A stretch of 64,000 bases of DNA, taken from positions 46,562,001-46,626,000 of the forward strand of contig JBNRSN020000006.1 of the NCBI GenBank assembly GCA_051313645.2. The letters run 5' to 3'. The translations under genes and the position numbers were made by a program. This DNA is from Centroscyllium fabricii (lineage: Eukaryota). This document shows, piece after piece, positions 1-64,000 of the stretch (position 1 is the stretch's first letter; the number at the start of each line of letters is the position of its first letter). The notes beneath the pieces were generated by a model. That model ran no database searches. It was not told where the DNA came from and saw only the letters and a list, made by a program, of their open reading frames with translations.

Positions 1-60
1 AAACCTTCCCTGCGGGCCAGTCTGAAGGACGCAACCTGGACCGACCGCCTGACCTGGGTA

Positions 61-597
61 ATGCTCGGCCTGTGCTCAGCGGCCAAGGAAGACCTGCACG
101 CCTCAGCGGCGGAACTCGTCTACGGCCAACCCCTAACCGTGCCTGGTGAGTTCCTCGCAGAACCCAACGCTCCCTGGTCAGCTGACCGGTGCCTCAAAGA
201 GTTCAACAACCAGGCAGGAGCGTTCAAACCACTACCGGTGGCCCGGCACGGAGAGCCGGCAGCACGTGTTCCAGACGGCATCAAGAACGCCGAATATGTG
301 TTTGTCCGCCACGACGCACATCGAACACCACTACAGCCACCGTACGACGGACCGTACAGAGTGCTTCGGGTGGGACCTAAGACATTCGAAATCAAAATGG
401 GCAACAGAACTGAAACTGTCTCTATTGACCGGCTCAAACCGGCACATGTAATGGCGGGTGAGACAACAGTCCCCGCGCAGCCACCAAAACGCGGACGCCC
501 TACCGCACCAAAACCCGCCCACACTCCCACGCAGAACAAGGAGCAGCGCACGACACGTGCCGGCCGCATCATCCGGCCACCTCAACGCCTCGCTTGA
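61..597 (+). CDS. Gypsy integrase C-terminal region (5' part lies outside the window)
   Basis: GPY/F motif PPYDGPYRV and the typical basic tail TTRAGRIIRPPQRL. Confidence 0.85.
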   Translation: MLGLCSAAKEDLHASAAELVYGQPLTVPGEFLAEPNAPWSADRCLKEFNNQAGAFKPLPVARHGEPAARVPDGIKNAEYVFVRHDAHRTPLQPPYDGPYRVLRVGPKTFEIKMGNRTETVSIDRLKPAHVMAGETTVPAQPPKRGRPTAPKPAHTPTQNKEQRTTRAGRIIRPPQRLA

Positions 598-689
598 GAC
601 TCATCTTTTATTCTCCCTTTTTTTATTTTAACTTTATGCTCCCTTTTTTATTTTTACTTTATTCCCCCTCACAGATTCTGGGGGGGAGC

Positions 690-971
690 TGTGTGGCGAC
701 ACGCCCACCAAGACCATCGAATCCGCCTCGGGAGTACTGCGGGGCATGGCCCCGCCCATCGGGTGACGTGATGACATCACCGCGACTTCCGGCGTGATGA
801 CGTCACCGGGACTTCCGGCGTGGTGACGTCACCAACCGCGGGCCCTTTAAATAAGCCCGTTCCAGGTAGCTCACTCTCTTCGCTACCTGGCCCCTGCAGA
901 GTAAAGCAATAAATGAGTGTTATCTAATCTCACTGTCTCCAGCGTGGTTCTTCAGGCCTGCATGCACTACA
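690..971 (+). repeat. 3' LTR (TG...CA)
   Basis: Starts TG directly after the PPT; TTTAAATA at ~846; AATAAA at ~908; ends ACTACA. Confidence 0.75.
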
Positions 972-1033
972 ATTGCCTATTTACATTTGAATGAATCGGT
1001 ATGGATAAATAATGGTGCTTATTTGAGCCGATC

Positions 1034-1418
1034 GGTGGCACAGTGGCATAGTGGTTAGCATTGTTGCCTCACAGCTCTGGAGACCCGGGTTCAAATCCAG
1101 CTTCGGGTACTATCTGTGTGGAGTTTGCACATTCTCCCCGTGTCTGCGTGGGTTTACTCCGGGTGCTCCGGTTTCCTCCCACAGTCCAAAGATGTGTGGG
1201 TTAGGTTGATTGGCCATGATAAATTGACCCTTAGTGTTAGGGGGATTGAATATGTGGGGTTACGGGGATGTGTCGGTGCAGGCTCGATAGGGATCAAAGG
1301 TTATGGGGAGAGGGCAGGGGCGGGGTACTGGGTTTGGATGATCAGCCATGATCTCATTGAATAGCAGGCTCGAAGGGCCGAATGGCCTACTCCTGCTCCT
1401 ATCTTCTATGTTTCTATG
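1034..1418 (+). mobile_element. tRNA-derived V-SINE (HE1-like) with CR1-derived 3' tail
   Basis: A/B-box-like head (GGTTCAAATCC), V-domain GTGTGGAGTTTGCACATTCTCCCCGTG, tail (TTTCTATG)n; five copies in the window. Confidence 0.88.
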
Positions 1419-1999
1419 TGATAGACACTTTGGAATTTTGCCATGCACTTGCACGTGTGACACTTTGTAGAGCGATGTAAACTTTCCCATCCACCACAGA
1501 TGCGCTAGATGAAAGGCTTTTAATTATACCAGCATGATGGATGGATTCATGAATATAACCAGAGCAATCTAGCTACAATTATTGCATTATTTGGTTATAT
1601 TGATTTATCACTCACTTTTGAGTGCTCACTGCTAAGTGTTTACATGTAGGCAAAATATAAATTGATGTGATGTGGTTTGAAATGATTTGAAGATGATATA
1701 TATGAGGAAAGCAACAATAACAGGAATTCGCTTCAATATGAGTATGTGTTCCTCAGGGAAACGACCTTTCAACTCGTGGGTGACACATGGAGCGTTCTTA
1801 CGGAAACACTCTTGTTCTCAGTAGATTCTTCTTACCCTCCACAAGATTTTGTTCTCACACTTTTATTGTTGTCTCCATGCTGAGATGGTCCATGTACAAA
1901 TTAAATAGTTAGTGTGAATGATTACATGTTTTCGGGACTCCGTGCTAATTATTTTAACATTGTTTACTGCAAGGGAGCTGTGAGCGGTGTGTCACACGT

Positions 2000-2492
2000 G
2001 CAAGTGGTTTTCGCTCAGGCCAACTTCCCCAGCATTGAAGCTTTGACCACGCTCGATCAGCTCCGATGGACGGGTCACATTGTCCGCATGCCCGATACGA
2101 GAATCCCAAAACAGGCGCTCTATTCGGACCTCCGACACGGCAAGAGAGCCCCAGGTGGGCAGAGGAAACACTTCAAGGACACCCTCAAAGCCTCCTTGAA
2201 AAAGTGCAACATCCCCACTGACACCTGGGAATCCCTGGCCCAAGATCGCACAGAGTGGAGGAGAAGCATCCGGGAAGGCACCGAACACCTCGAGTCTCTT
2301 CACCGGGAGCAAGCGGAAGCCAAGCGCAGGCAGCACAAGGAGCGCACGTCAACCCACCCCTTCAACCACCATCTGCCCCACCTCTGACAGAGACGGTAGA
2401 TCCCACATTGGACTCATCAGTCACCTGCGAACTCATTTTTACTGTGGAAGCAAGTCATCATTGATTCCGAGGGACTACCTGCCTAAGAAGAT
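2000..2492 (+). mobile_element. 5'-truncated RTE-clade LINE (C-terminal fragment)
   Basis: LRWTGHIVRMPDTRIPKQALY..GKRAPGGQRKHFKDTLK is the typical RTE C-terminal domain. Confidence 0.8.
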
Positions 2493-3474
2493 AATGGGTG
2501 TGTGACAGGGACATGAGCACATGTGAAACAAAATAAATCTACATGTAAAAATGTCAAAACATTTTTACAAAGTGTCTTAATTAAAAAAAAAGAAAGGCAG
2601 TCATTTGCTATGTGGTTAAACTTCCCGAACAACAGAAAATACCCTCTATTTGGAAGTGCCTTAAAGTAATTACCCTCTAAATGACCTAAGGAGATCCCTG
2701 CTTCCCCTTAGCAGCAGAATAATATATTATGCATTGCATGGTATAATGCTCCCCTCATGAAATAGCTTATCCTCCTGCTTGCTCTAAGCAATCGCACCGG
2801 AGATCCACTAACAGCTATAAATTTGGCAGTAGATAAGAACTGACAGCACAAAAGTAACATTAAAAAACCAAGAGAAAGTAAGGACTGAGTGTAAAGACAA
2901 ATGTTCTTAATAAAATGTAAGAGCAAACAGAAAGTTAGAGTACGATGATGAATAGAGGAGAAGGAAAATCATTTAAACGCTGCATTTATATTTAAATCCG
3001 CATGATGTTCCACTGAGGGGAGAAAAATTGGCCACGCAATGTCAATGAGCAGACATTTTCTTGTTTGTTGCCGGTGTCATAATGCCGGCTGCTTCACGAG
3101 AAAATCAATCACGCCAGAGAGGTGCGCGGACTCCAACGTTGTCTCACATCAGTTCCAACTCACACTTGACACATGAATCAAAGTCCACACAATGATTGTT
3201 TGGACTTATCACTTGGTGACAGCCTTTATATTCCACACACATAAACGTCAACATTTTAAAGGACCTTTGGGCAACAGGCTACGTTGACACAGTGCAAACT
3301 TTGAAAGAAATTTAACACTAAAGGGTTTATTTCCTTCTCTTTTGATTTTTTTTTCCATAATGCTTTGGCACACCCTCACTTGGCCATCCTTCCTGTTTAT
3401 TTCGAGGTTGAGAACAATACTTCCATTTTTTGTTATCGTTCCCACTGAGTGGCTGTGACAATGGCAGCTGCTGA

Positions 3475-5098
3475 AAACATAAGAACATAAACATAAGAAC
3501 ATAAGAACATAAGAAATAGGAGCAGGAGTAGGCCAATCGGCCCCTCGAGCCTGCTCCGCCATTCAACAAGATCATGGCTGATCTGATCCTAACCTCAATT
3601 TTATTTTAACTCTCCACCCCACCCAAACCCATGTGATCACCTGGGAGAGGCGAAAAAACAGATAAAAAACCCAGTAGCCAATTTGGGAGAAAAAATCTGG
3701 GAAATTCCTCTCCGACCCATCTAGGCGATCGAAAACTGGTCCAGGAGATCACATGGCCGATCTGAACCTATCCTCATGTCCACTTACCTGCCCGCTCACC
3801 ATAACCCCTAATTCCCTTTACTTCCAGGAAACTGTCTGTCTCTGTTTTAAAATTATTCAAAGTAGTAGCTTCCACAGCTCTCTGGGGCAGCAAATTCCAC
3901 AGCCCCACCACCCTCTGGGTGAAGAAATTCCTCCTCATCTCTGTCCTAAATGAGTCACCCCTTATCCTTAGACTATGGCCCCTGGTTCTGGACTCTCCTA
4001 CCATCGGGAACATTCTTCCTGCATTAAGTCTGTCCAGACCAGTTAGAATTGTATACGTTTCGATGAGATCCCCTCTCAATCTTCTAAACTCCAGAGAGTA
4101 CAAACCCAGTCTACCCAGTCTCTCCCCATACGTCAATCCTGCCATCCCAGGTATCAGCCTGGTGAATCTCCTCTGCACTCCCTCCATGGCAAGAACGTCC
4201 TTCCTTAGATAAGGAGACCAAAACTGCACACAGTACTCAAGGCTTGGTCTCACCAAGGCCCTGTACAACTGCAGCAAGACCTCCCTATTCCTGTACTCAA
4301 AACCTCTCGCTATGAAGGCCAACATACCATTTGCCTTCTTAACCGCCTGCTGCACCTGCATGCTCACCCTTAGCGACCGGTGCACCAGGACACCCAGGTC
4401 TCGTTGTACTTCCCTTTCTCCCAATCTATTGCCATTTAGATAATAGTCGGCATTTCTATTTTTTCCCCCAAAGTGGATAACCTCGCATTTATCCACATTA
4501 TACTGCATCTGCCATGTCTCGGCCCACTCGCCCAACCTGTCCAAATCATCCTGGAGCATCCTGCTATCCTTCTCGCAGCACACACGCCCTCACAGCTTTG
4601 TGTCATCTGCAAACTTGGAGACATTACATTTAGTTCCCTTTTCTAAATCATTAATGTATATTGTGAATAGCTGGGGTCCCAGGACTGAGCCCTGTGGTAC
4701 CCCACTAGTCACTGCCCGCCACCCAGAAAAAGACCCATTTACTCCCACTCTCTGCTTTCTGTCTGCCAACCAATTCTCAATCCAAGTCAATACCTTGCCC
4801 CCAATCCCATGTGCCTTAACTTTAAATGCTAGTCTCTTGTGCGGGACCTTGTCGAACGCCTTCTGAAAGTCCTAGTATATCACATCTACTGGTTCTCCCT
4901 GATCAATTTTCCCAGTTACATCCTCAAAAAATTACAGCAGATTAGTCAAGCACGATTTACCTTTTGTAAATCCATGTTGACTTTGTCCAATCCTGCTGCT
5001 GCTTTTCACGTGCTCAGTGATTACATCCTTTATTATAGACTCCAGCATCTTCCCCACTACCGATGTCAGGCTTACTGGTCTGTAATTTCCCGCTTTCT
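3475..5098 (-). mobile_element. 5'-truncated CR1 LINE (RT and 3' UTR, (TTCTTATG)n tail)
   Basis: [49 protein letters not shown] in ORFs 3774-4583, 4590-4790 and 4932-5186. Confidence 0.93.
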
Positions 5099-5672
5099 CC
5101 CTGAGCTGTTCAAATTCCCGATTTTTTAAACTTTCACAAAAAAATATATAAACCATCAGATTTACAAGCTGTAAGACCACAAACATGAAGCTTTATATAT
5201 TTTTTGGTGATAGTTAAAAAATCGCCGATTTCTACGCGATGCCAGCTGAGAGCTGAGCTGTTTGAGCTGAGAGCTGCAAGGGGTTGAAATCGCCGATTTT
5301 TGAACTATCACCAAAAAATATAAAAACCATCAGATTTACAAGCTGTAAGACCACAAACAAATATCTCCAAAGGAATAATTTTTTAAAAAACTTTAAACCT
5401 GTTTTTTTCACTTTTCAAACCTGCCTGCACTCTCTTAAGACTGGTATTTATGTGGGCAGAAAAATGGAGGCTTCCCCACGTTGTACACCTGAATATTGAG
5501 CATCAGAGTACAGGAAGTCTGCAGCTCAAAGTGCTTCGTGGGGAGGAAGCTGAAGCCCCTTGCCCATCAGCACAGGAAGTTCACGTTTCTGGTAAGCACC
5601 TGAGCTGCCTCCCCACGAAGCATTTTCGTGGGGGGGCAGCTCTTCTGGAGCACAGGAAGACAGGGCCCATTA

Positions 5673-6033
5673 AAATTCAATTTATTGTCATTGTAAAGTG
5701 AACACAATACAATGAAATGCAAACATGCAATCTCCCAAAGAAACAATAGATATTAAAATGTCCTCTCCTGTAAGTCCCAGTCTGGTCCATAATGCCCCCC
5801 TGACGGTCCCGATGCTCAGGCCCCGACGCTCAGGCCCCGAAGCTCCTAGCGCCCGGCCACGACGGCCCCGACGCTCCAGCCCCGATGCTCGGGCCACGCA
5901 GGCTCCAGCCACGATGATGTTACCGGCACCGGCGCCTGGTCACGCTCAGAACCAGTACGGGGACCAGCGGACATCATTTCCTTGGGAGACGCAAAGCCGC
6001 TGCGTCTATGCGCGCCGCCATCTTGTCGCCGCC
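5673..6033 (-). mobile_element. Short non-autonomous element with Rex1/Babar-like termini
   Basis: Minus-strand 5' end GGCGACAAGATGGCGGCG and 3' end ...TGACAATAAATTGAAT; no RT coding between them. Confidence 0.45.
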
Positions 6034-7327
6034 ACAGCAGTAGCTGCCCTTGCAGAATGCCTGCTGGCTGATAACCAATCACAATTCAGTATGCCAATAT
6101 TACAAGCACAGTCTAAGTCTGGGCCTCCTACCTTTATTAACCAAGCAAAGGCCTAAAACATTGATTCTGGCCAACAAACGACTTACTCTTATTTAGAAAC
6201 AGAAGTTGCCAAACGCAGCTTCTATTCTGTGTCTCTCTGCAGTAATTTGCTTTCTACCAGAGTCTCCTCTCCCCCTTCCCTCCTTTTTCCCCCTGCAATG
6301 ATAATGTTGTGAGTTGTTTTTAAATCAGGTATGTGCCCTGCAAGAGGTGCTTTCTACTGATTGGTTTATGCCCCCTGATAGTGAGCATCAGAAGATATAA
6401 ATCGATGTTTTAGCGCCTGTGGGAAACTCCAGTTAATCATTTATATTTGCACCCCTGTGTTTATTCTGCGAATGCTGATCTCCCAATGTACTGCTCCGGG
6501 CTGTTTGCATTGGAACAATTTTGATCGCAGATTGTGACTAGCATTTCAAATACAAGCACAAACAAGAACGAATCGTATTTTATATTAAATTAGATGCACA
6601 TCTGTGATTTGTTCCAGTGTTACGTCTGCTTTTTTATCTGCGTGTAACAAGATCTTGCTACAATTTAAATTGTATTATGTTTTTTTTAAATAAACATTTT
6701 TATTTCTATTCCTGATCTGTACTATATTTTCTTCTTTGGTGCCACGCAGCTTCTTGCAATTGGGAGGACGGGATTAACTCTTTCAAAAATATCGCAGGAG
6801 AGCTAACTGGCTGTGAATGAGACTCCAGTTTATGGACAGAGGTCTTCAAACAGATTCCTAGATTCCTAGAATCATACGGCTCTCTGAAGGAGCTATCCAA
6901 TTAGTCCCCCTTCCCAGCTCTTTCCCCATAGCCCACATTTTCCTTTTTAAGTATATATCTTGTCTTGTTTTGCACACTTTGTACAAAACTAATAAATTTT
7001 AGGACAACGGCGTATTATAAACTAACTCTTTAATAAGCAAAAGGTCTAACGATCTCTTCACTGCAGCTCCATGTGCCGACTCTTAAGTAAAATTAAAATG
7101 GCAGCAGGACCCCAAGGTTTCCAGAACTTTCCCAGCAGTAGCTGCCCTTGCAGAATGCCTGCTGGCTAATAACCAATCAAAATTCAGTATGCAAATATTA
7201 CATACCTAATTCCCATTTAAAAGTTACTATTGAATCTGCGTCCACCACCGTTTCAGGCAGCACATTCCAGTTCATAAGAACTTGTTGAGTAAAAATTATT
7301 CTTCTCCCTGACTTTTTTTTGCCAATT

Positions 7328-7738
7328 ACATAGAAACATAGAAACATAGAAGATAAGAGCAGGAGTAGGCCATTCGGCCCTTCGAGCCTGCTCCGCCATT
7401 CAATGAGATCATGGCTGATCATCCAAACCCAGCACCTTGTCCCTGCCTTGTCCCCATATCCCTTGATCCCTATCGCGCCTGCACCGACACATATCCCACC
7501 CTATCCCCGTAACCCCACATATTCAATCCCCCTAACACTAAGGGTCAATTTATCATGGCCAATCAACCTAACCCGCACATCTTTGGACTGTGGGAGGAAA
7601 CCGGAGCACCCGGAGGAAACCCACGCAGACACGGGGAGAATGTGCAAACTCCACACAGACAGTCACCCGAGGCTGAATTTGAACCCGGGCCCCTAGCGCT
7701 GTGATGCAACAGTGTTAACCACTATGCCACCGTGCCGC
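7328..7738 (-). mobile_element. V-SINE (HE1-like)
   Basis: Reverse complement of the 1034-1418 family. Confidence 0.88.
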
Positions 7739-8207
7739 CATATCTAATTCGTATTTAAAAGTTACTATTGAATCTGCGTCCACCACCGTTTCAGGCAGCA
7801 CATTCCAGTTCATAAGAACTTGTTGAGTAAAAATCATTCTTCTCCCTGACTATTTTTGCGAATTGTCTTAAATTTGTGTCCTCTGGTTACTGCCCCTCCT
7901 GCCAGTGGAAACAGTTTCTCCCCATCTACCCTATCAAAACCCCTCATAATTTGAACACCTCTATTAAACCTCCCCTGAACACATTTGCTCTAAGGGGAAC
8001 AATCGCCACTTCTCCAGTCTCTCCATATAACTAAAGTTCCTCATCCGTGGTACCATTCTAGCCCCTCTCCAAGGCCTTGACATCCTTTCTGAAGTGAGGT
8101 GTCCAGAATTGGATACAATACACTAGATGAAGTCTGACCAGTGCTTCCGAAAGGTTCAGCATAACTTCCTTGCTTTATGTCTCTATTTATAAAGCCATGG
8201 ACACAAT

Positions 8208-8895
8208 GGGCCGTATTTTCCGATCGGAGGCCTCCGATCTGGAAAAAATCTACGCACTTACCTGAGTGCTCCTGAGGTCTGGACACTTCCGTTCCTGGGC
8301 CTGTCCAACTTGAAATGCACAGGGTCCACGTAACCCAGAGGCGCATGCGGTTCACAAACGTTCCTGTGTACACATGGGCCATGGGGAGCCAATCAAAGAA
8401 GGGAATCTCCCTTCATACACTTGACAGATAGACCGGTCAAAGATATGAATGGAGATCACCCCAAAAACACTTCAAAACATTGAATCATTTTTTTTTAAAT
8501 CTCATTTTTAAAATTAGTTGAAATTACAATAAATTAAATATTTTAAACAAGAATTTAATTTTTTGAAAAAAATAATGATAGTTTTTTACGGAGCTAAAAA
8601 TAAACGTACCTTTTTTAAAAAGTATTTTAAAATGATAAATGAGTGAAATTTTTAAAACTTTTTTTCAAATCTTTTACCAGGCGTAAGATTTCCAAGGGTC
8701 TTCTGTGGGCGGAGATTCTGCAGAAGGCAGAACTCTCTCCCCCCCCACCGCCCCCGCAGAGGCCCTTCTCCAGGGCAGATTGGAAATGCTGGATTTCAGC
8801 GCATGCGCTTCGTGCGCCTGAAACCGGCATTGCCGATGTCCCTACGGGTGTGTGCACAGCCCGGACACACCTGTAGAGATCGGAATATACGGCCC
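8208..8895. mobile_element. Non-autonomous TIR element (PIF/Harbinger-like)
   Basis: Terminal inverted repeats (TIRs) GGGCCGTATTTTCCGATC / GATCGGAATATACGGCCC; 3-bp flanks AAT/CAT; interrupts a CR1. Confidence 0.65.
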
Positions 8896-9398
8896 CATCT
8901 GCTTTTTTAACAGCCTTCTCAACTTGTCCTGCTGCGTTCAAGGATGGATGTGAACACCCAGGTCTCTCCATTCCTGCACCCCCTTGTACCACTTACTTTC
9001 TATTGCCTCTCTTCATGTTTCCTTTCACACTTACATTTCATCTGCTGTGTATCTGCCCATTACACCAGTCTCTCTATATCCTCCTGGATTCTGCTACTAT
9101 TCTCCTCACTGTTTACTACATTTCCAAGTTTTGTGTCATCCACAAACTTTGAAATTATGCCCTCTATACCCAAGTCCAGGTCAATACTCTATATCAAAAA
9201 GAGCAGTTGTCCTTATACTGACTACTGGGGGACACCACTGTACACTTCCCTCCAGTTTAAAAAAAACCAATTGTTCACCACTACTCTCTGTTTCTATCTC
9301 TCAGCCAATTTTGTATCCATGCTGCCACTGATCCTTTAATCCCATGGGGTTTAATTTTGCTTGCAAGTCAATGATGTGGTACTTTATCAAATGCCTTC

Positions 9399-9700
9399 TG
9401 ATGCACAATCAATCACTACCAGTCGATGGTCAGATGTAATCGAGGCTTTTATTAACATAGAACTGGACACAGGTCTGATGATCTTCCAAGCCAAAGTGAA
9501 AGCACTCAGGTGCGCAGGCACTCTTATACTCTGTGGGCGGGGCCTGGGGAGGAAGCCAAAGAGCGGGGTCCTCCCAGGTGAGTCCTCCCTGACAAGAAGG
9601 CAAGGAGTTGCAACCTTATAGTACAGTTACAGTACAGTTGCAGGGAGGGGACACAAGGGGGAGACAATATACAATATATACAAGATAGTGGTTTACCACA
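9399..9700 (-). mobile_element. Solo LTR related to the LTRs of the 29.2-41.4 kb Gypsy
   Basis: TGAT...GTGGTTTACCACA termini as in the 29223/41141 LTRs; 5-bp TSD CCTTC/GCTTC inside CR1. Confidence 0.8.
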
Positions 9701-10100
9701 GCTTCTGAAAGTCCATATACACAACATCAACCACACTACCCTCATCAACTTCTTCAAATACTTCATGGAATACAATGAATGGCTATGTTCCTGAACCTAG
9801 ATAAATGTTACATGTGAACAGTTTTAAAGGTCTAGAAACATAGAAAAAAAAACATTCTCTCTATGTATAGATAGATATTGCAGGGATTGCAGAGATCTTT
9901 GGAGAGGGCATACATTTTGCAGGTGTTTCCACTAGTTGATTAATTGAGTTAATATGTATGATAGAACACCCATTCACTTCCTAATTGGCATTAACACTGG
10001 TTAATAGGAGGCTAGATGGAGCAATATGAATGAACATGTCCATGTGTTCCATTCAAGTGCGTCCCAACACATCACAGCACTGTACCATGCAGCGGTGTAG

Positions 10101-11075
10101 CAGTTTTGATGAAAGGTCATTGACCTGAAATGCTGGCCCTGATATTTATGGGGAGGGAACGGGGAGGGGAGGCATAGTGACTGGGAAACTCAGGAGTCCG
10201 GGCTTCCTGAAGGTCCTGCCAAATTTAATGTGTGTTGTGGTTCAGGGTGGGGGTTAGTGGGGTCGGGTGGGGGTATGTGGTCACGGAGAGGTCGGGAGGA
10301 GGCTGGAGAAATCAAGGTCGGGGGGGAGCATGGACAGGATCAAAAGGATTGAGATGGCGTGGATAGGTCATGGGGGTCTGAACATGGGGGAGGGGGTCCA
10401 ATTGTGGGGAGATGGGGTGGTCTGATCGCGGGGAGGGGAATCTGATCACGGGGAGGGGGGTTCTAATCGCGGCGAGTGAGGTCCGATCATGGGAGGGGGA
10501 TTCTGATCATGGGGAGGTGTATCTGATCGTGGGGAGTGAGGACTAATTTTGGGGAGGGGGTTCCAATCACAGGGTGGGGGGAGTGGGGGTCTGATCATGG
10601 GGAGAGCGAAATAGGTGTGTTTGGAGAGCTGGGGTGGCTAAGCATTCCTGCTCCTCCTGTCCCACAGGCAGTGCTGGAAAGGCAAAAGGCACTGCGTTGT
10701 TGGAGCCGGCCGTCCTCGCCTCCCTTTAGCTGCCGGGTTTCCCGAGCCCTGGGAAACCCGGCCTGCAGCAGTTCAATTTAATACACAGCTAAAATTTGAA
10801 GCAGGCAGCCTCATTCAAATATTTAAATTATCATCCCGCCTCCTGAGAGCAGGTTAGTTGCCTGCCTCACAACCCACCACCATTAAAACCGTTGGAGACG
10901 GGTTGGGGCAGCTTTTTCCAGTTTGGGATTTTTAACCCCAACCGCCCCTCTCCCACTCGGTAAAATTACCCTCGTTAACACTGTCTCTGTCTCCACAGAT
11001 GCTTCCCGACCTGCTGAGTGTTTCTGGCATTTTCCTGCTTTTAGTTTAGATTTCCAACATCCGCAGGATTGCGAT
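10101..11075 (+). mobile_element. Penelope-like 3' remnant with degenerate hammerhead, split by a TIR element
   Basis: TGATGAAAGGTCATTGACCTGAAA at ~10107 continues as GTTAAC..CACAGATGC..GACCTGCTGAG at 10974, matching 27247-27317. Confidence 0.65.
10135..10973. mobile_element. Harbinger-like non-autonomous element with an internal G-rich ~21-bp repeat array
   Basis: 3-bp flanks GCT/GTT; diverged TIRs; homologous in inverse orientation to 59801-60940. Confidence 0.55.
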
Positions 11076-11359
11076 ATTCATTTTATGGCACTGCCCCTAA
11101 TGGTCCAGCTGAGGAGTGACACAGCCTGCTCCCAATAGATGAGGCTGAGTGATCGACAGTGCAGGACTTCAATGGAAAAGGGAAACCATTGCAGGAATGG
11201 TTAAAATCAACACCTACGAGGGAATAAGCTGTGGCCAGAAGCTCCCTCGGAGCTGCTCTTGTTCCACCACCATAACTTAGCCGGAAGTGCATGTAAGCGG
11301 GGTTCCCGCCGCGCTGCCATGAAGATACGCTGGTGGAGTGTGTGGAGCGCCACAGATAT

Positions 11360-11875
11360 TCATAGAATCATAGAAGCTTATTCAGCCCACCGTGTCTGTG
11401 CCGGCCGTAAAAGAGCCATTCAGCCGAATCCCACTTTCCAGTTCTTGGTCCGTAGCCCTATATGTTACAGCACTTCAAGTACTTTTTAAATGTGATGACG
11501 GTTTCTGCCTCTACCACCCTTTCAGGCAATGAGTTCCAGACCCCCACCACCCTCTGGGTGATAAAAGTTCTCCTCAACTCCCCTCTAATCCTTCAACCAA
11601 TTACTTTAAATCTATGTCCCCTGTTATAGACCTCTCTGCTAAGGTAAAAAGGTCCTTTCTATCCACTCTATCTAGACCCCTCATAATTTTATACACCTCA
11701 ATTAAATCTCGCCTCAGCCTCCTCTGTTCCAAAGAAAACAACCCCAGCCTATCCAATCTTTCCTCATAGCTAAAATTCTCCAGTCCTGGCAACATCCTCG
11801 TACACTTCTGTACCCTCTCGAGTGCAATCACATCTTTCTTGTAATGTGGTGACCAGAACTGTCCGCAATACTCTG
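11360..11875 (-). mobile_element. CR1 3' fragment
   Basis: EYCGQFWSPH..RLGLFSLEQRRLRRDLIEVYKI. Confidence 0.85.
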
Positions 11876-11909
11876 GCTTGGCCCATATGTTATCGGCCAA
11901 TGGAAGTGA

Positions 11910-12365
11910 GTCTGTGGTAGTTATCAGGGAAGGATGAACAGGCTGGGGCTCTTTTCTCTTGAAAAGAGAAGGCTGAGGGGTGACCCAATCGAGGTCTTTA
12001 AAATCATGAAAGATTTGAATAGAGTGGACACAGAGAGAGTCTTTCCACTTGTGGGGAAGAGCAAAACTAGAGGTCATCAATATAAGATAGTCACCAAGAA
12101 ATCAAATAGGGAATTCAGAAGAAACTTCTTTACCCAGAGAGTGGTGATAACATTGGAACTCGCTACCACAGGGAGTGATTAAAGCGAATTGTATAGATGC
12201 TTTTAACGGGAGGTGAGATAAAAATATGAAGGAGAAGGGAATAGAGGGGTACGCTGATAGAGTTTGATGAGGAAAGATGGGAGGAGGCTCGAGTGGAGCA
12301 TGAACACCGGCACGGACTGGGTGGGGCGAATGGCCTGTTTCTGTGTCATATATCCGATGTAATCC
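11910..12365 (+). mobile_element. CR1 3' fragment (opposite orientation, different subfamily)
   Basis: RLGLFSLEKRRLRGDPIEVFKIM..TRGH..RRNFFTQRVV. Confidence 0.85.
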
Positions 12366-12507
12366 TTTGTAGTTATCCGTGCTGGGATGATAAAATAATG
12401 AGATATCTGAGAGTTTACATTAATATAAGGGGATGATTCTAAGGTGCAGGATTGAATTGTAATGCTGGTGCCATCTGCAATATTTCCAGTGCTGATGTGA
12501 GATAATT

Positions 12508-13277
12508 GGGCCAGAATTTTGGGTTTGCCGGTTGGTGGGGAACTAGGAACTAGGATCCCTAACGAACCGCACCAACATCGCACTTTTTTTACTCCCAGCA
12601 TTTCGGCTCGGCTCCGCCCCCTTCCTGCGCAACGTGGCAGTCCAGCCACGCTAGGAGCGCAGTGTATGCCCCGCCCACAGATCCCGAGTCAGACCTTTTA
12701 GAGAGGAGGGATGTGAGGCGCTGCACTCACAGACTCGGCAGTGAGCAGCGCGGCCAGACCAGCTTTTGACCGAAGGTAAGTCAGCGATTTTTTCTCTTAG
12801 TTTTTTAACTTCACTAAATTAGTTAAAAATTTCAGAACTCTAAATTTAAAAATTAACGATTTGCAATAGGTATAGCAATTCCAAATCGGATTTGATTTAA
12901 AAAAAAACTTTAACATCCAAATTTATTGATACCGATCTGGTCACATTGCTCCCCAAAACTGTTAAAACTTAAAATTAAAGGTCAAAAAATAACTTACCTT
13001 GTTTAAAAACACATTTTACTCCGTCACGCACGAGTTACAACTGGTTTTCTCCCGTGCAGCTTGTGGGCCCGTTGCCCACAGAATCACTGACCAAAAATCA
13101 CCCTTTTGGAGCCCAAGTTCTGGGTGCAACTCACTCCTGCGTTTGATGCTGAGGGCCCTTCTCCCTCAGCATCGGAAATCTCGGATCCGTGGGCATCTCC
13201 CGTGCGTTCATCGCACGGGGCATTTTGGACCCGTTCGTGCGTGGGCATCTGGTTTGAGGCACCCGAAATTCTGGCCC
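12508..13277. mobile_element. Harbinger-like non-autonomous TIR element
   Basis: TIR GGGCCAGAATTT / AAATTCTGGCCC; flanks ATT/AAT. Confidence 0.65.
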
Positions 13278-13521
13278 AATGTGAAGTCCTCAGATCACAT
13301 TACCTTCAGGTTGGACAAATAGTGCAGGGGAATTGGGGACAAATAGTAATGGGGAATTGGGGACAAATAGTGTAGGGAATAGGAATACTGAAAATCGGAA
13401 TTGATTTTAGAGCAAGTTTACACTGGTCAATGGGGATTTACTATTTTAGATTAAACAGGTACTGAACCAGGATTTCTGTAATGCATTGGAAAAATAATCA
13501 GGTTAGAAGCAGAGCTAGTGG

Positions 13522-14543
13522 CATTCCCTCTCTAAATCTCTCCGCCTTTCTACCACTCTCTCCAAATTTACGATGCTTCTTAAAACCTACCTCAGGCTTG
13601 GGCTGATAAGTGGCAGGTAACATTCACGCCACAGAAGTGGCAGGCAATGACTATCTCCAACAAGCGATAATCTAACCACCTCCCCTTGACATTCAATGGC
13701 ATAACCATCGCCAAATCCCCTACTATCAACATCCTGGGGGTCACCATTAACCAGAAACTTAACTGGACCAGCCACATAAATACTGTGGCAACAAGAGCAG
13801 GTCAGAGGCTGGGTATTCTGCAGTGACTGTCTCACCTCCTGACTCTCCAAAGCCTTTCCAACATCTACAAGGCACAAGTAAGAAGTGTGATGGAATACTC
13901 TCCACTTGACTGAATGAGTGCAGCTTCAACAACACTCAAGACACTCAACATCATCCATGACAAAGCAGCCCGCTTCATTGGCACCCCATCCACCACCTTA
14001 AACATTCACTCTCTCCACCACCGGCGTACCGTGGCTGCTGTTTATACCATCTACAAGATGCACTGCAGCAACTCACCAAGGCTTCTTCGGCAGCACCTCC
14101 CAAACACACGACATCTTCCATCTAGAAGGACAATGGCAGCAAGCACATGGGAACACCACCACCTCCAAGTTCCCCTCCAAGTCACACACCATCCTGACTT
14201 GGAAGTATATCGCCGATCCTTCATCGTCGCTGGGTGAAAATCCTGGAACTCCCTACCTAACAGCACCGTGGGAGTACCATCACCACGCGGGCTGCAGCGG
14301 TTCAAGAACGCGGCTCACCACAAGCTTCTCGAGGGCAATTAGGGATGGGCAATAAATGCTGGCCTTGCCAGCGACGCCCACATCCCATAAATGAATTTTA
14401 AAAAACAAGCTTTTGGTGACCTGCCTTAATATCTCCTTATGTGGCTCGGTGTCAAATGTTGTTTTATAACACTCCTGTGAACCGCCTTGGGGCGTTTTAC
14501 TACATTAAAGACGCTATATAAATACACATTGCTGTTGCTGTTG
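13522..14543 (+). mobile_element. L2-like 3' remnant interrupted by a Zenon-like CR1
   Basis: CTTAAAACCTACCT...GCTATATAAAT..(TGTTG) L2-type tail split by the insert. Confidence 0.55.
13592..14405 (+). mobile_element. CR1-group (Zenon-like) LINE 3' fragment
   Basis: YKAQVRSVMEYSP..MSAA.TTL..L..I.DKAAR.IG; 3' end GGGCAATTAGGGATGGGCAATAAATGC; four copies in the window. Confidence 0.75.
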
Positions 14544-15074
14544 ATAGGCATGGGCAGAACAGTAATCTGAAAGCTATCAAAAGTGTTGATTTAACTTTGG
14601 GTGATGAGCGCTCCAAGCCAATTTTGTTAGAAATCTGCAAGACATCAACTGGGAACTGTTAAACGCCAGAGGAATAAAACATGCAAACAAAATAGAATGA
14701 ATTAAGAAGTACAACACGAAAAGGCAGTTAAAGTAAAATGTGGGATGAGATCTTTCAGAAGTGGAAGCTGAATCTGTGGAGTTGATGGAGTCCTGCAATT
14801 TGAGTCAGTGAGGGTGAAATTCAAAACAAGGCAAGACAGGCAGGAAGATAACTCAGACGGTGTATAACGGGCTGGGGATCTGCTGTTGCCTATTTTGCAC
14901 CCCTGCCAAAGTTGAATGTCACTCTTGGTACGTTAGAGGGTGAGAGTAAAAGCCATGATTGGTCCAGGGTATGGGAACGGTTTTATGAGAGTGGAATTTA
15001 CAATTTGCATTTCTCTGAACTCTGCTTATTCATGTAAGAAGTCACAGGTTATATTCCAACAGTTTTATTTGAAA

Positions 15075-15111
15075 TCACAAGCTTTCGGAGCGCAGCTCCT
15101 TCCTCAGGTGA
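15075..15111 (-). ncRNA. Minimal type I hammerhead ribozyme motif (Penelope-associated)
   Basis: UCAC-CUGAGGA-A-GGAGC-UGC-GCUCC-GAAA-GC-UU-GUGA: stem I, core, stem II and palindromic stem III all present. Confidence 0.75.
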
Positions 15112-15319
15112 AGTCGAGAGATGCCTATAAACATAGCATATATAGTCGGAGAACAATGCTGGATGATTACAGGTAATCTTTTCAACTGTCCTTCATCACA
15201 GCTCTGTTTGTGGTGTGATGAAGGGCAGTTGGAAAGATTACCTGTAATCATCCAGCATTGTTCTCCGACTATATATGTTGTGTTTATAGGCACCTCTCAA
15301 CTTCACCTGAGGAAGGAGC

Positions 15320-16413
15320 TGTCACAGGGTGCCTGTCCCTTTAAGGTTTCAAAGACAGCTTGGTTGTGTGCAGCACAGCTGTATTGAGGACTTGTTCCCC
15401 TGTTATTCTATTATCTTATCGATTATCTGTTTCACTTGCCTGTGTGTCCCTGTTCTCGTTGCCTGCAGCTTATTGGCTAATACCAAATGATCTGTTTGCC
15501 GGTTTGGCTCATAAGCTGGAGGTCTTGACGAGACAGGTGCGGGATCATTAGCTAGATTCATTGGATTGAATTGAATTTCTTCAAACTACTGGAAGAGCTG
15601 GTTGCTGCTCTGAGCTGCTGGAGAGGCAATGGGTTTGGGAGTTCAATCGCTCAGCCTGGACATTGCACTCTGCTACCTGAAGCTCAGGCTTGGACATTCA
15701 TCTGTCGAGTAAGGGCGTCCCCCTGCTAGTGGATCAGGTATTCTCTTCCTCAGAAGACTCCGTGGGAGTGAGTCTCGACCGCAGGGCGGACTCGGAAGAG
15801 ATCCAGTATCTACTCCTTGGACATTTGGTCATTATCACCCGAACTCAGGTTTGGACGTTGCTGTAGGGTATGTGAGGAGTCCCAAGGATTAAGGATGGAT
15901 TCTCCTTCTGAAAACTCCGAGAGAGTTGGGTTCCTGCTGTTGTGCGGACCCTGGGAGAGTTCCAGTACTAAGGATGGATTCTCCTTCTGAAAACTCCGGG
16001 AGAGATGGGTCCCAGCTGTAGGGCGGACTCTGGGAGAGACCCATTACTTATCCAGGACATTGCTTGCACCCACCTGTATTCAGGTTTTGGACATGTATTC
16101 CTCTAGTCAATGATGCGCTTGGCTGCGTAGCATTCCTCTACTCAATGGTGCGCTTGACTGCGTAGCATTCCACACAACTTTGGGAAGTTTGGTGCCAGTT
16201 CCGAAGGGAACTTGTTTTCTTTCTCTATCTCTGTATTTTTGTAACTGTATGAAGCTTGTGCCAGTCTTTAGCAAAGACTTGTTTAGATGTGTATATATAT
16301 TTGTGTATGAATGCATTTATTGGGTTTTCGGTAATCTGTTTATATTAAAGGAGTTTTGCTCTAGAAAGACGTTTCAGTGTCTCTGCATTTGGGCCCCACC
16401 ACATTCCGTTACA
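15320..16413. mobile_element. Solo LTR (~1.1 kb) with internal tandem repeats
   Basis: TGTCAC...GTTACA termini; 5-bp TSD GGAGC; ATTAAA near 16343; ~80-bp internal repeat units. Confidence 0.8.
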
Positions 16414-16850
16414 GGAGCAGCGCTCCGAAAGCTTGTGATGTCAAATAAAACTGTTGGAATATAACCTGGTGTTGTGTGACTTCTTACATTTGTCCACCGC
16501 AGTCCAACACCGGCACCTCCACATCCTGTTTATTCATGCCCACATTATGATCCAAAAATGTTATCTTTACATGTGCTGTGACTGAGAGTAATGGGCCACA
16601 GGATGGAGAATTATCCTTTTACCATAATATTTTTACTGGCGATTTGTTAGACTGCCTACCAAATAATCCAGTCCAAAAGGCATAAAACATCAAACATTTA
16701 TACCGTACAGTTCAAGTTGTTGAAATAATTTGCAAGGATTATAATTACTTTGAAACAAAAGAATATAACCTGGGCGGCATGGTGGCACAGTGGTTAGCAC
16801 TGTTGTCTCACAGCACTGGAGACCCGGGTTCAAATCCAGCCTCGGGTACT

Positions 16851-19800
16851 ATTCAATTCAATTCAATTCAATTCAAATAGCTTTATTGGCATGAATGGTA
16901 TCAACCTTTGTTGCCAAAGCATTGTAACATACATAAAAATACATTAGTCGAGCATTGTAACATACATATAAATAATACATTATTAGACGTAATAACAACA
17001 GTACTAACAGAGTATATATAACCGCATCCGTAGTAATATCAATAGATATATAGCTTAAATGCAGTTTCAAACAATATCACAGTCAATGTTGGTCATTTTC
17101 TGCCTGTGTGTGTGTGCATGTGTGCATGTTGGTCAATCATTGTCCCTCAGGTTGTGGCATGCTGTTACGTATTGTGCACCAAGCTGTGCCCTGTCTCCTT
17201 CGCCAAGGATTATTTTTAGTTTTAAGGTATCATCTAATTCTTTGAAATCTGGGATTTCTAGGCCCAGTTTGTCAAAGTATGATTTCCTTGTTTTTTCGAA
17301 TTTTTTGCAATTTAGGAGGAAGTGCATCTCTGTTTCAACCTCATCCGTCAAGCAGTGACCGCATATTCTATTTTCTCTTGGCTGCCAGGATTTCTTCTGT
17401 CTTCCTTTTTTGACTGCCAACTGGTGGTCACTTAGTCTGTACCTGGTGAGGGTCTGTCTCTGCTTTATATTTCTGACAGTTGAAAGATAGTCTGCCAATT
17501 TATAGTCTCTTTCTAGGGAACGGTAGCATTCTAGTCTGCATTGGTTTTTTGTTGCTTTTTCCCAATGTTCCAAATATTTTTCTTTGCATTTTTTGATAAT
17601 TTGGTTCACTCTAATTGGTGTTTGGAAAACAGTGTTGATCTGAGACTGGTCAAGGTTTGACTGGGTAGGGGTAGTTAGTCTCAGCACCAACTGACACAGG
17701 GGACTCTTTTCTGGGTTCCGCTCTTGGGTTTGGAGTGCTTTAAACTGGAGGGAGTCTGGGTGGCTAGATTTAAGGTGATTCCAAAAATTTAATATTCTTT
17801 TTTGGATATTTATGATCAGTGGGTATCTGCCTAGTTCCGCCCTACATGCGTTTGTTGGTGTTTTCCTTTGGGTGCGGAGGATGCTCCGGCAAAATTCCGC
17901 ATGTAGGGCCTCCATTGTGTGTTTTTCCCATTTGGCATAGCTATGATGGCTGAGCGAACCCCACACTTCACTACCATAAAGCGCAATGGGTTGGATTACG
18001 CTATCAAATATTTTAAGCCAGATTTTAATTGGGATTTGGATGTTGTAGAATTTTCTTTTGATTGCATACATAGCCCTTCGAGCTTTCTCTTTTAGTGCAT
18101 TCACTGCCATGCTGAAGCTCCCTGATGCTGTAATGGTTAGACCAAGGTAAGTGTAGCTCATGGTGTGTTCGATAATGGTATCCTTAAGGGTGAATTTGTA
18201 TTTGTCTTCCTGACATCTGTTTTTTTTTTGAAAAATCATGATGTTTGTTTTCTTTAGATTTACTGTCAAGGCCCAGTTTTGGCAGTACTCATCGAGTAGA
18301 TCTAACTGTTGCTGCAGTCCCTGTTCTGTGGGAGACAGCAAAACCAGGTCATCCGCATAGAACAGTGATTTTACCTCTCCGTCTAGAAGACGGAGGCCCG
18401 GCGCTGTGCTCTGTTCTAGTTTTGCTGACAAATCGTTTATATATATATATTAAACAGTGTCGGGCTCAGATTGCAGCCTTGTCGGACGCCTCTCCCCTGG
18501 GTGAAGAGACCAGTGCATTTGTCCCCAATTTTAACCCTACATTTATTGTTCAGATACATTGATTTGATGAGGTCGTATACCTTTCCTCCTATACCGCAAT
18601 GGAGAAGTTTGTAGTAGAGCCCTTCATGCCAGATAGAGTCAAATGCTTTCTTAAAATCAATAAAGCAGGCGAATATTTTACCATTTTTTACTTGGTGTAT
18701 ATGTTTTCCGATGAGAGTGTGAAGGGTATGGATATGGTCAGTGGTGCGGTGTTTCGGGAGGAAGCCAATTTGGTTTTTACTGAGGATATTATGTTCGCTG
18801 AGGAAATCCTGCATTCTACTATTTATAATACTGCAGAATAGCTTTCCTAGGCAACTACTGACACATATGCCGCGGTAATTGTTTGGTTCTGATTTGTTTC
18901 CGCTCTTAGAAATGGGCGAGATAAGCCCTTGACACCAGATATCTGGAAAATCGCCTGAACGTAATATGAGGTTGAATATCCTGAGCACTGCGTCCTGCAT
19001 CTCCGGAGTGCTGTACTGGAGCATTTCATTTTTGATGTTGTCTGTGCCACAGGCTTTCTTTGGGTGGAGAGATTTTACTTTTGTGGCCAGTTCTTTCGAA
19101 GTAATAGGGAAGTCGAGGGGGGTTTGGTAGTCTTTAATGGTTGTTTCTAATGCTTGGAGTTTTTCTTTGATATGGGAGTAGTTTGGGTTTATTTTGTTTA
19201 TTGGGATGTCTTTATAAAGGTTTTCAAAATGTGCTCTCCAGATGTCACCATCTTGAATTGGTAATGTTTGTGGTTTTGTTGTGCTCAGGTTATTCCACAT
19301 GTCCCAGAATTGGTTTTGATCTATGGAGTTTTCAATCTCTTCAAGTCTTTTGTGGGTGTAGTTTTGTTTTTTGTTCCTAGTAGTGTGTTTATATTTTTTG
19401 AGAGTTTTATTATATCTAATACGCAAGTCTGGGTTGTTTGGTTGGTGGTGTTTTTGGTTTGATAACCTTCTCAGGTCTTTTCTGACACTTTTGCACTCGT
19501 GGTCGAACCATTTTTCATGGTTGTATTTTTTTTAAATTATTTTTCTTTGCTGTTTCACAAGGTCAGCTTTAATAGCTGCCCTGTGGAAGATCGTGTTGAT
19601 ATCATCTATGGCCATGTTTACACCATCTCTGGTAGTCTCATATAGGTTTGTCCTGAGTTTCGATATTTTATTTGCGAGGTCCGGTGTATTCAGGGCCATG
19701 GTGAACTTTTCTCCACTGTCTGGGGCCCATCTTATGCCTGATTTATTTTATACAGCTTTCTGGGCTCTTTTTTTATGTCTTTAGTTTGAACAGAAGACTT

Positions 19801-20548
19801 TAGGTACACATTGATTTGGCTATGGTCTGAGAGAGGGGATTGCTGCCTGACAGTGAATGCACTGATAGTACAGGGGTCCATGTCAGTGATTGCATAGTCC
19901 ACCACACTAGACCCAAGAGCTGAGGAATATGTGAACCTCCCCTGCGAGTCCCCTCTGATCCTACCATTAACTATGTACAGGCCTAAGGCTCGACAGAGAT
20001 GCACTACTTCTCTGCCACTTTTATTTATTTCACAGTCAAGGTTGTTCCGGTTGGTGATGGTTGGTGTGACGTACAAGGGGGTTTGACCGAACACATGGTT
20101 GTTGCCATGTGGGTCTATGTAATCGGGTTCACATCCGGTCCTCGCATTCAGGTCCCCACATAGTAGTACATTTCCCTGGGCCTGGAAATGGTTGATCTCC
20201 GTGTGGAGAGTTTCAAATATATCTTCTACAAAGTACGGCGATTCTACTGGGGGTATGTAAACTGCACATAGGTATATATCCTTTCCAGTTATTCCAATTT
20301 TTTAATCTAATTTCAGCCACATATGTGACTTTCCCTGTTTTATTGATGTGATGTGACTGTCTAGTTCTCCTTTGTACCACACCAAGACACCCCCGGAGGT
20401 TCTGCCCTTACGTATATTAGTAGTTTTTATCAAGGGCACCATGATTTCATGATATCCTGAGGGGCATTGAGTGGTTGTATCTTTTCGGCACCATGTTTCT
20501 GTTAGTATCATTATATCAGTGTCTTCTATGGATTTTAGGAAATCAGGG
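16851..20548 (-). mobile_element. RTEX-like LINE: near-complete ORF2 (AP endonuclease, RT, C-terminal Cys/His), (ATTGA)n tail
   Basis: ILTETW, GDLNARTG, SSVVDY, SDH endonuclease motifs; NYRGI, DFKKAFD, GVRQG, YADD; NACRAELGRYP; CGHC..E.HFLLNC; a few stops and frameshifts. Confidence 0.8.
17133..19426 (-). pseudogene. RT portion of RTEX ORF2, frameshifted at ~18435
   Basis: ORFs 18437-19426 and 17133-18431 are consecutive RT segments. Confidence 0.85.
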
Positions 20549-20879
20549 TATCTGTGTGGAGTTTGCACATTCTCCCCGTGTCTGCGTGGGTTTCCTCCGG
20601 GTGCTCCGGTTTCCTCCCACAGTCCAAAGATGTGCGGGTTAGGTTGATTGGCCATGATAAATTGACCCTTAGTGTTAGGGGGATTGAATATGTGGGGTTA
20701 CGGGGATAGGGTGGGATATGTGTCAGTGCAGGTTCGATAGGGATCGAGGGATATGGGGAGAGGGCAGGGGTAGGGTGCTGGGTTTGGATGATCAGCCATG
20801 ATCTCATTGAATGGCGGAGCAGGCTCGAAGGGCCGAATGGCCTACTCCTGCTCCTAGTTTCTATGTTTCTATAACGACA

Positions 20880-21310
20880 ATAACAAGAACTTGTATTTAT
20901 ATAGTTTCTTCCACAAAGAAAAATATCCCACGGTGCTTTACTGGGGTGTAATTGGACAAAAACGGGCACTGAGGCACAGGAGGGGAAATTGGGGGAGGGC
21001 TGACAAACAGCTTGGTTAATGAGCCAGGCTTTGAGGAGGGTCTTAAAGGAGGAGAGGGAGGTGGAGAGGCGGAGAGGTTTAGAGAGAGAATTGCAGAACG
21101 TGATACGTAAATGACAAACAACATGGGATCTGGGTTAGGGCAGGTGGTAGCCTGGGGGAGCTCGGGCTTTGGTGGTTAAGGGGAAGGGGAGAGCAGCTGA
21201 ACAGGTGTTCTCAATCGTAATGGCAAAGAGGGCCCATGAGCTCATCACACTTGTTGGTGGAGGTGAGAGTGGGGGCAGCAGGGGAAAGGGGTTTCAAAGA
21301 CAGCAGTGGA
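20880..21310 (-). mobile_element. L2-like fragments
   Basis: Inverse L2-type tail (ACTTGTATTTATATAG), similar to 13522-14543. Confidence 0.5.
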
Positions 21311-21329
21311 GTAAAGAATCCGGGGGGTC

Positions 21330-21892
21330 ATTTTAAAAAATTTGTTCCTGGAATGTGGGCGTCGCTGGCAAGGCCAGCATTTAATGACCATCCCTAATTG
21401 CCCTTTGGAAGGTGGTGTTGAGCCTCCTTCTTGAAGCACTGCAGTCCATGAGTGCCACAGTGCTGTTAGGGAGGGTGTTCCAGGATCCAGCAATGGAGTA
21501 ATGGTGATATATTTCCAAGTCAGGATGGTGTGTGACTTGGAGGGGAACTTGGAGGTGGTGGCGTTCCCTTGCGCCTGCTGCCCTTGTCCTTCTAGGTGGA
21601 AGAGGTTGCGGGTTTGGGAGGTGCTGTCGAGGAAGCCTTGGCGAGTTGCTGCAGTGCATCTTGTAAATGGTACACACTGCAGCCATGGTATGCTGGTGGT
21701 GGAGGGAGTGAATGTTTAAGGTAGTGGATGGGGTGCCAATGAAGCGGGCTGCTTTGTCCTGGATGGTGTTGAGCGTCTTGAGTGCTGTTGGAGCTGCACT
21801 CATCCAGGCAAGTGGAGAATATTCCATCACACTCCTAACTTGTGCCTTGTAGTTGTTGGAAAGGCTTTGGGCAGTCAGGAGGTGAGACACTC
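21330..21892 (-). mobile_element. Zenon-like CR1 3' fragment
   Basis: YKAQVRSVMEYSPLAWMSAAPT; same tail as 13592-14405. Confidence 0.75.
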
Positions 21893-23605
21893 AATGAATC
21901 ATAGAATCATAGAATGGTTACAGCATGGAAGAAGGCCATTCGGCCTGTCGAGCCCATGCCGCCATTCCCACCCTGCCGCCCATTCCCCATAACCTTGCAA
22001 TTTTTTTCCCTTCTGATACTTATCTGACTCCCTTTTGAAAGATAAGATTGTGTCTGCCTCCACCACCCTTTCAGGAAGTGCATTCCAGATTTTAACAACT
22101 TGCTGCGTAAAAAGGTTTTTTCTTACGTCGCCTTTGGTTCTTTTGCCAACCACCTTAAATCTGTGTCCTCTGGTTCTTGACCCTTCTGCCAATGGGAACA
22201 GTTTCTCTCTCTCTACTCTGTTCAGACCCCTCATGACTTTGAATATCTCTGTCAAGTCTCCTTTCAATTTTCTCTGATTCAAGGAGAACGACCACAGCTT
22301 CTCCAGTCTATCAACGTAACTGAAGTCCCTCATACCTGGAATCATTCACGTAAATCTTTTCTGCACCCTCTCTAAGGCCTTCACAACTTTCCTAAAGTCT
22401 GGTGCCTAGAATTGGACACAGTACTCCAGTTGGGGCCGAACCAGTGTTTTATACAGGTTCATCATAATATCCACACTTTTGTACTCTATACCTCTATTTA
22501 TGAAGCCCATGATCCCGTAAGCCTTTTTAACTGCTTTCTCAACCTGCCCTGCCACCTTCAATGATTTGTGCACATATACCCCCAGGTCTCTCAATTCATG
22601 CACCCAGTTTAGGATTGTACCCTTTAGTTTATATGTCCTCTCCTCATTCTTTCTACCAAAATGTATCATTTCACACTTTTCTGCGTTAAATTTCATCTGC
22701 CACGCGCCCGCCCATTCCACCAACCTGTCTATGTCTCTCTTGAAGTCCATCACTATCCTCCTCACTCCAAGTTTTGCGTCATCTGCAAATTTTTTAATTA
22801 CGCCCTGTACACCCACATCCAAGTCATTAATATATATCAAGAAAAGCAGTGGTCCTGGAACCGGCCCCTGGGGAACACCACTGTACACCTTCCTCCAATC
22901 CGAAAACCAACCGTTCACCACTACTCTCTGTCTCCGTTCACTTAGCCAATTCCATATCCTTGCTGCCACTGTCCCCTTTATTCCATGGCCTTCAACTTTG
23001 CAGGCAAGCCTATTATGTGGCACTTTATGAAATGCCTTTTGGAAGTCCATGTACACTACGTCAACCACATTGCCCTCATCAACACTCTCTGTTACCTCAT
23101 CAAAAAACTCAATCAAGTGAGTTAAACACAATTTGCCTTTAACAGATCCATACTGGCTTTCCTTAACTAATCCACACCTATCCAAGTGACTGTTACTTTT
23201 GTCCCTGATTACTGTTTCTAAAAGCTTCCTCACTACCAAGGTTAATCTGACTGGCCTTTAATTGCTGGGTCTATCTTTACACCCTTTTTTGAACAATGGT
23301 GTAACATTTGCAATTCTCCAGGCCTCTGGCACCACCCCCCTATCTATGGAGGATTGGAATATCATGGCCAGTACCTCCGCGATTTCCGCCCTCAATGCCC
23401 TCAGCATCCTAGGATGCATCCCAACTGGTCCTGGTGACTTATCTACTTTAAGTACAGCCAGCCTTTCTAATAACTCTTCTTTATCAATTGTTATACTATC
23501 AAGTGTCTCCATTACCTCCTCCTTCACTATGTCTATGGAATTATCCTCTTCCTTGGTGAAGATAGATGCCAACTACTCATTTAGCACACCAGCCATACCC
23601 TCTGC

Positions 23606-24162
23606 TGTAATGATACATGTCAGGAAGGATGTTCTTGCCATTGAAGGAGTGCAGTGATGATTCACCCGTCTGATACCTGGGATGGCAGGAATGATGTATG
23701 GGGAGAGATTGCGTCGATTGGGCTTATACTCACTGGAGTTCAGACGATTGAGAGGGGATCTCATCGAAACCTATAAAATTCTGTCAGGCCTGGACAGGCT
23801 GGAGGCAGGAATGATGTTCCCGATGGTCGGGGAGTCCAGAACCAGGGGCCATAGTCTAAGGATAAGGGGAAAACCATTTAGGACTGAGATGAGGGGGAAT
23901 TTCTTCACCCAGAGAGTGGTGAACCTGTGGAATTCTCTGCCTCAGAGGGCGGTGGAGGCCGGTTCATTGAATATATTCAAGAAGGAGTTGGATATATTTC
24001 TTCAGGCTGAAGGGATCAAGGGATATGGGGAGAAATCAGGGACAGGGTACTGAATCTGAAAGATCAGTCATGATCTAATTGAATGGCGGAGCAGGCTCGA
24101 AGGGCCGAATGGCCTACTCCTGCTCCTATCTTCTATGTTTCTATGTCATAATGAACATAACA
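23606..24162 (+). mobile_element. TG...CA-bounded insert with 5-bp TSD, made of LTR-like stubs around a CR1 3' fragment (23621-24146)
   Basis: TCTGC|TGTAATGATACATGT-[CR1 3' end]-CATAATGAACATAACA|TCTGC. Confidence 0.7.
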
Positions 24163-24909
24163 TCTGCCTCCATGCATAGGTCTCCTTTTTGGTCCCTAAT
24201 CGGCCCCACCCCTCCTCTTATTGCCCTTTTGCTATTTATATGCCTGTAGAAGACTTTTGGATTACTGTTTATGTTGGCCGCCATTCTATTCTCGTACCCT
24301 CTCTTTGTCCCTCTTATTTTCTTTTTCACTTCTCCTCTGACTTTTCTGTATATAGCCTCATTCTCAGAGGTATTTGCAACCTAACATCTGTCATACACAC
24401 TCTTTTTCTGCTTCATCATATTGGCTATCTGTTTCATCAACCAGGAAGCCTTGACTTTAGTTGCCCTACTTTTCCCTCTCATGGGAATGTACCTTGACTG
24501 TAACCAAACTATTTCCTCTTTAAAGGCAGCCCATTGTTCGATTACAGTTGTGTCTGCCAATCTTTGATTCCAGTTTACCCAGACCAGATCCGTTCTCATC
24601 CCACTGAAATTGGCCTTCCCCCAGTTAAACATTCTTACTTTAGATTGCTCCCTGTCCTTCTCCATAGCTAATCTAAACCTTAGGATATTATGATCACTGT
24701 CCCCTAAATGTTCACCTACTGACACTTGCTCTACTTGGCCTACCTCCTTCCCCAGAACCAGATCCAGCAATGCCTCCTCCCTCGTCGGCCCAGAAACATA
24801 CTGATCAAGAAAGTTCCCCTGAACACACTTCAGAAATTCTTCCCCTTCTCTGCCCTTAACTTTATTATGATCCCAGTCTATATTAGAATAGTTGAAGTCC
24901 CCCAATATT

Positions 24910-25313
24910 ACATAGAAACATAGAAACATAGAAGATAGGAGCAGGAGTAGGCCATTCGGCCCTTCGAGCCTGCTCCGCCATTCAATGAGATCATGGCCTA
25001 TCATCCAAACCCAGTACCCTGTCCCTGCCTTGTCCCCATATCCCTCTCGAGCCTGCACCAACACATATCCCACCCTATCCCCGTAACCCCACATATTCAA
25101 TCACCCTAACACTAAGGGTCAATTTATCATGGCCAATCAACCTAACCCGCACATCTTTGGACTGTGGGAGGAAACCGGAGCACCCGGAGGAAAGCCACGC
25201 AGACACGGGGAGAATGTGCAAACTGCACAGAGATAGTACCCGAGGCTGGATTTGAACCCGGGTCTCCAGTGCTGTAAGGCAACAGTGCTAACCACTGTGC
25301 CACCGTGCCGCCC
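24910..25313 (-). mobile_element. V-SINE (HE1-like) inserted in CR1
   Basis: Reverse complement of the family consensus. Confidence 0.88.
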
Positions 25314-27242
25314 TCTATTACGACTCTATAGTTCTTGCATCTCTCTGTAATCTCGCTGCAAATTTGCTCCTCCATATTGTTCACATTAGCTGGTGGCCTG
25401 TAGAATACACCTGGTCGTGTAATGGTACCTCTATTATTTCTTAACTCTAGTCATATAGATTCTGTCCTTGACCCCTCCAGGCCATCCTCTCTCTCCGGCA
25501 CTGTAACATTCTCCTTCACCAATACTGCCACCCCACCTCCTATCTTTCCTTCACACCTTATATCAAGGAATATTTAATACCCAATCCTGTCTGTTTTTGA
25601 GCCAGGTCTCATCATATTCCCATGTGGCTATTTGTGCCTGCAGCTCACTTACCTTGTTTACGATGCTTCGTGTGTTCACATACATACACTGTAAACCCAT
25701 CTCAGATCATCCTGTATTTTCTCTTAGTTGGACCCCACCTAATACCTTACTATTTCTCACTTTAGTGCTCGCTGCCTCTCCCAATCCTTTGCGCACTTTA
25801 TTTCCCCTTTCTATTGTTACATCCTGGTGCCCAACCCCCTGCCAAATTAGTTTAAACCCTCCCGAACAGCACGAGCAAACCCCCACGTGAGGATATTGGT
25901 TCTGGCCCTGTTGTAACCCGTCTGGCCTCTACAGGTCCCACCTTCCCCAGAAGCGGTCCCAATGCCCCAGGAATCTGAAGCCCTCCCTCCTGCACCATCT
26001 CTCCAGCCACGCATTCATCTGCTCTATCCTTCTATTTCTATACTCACTTGAGCGTGGTACTGGGAGTAATCCGTAGATTACTACCTTTGAGGTTCTGCTT
26101 ATTAATCTCTTTCATAGCTCCCTAAAATCTGCCTGCAGGACCTCATCCCTCTTTCTGCCTATGTTGTTGGTACCAATATAGACCACGACCTCTGGCTGTT
26201 CACCCTCCCCCCCTCAGAATGTTCTGCAGCCGCTCAGCATTTGACCCTGGCACCAGGCAGGTAACATACCATCCTGGAGTCACGTCTGTGGCCGCAGAAA
26301 CGTCTGTCTGCTCCCCTAACTATCGAATCCCCTATCACTATTGCTTTCCCTATCTTCCTCCTCCACCCCCCACCCCCACCCCCCATGTACAGCTGAGTCA
26401 CCCGTGGTGCCGTGGACTTGGCTCTGGCTGTACTCCACAGAGGAACCATCACCCTCACCAGTACACAGAACAGAATACTGGGTGAAGAGTGAGATACACT
26501 CAAGGGAATCCTGCACTACCTGCCTGGTCCTCCTTTTCTGTCTGGCAGTCACCCATTCCCTCTCTGCCTGTGCACTCCTTATCTGTGGGGTGACCACCTC
26601 CTGAAACGTGCTATCCACGTAGCTCTCAGCCTTGCGGACGCACTGTGATGCCAGCTGCTGCTCAAGTTCCAAAACCCAGAGCTCAAACTCCTCCAGCCGA
26701 TGACACGTCCTGCATAGGTGGTTGTCCAGGACATGGGAAGCATTGTGGATTTCCCACATGGCTTTGCGGAACACCTCCATTCAATCCGTAAGGGTGACCC
26801 TGAGCTTCCAGTCGCCTGTCACTTTAATTCTCTGCTCCACTCCCACTCTGACCTCTCCGTCCTCAGCCTCTTACACTGTTCCAATGAAGCTCGAGGAACA
26901 GCACCTCATCTTTTGATTAGGCACTTTACAGCCTTCTGGACTCAATATCAAGTTCAACAATTTCAGATCATAACCTCTGCCCCAATCATTTATTTTTTCT
27001 CTCTCACATGGCAGCTGTTGATGATTCCGCCATTGCCATTTACACTTCATCAAGTATTATCTTTTGTTTCTTAACTTGTCCCATTACCATCTCTTTGTGC
27101 CTTGCACCATCATCCCTTTTGTCTCTTAATCTCTCCTGCCTACAATCCTATCACAGACCTTCCCTTTTGTTCTTTCCTCCCCTCCCCCCTCTCCCTGCCC
27201 CTGCACTTGCTTAAAAACCTGTTCCATTTCCAGCTTTGTTCC

Positions 27243-27279
27243 AGTTCTGACGAAGGGTCATTGACCTGAAACGTTAACT
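27243..27279 (+). ncRNA. Minimal type I hammerhead ribozyme motif
   Basis: AGUU-CUGACGA-A-GGGUC-AUU-GACCU-GAAA-CG-UU-AACU. Confidence 0.72.
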
Positions 27280-27319
27280 CTGTTTCTCTCTGTACAGATG
27301 TTGCCTGACCTGCTGAGTA

Positions 27320-27627
27320 CAGGTAGAAAGTCCTGAATCTGGCAACCTCGGGACTGAGGCCGAGCCAGTTTTCAGGTTTTTCCGGACTTCGGAATGGGTT
27401 TCTGATGTCCAAAGCCCGGAAACGCCCGAGCCCAGGTTGCGATATTTCCGGACTTTGGGCATCAGAAACACATGCTGAGTCCGGAAATGCCTGGGCCCAG
27501 GTTCCGGTTTCTGGTAAGCCTCCCTCAGGGTGTCTGGATAATGGAACCCATTACGGATTCCTGACCCCTGCCACCAATCGTCCCGGAGTCCGGATTCCAG
27601 AACTCCGGATTTGGGACGCTCAACCTG
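27320..27627. mobile_element. TA-flanked MITE (Tc1/mariner-pogo/Tigger-like)
   Basis: TA|CAGGT...ACCTG|TA with imperfect TIRs; host sequence continues across it. Confidence 0.75.
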
Positions 27628-27779
27628 TATTTCCAGCATTTTCTGTTTTTATTTCAGATTTCCAGCATCCTCAGAATTTTGATTTTGAGCCAAAACCATC
27701 TTCCTTTGTGCTAAGCATGTCTCCAGCTAGTGGGGAGTTTTTCCCCTGATTCCCATTGACTTCAATTCTACTAGGGCTC

Positions 27780-28230
27780 CTTGATGCTGTCTTGATGTCA
27801 AGGGCAGTCACTCTGATCTCACCTCTGGAATTCAGCTCTGTTGTCCATGTTTGGACTAAGGCTGTAATGAGGCCTGGAACCAAATGATCCTGGTGGAACC
27901 CAAACTGTGCATCAGTGAGCAGGTTATTGGTGAGTAGGCAATAATTGGCCGGATTGGATTTATCCTGTTTTATGTGAACAGGACATACCTGGGCAATCTT
28001 CCACATTGTAGATGCCAGTGTTGCAGCTGCACTGGAACAGCTAGAGACGCGGCTAGTTCTGGAGCAGGAGTCTTCAGCACTATATGTTGTCGGGGCCCAT
28101 AAGCTTTGCTGTATTCAATGCACTCAGCCATTTCTTGACATCATGTGGTGTGAATCAAGTTGGCTGAAGACTGCCTTCTGTAATGGTGGAGGCCTCAGGA
28201 GGAGGCCGAGATGGATCATCCACTCGGCAA
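27780..28230 (-). mobile_element. Zenon-like CR1 internal RT fragment
   Basis: WKIAQVCPVH.KQDKSNPANY..QFGF..ALDIK. Confidence 0.65.
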
Positions 28231-31222
28231 TGCTGCTGTCCCGGATGATCCTACGGCAAGTGGTTTCGGCAGAGCTGAGTGAAGCCTAATAGTGCTTGAT
28301 ATGGTCCAGCCAGATCTGGTGATGGATGGCTGGACCAGATATGCTCAAGTCTACACTAATTGAACTTGTGAAGATGGGTCACATCGGGGGTCCAACTGGG
28401 ATGAGAGAGAGTAAAGGTTTTGCTGGGGACAAGGGCATCGAGGGAATGGTTGAGCAGATCGATGGGTGCAGAGGTAACATGGCAAATGGAATCGAATCAT
28501 AGAAACTTACAGCACAGAAGGAGGCCATTCGGCCTGTCACTCCCATGCTGGCTCTTTGAAAGTGCAGTCGTGCTTAGTCCCACATCCCCGCTTTTTGTCC
28601 GTATATAATGGAAGGCATAAGGTTAATCATTGGGATGCAGAAAGTGCCGTTGTAAGTGACTTGGGGAGAGTATTTTCCAGGGGCGGACGCAAAAGGCAAA
28701 AAATATCTCCACTGCCTCTACGTGAGATCAAATCGTTGTTCTTTTGAAGAACGGCCCTTGAGATCTGGGCCCCTACACTCCTCAGTCAAGGACAGTAATT
28801 GCTCCCACATCCTTGAAGGAATGGCCCCCTTCCACCATCAGGTCCTCACTCTGAGTGTCAGCGTTGGCTCAGTGGTAAAGTTCTCGCCTCTGGGTTAGAA
28901 GGTTCTCAAGCCCTGCTCCTGAAGCTTGAGCACATAATCTGGGCTGCCATTTTCATGCTGTACCGAGGGAGTGCTGCACTGCTGGAAGTGCTGTCTTTAG
29001 GATGAAATGTTAAAACAAGGCCACGTCTACCCTCTCAGTTGGATGTAACACCCAAAACAGATTAGCTGGTCATTTATTTAATTTCTGTTTGTGGGAGCTT
29101 GCTGTGCACAAATTGGCTGCCGTGTTTCCTACATTACAACCGTGACCACACTTCAAAAGTACTTCATTGGCTGTAAAGTGCTTTGGGATGCCCTGATGCT
29201 GTGAAAGGTGTTGTAATGTAACTGATACCGTATCAATGACCTCGGAGACGAGAAGTTACGAGGTGAACAAAAGGCTTTTATCAGCTAAAAGGTTGGGCAT
29301 GCACCAGCTAGTCGACTGCTCCCAGAATGAATGGGGGGAGGGAGACAGTCGCTTATATACCTGTTCTGGGAGGAGGAGTCACAGGCGGGGCTAGCATGGG
29401 CATGCCCAGGTAAGCAATACACAAAGAACTATATACATTATCACAGGCCGTTGGTTACACACACATATATATACAGAGTGGTTTACCACATTCACCCCTT
29501 GTTTAAAAACAAAGTCCGGTGGGGCGAATGCGAAGCAGTTCTTAGAGATCAAGCCTGTCGGGTGGCCTGGTCTGCCTCGTCGATCGGCGCACCGCTGGTG
29601 GTGGAGTCGGCGGGTGCACCGTTGGCAGTGGAGTCGGTAACAGCGAGGTCGGCGGGGGCGTTCGATCCGTCGTTTGGACCCTTGCGGTAACAATCAGGAG
29701 CGTGCTCTCCCATTCGTCATCCGGCTCGCGGGTGCGTAGACTAGGGGGCCATACTGTGCTGCCTGCAGGTGCTGGGTGGGCATATTGTGGCGCTGGAGCC
29801 TCGTAGTGAGCGGCGAACCGTGGTGCTGGTGCACTGAAGGTGGCGGTAGGCGGGGGGGGGGTGCGGGCTGATGGGTCGTACTGATCTCGAGGGCACCCGC
29901 GGGTGTCAGGTCCTTGATGGACACCGTATCCTCCCTCCCGTCAGGGTACGCCACGTAGGCGTACTGGGGGTTGGCGTGCAGGAAGTGGACCCGTTCGACC
30001 AGGGGGTCCGACTTATGGCCCCTCACGTGCTTCCGGAGCAGGACGGGTCCTGGGGACGATAGCCATGACGGCAGCGAGGTCCCGGAAGCCGACTTCCTAG
30101 GGAAGGCAAAAAGTCACTCGTGAGGGGTGGCGTTAGTGGCCGTACATAAAAGTGACCGAATGGAGTGGAGCGCTTCGGGGAGGACGTCCTGCCAGCGGGA
30201 GACTGGGAGGCCTTTAGACCGTAGGGCTAACAGGATGGCCTTCCAGATGGTGGTGCTCCCCCTCTCTACCTGTCCATTCCCCCGGGGGTTATAGATGGTA
30301 GTCCTGCTAGTAGCGATGCCCTTGGCTAGCAGAAACTGACGCAGCTCGTCACTCATAAAGGAGGCCCCCCGGTCGCTGTGGATGTAGTTGGGGTAGCCGA
30401 ACAGAGAGAAAATGCTGTGAAGTGCCCTGATGACTGGAGGAGGTCATGTCCGGGCAGGGGATGGCGAAGGGGAAACGCGAGTACTCGTCGATAACGTTTA
30501 AAAAGTACACGTTTCGGTTGGAAGAGGGGAGTGGCCCTTTAAAGTCAACGCTGAGTCGCTCAACGGGGCGGGTGGCCTTGATCAGGTGCACCCGGCTGGC
30601 CGAAAGAAGTGCGGCCTGCACTCCGCACAGACCTTGCAGTTTCTGGTCATGGTCTTGACCTCCTCGATGGAGTAGGGGAGGTTGCGGAACTTAATGAAAT
30701 GGACCAACCTGGTGACCCCCGGGTGGCAGAGGTCATTGTGCAGGGTTTGGAGACGGTCCACATGTGCGCTGGCACATGTACAGCGGGACAGGGCGTCTGG
30801 GGGCTCATTGAATTTCCCGGGCCGCTACAAGATATCGTAATTGAAAGCGGAGAGTTCGATTCTCCACCTCAATATCTTGTCGTTCTTGATTTTACCCCGT
30901 GTGGTAACCGTTGATATACAGTTATTTACCACCATAATATTGTGTCCAATATTATCTGTATGTGTAGCGCTCCGGTGCATGATGCAACTGTCCTGTGTTG
31001 CGACACTGTCGTGGGGCCAGGTCAGCCACACCTCTAACTCCTCCCTCAGGTGAGTGCCTTATAGGTGGGGACTGACCGGCCCCCATTAATTCTGTACCTG
31101 ATGTTCGATCGGAGCGTAGCTCCATTGTAAGCTAATAAAAGCCTTGAGTTAAGGTAACTACTCGTCTTTAGTTTTATTAGATTATTGACATTATGTCAAT
31201 TTTATTAGCTTAAAAATTTGAA

Positions 31223-32545
31223 ATGGAGAGCGGCGCTGTGAAACCCGAAAAGCTGGACATTAGTCCACAGGACCCAGCCGCCGCCAACACCTTCGAACAC
31301 CGGTTCGGCCTCCTGGAGGCCTACATGGACGCCGCCAAGGCTACAACCGAGGGGAACAAGTTACAAGTTCTCCGATCCAGAATCTCCAGCCGGGTATTCT
31401 CTTTCATCCGTGACGCCAAAACGTACCCCGATGCGGTGGCTAAACTGAAGAAATGCTACGAGCGCCCGGTCCACTCAGTCTACGCCAGACACGTGCTCGC
31501 GACCAGACCACAACTACCGAGTGAGTCAAATGAGCAGTTCGAGCAGGCGCTCCAAGCCCTGGTCCATGACTGTGGCTGCCAACCACGGACGGCAGAAGAA
31601 GAGGCGAACCTCCTCGTCCGGGACGTCTATGTAACGGGACTCAGGTCCGCAGAGGCCCGCCAGCGGCTGCTGGAAAAAGACTCTTTGACTTTGGAGGAGG
31701 CGATCTCTATCTCCAACTCCGTGGAGGGCGCACGCCGCAAACTGCAGGCATACGGCGGCCCAAACCCACAAGCTTACGATGCGTGGGCAGCCCCACAACG
31801 GGTCGAGACCCCTACGATGGCAGCGGCAGCTGCGAAACCGCCGGCGGAGAAAAGATGCTACTTCTGCGGCCAGGGACTACACCCACGGGTGAAATGCCCA
31901 GCAAAGACCGCGACCTGCGAGAGGTGCTCCAAGAAGGGACACTATGCCAAGGCCTGCAGATCAGCCCCGGCGTCCAGCTCCAGGTACAACAGCGCGGCCT
32001 GCGAAAGCTCTCAGGTAAGCTGCAACTGCAGCGCGACCCAGCGACGATCCGGGGGTAGAGTACAAGCACCCCCGTCTCCCACACTGAGGCGGCAGAGGCC
32101 GGCTGCACCCACGGCACGCCAAACTCAGCTACGGCCGGCCATGCGCGACCCCCCAACGCCAGCATCCCGCCCAGAGCGGCCCGCTGCGTGCGAATCACGG
32201 GCACCGCCAACCCAGCCACTGCGGCCCGCTGCATGCGAACCACGGGCACCGCCACCGCGTCTACAGCGGCCCGCCGCGTGCGAACCACGGGCGCCGGCAT
32301 CTTGTCCGCAGCGGCCCGCCATGTGCGACCCCCCGGCGCCGCCATGTGCGACCCCCCGGCGCCGCCATCTTGTCTTCAGCGACCAGCCATGTGCGACACT
32401 CCGGCGCCGCCATTTTGTCCCCAGAGGCCGGCCAGGTGCGAACCACGGGCGCCACCATCTTTTGTACGGCCCCGACCAGCGGAGGGCTCACACACACACA
32501 CACACACACTTCGGCCTCAGCCATCCCGAAAGTCGATCAGGCTAG
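31223..32545 (+). CDS. Gag of Gypsy B (frameshifted near its end)
   Basis: CYFCGQGLHPRVKC and CERCSKKGHYAKAC zinc knuckles. Confidence 0.85.
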   Translation: MESGAVKPEKLDISPQDPAAANTFEHRFGLLEAYMDAAKATTEGNKLQVLRSRISSRVFSFIRDAKTYPDAVAKLKKCYERPVHSVYARHVLATRPQLPSESNEQFEQALQALVHDCGCQPRTAEEEANLLVRDVYVTGLRSAEARQRLLEKDSLTLEEAISISNSVEGARRKLQAYGGPNPQAYDAWAAPQRVETPTMAAAAAKPPAEKRCYFCGQGLHPRVKCPAKTATCERCSKKGHYAKACRSAPASSSRYNSAACESSQVSCNCSATQRRSGGRVQAPPSPTLRRQRPAAPTARQTQLRPAMRDPPTPASRPERPAACESRAPPTQPLRPAACEPRAPPPRLQRPAACEPRAPASCPQRPAMCDPPAPPCATPRRRHLVFSDQPCATLRRRHFVPRGRPGANHGRHHLLYGPDQRRAHTHTHTHFGLSHPESRSG

Positions 32546-35175
32546 GCCTCACACCCTATCAAATTCCATGATGGGGATTAAAGTTAACGGCCATGTCACG
32601 AACTGCCTGTTCGACACCGGAAGCACAGAGAGCTTTATTCACCCCGATACAGCGCAGCGCTACGGACTGCAGATCCGGCCCACGCGCTACCAAGTCTCCC
32701 TTGCTTCACAGTCCCACACCGCGGACATCACCGGCTACTGCTCCGTCACGCTCACAGTTAAGGGCAGCGTGTACCGTCATTTTAAATTGTACATTCTGAA
32801 GCAGTTGTGCTCCCCAGTCTTACTCGGACTGCATTTCCAGTGCCACCTTAAGAGCCTGACAATGGAGTTCGGCGGGACCCTGCCCCCCCTCACCGTCAGT
32901 AGCTGGGACAATCCCTTCCCAAAGCGGAGCCCGGCCTGCGGCCTCTCCACCCTGAAAGTCGACCCCCCCTCACTGTTCGCCAACCTCGACCCCAACTGCG
33001 AACCCATTGCTACCAAGAGTCGGCGTTACAGTGCAGGGGATCGGACGTTTATCAGGTCGGAGGTCGGGCGTATGCTAAAGGAGGGGATAATTGAAGCCAG
33101 CACCAGCCCCTGGCAGGCCCAGGTTGTAGTGGTGAAGACTGGTGAGAAACACCGGATGGTTATCGATTATAGCCAGACCATTAACCACTACACCGGGCTC
33201 GACGCCTACCCCCTCCCCCGCATCTCGGAAATGGTTAACCAGATTGCCCAATACAAGGTGTTCTCCACAATCGACCTTAAGTCGGCGTATCACCAACTCC
33301 CGATCCGGAAAGCCGACCGCCCGTACACCGCCTTCGAGGCGAACGGTCGGCTCTACCATTTCCTCCGGGTCCCCTTCGGCGTGACCAACGGAGTGTCAGT
33401 GTTCCAACGGGAGATGGACCGCATGGTTGACCAAAACGGGTTGCAGGCCACCTTCCCCTACCTGGACAACGTGACTATCTGCAGCCATGACCAGCAGGAC
33501 CACGATGCCAACCTGGCCAAATTTCTCCACACAGCGAAACGGCTGGATCTCACGTACAACAAAGACAAGTGTGTCTTTAGTACAGATCGGCTCGCCATCC
33601 TCGGATACGTGGTGGAAAACGGGGTCCTCGGCCCCGACCCACAGCGTATGTGCCCCTTACAGGAACTGCCCCTTCCTCACAACCCCAAAGCCCTGAAGAG
33701 ATGTCTAGGATTTTTCTCTTATTGCGCGCAATGTGTTCCCCAATTCGCGGATAAGGCCTGACCGCTCCTCAAGGCTGCCGTCTTCCCCCTCTCGGCAGAA
33801 GCCCACACGGCGTTCGCCCGGATCAAGGAAGATATCATCAAGGCGACCATGCACGCCGTTGATGAGTCCATCCCTTTCCAGGTGGAGAGTGACGCTTCGG
33901 ACTTTGCCCATGCCGCCACCCTGAATCAGGCAGGCAGGCCCGTAGCGTTTTTCTCCCGCACCTTACAGGGACCCGAAATTTGCCACTCTGCAGTGGAAAA
34001 GGAGGCTCAGGCCATCGTGGAGGCCGTGCGCTACTGGCGTCATTACCTGGCCGGTAAGCGTTTTACCCTGCTCACCGACCAACGGTCGGTCGCGTTTATG
34101 TTTAACAATAAACAAAAGGGTAAAATCAAGAATGATAAGATCCTGCGGTGGCGGATCGAGCTCTCGACTTACGAGTGCGACATTCTTTACCAACCAGGCA
34201 AACTCAATGAATCCCCCGGACGCACTGTCCAGGGGAACGTGCGCCAGTGCCCAGCTAGACCGGCTGAAGGATCTCCACGATCGCCTCTGTCACCCGGGTG
34301 TCACCAGACTTGCCCACTTCGTAAAATCCCGTAGCCTCACTTACTCCATCACGGAGATCAAGTCTATGACCCGAGAGTGCCCTGTTTGCGCCGAGTGCAA
34401 ACCCCAATTTTTCAGGCCAGACACGGCGCATCTCATTAAGGCCACTCGCCCCTTTGAACGTCTAAGCGTGGACTTAAAAGGCCCCCTCCCCTCCACCGAC
34501 CGCAACTCGTACTTCCTCACGGTCGTAGACGAGTTCTCCCGCTTCCCCTTCGCCTTCACCTGCCCAGATATGACGAGCGCAATGGTGATCAAACACTTCA
34601 CCATGCTGTTCGCCATTTTTGGTCTCCCCAGCTACATCCATAGCGACCGGGGGGCGTCGTTCATGAGCGACGAACTGCACCAGTTTCTGCTCCAGAAAGG
34701 GGTTGCCTCGAGCAGAACGACCAGTTACAACCCCCGGGGGAACGGCCAGGTAGAAAGGGAGAATGGGATCATCTGGAAGGCGGTCACCCTGGCCCTGAAG
34801 TCCAGAGCCCTTCCAGTGTCCCATTGGCAGGCAGTCCTTCCTGATGCGCTGCACTCGATCCGCTCTCTGCTATGTACGGTCACCAACGCCACACCTCATG
34901 ACCTTATTTTTTCATTCCCCAGGAAGTCGACTTCGGGGACAGCCCTTCCACCGTGGCTCAAGACGCCGGGGCTGGTCTTGCTTAGGAAGCACGTCCGCGG
35001 CCATAAGACCGACCCCCTGGTGGACAAGGTGCAGCTGCTGCATGCCAACCCGCAGTACGCGTACGTACAGTTCCCGGACGGGCGCGAGGACACCGTCTCC
35101 ATCAAGGACCTAGCACCCGCCGGGAGCACCACAGCAGAGCCCCTGGTCGGGCAGCAGCCCGCCCAGCCACTATAG
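32510..35175 (+). pseudogene. Pol of Gypsy B (protease, RT, RNase H, integrase) with a stop at 33759 and a frameshift near 34215
   Basis: FDTGS; PFG; YLDN; ESDASD..EKEAQA..TDQ; HHCC; DDE core (SVD, HSDRG, NGQVER). Confidence 0.9.
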
Positions 35176-35814
35176 TTCGGCCACCTCCAGCCGCGACATA
35201 TCGACCACTGGCCGATACACGACCCACAACCCACCTGAGGCTGGCCGCCACTACCGCGTGGTCTAGAGCCCCAGCCATGGCCAGCCGAGGACCACGACTT
35301 GGATGGCTCGGGCTCACCGCCACCACCAGCACCCACAGTACCGACACCGGCGCCGCCTTCACCACCATCGGCCCCAACGTCGCCAGTGCTACAGGAACCG
35401 GAACAATTGACAGAGACCCGGCGGTCCACCAGACAGACGCGACCGCCGGACAAACTAATCATGAACTGCTCTGTCCATTCACCCCGCCGGACTTGATTTT
35501 TTAAGAAGGGGTGAATGTGGTAACCGTTGATATACAGTTATTTACCACCATAATATTGTGTCCAATATTATCTGTATGTGTAGCGCTCGGGTGCATGATG
35601 CAACTGTCCTGTGTTGCGACACTGTCGTGGGGCCAGGTCAGCCACACCTCTAACTCCTCCCTCAGGTGAGTGCCTTATAGGTTGGGACTGACCGGCCCCC
35701 ATTCATTCTGTACCTGATGTTCGATCGGAGCATAGCTCCATTGTAAGCTAATAAAAGCCTTGAGTTAAGGTAACTACTCGTCTTTAGTTTTATTAGATTA
35801 TTGACGATACGTCA

Positions 35815-38598
35815 TAGAATCATAGAATCATAGAAGATAGGAGCAGCAGTAGGCCATTCAGCCCTTTGAGCCTGCTCCACCATTCAATGAGATCATGGCT
35901 GATCTTTAGCAAGCTAGTAACCCGTCCCCGCCTTTTCTCCATAACCTTTAATCCCTTTAGCTTGAAGAAATATATCCAATTCCCTCTTGAATATGTTTAA
36001 TGAACTGGCCTCCACTGCCCTCTGTGGCAGGGAATTCCACAGGCCCACCACTCTCTGAGTGAAGAAATTCTTCCTCATGTCTGTCCTAAATGGTTTACCC
36101 CTTATCCTTAGACTGTGGCCCCTGGTTCTGGACTCCCCCGCCATTGGAAACATTCTCTCTGAATCTAACCTGTCCAGACCTTTCAGAATTTTTTACGTCT
36201 CAATGAGATCGCCTCTCAATCTTCTAAACTCCAATGAGTACAAGCCCAGACTACACAATCTCTCCTCGTAGGTCATTCCTGCCATTCCAGGAATCAGCCT
36301 GGTGAAACGCCACTGCACTCCTTCCATGGCAAGAACATCCTTCCTCAGGCGAGGCGACCAGAACTGTACACAATACTCGAGGTGTGGTCTCACCAGTGCC
36401 TTGTACAGCTGCAGTAAGGTATCCTTATTCCGATATTCGAACCCTCTTGATATGAAGGCCAACATACCATTTGCCTTCCCAACCGCCTGCTGCACCTGCG
36501 TGCTCGCCTTCAGCGACTGGTGCACAAGAACACCCAGGTCTCTCTGCACCTCCCCATCTCCCAATCTATTGCCATTTAAGTAGTAATCTGACCTCCTGTT
36601 TTTGCCCCCAAAGTGGATAACCTCACATTTATCCACATTATAGTGCATCTGCCATCTATCTGCCCAGTCCCCCAACTTATCCAAATCGCCCTGTAACTTC
36701 CTGACACCCTCTTCAGAGCCTGCCCCCCCTCCTAGTTTGGTGTCGTCCGCGAATTTGGAGATATTACATTCAATTCCCTGATCCAGATCATTAATATATA
36801 TTGTAAACAGCTGAGGTCCCAGGACAGACCCCTGCGGTACTCCACTAGTCACCGGCTGCCACTCAGAAAACGAGCCGTTAATTCCAACTCTCTGTTTTCT
36901 GTCTGCCAACCAGTTCTCTATCCACATCAAAACTTTGCCCCCAATCCCATGAGCCTTAATTTTACATGCTAATCTTTTATGTGGAACCTTATCGAAAGCT
37001 TTCTGGAAGTCAGGTACACCACATCTACTGGCTCTCCCCCATCTATTTTCCAAGTTACTTCCTCAAAGAATTCCAATAGATTAGTTAAACATGATTTACC
37101 TTTTGTAAACCCATGTTGACTCTGTCCGATCCCATCCCTACTTGTCAAATGCTCCGAGATTACATCCTTGATGATGGACTCGAGCATTTTGCCCACTACT
37201 GATGTAAGGCTTACTGGTCTATAATTCCCTGCTTTCTCTCTGCCCCCCTTTTTAAACAGTGGGGTAACATTAGCCACCCTCCAATCCGTGGGTACTGATC
37301 CAGAGTCTATTGAGTTCTGGAAAATGATCCTTAATGCACCCTCTATTTCCGGGGCTACCTCTTTAAGTACCCTAGGATGTAGATTATCAGGCCCTGGGGA
37401 TTTGTCGGCCTTCAATCCCTTCAACTTCCCCAAAACCATCTCCCTAGAAATACTGATATCTGTCAGCTCCTCCCTTGCCTTGGACCCTATGTTCGCTGCA
37501 ATTCCTGGGAGGTTGCTTGTGTCCTCCTTTGTGAAGACAGTACCAAAATATGAATTTAGTTGGTCTGCCATTTCTTTATTCCCCATTATATATTCCCCTG
37601 AATCGGACTGCAAGGGACCGACTTGGGATTTTACCAATCTTTTCCTATTGATGTACCTATAAAAGCTTTTGCAGTCAGTTTTTATGTTTGCCGCAAGCTT
37701 ACATTCATAATCTATCTTCCCCCTCCTGATTAATCCCTTTGTCTTCCTTTGCTGTATCCTGAACTGCTCCCAATCTTCCGGCCTGGTACTTTTTTTGGCC
37801 AATTGATATGCCCATTTTTTGGATTTAATGTTGTCCCTTATTTCCCTTGTTATCCACGGTTGAGTCACCTTTCTAGGTTTATTCTTATGCCAAACCGGTA
37901 TGAACGAGTTCTGTATTTCTTCCATCCTATACTTGAATGCTTGCCATTGTCTATCCACATTCAATCCCCCCGGGAACACTGCCCAATCTATCTTGCTTAA
38001 TTCCCTTCTCATACCTTCATAATTCCCTTTATTTAAATTCAGGACCTTAGTCTCTGAGTTGATCTTTTCACTTTCCATCTCAACTGAGAATTCGATCATA
38101 TTATGATCGCTCTGACCCAAGGGGCCTCGTACAACGAGATTGTTAATTAGTCCTTTCTCATTGCACAATACCCAGTCTAAGATGGCCTGATCCCGAGTTG
38201 GTTCCTCAACATATTGGTCCAGATACCCATCCCGTAGACATTCTAGGAATTCCTCCTCCTCAGTATTTTTACTAACTTGGCTAGTCCAATCAATATGTAG
38301 ATTAAAGTCGCCCATGACGACAGCTGTGCCCTTATTGCAAGCTTCTCTAATTTCCCTTTTTATGCCGTCCCCCACCTCCATATTACTATTTGGAGGCCTG
38401 TATATAACTCCCACTAATGTTTTCCGCCCTTTACTATTTCTTAGTTCTACCCATATAGATTCCGTATCATCTGAGTTAATATCCTTCCTTTCAATTGCAT
38501 TTATCCCCTCTTTCATCAGCAATGCCACCCCACCTCCCTTTCTTTTGTGCCGATCCTTTCTGAATGTTGTATACCCCGGGATGTTGAGTTCCCAGCCT
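35815..38598 (-). mobile_element. CR1 LINE, near-complete ORF2, 5'-truncated in the endonuclease
   Basis: ORFs 36969-38612, 36193-37053 and 35914-36153 carry APE and RT motifs; (CTATGATT)n tail abuts the Gypsy B 3' LTR. Confidence 0.95.
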
Positions 38599-41500
38599 TT
38601 GTTGTTGAACATACAAGCGACTGAGCGTTGGTCAGTCAGCAGGTTAAATCGTTTTCCGGCCAGGTAGTGCTTCCAGTGTCACACTGCTTCAACAATGGCC
38701 TGGGCTTCCTTCTCCACAGAAGAGTGACGGGTCTCGGGGCCCTGGAGAGTGCGTGAGAAGAAGGCCACGGGTCTGCCCGCCTGGTTAAGGGTGACGGCCA
38801 GGGCAAAGTCCGATGCATCACTCTCTACTTGGAACAGGACGGCCTCGTCCACAGCATGCATCGTGGCCTTTGCGATGTCTCTCTTTATGCCGCAGAACGC
38901 CGTGCGGGCCTCTGCCGACAGGTGAAAGGAGGTTGATTTAAGTAGTGGGCGGGCTTTGTCCGCGTAGTTGGGGACCCACTGGGCGTAATAAGAAAAGAAC
39001 CCCAAGCACCTTTTCAGGGCCTTGAGGGAGTGGGGGAGGGGGAGCTCCAGGAGGGGGCGCATGCGGTCCGGGTCGGGACCGATGACCCCATTCTCCACAA
39101 CACTGCCGAGGATGGCAAGGCGGGTTGTCCTGAACACACATTTTTCCGTGTTATAGGTCAGGTTTAATGTTTTGGCGGTGTGGAAACATTTCTGGAGGTT
39201 GGCGTCATGGTCCTGCTGGTCGTGGCCGCAGATGGTCACATTATCAAGATACGGAAAGGTGGCCCGCAGTCCGTACTGATCAACCATTCGGTCCATCTCT
39301 CTTTGGAAGACTGAGACCCCGTTGGTGACGCCAAACGGAACCCTGAGGAAGTGATAGAGGTGACCGTCAGCCTCGAAGGCAGTTTAGTGACGGTCCTCCG
39401 AGCGGATGGGGAGCTGGTGGTACGCAGACTTCAGATCGATGGTCGAGAAGACCCGAAACTGAGCGATCTGGTTCACCATATCCGCTGTGCGGGGGAGGGG
39501 ATACGCATCTAGCTGCGTAAACCGGTTGATGGTTTGACTGTAGTCCACAACCATCCGGTGTTTGGCTCCGGTCTTCACAACCACTACCTGTGCCCTCCAG
39601 GGGCTATTACTGGCCTCGATGACCCCCTCCTTCAGGAGCCGCTTCACCTCAGACTTGATGAAGTCTCTGTCCCCGGTACTGTAGCGCCTACTTTTGGTGG
39701 CGACGGGCTTGCAGTCCGGGGTGAGTTTGGCAAAGAGCGAGGGGGGGCGACCTTAAGGGTCGAGAGGCCGCAGGTAGCGCGCTGTGGGTACTGCGGGGAG
39801 CGCTGGTTGCTGACCGTGAGCGGGGGAAGGGTCCCACCGTACGCCATCGTAACGCTCTGGAGGTGGCACTGAAAGTCAAGGCCCAGGAGTAAGGGAGCGC
39901 AGAGCTGCGGCAGCACGAATACTTTAAAATTATTGAAGTGTACGCCCTGCACTGCCAGGGTCACTACGCAGCGACCGCAGACGTCCGCAGAGTCGGACTT
40001 AGATGCCATCGAGCTTTTTTGGCTAGTCGGCATGACTGGATGGATGAAGCTCGCCGTGCTCCCGCTGTCAAAAAGGCAATCCGTGCTCCGCCTGTTCACC
40101 TGCACCGTCATCATAGATCTGCTCAGTGGCTGGCTCTTGTTCTGGTCGACTGTGATGGAGGCCAGTATCCGGTCGGTCGAGTCGGTTGAGAGGTCTGGGG
40201 CCTGTTCCCAAGATGGCTGCCGCCACGCGGCGGGCTGTGATGGAGATGGCTGTGTCCAGGATGGCGTCTGCTCCCACGCGGCGGGCTGTGATGAAGATGG
40301 CTATGTCCAAGATGGCTGCCCCCACGGCCCACATGCGGTGCTGCCCGGTTTGGAGGGCGGTATTGCCGCTGCTCTGCAGACTTTAGCGAAATGTCCTTTC
40401 TTACCGCACTTAGAGCAGGCCGCGTCTCTCGCCGGGCAGTTTCGCCTGGGATGTTGGGCTTGGCCGCAGAAATAACATTTAGGCCCTCTCGAGTGCATAG
40501 CCGCAGTCATCTCTTCCGCCGGTCGCGGCGCGGCCGGCTGTGCCCAAGATGGCGGCGTCGGCGCTGTGACCGCGTGGTTGCCCGAGTAAGAGGACATGTT
40601 AAGGGACGCCAAGTCCAGTGCGTTCCCCAGGTCAGCTGTCGCCTGCAGGTCCATGCCATTTTGTTCCAAAAGTCTCTGGTGGATGTAATCGGACCTGAGG
40701 CCAGTCACATAAGCGTCCCTGATGAGACTTTCCGAGTGCACCTGGGCTGTCTGTGACTTACAGTTGCAGACCCGGTAGAGGACTCTCAGCGCTCGTAAGA
40801 ACTCCACGCTCGATTCCCCGGGTTGCTGCTTTCTGGTGGCCAGGAGGTGTCTGGCATGGACGAGGTTCGGTGTCCGGTTGTACTCGGCTTTCAGAATTCA
40901 GATCACATCTAAGTAGGACGACGCATCCGCGATTATCGAGTAAACTTGGGGGCCCACCCGGGCGTTGGGAAGGCGCCGCTTGTCCTCCTCCATCTGGACG
41001 ACCGCTGCGTTGGCTGCGAGGAACGCCTTGAAACAGCTGAACCAGTGCGTAAAAGTATTGGAGGCGCCATTGTTTGGGGATCCAGTTCAAACGTCGCTGG
41101 TTTGAGCATGGTCTCCATGGTTAAATTTAGCTAATAAAATTGATACCGTATCAATGACCTCGGAGACGAGAAGTTACGAGGTGAACAAAAGGCTTTTATT
41201 AGCTAAAAGGTTGGGCATGCACCAGCTAGTCGACCGCTCCCAGAATGAATGCAGGGAGGGAGACAGTCGCTTATATACCTGTCCTGGGAGGAGGAGTCAC
41301 AGGCGGGGCTAGCATGGGCATGCCCAGGTAAGCAATATACAAGGAACTATATACATTATCACAGGCCGTTGGTTACACACATATATATATACAGAGTGGT
41401 TTACCACAGTTACTACTACAGAGACTCATCCGAGGTGTCTAGGGCCTAGAATCTGCCTTTACTTGAGCGGACCCGCCCCCGTTCCCCCATCGGTCAGTTG

Positions 41501-42403
41501 GGTCAATGGGAGCCGTTCCTGATTGGTCCGTGGGGCTGTCAATCAACAGCCCCCACAATGCCTTGCGTTTTCGCGCCGTTTCTCTCAGTTCTGCGTTGAT
41601 GGTGTTTGAAGGGCTGAATGGCCTACTCCTGCTCCTATCTTCTATGATTCTATGAATAAAGAAGTGTTTTACTTTGCTCCGCTGCTTCCTCCGTTTATTG
41701 AAGATTTTAAGGTGGAAAACTTAGGTTTGCCACAGTGTCATATAAATGCAAGTCTTTCTTTCTTTACTTGTGCTTATTGGCTCCCCTGGTGACAACCCCT
41801 CTGACTGTCTAACTAATTCCTCATGAGTGGGTGTCTCTCTGCTGTCGAGTAAGATGCATGACAGAGTTGGTGAGGAAATGGCAGCGGCTGGGAATCTGGA
41901 AGTGCCCAGGTGGTCGTCAGAGTGGCCTGGCCTTATGATATGAAAGACAGAAGAGCTTGTTCAGCTGTGCAAGCAGTAACATTTCCCATTAACGAAATGG
42001 CAGGTGAGTGTCAGGAGCAATACTTGTCTATATATATCCAGATACAGATGGAAGATGAACTTACTCTTCTAAGGAAGCTGTTGGCAGGGAAGCTGTTGCA
42101 AGGCCCGTTATCGCACTTATACAAAATACTTCCTTTGTGGTTGGGGAATAGGTGGGCGGTTTGATTTTATGATAAATAAATCAAAATCCAGCAACCCTGA
42201 CATGGAACAAGCTAAGCGTGGGTTGATGTATTGGGAAAATCACACAAAATAAGTCTTCTTACAATAACATCATAGAACCACACAACACAGAAGGAGGCCA
42301 TTCGGCCCATCGTGCCTGTGCCGGCTTTTTGAAAGAGCTGTCCAATTAGTCCCACACCCCCGCTCTTTCCCCATAGCCCTGCAAATTTCTCCTTTTCAAG
42401 TTA

Positions 42404-42801
42404 CAGGTCCGACACCGTTAATCCGGCACGGTCGGGACCAGGCCGGTGCCGGACTAGTGAAAAATCCGAACGACTGAAGCTTCGGCAAGCGCATGCGCAG
42501 ACCATTCAAAATGACCGCCACGCACGCTGGTGACCATTTTGAATGGTCTGCGCATGCGCTCGCCGAAGCATCAATCATTCGGATTAACTCAATAGGATTC
42601 GGGGAGAGGCCTGGCCACGCGCAGCCAAGCGCGGCGGCCATTTTGTGCATGTGCAGACCAGTCGGGGAGAGGCCCGGCATGCACAGCCAAGCGTGGTGGC
42701 CATGTTGCGCATGCGCAGATCAATCAGGGAGAGGCTTGGATTAGTGCCGGACGACTGAAGTTTCCGGATTAACGGTGTCCGGATTAACGGTGCTGGACCT
42801 G
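42404..42801. mobile_element. TA-flanked MITE within a short CR1 3' end
   Basis: TIR CAGGTCC..CACCGTTAATCCGG / CCGGATTAACGGTG..GGACCTG; TA TSD. Confidence 0.8.
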
Positions 42802-43362
42802 TATTTATCCAATTCCCTTTTGAAGGTAATGAAGTCCTTTTGATCAAAGTTCGAAGGGCCCGTTCAGAATCTGTAAATCTTGTTGAGAGCCAATTGCTTC
42901 ACACACAATAGATCCATTTAAAAATACTTTCTTATTTCCACTTTTCTCTCCTGTTTTATTGAGTGGTGCTTTGCACTGAGCTCCTCCAATGGCGTAACGG
43001 ATAAGTGTGCTGCATGGCGTTATCTCTGAAGAACACAGTCCAAGAAGGCCCCATGTCCGATCACTACCTTCGTTGAATTAGCTGCTTGGGGTGTGACCAC
43101 TGATCTCAGGTAGGGACTGGAAAGGCGCTGAAAACAATCAGAACAAGTACCCACTCCTGGTTGCTATCCAAAGACTTCTGTTGGAAAGTGAGCAGGTGAA
43201 GATATCAGGTAAGGGCAGGATTTTATTCTGGGGACAATTGACATATCATTGAGCACATCATTGTACACACCTTTGTTTGAGGCCATAGTTTCCTCTAAGT
43301 TAATTAAAAAGTGCACATGAACAAATGGGGAGCAAGACTAGTAGGACGTAGTAACAGACATC

Positions 43363-44173
43363 GGGGTGATTTTCGGAGGGCCATGAGGGCGGGCTTCCGG
43401 TGGGGCGGGGCTTAAAATTCCCGAAACCGGGGGGGTCCCAACCCCTCCCGCCGGATCCCCGCTGCTTTGTGGTTTTTGGCCGGCGTGTCTGGCCATCCCG
43501 AATCTTTCCCACCTGCTGCCGGCAGGGTTGATCATTGAGCTCATTAGGGGCCCTCAATTGCCATGGGTAATCCCATTTTAAGGCCCCCTCACGATTTTTG
43601 AGCTCTTCCCACCCATACCCCGCCATCCTGAAATCCCGCCGGTGAAAGCTAGCGGGAACTCAGTCGGCTTGGTCACTTTCGCCTTCAAGGCATTGAAGGA
43701 CCTGCAGCAGAATGCCTTCCAGGCCTTCAACACCCTGGAGTTGTAAGTGACTCCCTTCTCTGAGGAGCAGCTGTGAAGAAAACACTCAAAACACTTACCT
43801 TGACAGATGCTGAAAGGCTTCATAAAGAGACGGCCCCTAACCGTGAGCTTTCCAGCGAGTCCTTAGACCGGTCACTCAACCCACTTGGGCTTTGAGATTG
43901 GTTGCACTCCATTGTGATGTCACAATGGACTGTTCCCATAGAAACTAACAACTCACAGTCCTTAGAAGTGTCAATCAAACCTCCGGCTCTCATCTGCAGC
44001 CCGCTGCTTTCCGACTGGAATCCTTCAATTGGCAGGGGCTCCCCACATGTAGGCAATTAATTGGCCAATTGAGCCAAAATTGCGTGGGGCTCCCAGGCCT
44101 ATAGACATTTGGGACAGAAACCTGATCTGGCTAAAACCTGCCAGGTTCCCACACCTTTGCGAAAATACTCCCC
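43363..44173. mobile_element. Harbinger-like non-autonomous element
   Basis: GGGGTGATTTTCG / CGAAAATACTCCCC termini; same family as 51544-55493. Confidence 0.6.
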
Positions 44174-44751
44174 ACTGAGTCCATTTTTACCTCAACTCTG
44201 AATCTTTGTCCCAGCCTAAAATGGCTGATCAGAAATTATCGCCAGTTAATAACCGTTAAGGCCACATTAAAGTTTTCTTCTGATAAACCCACACAGAATT
44301 GCACAAGGGAACATAAATAAAAGCAAGTGCTGGAGTCCTACTCAGGTGTCCAGGACTTATTTCTATTAGTATTTTCTTATGGAATTGTGACATTTGTTAT
44401 AAAAAGGGATAGGCAACATTGCAAAATATCAGCACAGCAAGTATTTATTAGGAATGACTTTCAGGTGATTAATCTTTTGCAAGGGCACCCAGAGCAGAGC
44501 CCTGCAAAAGATTAATCACCGGAAAGTTTCCAGCCCCGGGAAGCAGGTCGTACTCAATTCTCTGATCCATGCTCCAATCAAGCAAGGTTCTATGCCAGGC
44601 CTTGTAAATCTTGCCCTACTTATTGGTCCATCTATTATTAAAAATGATATAGAATCATTGAATAGTACAACGGCCTTTCCACTCAAACATCTGATTTTTC
44701 CATCCTGTTGCCAGACCTGGTAATTCCTGCCTGTTGCATTTTCCCATCTAT

Positions 44752-44865
44752 CCACTACATTACAACAGTGACGACACTTCAAAAAGTACTTCATTGGCTG
44801 TAAAGCGCTTTGGCACATCCGGTGGCCGTGAAAGGCGCTATAGAAATGAAAGTCTTTCTTTTCTT
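44752..44865 (+). mobile_element. DeuSINE 3' fragment
   Basis: Matches 29130-29210 and the L2-type tail. Confidence 0.65.
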
Positions 44866-45512
44866 TATTGATGTGACAGTCAGTGGTGCTGTAGTTGCAA
44901 GTTCTGGCCACTGGATGACACTAGGGAGCAGCACGGTGTATCTGCCACCACTCAGCTTCAAATAGGCACCATTTTTGGATTCTTACTGTACAAGATATAT
45001 ATGTTAAAAAAACAAGGTGAGTTTGTTAGATTTTATTTTATATTTTAAATTTTAAATCTGTATATATTCGATAAACTTTTATTCCCTCCTCCCAAGTGCT
45101 AAATATTGCCTAAATTTATTTTTGGCCAGTTCTTTTACCTGGAATCTAATATCTACTGTCTCCCGCTGCCCACTAATGGCAGACAAAGCCTTCCCTTTTC
45201 TCCTGTGTCTGTCACTTTAATCCTCGTCAATCATACAGAACCTCTCTCCACTTTTTCCAACACCACGATCTACCGCCATCTTGTATTAGACATAGAGACG
45301 ATACTCCCAATTGCCATTGTAAGGCACAGCTCTCTCTCCCGGCCCTATTCGTGTGCCTCCAGTGTCGTTGGAAAGCTAATTAAGCTGTCTTCATACTTTC
45401 TAGATCACCTTTGTCCAAATATTGCCCATGTGAAAATAACGAAAGACTTGCATTTATATAGCGCCTTTCACAACCTCAGGACATCCCAAAGTGCATTACA
45501 GCCAATGAAGTA

Positions 45513-45879
45513 CAGGTACACAATCCCTTATCCGCAACTCCAAAAACTGAAAAGCTCCAAAAACCAAAGTTTTTCGTCAATTTATTTAAGAAAAAAAATG
45601 ATTTAAGCTGCAGCAGAAAAAACACGTTCCCACCCCGATCTCGCGCTGTTGATGCCGTGCTGAGGAAAAAAACAGCCGATCTCCTCCTACAAACGGCCGG
45701 TCTCCCGCTCCAAACGGCCGATATGCCGTTCCCCGACCGCGAGCTGGGCCACAAACACGGAATTGCGCATGCGCAAGCGATCTGCGCATGCGCACTGGGA
45801 CCAACTCTAAAAACCGTATTTATCTGAAAACCGAAACCCGCCCGGTCCCGAGGTTTTCGGATAAAGGGTTGTGTACCTG
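45513..45879. mobile_element. TA-flanked MITE
   Basis: TIR CAGGTACACAATCCCTTATCCG / CGGATAAAGGGTTGTGTACCTG; TA TSD. Confidence 0.85.
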
Positions 45880-46083
45880 TACTTATTTTTTGAAGTATAG
45901 TCACTGTTGTAATATAGGAAATGCAGCAGACAATTTGCGCTCAGCAAGCTCCCACAAACAGCAATTAGATAATGACCAGTTCTTAGTGATGTTGGTTGAG
46001 GGATAAATATTGGCCAGAACACTGGGGAGAATGCCCCTGCTCTTCTTGAAATAGTGCCACGGGATCATTTATGTCCACCTGAG

Positions 46084-49000
46084 TGTAATGATATCAGCAA
46101 ACAGTGATCATGTTTGCCTGTTTGACTATCTATGCCTTACTAGCAGAGGAATCATAGTTGCCTGTTTGATTATCCATGCCTGGCCAGCAGAGGGCATGTG
46201 ACAAGAAGCCAGTGCTGTATAAGTTAGTTTTGGTTTCAGTTTAAGATGGATCTCTAAGATGGAGCCTTTGTAAAGCCTGTGTAAGCCTCATGGAAAAGCT
46301 ACAAGTTACTTTAATATACTTTAGATTAAACAACATTCTCCTTCATTAATGTGTCATCTTGGAACACACATACAAAACAAAACATGGTGTCAGAAATGGA
46401 AAGAAGGAAATGAAGAGAAAAAATCTGAAGTTAGCAACTAACCAGCGAAATCAGCTCTCCATAAAGCAAGCAAAAAGAGAACATCGTTACTTACCTTTGG
46501 AGAATAGCTAACGAAGTGAAAAATGGAAGGGTTACACCCACCGGCGAAACTTCAGTTGACAGGTAATGTGGCTGAAAATTGGAACAGATTTAAACAACGT
46601 TTTGAGTTGTATTTAGCGGCAATCGGAGCTGATGAGAAAAGTGATAAAATGAAAGCGTCGGTGTTCTTACATGTCGTGGGTGATGAAGCGCTGGAGGTGT
46701 ATAATAACCTCACATTCGCTGCTGATGGAGACAAAATGAAGTTGGATAAAATAATGGAACAGTTTGAGGCATAATACATACTTAAACATAATGTGACGTT
46801 TGAGAGGCACAGATTTTTCACATGTGTACAGAAAACGGGAGAAACTATTGATCAGTATGTGACTGAACTGAGAAACAGAAGCAAAACATGTGAATTTGGT
46901 GAACTGACAGACTCGCTGATAAAAAACAGACTTGAGTGTGGCATTCCAGATAATAATCTAAGGGAAAGACTGCTAAGAGAGCAAAATCTAGACCTGGAAA
47001 AACATAGCACTTGTCGGGCTACAGAGACTGTAAAGTCGCAGGCAAAGGAGCTGTTCAGTGAAAGTAACTGCAACGTGGATGCAGTGAGAAAGAACGGACA
47101 CAAACCATTTAACAAAAAGAGCGCCAACATGAAAAAAGAGGCGTGGCCAGAGAGCAGAAATGGAAGGGGCAATTGAAAGCCATGTAGTCGATGCGGTACA
47201 CAACACCTACCAAAAAAGTGTCCAGCATATGGTAAAACATGCAATATTTGCAACAAAATCAACCATTATGCCCGTTGCTGTAGGAACCAAGTGAACCAAA
47301 GCAAGGTCCATGCAGTAGATGAAAGGGAGATAGAGGAGTTCTACGTGGACGTTATGTCTGAAAACAAAAAAGAAAAAGCGACTGGATGTTGACATTGAAA
47401 GTGAATGACATACACATTTCATTTAAATTGGATACTGGAGCACAAATTAATGTGATATCAGAGACTGATTTTAAGAAAATTAGACCCAAACCAAAGATAG
47501 ATGGAACAAAAGTGAAAGTGACAGGATACTCAGGTACTGATATACCAGTGCAAGGAAAATGCATTGTCTAAGTGACACACAAGGACAGAGAGCACATGCT
47601 AGCATTCATCGTGGTGCCAAAGGATGTGCAAGCCATACTAGGCTTAATAGCCTGTGAGAGACTGAACCTGGTAAAGAGAGTCCTTGTTGTGGAAAGCGAA
47701 GGAGAGACAGTCTATGATGAACTCATGAAAGAGTACAACAACCTATTTCAGGGTCTAGGCTGCCTTCCAGGAGAACACATGATCAGTGTAGATAACAGTG
47801 TGCCACCGATCATACATCCATGCAGAAAAGTTCAGTTTGCTCTTCAAAAGCAACTGAAAGCAGAGTTGTACAGCATGGAAAGCCTGAATATGATTCAAAA
47901 GATAAATGAGCCAACTGAGTGGGTGAGTTCCCTCGTCGTTGTGGACAAAAAGAATGGAAATCTCAGACTTTGCCTGGATCCAAGAGATCTAAACAGAGCA
48001 ATAAAGAGAGAGCACTTCAAGCTTCCGACTCATGAGGAAATCATGTCAAAGAGTGGGACTTTGTCCACACAACGTCAAGTCCTCATTTTCCACAGTCCAA
48101 TGGACTAGTGGAAAAATCGGCACAGACAGTGAAAAGACTGATGTACAAGGCAAAAGATAGTGGAACTGACTTCTACCAGAGCATGCTAGTATACCGCACA
48201 ACGCCGCTCGAGTGTGGTATGTCACCAGCCCAACTCCTTATGGGACGTAGGCTAAGGTCAAACCTACCCATCCCGGAGAACCTCCTGAAAACAAAAGAGG
48301 GGGAGAAAGTGAGGAAGTTCAAAGAACAACAGAAAGAAAAGCAAAAGTACTACTTTGACAGAGGAACACAAAACCTACCTGAACTCCACACTGGTGACCA
48401 AGTAAGGCTCAAAGACAAAACAAACATATGGACTCAGAAGGGAACTGTCCTTAGTGAAGTTCAACCAAGATCATACACCATTCAGACAGATGAAGGTGCT
48501 GTTCTTCGAAGAAATCATCGAGATCTTCTCATGGGACCAGCCACAGCAGGCAGAAAGACTGATACTGTTGAACAGCCTGATTACACAGCTGATAAGACAA
48601 CTCAGATTCAAGGACAATCAATCAGGAGATTGTCAAGACACATGACACCTCCTGAGAGACTCATAGAGCAAATTTAAAGACTCTTGTTATAGAATGAAGT
48701 AGTGTTATCTTATTCGCTCTTCAAGTTCTAGTGTATGTACATATTTCATGTGAACACACAAAACAAGGTTAAAAAACCTTAATAATGACAATGTAAGTTC
48801 ATTAAGTGTTAAAGTTAAAATTATAGAGTAATACAAAGAAAACATGTTGGTAGTTAAAAGTAAGTTATTTTGTTTTAAGAAAGGGAGATGTAATGATATC
48901 AGCAAACAGTGATCATGTTTGCCTGTTTGACTATCTATGCCTTACTAGCAGAGGAATCATACCTACCTGTTTGATTATCCATGCCTGGCAGCACAGGGCA

Positions 49001-49188
49001 TGTGACAAGAAGCCAGTGTTGTCTAAGTTATTTTTGGTTTCAGTTTAAGATGGATCTCTAAGATGGAACCTATGTAAAGCCTGTGTAAGCTTCATGGAAA
49101 AGCTGCAAGTTACTTTAACATACTTTAGATTAAACAACATTCTCCTTCATTAATGTGTCGTCTTGGAACCCACATACAAAACAATACA
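46084..49188 (+). mobile_element. Internally deleted Mag-like Gypsy C
   Basis: ~300-bp LTRs at 46084-46384 and 48889-49188; TSD CTGAG; PBS TGGTGTCAGAA (tRNA-Leu type); gag; LDTGA protease; RT N-terminus joined to the integrase C-half at ~48050; PPT. Confidence 0.92.
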
Positions 49189-49583
49189 CTGAGTGAGAGC
49201 CGACAGGGCCTCAGTGTAACGTCTCATCCAAAAGACAGCACCTCCGACAGTGCAGCACTCCCTCAGAACTACACTGGCGTGTCAGCCTATATTTTTGTGC
49301 TCAAGTCTCAGGAGTGGGACTTGAACCCACAACCTTCTGACGCAGAAGCAAGAGTGCTACCCCCTGAGCTGTGGATGACTTGCTGACTCCCTGTTTGCTC
49401 CAAACTACTTGACTTAACAGCTCAATGCTCAATTGACCTCCAATAGTCATAAATGCTTTTTAACATTCCTGACCATTCCTGGCAAACTCCTCAGCTCACA
49501 GAGCAAGGATTCAGTCCCCATCTCAGGATGAGCTATGCTCCCACCCCACTAAGCAAGGATTAAATTTGGGGCCTAGATTCTAT

Positions 49584-50345
49584 GGCCTAGAAATTCGGTG
49601 GCTTGCGCCTGCCCATTAGCGCGGGCACTAATGGTGCGCAAGACACTTAGCGCCTGCGCTTGCGCCTCCTGCGGTATTCAGTGGGGCGCTAAGGTGGGCG
49701 GTAACCGATAGTGCCCCATGAATATTTTGCGCTGCTCGCCGACGGGGATGACATCATCAGTGCGCGCAGCGCCAGTGTGGCGCCCGTGACTGAAGCTGTG
49801 CAGCGCCCGCTGAGTTTTCGGTGGGCGTTTCCCGCGACAGCTTTTTCTAGCCGTAACAGCAGCGGGGGAGCGCTGCTTAAAGGGGAGGGTGCCGGGCAGC
49901 CATTTTTATTGCTGGCCGACTGCCAGCACCTTCCCCCTTTGCCTCCCCTGGCCTCCCCCGCTGATCCCGCCGCAGTGTGAGCCCTCCGACCAGTGAGCCC
50001 GGCACTTCCCTCCACTGCCGGGCTACTTCTGCTGCATGGCGTCCCACGGCGGCCCCGCGGGGCTCCGGCCGCAGCGGCCCTAGGCCCCTCACCTTTAATC
50101 GGGGAAGAAGACCTGCAGTACCGCGGTGCACCACTCTGCGCTGCGTGTCGCAGTGACCCCCAGCACCCAGAACTTTGTCTGTAGCACCTGAAGAGCGAGG
50201 GCAGGCACCTGTTTTAGCGCCCGCCCTCCTACTATGGGCGCGACAGCTGAATTTCAGCGCTAACGGCGCCAGCGATTAGCAGGCACTAAAAATAGCGCTG
50301 TGCCGACGTTAGCGCCTCAAAAAGTGCGTGAGCCAATTTATCCCC
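49584..50345. mobile_element. GC-rich Harbinger-like non-autonomous element
   Basis: GGCCTAGAAATT start as in the other TIR elements; flanks TAT/CAT. Confidence 0.5.
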
Positions 50346-51791
50346 CATTGAGGTCTATCCCTCTCCCTTTCCCCACTGAATAATGATTCAGGGCCTGGGC
50401 CAAGGGGGAGATCACTAACACCCTCCTCACTGTGAGAGTTTCCTTCCCTTCCTCCACCCAGCCCCATCCATCCATCCCTTGCTTCCCCAATCTCCTCCAC
50501 ATCCTCCTGGTCCCCTGCCTTCTCTCTGGCCTCTCACTTCCCCATCCCCCTTTACACCCTGGCCTCGTCTCCTTACCTCCTCCCCAGCTACTTGCCCCAT
50601 CCTCCTTGCCCCCATTTCCTCCTCCCTAAGTCCCTCTTACCATCCTTCTCCACTCGCCCTTTCCCACATCTTCTCTCCCTCTCCCCTCCCCTTCTCTCCC
50701 TGTGCTTACATCCTGTCACCTCTCCCCATCAACTCTCATCTCTACTCACAGCTGGATTCAATATCCCTCCTGGCCTCTAACCACATTAGGTCTCGACTCC
50801 CCATGTGCAACAACACAGGGGATTGACAGGGAATTAAAAACGATATGTCCGGTCATCTTTCTATTAAACAGTCCTATGCAAACAGTGTCTATGGGGTTTT
50901 GAATATTAGTTTGGTCCACATCTGGTAAAGCCCGCTCTCTCACCTTTTTGGTCGCATTTGTCCATTAAAGCAACAGCTTTTCACCCTGTATGGGTTCTAG
51001 CCACTAGGTTGCATTGTTTAGCAGATTTGTCAACAATCACCTTAATGGCCCAGAAATTGGGGTCTCCACGGGTGAGTACGCACGAGGTATTCACCCGTAG
51101 GCCCCACGAATGCGCCAGTTTCGTGCATGCACTGCGCATGCGTGGGAAACCGGCACTTCCGATTCCCGAACTAAGGGGTTAAGAGGTGAAGCACGGGAGC
51201 GTCAGCGCGTGCGCATTGCACTTACGCTTTTTTTCAGGTTTTTCTGTCCAGGTAAGTGTGTAAAGGTTAGACACAAAAAAGCAGCCGTAAGGCCTGCTTT
51301 TAACAAGGTAAGTGGTGAATTAATTCAAATTAAAACATTTTTTCCACAGGTTTATTACTTTTAAATACTTTACAGAAAGGAAAGTTTATTTTTAGCCCCA
51401 TTAGAAAAAATAATTAATTTTTTCAAAATTTTTAATTATTGTTTAAAAGTTATTTAATGTAATTTGTAGTTATTTTAAAAATGTGACTTTTTAAAAAATG
51501 TATTTGAAGTTTTAGTGATGTTTTGGGGCTTGTAGTTTTCATAGGGGGGGGGATTTTCGCGAGTCCATGAGGGCGGCTTTCCCGCGGGGCAGGGCCTAAA
51601 ATCGCAGAGTCAGGTGGTCCCGCCCCCCCCCACCGGATCGCCACCTGCTTATAGGTTTCGGGCAGCGTGTCCTGCCGTCCCGAATCTTTCCCGCCCGCCG
51701 GCGGTGGGGATGCTCGTTGAAGTAATTGACGGGCCTTAATTGGACTGGATAATGCCATTTTAAGGACCCTCATCTGTTTTAAACCCCTTCC

Positions 51792-54685
51792 TGTGGTGAT
51801 AGTTACCCTCTGCCCAGTAGGGGGCAACAGAGGGTAAACAGAAAGTGAAAGTGTAATAAACAGTGGCCTAGCAGTTAATGGATGAAGCATACAAGCTGTC
51901 TCTGTCTCTGTCTCGGTGATTTGAACACATTACATGGTGTCAAAATTGAGATCTGAACCCACAATGGAACTAACTTCCCCAGTGAAACCAGTCAGCTCCC
52001 GGTGAGTGAAAGTTTATGATAGCTATTTAAGCCAGGACGGAGATAACCAGAAGAGACTGAGAGAGAGAAAAGAAAAGTGTACTTACCCCACGTTGCTTAG
52101 CTTACTACCATGGCCACTCAAACTCCTGCATTCTTTCAGATTTCTCCCCCCTCCGAATTTGATTTTACATGGCTGGAAGAGTGGCCATTGTGGATTAGCA
52201 GATTTGAATGTTTCAGACAGGCTTCAGGCCTTGAAAAACAGTCACAGGAAAAACAGGTTAATACGCTATTATATTCCATGGGAGCGGAGGCTGAAGCGAT
52301 TGTCCGGTGCAGGAATATTACGGCTGATCAACTGAAAAGCTATGACACAGTTAAAACAGAGTTGTCTAATCATTTCATCCCATGGAGTAATTTGATATTC
52401 GAACACACAAGATTCCATAGGCGTGCTATATGAGCTCATCGAACACTGTGAATATGGAGATATGCGGGATGAACTAATTCGTGACAGATTGGTTGTTGTA
52501 CTAAGGGATTTTAAACTCTCTGGAAAATTACAGATGGATCCAGACCTCACAGTTGACAAAGCAAAACATAGGTTTTCCAAAGTGAACAATGGCCTAAAAA
52601 TTCAGGTGGGAGGCTTCCTGCGAGTGCAAGCCTCCCACCCACGCTTACGGAGGGCATAGAACTTTGTCCTCTTCTGGGAGTTGAACTCCCGATGCTAGGC
52701 CCTGCTCCAAGCCCCACGCGCCGCGCTGAGGCAACTCAGCGTCGGAGTTAGTGCGAGACTCCGCGCGGTACCACGTGGTCTGCGGGGAGCCAATCACTGC
52801 CAAGAATCCTCCATTCATAACTTTGACAGACAGATCTGTCAAAGTTATGAAATGTAAGAGCCCCAAAAACACACTAAACATTAAAATAAATTTTAAAAAA
52901 CACATTTTTTAACATTACTATCACTAACATAAATTACCTATTTTAAACAAAAAATAAAAATGTTGAAAAAATATTTTATGTTTTTAACTGGGCTAAAAAA
53001 CTACTTACCTATGTTTAAATTATTTAAAAATAAAAAACCTGTGAAAGAAATACTTAAATTGAATAAAATAGAGACTTACCCGCTAAAAAGGGGTCGTTAC
53101 GGCTGATATTTTCAGCCGTAATTTTCCTGATACTTACCCCGATAAAAAACTTGCAAAAAAATCATAATTGCACTGCGCACCTCCTGACCACCGCCACTCT
53201 CCCCCCGACCCGGCATCGGAAGTACTGGTTCTGTGCGCATGCTCGGTGCATGCACAGAACCAGCACGTCTGAGGGCCGCACGCGTGAGTACACCGTCCGT
53301 ACTCGTGCGATGCGGCCCTAATTTCTGGGCCAATAAAGAAACAGCAATCAATGCTTTAGAAAGATAGTAATGAGGAGGAGGAGTCCATTGAAACCATAAG
53401 TGCACCCCGACAAGCAGGTCCCCAAAAACATTTTTCTACCAAATCAAGACAAACTGACTCACGGAAATATGTACAGATCCCTCGCATTGGAACTCAAACT
53501 GGAACACATTTCCAAGCACAAAAGCGGAGTTGCAGATGGTGTGGCCGGAGTACACACAATAGACAAATCTGTCCAGCCAAAGATGTTAGTTGCAGAAATT
53601 GCCAGAAAAAGGAACATTTTGCTGCAGTTTGCCGATCCACACCACCGATTGCTGAAATATCAGAGGATGATGACAATGAGATAGCGTTCCTGGGGTCAAC
53701 TGGAGATGGGTAGGACCAGCCGTGGACCATCACCCTAAGCCTGTGTGGCCACATGACTGAATTAAAAATTGTTACAGGGGCTGATGTGACTGTCATCCCG
53801 GAGTGCCTCTACAACGACCTAGGTCTAGAGGCTCTTCAGAGCACCACTAAGATTCTTCAGGGTCCTGGTCAAGTCCCGTTGAATGTCAGAGGAAAATTTG
53901 CAGCTACCCTGACCCGTGGTCCACAGTGTTCAAAGCAGGTTGTGTATGTGGTATGCAGTCAATGGACAGCGCTGCTCGGTCACCCTGCCATCATTTCCCT
54001 GCGTCTGGTGTCCAGGTTGGAACCACAAGTAGCAGAGACAGTATCTACGGATCTCGAACGGGAGGTCAGACAGTGATTCCCCAGACTGTTTCAAGGCATT
54101 GGGCGACTGCAAGAGGAGTATCACATTCGCCTCAAGCCGGAGGCCAAACCTTTTGCTCTCTCTACACCCCGACTTGTCTCACTCCCCCTTATGACTAAAA
54201 TTAAGGAGGAACTAACCCACATGGAGCAACTGGGGATAATTTCAAGTGTTGAGGAACCCACAGCCTGGTGCTTCGGAATGGTTGTAGTCCCAAAACCCAA
54301 CGGAAAAATCAGAATCTGCATAGACCTAACAAAACTCAATGAAAGTGGCTGTAGAGAGCTGCATCTCTTACCCTGCGTAGAGCACACTCTGGGGCACTTG
54401 AAAGATGCAAAGCTTTTTACAAAGCTTGACGCTCAATCTAGTTTCTGGCAAACACCCTTGACAGAGGAGTCAAAACATCTTACCACGTTCATCACGCCTT
54501 TCAGACGTTACTGATTCCATAGACTGCCCTTTGGAATATCCTCCGCCCCTGAGCATTTCCAGCGCTGCATGTCCTGCCTCCTTGAGGGACTTGATGGTGT
54601 CTTATGTCAAATGGATGATGTGTTTGTGTTTGGCGCAACCTAAGAACAGCACGATCAGTGACTGTTTACAATTCTCGGTAGACTA
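51792..54685 (+). mobile_element. 3'-truncated Mag-like Gypsy D (short LTR 51792-51934, gag, protease, partial RT)
   Basis: TG...TTACA then PBS TGGTGTCA; gag EEWPLWISRFECFR; TGADVTVI; RICIDLTKLN; QMDD. Confidence 0.82.
52591..53331. mobile_element. Harbinger-like element inserted in Gypsy D gag
   Basis: TSD AAT/AAT; inverted relative of 51047-55752. Confidence 0.72.
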
Positions 54686-54751
54686 CCTTGGGTGAAGACC
54701 AGCTGTGGAGAAAAAACTTAAAAACCTTACCTTGACAGATCGATTGAGAGA

Positions 54752-55156
54752 GGGGCGGCACGGTGGCAAAGTGGTTAGCACTGTTGCCTTACAGCACTGG
54801 AGACCCGGGTTCAAATCCAGCCTCGGGTACTATCTGTGTGGAGTTTGCACATTCTCCCTGTGTCTGCGTGGATTTCCTCCGGGTGCTCCGGTTTCCTCCC
54901 ACAGTCCAAAGATGTGCGGGTTAGGTTGATTGGCCATGATAAATTGACCGTTAGTGTTAGGGGGATTGAATATGTGGGGTTACGGGGATAGGGTGGGATA
55001 TGTGTCGATGCAGGCTCGATAGGGATATGGGGAGAGGGCAGGGGCGGGGTACTGGGTTTGGATGATCAGCCATGATCTCATTGAATGGCAGAGCAGGCTC
55101 GAAGGGCCGAATGGCCTATTCCTGATCCTAGTTTCTATGTTTCTATGTTTCTATGT
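54752..55156 (+). mobile_element. V-SINE (HE1-like)
   Basis: Full family consensus with (TTTCTATG)n tail. Confidence 0.9.
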
Positions 55157-56589
55157 AACTGTCAAAGATTTCCAGTGGGACCGACCACCTGTCACTCAAA
55201 CCACTTGGGCTTAGCGGCTGGTTGCACTCCATTGTGATGTCACAATGGAGTGTTTCCATTGCAACTGTCAACAGCTAGTCCATACAACTGTCTGTCAAAG
55301 CCCTCGCTCCCAGCTGCAGTGCATTGATTTCCGACTCGAGGCAGGCAATTGCAAGGGGCTCCCCGCACGCGGTGATTTAATTGATCAATTTATGGAAAAT
55401 TGCATTGGGTTTCCAGGCCCTTGGGCGGGCGGGACAGAAACCCGACCCGCCCAATCCCCGCCAGGTTCCCGCACCCTCAGGGAAATCCCCCCCATTAGTT
55501 TTGACAGCTCTTCCTGTCAAACTTATGAATGGAGCATTCTCTGCTCCGATTGGCTCTCCATGGCCCACGTGACCCCAGAGGATGCATCGCACTAACTGCG
55601 CCGCTGGGATACCTGAGCACAGCGCGCCAGCAGATGGAGGAGGTCCAGGAACGGAATTCCACGCAGGCCAGCAGCTCAACGGCCGGCGCGCTAGGTAAGT
55701 GCAGGTTGGAGGCTTGTATCCGTGGGAAGCATCCAAACTGAATTTCTGGGCCAATATTTTTGAACTGCCAATTTTTCCTCAGTAATTGAATTTTTTTTAC
55801 AAACAAACTGTTAAAAATTCAACATGTTTCACAGTAATATGATTACATTCATCTATTGAATTGGTTGCTGTGCCTTCCCTAAATGCATTAGAGACACAGG
55901 AACAGGAACGGGCCAATCAGCCCCTTGAGCCTGTTCTGACATTCAATGAGATCATGGCTGATCTGTGTCTCAGCCCTATTCACCTACCTTTGCTCTGCAT
56001 CCCTTGATACACTTACCCAATGAATATCTATCAACCTTAGTCAACCCAGCATCAACATCCTTTTGGGAGAGAGAAAGTTCCAGATTTCCACTACCCTTTG
56101 TGTGAAGAAGTGCTTCCTGACATCACCCCCTGAACGGCCGAGCTCTAATTTTAAGGTTATGCCCCCGTGTTCTGGATTTCCGCACCAGAGGAAATAGTTT
56201 CTCTCTATCGACTGTATCAAATCCCTTTATCATTTTAAACACCTCGATCAGATCCCTGCGCAACCTTTCAAACTCAAGCCAAGTTTATGCAATCTGTCCT
56301 CATAATTTAACCCTTTAAGATCTGGTATCATTCTGGTGAATCTGCGCTGTACCCTTTCCAAGGCCAATACATCTCTCTTGAGGTCCGGTGCCCAAAATTG
56401 AACGCAGTACTCCAGCTGGGACTTTGTAAATCTCAAGCATCATTTTCTCAATTTTTGCATTCCAAACCCGTTTGAGATAACGACCAACATTCCATTAGCC
56501 TTTATGATTTCTTTTTGCACCTTTACACCAGTTTTTAGTGATTTGTGTACATAGACACCTAAATCCCTTTGCTCCTCCACAGCTCTTAT

Positions 56590-57410
56590 GGGGGGAAAAA
56601 TTTAGTATCGCCCTGCTTGGGGCGCGATTATCGGCCGTGCGCAAAGTTTGGCGCCGGGCGCTAATTATCGCCTCCAACTGCAAACTTGGCTTCTATCGCC
56701 CCCGGGAGTTGATTGGAGCGCGAAATCAGGCGCTACACACCTCTCTTAAGGCTCAAAGGCCGAGGAGCGAGGCGCTACCTCAGAGCGCTGGCGAAGCCCA
56801 TGTGCTGTCAGTTAGCCATGGAACACAGACACACTGTTCTTAAAGGGGAGGGTCGATCTTGCTCTCCATCCACACCCTGCTCATTCCAGCCGTGAATCTC
56901 GGCCTGGAGAGACCTGTACATCAAATCTGCTGGAAAGAACAATGGAGAGGCCCAGGGAAAGAGCTTGGAGTGCAGCCTTCATAGTCTCTTCTGAATCGAT
57001 GCAAGGAAGGGAAAATCAAAATGAACCTGCAAAGTGCTGCTCAGTACCCAAAACTCCCTCACACAGCGTTGAATCTCTCCAGAAGTCTCCATCTCTCAGA
57101 ATGCGCGGTACAAAAATGTCACCAACAAAAAAAGGCAGGAAGCGGTCGCCTTTAAATAGCGCTCCCCCAGGCAGTAAGGCGCCACTCAATATCCAGTCCG
57201 GCGCGCTACTGGGGCGTAGCACACTCAACTGACATCATGATCTGCTGGCGCAGGAGTCTTTGGCAGTAGTGTTTAGCGCTGCCGCAAAATGTCTAGTTAA
57301 TTTCATGAGCGGCGCAAACATCGCCACGCCCGGGCGCTAGTTGCTTTGTGCCACATTAGCACCCTCTTAAGGCGTGAACAGGAGACACAAACCAACTGAA
57401 ATTTTCCCCC
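56590..57410. mobile_element. Harbinger-like non-autonomous element
   Basis: GGGGGAAAAATTTAGT / ACTGAAATTTTCCCCC termini. Confidence 0.6.
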
Positions 57411-57433
57411 TTAGTCTCACAGCATTATTCTAA

Positions 57434-57569
57434 GACAAGAAGTCACACAACACCAGGTTATAGTCCAACAGTTTTATTTGAAATTTCAAATAAAACTGTT
57501 GGACTATAACCTGGTGTTGTGTGACTTCTTGCATTTGTCCACCCCAGTCCAACACCGGCACCTCCACAT
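57434..57569 (+). mobile_element. Minimal Penelope-like insertion: perfect 96-bp palindrome plus tail
   Basis: Same family as 15035-16525; 11-bp TSD CATTATTCTAA. Confidence 0.85.
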
Positions 57570-57889
57570 CATTATTCTAATATGTCTTTCCCAAATTCAA
57601 AATGGATGACCTCACATTTCCCCACATTGAACTCCATCTGCTATAGCTTTATCCGCTCACTTAGTCTGTCTGTGCCCCTTTGTAACTTACTGCTCCCATC
57701 TACACAATCTACTGTGCCATCCACAAACTTGGATATAAATCTCTCTATCCCTTCATCCAAGTCACTGATATATACGCTGAAAAGCTAAGGCCTTAGTACA
57801 GCTCTCTGGAGAACTCCACTTGTCACATCCCGCCAATCAGAGTACGTTCCCTTTTGTTCCTACTCTCTGTCTCCTTACCGCCCAACTAA

Positions 57890-58678
57890 TTACCACACAA
57901 GTGCCAGGCAATGACTATCTCCAACAAGTGAGACTCTAACCATCTCCCCTTGACATTCAATGCCATTATCATCGCTGAATCCCCCACTATCAACATCCTG
58001 GGGGTTACCATTGATCGGAAACTGAACTGGACCAGCCATATAAATACTGTGGCTGCAAGAGCAGGCCAGAGGCTGGGAATTCTGCGGCGAGTGTCTCACC
58101 TCCTGACTCCCCAAAGCGTTTCCGCCATCTACAAGGCACAAGTCAGGAGTGTGATGGAATACTCTCCACTTGCCTGGATGAGTGCAGCTCCAACAACACT
58201 CAAGAAGCTCGACACCATTCAGGATAAAGCAGGCCGCTTGATTGGCACTCCATCCACCACCTTCAACATTCACTCCCTCTACCACCGGCGCACTGTGGCT
58301 GCAGTGTGTACCATCTACAAGATGCACTGCAGCAACTCGCCAAAGCTCCTTCAACAGCACCTTCCAAACCTGCGACCTCTACCACTTAGAAGGACAAGGG
58401 CAGCAGACGCATGGGAACAGCACCACCTACAAGTTCCCCTCCAAGCCACACACCATCCTGACTTGGACCTGTATCGCCGCTCCTTCACTGTCGCTGGGCC
58501 AAAATCCTGGAACTCCCTTCCTAACAACATTGTGGGTGTACCTACACCATATGGACTGCAGCGGTTCAAGAAGGCGGCTCACCACCATCTTCTCAAGGGC
58601 AATTAGGGATGGGCACTAAATGCAGGCCTAGCCAGCCAGCGACGCCCACATCCCATCAATGAATAAAAACAAAAAAAA
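57890..58678 (+). mobile_element. Zenon-like CR1 3' fragment
   Basis: ORF 57950-58606 and family tail. Confidence 0.78.
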
Positions 58679-58890
58679 TTACCAACTCATGTCACAAGAT
58701 TACCTCCAATCCCGTGTGCATTTCATTTTGCCCAATAATCCTAGGAAACCTAATCAAAATGCTTTCTGGAAGTCCATATAGACGGTAATCCATAGACACT
58801 CCCATGTCCACCAAGTCAGTTACCTCCTCAAAAACGAATCACAATTCCAGTAACTTCCCTATAACGGATGTTAATCTGTCGTCTGTGGTT

Positions 58891-59798
58891 CAAAAGCAAA
58901 ATACTGCAGATTCTGGAAATCGGAAATAAAAACAGAAAATGCTGGGAACACTTAGCAGATCAGGTAACACCTGTGGAGAGAGAAACAAGGTTAACGTTTC
59001 AGGTCAAAGATCTTACGTCAGAACTGGAAAAAGTTAGAGATGTAACATGTTTTAAGCAAGTGCAGAGGCTGAGAAAGGGGGGAGTGGAGGAAAGAACAAA
59101 AGGAAAGGTCTGTGATAGGGTGGAAGGCAGGAGTGATTAAATGATAAAAGATATGATTGTACAAAGCAAAAGGAGATGGTTATGGGCGACGTATCGTCAA
59201 TCAAACACGAAAGACGAGTAGTTACCCAAACTACAGGCTTTTATTCACTTACAATGGAGCTAGTCTCCTGTTGAGTTCAAGGCGAGAATGAGCGGGGGCA
59301 GGGCGGCCCTCACCTATATGCTCCCACCTGAGGGGAGGAGTTAAAGGTGTGGCTGACCTGGCCTTGCACACGATGTACAGAGTTGAAGGTGAACACATCC
59401 GTATATATACACACAATGTACAGAGTTGAAGGTGAACACATCCGTATATATACACACAATGTACAGAGTTGAAGGTGAACACATCCGTATATATACACTG
59501 GTAATTACGGTTACCACAATGGGACAAGTAAAGAAACAACAGCTGGGTCCAGAAGCGGTGTAAATGGCTATAGCAGAATCATCAGCAGCTGCCATCTGAA
59601 AAAATGAGGGCAGAGGTTATGGTCTGAAATTGTTGAACTCGATGTTGAGGTCAGAAGCCTGTAAAATGCCTGATGGAAAGATGAGGTGTTGTTCCTCGAG
59701 CTTACGTTGAGCTTCATTGGAACAATGTAAGAGGCCAAGGAGAGAGAGGTCAGAGAGCGAATAGAATGGAGAATTAAAGTGACAGGCAACCGGAAGCA
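58891..59798 (-). mobile_element. Penelope-like 3' part with degenerate hammerhead, split by a solo LTR
   Basis: LPVACHFNS..SDLS..EAQRKLEEQHLIF; inverse of 26758-27690. Confidence 0.8.
59187..59518 (-). mobile_element. Solo LTR related to Gypsy B, with a 43-bp x3 tandem repeat (59375-59498)
   Basis: Minus-strand termini TGTGGTAACCG...TTGACGATACGTC; TSD ATGGG. Confidence 0.85.
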
Positions 59799-59800
59799 CT

Positions 59801-60940
59801 GGGCTGAATCTTAACTCAAAAAGTTGGGTGGGTGTGATTGTGTCAGATGTTAAAATGCAAAAAATCTGGAACAGGACCCAAACCCGCCTTGAACCGGCCC
59901 ACTTCCAGTTTTAATGGAGGCAGGAAAAGTGGTGGGCGACCAATCTGCTCATGGGAAGTGGGTTGGTCTTTTTAAATATTATAATGAGGCTGCCTGCCTT
60001 CATTTTAACACTCATTCTATTTTTAACCACAGGCAGCCGAATTTCCCAGACCTCAAGAAACCGGGCAGCTTAAAGGAGGCAAGAGGGGCTGAATCTAAGG
60101 TAAATGCCTCACAAGACTGCTTGTGGGCCAGGAGGAGCAGGAGTGTTTCCTCTAGGCACAACAAGCTACCCAGTAACCCCCTCTCCCCGCGATCTATCTG
60201 CTCCCCTCGCCCAACCACCACCATCCCCCCAGACCACCATCACACCCTCCCACAACTGAGACCACCAGACCACCATCGCACCCCCTCACAACTGAGACCG
60301 CCAGACCACCATAGCACCCCTCACACTGAAACCGCCAGACCACCATCGCACCCCCTCACAACTGAGACCGCCAGACCACCATAGCACCCCCTCACACTGA
60401 GACCGCCAGACCACCATCGCACCCCCTCACAACTGAGACCGCTAGACCACCATAGCACCCCCTCACACTGAGACCGCCAGACCACCATCGCACCCCCTCA
60501 CAACTGAGACCACCAGACCACCATCACACCCTCCCACAACTGAGACCACCAGACCACCATCACACCCTCCCACAACTGAGACCACCAGACCACCATCGCA
60601 CCCCCTCACAACTGAGACCACTAGACCACCATCACACCCTCCCACAACTGAGACCACCAGACCACCATCACACCCCCTCACAACTGAGACCGCCAGACCA
60701 CCATAGCACCCCCTCACACTGAGACCGCCAAGCCAACATCGCACCCCCTCAGAACTGAGACCGCCAGACCACCATCACACCCCCTCACAACTGAGACCAC
60801 CAGACCATCATCTCTCCCCCTCACAACTTATACCAACAGACCACCATCACACCCCCTCACAACTGAGACCCCCAGACCACCATCGCACCCCCCACAACTG
60901 AGACCGCCAGACCACCATTGGACCCCCCCAAATTGGGACA
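59801..60940. mobile_element. Harbinger-like element (family of 10135-10973), truncated after the minisatellite
   Basis: Shared blocks AATGAGGCTGCCTGC and GGCAGCT.AAGG.AGGC. Confidence 0.5.
60229..60919. repeat. ~36-bp C-rich minisatellite, about 19 units
   Basis: Unit CCAGACCACCATC(A/G)CACCCCCTCACAACTGAGACC(A/G). Confidence 0.95.
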
Positions 60941-61039
60941 CCGCTCCACGATCTGTGAAATGTGCTTTGAGACATCCGGTGATCTTGAAAGGCGCTATAT
61001 AAAGATAAGTGTTTCTTTCTGTTCTGGAAATTACTGCGT

Positions 61040-64000
61040 TGTGGTGGGTCGCCACCTAAACGGGCAAATCTGCTCCGACATCCACGGACGCCTCACCAGG
61101 CAACACGCCTGCAAGACTCTACTCGCTCAGAGCTCGGCTGCTGACGCGCTGACGTCATCACGCAGCCGTACCGGTATGCGCACTCTTGTCATGACGCAGC
61201 CATACCCGCTTACGGGCTGACGTCATGATGCAGCCCGCCCTGTATATATTTGAATGAAAGAGCGCGAATCGCTCACTCTGTACCGCGATGCTACTAAAGT
61301 AAGTTCTGTTTAACTCATTCGGTCTCGGCATCTACTCGTGTCCACCAGCAGCCTCAACACTGGTGACCCCGACACTCGGAACGAATTCCGAGCCCTGCAA
61401 TGGCGGACACAAATGCAGTTTCGGTCATACTGCCTGAGTTCTGGGAAAACCTGGCCACAGCCTGGTTCCTCCAAGCTGAGTCCCGGTTCAGGATACAGTG
61501 AATCAACAGAGGTGGCACGATGTACGACTACCTCGTCGCCTCGCTGAGTAGCTCCACGGTCACGAAGGTCTGGACAATGCTGCAGAACCCACCTGAGCAT
61601 GGCAAGTAAGCACATCTTAAAGCAGTGCTCCTTAAAAAAGTCACGGCCTCCCAATATACACGCAACTGCCGGCTCCTCGACCTTCCAGGCCTCGGTGACG
61701 CCTCACCGTCAGACCTGCTCTCCCATATGCTCTCGCTCACAGAGGAGAAGCCACCAGGGTCCCTCTTCCGAGCGTTATTCATCCGCCAGCTACCACCCAG
61801 CATCTGGTCCACTGTCGTGGCAGCTGACCACAAGGACCTAGCTGTTCTGGCCGATGAGGCCGACAAGCTCCTGTCTGCCCAATCCAGCCGCGACACCATC
61901 TCCAACATGGCCGCCGCCGCCACGGCGCACCCGCCACATCCTTCACACGGCCACAAGGCCCACGCGGCCGACGCGACCCTCAAGCCCTCCGAACCCGGGG
62001 TACTGCTACTACCACGCACGGTTCAGCATCAGGGCGTTACGGTGCACACAGCCCTGCACCTTCAAACCCGCCCTCACACCGGCCCCTACCATGGCCGTGG
62101 GGCACGCGGGCCCACTACTGTACATCACGGATGGCAAAACAGGCCGCCGTTTCCTGTGCGACACTGGTGCACAGCACAGCATTGTTCCCGCCTCCGCCCT
62201 CGAAATTCAAAAAGGGCGCACGAGGACCAGCACTCGCTGCTGCAAACGGGTTGGACATCCGGACGTACGGCACCCGCACGGTCACAATCGACCTCGCCGG
62301 TCGCCGCTACCAATGGGAGTTTATCGCAGCTAAGGTACTCTCACCCCTGCTCGGTGCGGATTTCCTGTGCGCACACGGCCTACTGGTCGACATGTCCTGG
62401 CGCCGCCTCGTGGACATGAACACCATGTCCCCCATCCCTGGCACCATGGCCCCTGCCCAGCCCGCCTACTCGGCACTCCTGGCCGAGTTCCCGGCCCTCA
62501 CCAACGCAACCTTCACAGCTAAGGTCGCCAAGCACGGGGTGGAACATTTCATCCCCACCACAGGGCTGCCAGTACATGCCCACGCCCGCAGGCTGGACCC
62601 GGCCAACCTGGAGATCGCGCGGAACGAGTTCGCCATGATGGAGCAACTCGGTATCATCCGCCGCTCCAACAGCCCCAGGGCCTCCCCACTCCACATCGCC
62701 CCCAAACCCGACGGGGGCTGGCGCCCCTGCAGGGATTACCGCCGCCTTAACGATGCCACTACACCTGATCGGTACCCCGTACCACACATTCAGGACTTTT
62801 CGGTGAGACTAGTCGGCTGCTCAGTCTTCTCCTAAGTCGACCTGGTGCGCGGATATCACCAAGTCCCCGTCCATGCCAACGACATCCCCAAGACGGCCGT
62901 AATTACACCCTTCGGCCTGTTCGAGTTCCAGAGAATGCCCTTCGGCCTCAAAAGCGCAGCCCAGGTATTCCAGCGGCTAATGGATTCGGTCCTACGGGAC
63001 CTGAAGTTCCTGTTCGTCTACCTGGATGACATCCTGATAGCCAGCTCCTTCAAACAGGAGCACCTCAAACACCTTAGAACTCTGTTCAAGTGTCTCAGCG
63101 AACACTGGCTCATCCTCAGCCCGGCCAAGTGCCAGTTCGGCATGGACCGCATCGACTTCCTCGGCCACCACATCACCCAGGCCGGCGCCATTCCCCTGCC
63201 CACCAAGGTGCAGACCATCCAGCAGTTCCCCCGCCCCAACACCATCAAGGGCCTACAAGAGTTCCTGGGGATGGTGAACTTTTACAACCGCTTCATCCCC
63301 AAATCGGCATCCCTCATGGGCCCCCTCTACCAAGCCCTCTGAGGCAAGAGCGGCAAGATGGCGGTCGAATGGACGGCGGATGCCTCCGCTTCCACCAAAT
63401 CAGCGCTCGCCGATGCCACCCTGCTCACACATCCACAGCCCAACGCCAAAGTAGCACTCACCATGGACGCCTCCGACCACGCGGTCGGAGCTGTGTATGA
63501 GCAGTGGGTCGACGGCGCCTGGCAGCCCCTCGCCTTTTTCAGCTGCCAACTGTGCCCCCCAGAGGTGAACTACAGCTCCTTTGACCGCGAGCTCCTCGCG
63601 CTGTACCTGGCGGTCCACCATTTTTGGTTCTTGCTGGAGGGCCACCCCTTCACCGCGTTTGTCGACCACAAACCCCTGACATTTGCGATGGCAAAAGCAA
63701 CCGACCCTTGGTCTGCCAGACAGCAGCGCCAGCTTGTAGCTGTGTCCGAATTTACCATGGACATCCAGCACGTCTCCGGTCGAGACAACGTGGTAGCCGA
63801 CTGCCCCTCCTGCCCAGCCATCCACGCCATACACCTGGCAGTCAACTACGGCCAGCTCGCAGCGGACCAGCTCACAGACCCTGACCTGCTCTCCGCACCC
63901 ACCAGCCTACCCTGCCTGCAGTTGGCCGACGTCGCCTGCGGCCCTACCGCGGTCGCAATCAAATGCGACGTGTTCCTGCCCCAACCCCGGCCCATCGTCC
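61040..64000 (+). mobile_element. CsRn1-like Gypsy E (5' LTR 61040-61359, tRNA-Trp-type PBS, gag, protease, RT, RNase H; runs off the window)
   Basis: PBS TGGTGACCCCGAC at 61361; gag start MADTNAVSVILPEFW; FLCDTGA; TPDRYPVPHIQDF; YLDD; DASD; several stops and frameshifts. Confidence 0.92.

Follow-up and report, generated by a model that had tools for sequence, protein, structure and literature searches.

The window analyzed here, a 64-kb stretch of the genome of Centroscyllium fabricii, harbours two nested Ty3/Gypsy elements, which we call A and B. Element A runs on the minus strand from 41408 to 29223 and is interrupted by a LINE and by element B. Its 268-nt 5' LTR (41141..41408) differs from the 3' LTR (29223..29490) at eight positions, and a polypurine tract region (29509-29491) lies directly before the latter. 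The flank is GTAAC at the 5' LTR and GTTAC at the far end, with four of five bases of the target site duplication (TSD) in agreement. The first part of the element (38601..41118) codes for gag, protease (PR), reverse transcriptase (RT) and most of RNase H, and is broken by stops at 40900, 39386 and 38681 as well as by frame changes; the remainder (29510..30899) comprises the end of RNase H, an integrase with five stops, and the 3' region. Element B, on the plus strand, opens with a 299-nt LTR of the TG...CA type (30900..31198) that differs from its 3' LTR (35516..35814) at seven positions, and has a polypurine tract region at 35497..35515. Its gag-PR-RT-RNase H-integrase frame (31223..35175) is also broken, by a frame change between gag and pol, a stop at 33759 and a further frame change near 34215.

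The RNase H region of A is split by element B (30900-35814) together with a 5'-truncated LINE on the minus strand (35815..38600), which lies between B and the left part of A and whose RT motif FADD, at 36753, leads us to take it for a CR1-type element. No TSD of B is visible, and its 3' end abuts the LINE. Element B has inserted into its own relative, the two being 74% identical in DNA over RT. In both, pol has the order protease-RT-RNase H-integrase, as in all four intact relatives analyzed with Pfam. Between gag and protease, B carries a 45-nt imperfect tandem repeat and an (AC)n tract (32136-32515), to which shorter repeats of A, near 40330-40220, are related. Elsewhere in the window we observed a separate LTR element (46185-49198) with LTRs 92% alike, a TGG-type primer site, a broken gag-like match (46523-47305) and no match to pol; a tandem array of 36-nt units (60190-60929) upstream of a Gypsy element bearing YLDD (about 61500-63850); and an inverted repeat (15093-15321) whose 108-nt arms are 94% complementary and 13 nt apart. 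ARAGORN found no tRNA genes within the 64-kb window.

Both elements carry the RT motif YLDN, encoded by TAC CTG GAC AAC in B (33459..33470, plus strand) and by TAT CTT GAT AAT in A (39240..39251, minus strand). As the initial annotation had read it, the motif sits in FPYLDNVTIC in both copies with all four codons synonymously different, and the other two Gypsy RTs of the window have YLDD (63019) and QMDD (54608). In phmmer alignments, YLDN matches YLDD of Ty3 RT (4ol8) column for column. The Asn, at 33468-33470 in B and directly after the second triad Asp (33465-33467), is at the position of Ty3 D214, in a triad published as D151/D213/D214 (PMC5371799, in the text accessible to us). The first catalytic Asp of RT is intact in B (33273..33275, plus strand, within STIDLKSAYHQ) and in A (39435..39437, minus strand). 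In the three-Asp active site D...YxDD, the third position is therefore Asn in A, in B and in 91 of 138 non-redundant relatives, the latter obtained from 165 aligned RT-RNase H sequences by filtering to 90% identity and to D or N at the site. The predicted fold of the YLDN RT is that of a normal RT: the AlphaFold model (pLDDT 88.6) has the motif at the hairpin that connects strands 155-158 and 161-166, and its best Foldseek match is Ty3 RT (E 1.1e-19). A search of the ESM Atlas returned generic RT clusters only.

We conclude that a large and old Ty3/Gypsy clade of animals carries YLDN as its inherited motif. Among the 120 nearest RT homologs, retrieved with queries that all bore N and therefore biased upward in their N fractions, 92 are xxDN, 23 xxDD and 5 other, with the first Asp kept in 119 and the second in 117. 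DN is frequent among these nearest homologs and absent from all 47 RTs below 40% identity, so that YxDN in A and B is not due to chance. We also built a FastTree phylogeny of 218 RTs in which the domain was covered, the first Asp intact and the motif DN or DD, with the trait column removed. In this tree, many nodes of which are weak, the relatives make up one clade with 173 members (support 0.996), monophyletic with respect to 44 outgroups that include no named Tf1 or sushi sequence. Nested within it is a group of 139 (support 0.905), of which 112 are N; outside this group N occurs in only 2 of 35, and the early branches are mostly YxDD.

The nearest named RTs to A and B are from catshark (79-80% identity). 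Named YxDN members come from Scyliorhinus, Hypanus, Narcine, Styela, Actinostola, Pocillopora, Dicrocoelium and Plakobranchus, a host range that covers corals, an anemone, a tunicate, a fluke, a mollusc, sharks and rays, and further YxDN clusters have members named from Acropora, Montipora and Porites. Members with xxDD include those of Trichuris, Trichinella and Trichonephila. No relatives were found in a scan of viral contigs.

Clade elements measure 4.0-4.9 kb and encode a gag-pol of some 1,200 aa. DN is present in 94 of 120 long homologs, and the 85 with a whole gag-pol of at least 1100 aa divide into 64 YxDN and 21 YxDD. The best 80 of 503 metagenome loci comprise 51 DN, 26 DD and 3 other; six of these 80 have an LTR pair together with an uninterrupted ORF of 1190+ codons, every one of them YxDN, and two YLDD loci have whole ORFs with no LTR pair in the contig. 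Three YxDN loci (L010, L011 and L015) combine intact ORFs and 5-bp TSDs with LTRs that are 99.0-99.6% identical. In a fourth with an intact ORF (L014, also YxDN) the LTRs are 92.7% identical, and in two more YxDN loci (L001 and L002) they are 100% identical, perhaps an effect of assembly. In Pocillopora verrucosa, four RefSeq loci encode 1181-aa YIDN proteins with 99.2-99.5% identity, and the cluster to which they belong has YIDN in all 12 members that cover the motif. Young intact copies, which the initial annotation had proposed to inspect for YLDD, thus carry YxDN, and its view of Asn as a lineage trait rather than the decay of one copy is supported.

The element family is very abundant in four public runs, with 221,237 contigs of run X1 placed on B. 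Position 33468 lies outside the 40 best-supported differences (632 more rank lower), which include the neighbouring positions 33476 and 33483; a minority of YxDD copies may thus exist in the host.

Asn might nonetheless be a product of decay in dead copies, through CpG deamination of GAC/GAT or its G-to-A hypermutation, as D to N takes one transition, both window copies are broken, and GAC AAC of B could derive from a CpG. However, the Asn codon is preceded by GAT in 26 of 51 N loci, which leaves no CpG, AAT and AAC both occur, the neighbouring Asp is kept in the same GA context, and N is found in unbroken ORFs with near-identical LTRs, so that decay is almost certainly not the explanation.

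Substitution patterns indicate that the RT of the clade is under purifying selection, with pN 0.11 and pS 0.78 between A and B, and dN 0.036 and dS 1.03 between L001 and L004. The other two Asp of RT and the D-E-D of RNase H are kept in all 138 non-redundant sequences. These data bear on the idea, raised in the initial annotation, that the family depends on a YxDD partner in trans, the YxDN polymerase itself being dead. YxDD families do exist in the clade (the 26 DD loci given above), but the two Asp with a purely catalytic role are present in every one of the 91 N members, dN stays far lower than dS, whole gag-pol ORFs persist among N members, and one assembly series is N in 12 of 12 of the matches listed (L005, L009-L012, L014, L015, L018, L019, L031, L037, L064). 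Given the purifying selection on RT, we regard such dependence as very unlikely.

The N/D state at the third triad site changes at least 17 times on the tree, a number that may be overcounted because of weak nodes, and none of seven clusters is mixed among the members listed. It is possible, though we think it rather improbable, that Asn is mildly adaptive for some other reason, such as attenuated transposition, metal preference or germ-line nucleotide levels, an explanation compatible with the one that we favour below. The site is almost only D or N, N prevails in the group of 139 over long branches, and the Ty1 D211N mutant prefers Mn2+ (PMC2148107, accessible text); against this, the state has switched repeatedly, and multi-copy families exist in both states, with YxDN clusters of 114-137 members and one YLDD cluster of 205.

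Our search for compensating residues gave no significant result among those listed for the 12 top associations in independent pairs (11 pairs, hence low power). Of the raw associations with N, the strongest is located in RNase H, where an Asn 152 residues past the motif is present in 80 of 91 N members versus 11 of 47 D members, and the same column ranked top in a smaller sequence set; controlling for the tree, 3.4 of the 11 pairs went the same way and 0.7 the other way (median p 0.375). Thirty columns separate the whole clade from the 44 outgroups. In particular, Ser replaces the Arg of DYR in 160 of 173 clade members, Arg being present in 42 of 44 outgroups, and motif B has Gly-Val in the clade versus Ala-Pro in the outgroups.

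Taken together, we consider it highly probable that the RT of the YLDN clade polymerises with two essential Asp, while the third triad position tolerates either Asn or Asp. According to the accessible text of PMC2148107 and PMC5371799, Ty1 D211N and Ty3 D214N RTs keep polymerase activity, the other two Asp being essential, and both mutants lose transposition in vivo; kpol of Ty1 D211N is 223-fold lower, and RNase H suppressor mutations restore 5-10% of its transposition (PMC2148107). What the initial annotation states of Ty1, some polymerase activity with transposition blocked, is therefore correct as far as this source goes. In the clade, the metals would be held by the motif-A Asp and the first Asp of YxD, and Asn at the third site would keep the geometry at some loss of rate or processivity. 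The column comparison suggests that changes common to N and D members throughout the clade might form a permissive background, with DYS for DYR, SPWRAQ, TNGV for xNAP and a Gly five residues past the motif as candidates. As such a background would be present in all members, no single switch-specific suppressor would be needed. Nevertheless, because the same replacement abolishes transposition in Ty1 and Ty3, tolerance of Asn in the clade needs a cause, and our analysis found none. A short genome was considered and set aside as this cause, since the belpaovirus Atlas is 9.2 kb and yet has YVDN (10.1101/2021.11.23.469668, accessible part). Of the proposal that the lineage transposes with a non-canonical triad, we retain that this triad likely works in young intact carriers; it is, however, less exceptional than it seemed, as about a quarter of the clade is YxDD and belpaoviruses have YVDN.

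Downstream of the 5' LTR, both elements show an unusual primer site. In B, the primer-binding site (31200..31212, plus strand) starts one base past the LTR end, lacks a TGG start and is the reverse complement of a 13-nt candidate self-primer in the LTR (31128..31140, plus strand), which contains AATAAA and has a short CCT...AGG hairpin after it. In A, a 14-nt candidate self-primer (41194..41207, minus strand) is likewise complementary to the primer-binding site (41126..41139, minus strand), again set off by one base from the CA of the LTR. Such pairing recurs in the clade, whose primer sites do not start with TGG: 30 of 34 readable leaders pair with their own LTR at 10 or more of 12 positions, and in 11 representatives cognate arms pair at a mean of 11.7 of 12 positions versus 8.1 across families. 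For covariation we used 21 leaders chosen from the 30 pairing ones, so that the percentage paired, 97% of cells, is inflated by selection; nine of 13 pairs change on both sides. None of 500 shuffles reached the percentage paired or the covariation score, and two of 500 reached the count of pairs.

From this analysis, the clade likely primes itself as in Tf1: 13-17 nt of its own LTR would anneal to the primer site, with RNase H expected to cleave behind ...WAAA. The primer arm ends in WAAA, usually followed by RCC opening a short hairpin (31130-31140 in B, 41194-41204 in A), and the loop between primer arm and primer site spans only 21-68 nt. Within the arm of the 21 leaders, G is present at -10 in 21 and A at -11 in 19. 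This conserved AG fits a transcript start there; pairing that continues past it does not, nor do the motifs resembling a TATA box and an initiator that lie some 40 nt upstream in A and B. The LTRs of A and B are otherwise dissimilar and have in common a TATA-like box with CATTCATTCTG after it, some 40 nt ahead of the primer arm (31058-31092, plus strand, in B, with one mismatch in the 5' LTR; 41278-41240, minus strand, in A), which is a possible start site.

Some further observations concern this pairing. Two near-identical copies (L010:3682-3764 and L011:3682-3764) differ in a single pair, G-C in one and T-A in the other, with both arms changed at once, which would follow if every cycle copies the primer site anew from the self-primer, and at L070:130-209 a 13-nt self-complement lies out of the usual register to the LTR end. 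Several families have no A(A/T)TAAA in the arm, which weakens the idea that the pairing serves only to mask the 5' poly(A) signal, although such masking may be an additional role. We rejected a tRNA-Ile fragment as the primer, as the arm differs between families while the pairing stays.

The initial annotation had suggested a possible link of Asn to this unusual priming and proposed to test whether YxDN co-occurs with a self-complementary primer site. The site is real, but it is not specific to YxDN: it is found in all six YxDD loci with a readable leader (11-12 of 12 positions) and in 24 of 28 others, although five of the six YxDD leaders belong to a weakly supported group beside the N-rich group and the leaders read stop short of the deepest branches. 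Asn is therefore not needed for self-priming, and the proposed link is unsupported. Selection of Asn through self-priming, a slower polymerase or an altered balance of polymerase and RNase H suiting an element's own RNA primer, would agree with the joint presence of Asn and a self-complementary site in one clade, with the partial rescue of Ty1 D211N by RNase H mutations (PMC2148107), with the need of Tf1 priming for RNase H (PMC7175516, PMC6317226; accessible text in each case), and with the location of the top raw association with N in RNase H. We nevertheless find it improbable, as the six YxDD loci also pair, the association in RNase H loses significance once the tree is controlled for, and belpaoviruses arrived at YVDN separately (10.1101/2021.11.23.469668, accessible part).

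As a whole, YxDN is a genuine active-site variant, ancient and widespread, of a Gypsy clade that likely primes itself. One may speculate, with slight confidence, that the clade remodelled its polymerase site, making the third Asp optional, and that Asn then spread by tuning polymerase against RNase H for a tRNA-free primer from the poly(A)-signal region. If this were true, the natural pairs of N and D sisters would contain the second-site solution to which suppressor genetics in Ty1 came close without reaching it.

More broadly, the role of the last Asp of YxDD is unsettled, as Asn kills Ty1 and Ty3 transposition and spares polymerisation. The clade offers dozens of intact natural Asn enzymes along with close Asp sisters, making the question testable without engineered mutants. 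Pipelines that score YxDN copies as dead would wrongly discount a family which is present in very high numbers in its host and has recently multiplied in corals. A compact RT with tRNA-free priming may also interest enzyme developers.

Concerning classification, the clade has the Ty3/Gypsy features of TG...CA LTRs, a polypurine tract and short TSDs (those of 5 bp mentioned above), and among solved structures its RT is closest to that of Ty3. The double zinc knuckle in its gag presumably resembles that of Mag, and by its motif we take the QMDD RT of the window to be Mag-like; this RT is 28% identical to the clade RT and falls outside the clade. A Mag C-clade identity of the clade was not supported, since Hydra1-1 is a Copia and the window's Mag-like RT lies among the outgroups; 'Selgy' was rejected as a self-priming Gypsy, being a Selaginella clade. 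Like the metazoan Gypsy clades Mag A/B/C, CsRN1, Cigr-1 and MolGy1-16, ours is an animal Gypsy lineage of wide range (PMC6238403, PMC8556966); the accessible parts of these two papers do not mention PBS or YxDD for the Mag, CsRN1, Cigr-1 and MolGy clades, and YLDN, LDNIT and SPWRAQ are absent from the five text supplements of the former, which concern MolGy, PolGy and Cigr-1. In our literature search we found no publication on a YxDN Gypsy clade, although Repbase and GyDB, which like most subscription journals lay outside it, may well hold such families; nor did the search find one on self-priming in animals beyond Tf1/sushi.

Like Tf1/Tf2 and Tf1/sushi, the clade has a primer site that pairs with its own LTR-derived RNA and is not of the tRNA type (PMC7175516, PMC6317226, as far as their accessible text goes). 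However, the pairing mostly involves 13-17 nt in the YxDN clade versus 11 in Tf1/sushi, and the primer of the clade may lie within R over the poly(A) signal, whereas that of Tf1/sushi is at the first base of the transcript (same sources). Moreover, unlike in Tf1/sushi chromoviruses, no chromodomain family matched any of four full proteins (P0277, P0138, L015, L001) at E 0.001.

With respect to the active site, the laboratory mutants Ty3 D214N and Ty1 D211N concern the same triad position and keep polymerase in vitro, but they cannot transpose, whereas Asn in the clade is the wild type of recently multiplied elements (PMC5371799, PMC2148107, accessible text). The closest natural parallel is provided by nematode belpaoviruses such as Atlas of Ancylostoma ceylanicum, which is intact, with identical LTRs and a natural YVDN (10.1101/2021.11.23.469668, accessible part). 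As YVDN in intact belpaoviruses has already been published, a working YxDN element is not unprecedented, and the two systems share a natural replacement of the second Asp of YxDD by Asn in intact elements. They differ in that Atlas is a BEL/Pao element of 9.2 kb with a Gag-Pol-Env of 2,828 aa (same source), whereas the YxDN clade belongs to Ty3/Gypsy, is about half as long with a far shorter gag-pol, has no match to an env family, and switches between N and D at the site.

Follow-up and report, generated by a model that had tools for sequence, protein, structure and literature searches.

According to published accounts, the primer for reverse transcription of the fission-yeast element Tf1 consists of the first 11 bases of its own RNA, cut by RNase H (PMC7175516), and the title of a study cited in PMC6317226 states that this primer is not removed. 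Tf1 and Tf2 of S. pombe, Tj1 of S. japonicus, Tf1/sushi and the Tcn1 chromoviruses are described as carrying a primer-binding site (PBS) that complements their own LTR and not a tRNA (PMC7175516, PMC4600332, PMC6317226), and self-priming has been predicted for Tj1 (PMC4600332) as well as for Tcn1 and copia TAR (PMC6317226). TAR is a Ty1/copia lineage of plants (Houba, Osr-1) and thus belongs to another superfamily, and there, too, the prediction is drawn from LTR–PBS complementarity (PMC6317226). Experiments have demonstrated self-priming in fission-yeast Tf1, and the predictions concern chiefly chromoviruses related to it and a single copia lineage of plants. Of other Ty3/gypsy elements, the Cigr-1 clade is reported from tunicates, molluscs and annelids, and the main text of either paper on it makes no mention of a PBS (PMC6238403, PMC8556966). 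The dictyostelid Skipper is described as lacking a TGG-type PBS, as do the elements studied here, but it has a polypyrimidine stretch, no LTR complement and a chromodomain (PMC5006619).

The elements that we describe resemble Tf1/sushi in being Ty3/gypsy elements with a PBS complementary to their own LTR and without a tRNA site. They differ in other respects: the Tf1/sushi chromoviruses carry a chromodomain, whereas a search at the integrase C-terminus found none in 22 full-length relatives at E<=0.05, and the RT motif is mostly YxDN; in Tf1, the transcript's first ~11 nt serve as the primer, whereas here the start predicted from the DNA lies ~39 nt upstream of the pairing arm; and in this genome, unlike in Tf1, the arm carries a poly(A) signal. 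From comparisons of genomic copies, we consider it quite probable that these elements prime reverse transcription with their own RNA instead of a tRNA, in a Tf1-like manner but with a capped primer of 51–53 nt cut at AAUAAAA/GCC. A very large animal clade without a chromodomain thus appears to be self-priming in another geometry, in which the arm lies inside the transcript, the primer measures about 52 nt and the cut falls at the poly(A) signal's edge. Our literature search gave no account of self-priming in this clade or of the mirror copies described below; older element descriptions may mention the complement.

The window, a stretch of 64,000 nt, contains two such elements, Gypsy A and Gypsy B, and two solo LTRs (Table 1). 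On the minus strand, the 5' LTR of Gypsy A is followed by a single A (41140) and then by TTTTATTAGCTAAA, the exact complement over 14 nt of TTTAGCTAATAAAA within the LTR; Gypsy B pairs over 13 nt, and the exchange of A and T on both sides of the duplex relative to Gypsy A, pointed out in a first-pass annotation, is indeed present. The same annotation called the LTRs otherwise dissimilar, which is roughly right for A and B (178 matches in 316 alignment columns); B and the solo LTR at 59187, however, are related (227/343). It also predicted the PBSs of the full-length parents of the two solo LTRs, and both predictions were borne out. Among 30 loci examined out of 41 matches to solo LTR 1, four 5' LTRs were followed by gag, three of which read the predicted ATTTTATTAACATAG and the fourth matches it over 11 nt before a deletion. 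For solo LTR 2, 30 loci out of 40 matches gave ten 5' LTRs, and seven of them read the predicted ATTTTATTCACTTA; the other three have a substitution in common and the same upstream flank, so they probably represent a single duplicated insertion.

Table 1. Parts of Gypsy A, Gypsy B and the solo LTRs, in positions of the window
Feature	Position	Strand	Remarks
Gypsy A 5' LTR	41141..41408	-	268 nt, TG...CA; from sequence; 260/268 identities with the A 3' LTR
Gypsy A TATA box	41271..41277	-	read from sequence; 31 nt above the Initiator A
Gypsy A Initiator-like TCATTC	41243..41248	-	predicted transcription start at the A, 41246; from sequence and mirror ends in relatives
Gypsy A self-primer, cap to AAUAAAA	41194..41246	-	53 nt; predicted from mirror ends and U5-side breakpoints of relatives
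Gypsy A pairing arm	41194..41207	-	AATAAA signal inside; predicted cut between 41194 and 41193
Gypsy A self-complementary PBS	41126..41139	-	begins 2 nt past the LTR
Gypsy A gag start codon	41116..41118	-	A gag-pol interrupted and broken
Gypsy A polypurine tract (PPT)	29491..29500	-	
Gypsy A 3' LTR	29223..29490	-	AATAAA of the arm with one substitution
Gypsy B 5' LTR	30900..31198	+	nested in the integrase region of A
Gypsy B pairing arm	31128..31140	+	
Gypsy B PBS	31200..31212	+	
Gypsy B gag-pol, in pieces	31223..35175	+	protease, RT with YLDN, integrase; chromodomain search without a match
Gypsy B RT motif region	about 33450–33465	+	YLDN
Gypsy B 3' LTR	35516..35814	+	Initiator A 35705; arm end 35756; 292/299 identities with the B 5' LTR
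Solo LTR 1	9399..9700	-	arm 9447–9460
Solo LTR 2	59187..59518	-	Initiator A (predicted start) 59289; arm 59239–59251; 5-bp target duplication

The elements have direct LTRs with TG...CA ends, a PPT and 5-bp target duplications, and the protein domains come in the Ty3/gypsy order of protease, RT, RNase H and integrase, with the Ty3 RT as the best solved relative; the 5-bp flanks of Gypsy A itself match with one mismatch. By these sequence features, the elements belong to a large Gypsy (Ty3/gypsy) clade without a chromodomain. The integrase tails are of low complexity, and among the 116 readable relatives (proteins P0001–P0120), the RT motif is YxDN rather than YxDD in 97 and ends in DD in 19. 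Neither protein searches nor the Atlas yielded a clade name, and a search of supplements of PMC6238403 for the motifs gave no match. Related proteins were found in sharks and rays, cnidarians, a mussel, a damselfly and a nematode. Within the window, tandem repeats of 45 bp lie between gag and protease of Gypsy B (32136–32451), and a LINE-like insertion (35815–39400), with long minus-strand ORFs and a short repeated tail, abuts the B 3' LTR inside Gypsy A.

The pairing extends far beyond the window. A tight pattern of PBS plus gag had 21,233 matches in the 7.2-Gb genome; the pattern fixes a TTTTATT core, and the B family and the metagenome loci were found by protein instead. All 22 B-family junctions reach 12 or 13 pairs out of 13. 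Scanning metagenomes with an alignment of 22 proteins yielded 80 loci, 43 of them with a gag start, of which 40 were scored and 38 had usable junctions; combined with own-genome copies, and with nine further loci left out, these make up a set of 104 junctions, of which 97 pair at 12 or 13 of 13 positions. The complement begins 2 nt past the LTR end and is 13–19 bp long across the elements. When the junctions are grouped into 28 sequence clusters, an element's PBS pairs with its own arm at 12 or more of 13 positions in 23 of them, whereas pairing across elements reaches this in 16 of 756 combinations, and none of 100,000 permutations attains the observed sum. Among 26 family representatives (the clusters minus L105 and L317, in which pairing is low), positions +4 to +14 show two to four distinct Watson–Crick pair types, and when 34 copies are placed in a tree of their gag sequences, joint switches of arm and PBS occur on several branches. 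Judged by this covariation, the LTR–PBS pairing is functional. The comparison of own and cross pairing supports the first-pass proposal of selected pairing over AT-rich chance, but selection need not be the only source of the covariation: should the plus strand copy the primer, replication would rebuild the PBS out of the LTR arm, and the joint changes would then not be compensatory mutations only. The scarcity of G.U wobbles, one in 338 cells among the cluster representatives, fits a PBS rebuilt by copying. Rare variants at one arm position of A-type families were uncompensated in all of the 100 matches listed out of 357, and most of them may postdate the insertion, while families natively bearing that variant have the compensating base in the PBS; in metagenome families with variants present in both LTRs, L309 is compensated and L300 is not.

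In the predicted 5' ends of both A and B, the duplex is part of the centroid fold as well as of the minimum-energy fold. The z scores of whole-region folding are -0.55 for A and -2.64 for B, so that the duplex would have been missed by folding energy alone; for A, the energy is uninformative.

What the duplex is for could in principle be answered without priming. Within the arm, AATAAA is found in all seven own-genome representatives, and as it lies downstream of the predicted start, it needs to be silenced in the 5' LTR; a poly(A) hairpin is present in HIV-1. The duplex might then do nothing else than hide the 5' poly(A) signal, with a host RNA as the primer, whether a tRNA, a fragment of one or some other. 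We regard this as very improbable. The leaders are short, and TGG, characteristic of the PBSs complementary to tRNA 3' ends in tRNA-primed animal Gypsy clades such as Mag and CsRn1, is absent within 8 nt of the LTR in all 104 junctions; nor is there one fixed PBS, each family's site following its own LTR instead, so that both outcomes named beforehand as fatal to the pairing are missing. Moreover, the arm holds AATAAA in only 11 of the 26 families, ATTAAA in six and neither in nine, two of the last with AATAAA in the loop, which is too patchy for poly(A) masking alone, and masking leaves unexplained both the fixed +2 register and the mirror copies. Under self-priming, concealment of the signal would be a side benefit in elements with AATAAA-bearing arms.

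We propose the following course of events. Transcription would begin at the Initiator, about 31 nt below the TATA box, and the arm, about 39 nt downstream of the start, would fold onto the PBS; this depth of the arm inside the predicted transcript is what gives a primer of 51–53 nt. The RNA would next be cut at the 3' edge of the arm, AAUAAAA/GCC, probably by the element's own RNase H as in Tf1; GCC or ACC directly follows the arm in 21 of the 26 families, giving the pattern A/RCC. The capped piece would prime the minus strand and remain attached, and the plus strand would copy into it. Normally, only about 14 nt of the primer copy would be used in the second strand transfer, but occasionally the whole copy would be retained and then mis-jump, leaving an inverted copy of the RNA 5' end at the LTR. 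A hairpin 5' of the arm was considered as a stop signal and rejected, the median z being 0.0 in 23 families, with no hairpin conserved at that place.

Such inverted copies do exist. The first was L005, a relative of a solo LTR in which the LTR is followed by an inverted self-copy beginning at the arm, and we use the term mirror where an LTR end continues into its own R region in inverted orientation. Mirrors account for about 4% of the junctions of A type (271, counted with an unrestricted gap, compared with 6,869 normal ones), and they keep the register, with the same start in 98 of the 100 matches listed. Searches by family gave 207 mirror junctions of A type, 68 of B and solo-2 and three of solo-1, and we measured 141 of them (70 of the A type and all of the others). 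A retained primer would agree with the non-removal that the title cited above reports for Tf1. The mirror copies of R, mapping a putative capped primer of 51–53 nt, are likely to be new.

The mirror ends were measured against the Initiator A, about 30 nt below the TATA box; the start sites of B, solo-1, solo-2 and a fifth family were fixed before the mirrors were measured, whereas that of A was read from the sequence and unregistered. Of the 141 ends, 33 (30 distinct junctions) lie within 2 nt of the predicted start and 49 extend to the beginning of the LTR; another 31 are shorter, and 28 are of intermediate length. Family A has 49 mirrors that are not full length, and 23 of these end at -1 to +1 (p about 1e-16 against a null of uniform ends over ±22 nt, which presumes uniform breakpoints without microhomology hot spots). 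The end is at the predicted start in seven of 26 mirrors of B and in one of one of solo-1; the fifth family has 15 mirrors, three within 2 nt of the predicted length of 51, one at 59 and 11 long, and thus three of its four short mirrors agree with the prediction. The solo-2 family shows no peak at the start site, with none of its 16 mirrors at -1 to +1 relative to the reference and one exact relative to its own LTR. Of the seven in B, four (L154, L194, L198 and L200) enter gag through one and the same junction, which has a microhomology of 6 nt, but have different flanks; they reflect either a hot spot or a sub-lineage that has spread with a 52-bp perfect hairpin. Nine A-type mirrors end at -1, and in seven of them (L136, L138, L148, L232, L248, L253 and L257) an A comes next, possibly through untemplated addition near the cap, microhomology being a residual explanation.

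Past the mirror, the sense sequence of the element often resumes via microhomology; in other cases, the sequence goes back to the end of U5, where it terminates at the CA that precedes a target duplication. Both are what one expects of a mis-transferred plus strand. A structurally similar outcome might arise if the mirrors were chromosomal inversions between two short inverted repeats, taking place after insertion and carrying no information on priming. About five loci, in which the break falls at +11 to +18 with the arm included on both sides, would suit such inversions, as would L234 with its inverted leader, but inversions would not be expected to end at the start site, or at the 3' edge of the arm with the arm itself missing, and target duplications of 5 bp, matching perfectly or with a single mismatch, flank all seven palindromic copies that could be assessed, indicating that they were inserted as units. 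We consider inversion very improbable, and the least plausible of the explanations. At L152/L153 (G000:C1:59826278-59826363), two mirror copies follow each other, as if the plus strand had returned to U5 and read into the primer a second time.

Many mirror loci retain just part of the LTR on the U5 side, and the breakpoints bear on the predicted cut. [quoted passage not shown] In the fifth family, none of six U5-side breakpoints falls within 3 nt of the arm end. At four loci (L148, L223, L229 and L375), the LTR-side break is at the start site, and their templates look uncut from the sequence. The latter would be natural if the self-primer came in trans or from elsewhere, that is, from a dimer partner RNA, the 3' R copy or short LTR transcripts trimmed to the duplex, and if the start-site mirrors resulted in part from synthesis switching template to a 5' end still intact. 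Since the first 14 nt of a mirror are the PBS, such a switch is indistinguishable from a covalent primer, and nine of the 49 full mirrors run into an inverted PPT and hence copy the 3' LTR. On the other hand, the 12 breakpoints at the arm end point to frequent cutting of the templates there, L152/L153 passes twice in succession through the U5–mirror junction, and a start-site mirror that jumps to the 3' R yields full mirrors as well. Altogether, we find a primer from such sources unlikely and favour a primer that would be cut from the very RNA it primes. That scheme has difficulties of its own: the full mirrors, the largest class, count against it by requiring an extra step, and it does not account for a 38-nt unpaired overhang of the plus strand.

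A bolder variant, which we consider speculative and rather unlikely, is that the primer is a separate small capped RNA, from the cap to AAUAAAA, acting in trans. Any LTR of the family, solo LTRs included, would then supply primers, and one duplex would decide between premature polyadenylation and replication of the genome. The faulty genomic copies yield predictions of the start site and the cut at the level of single nucleotides, and reading primer ends from mirror insertions should extend to any high-copy element without a tRNA site.

Together with the two bases that come after it, the LTR end makes up a palindrome or hairpin (ATTGA...TCAAT; 41139–41155 of the window, minus strand) with covarying inner pairs, and a terminal stem of at least 5 bp, possibly comparable to the U5-IR-like stem beside the PBS of Tf1/sushi chromoviruses, is present in 54 of 66 own-genome junctions and in none of 19 metagenome families. 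A 36-bp minisatellite occupies 60190–60930 of the window. Upstream of the arm, R contains short palindromes built around TCGA or CGATCG in several families (in the window, 41226–41236 on the minus and 31104–31110 on the plus strand), and they may represent a putative dimerisation site.
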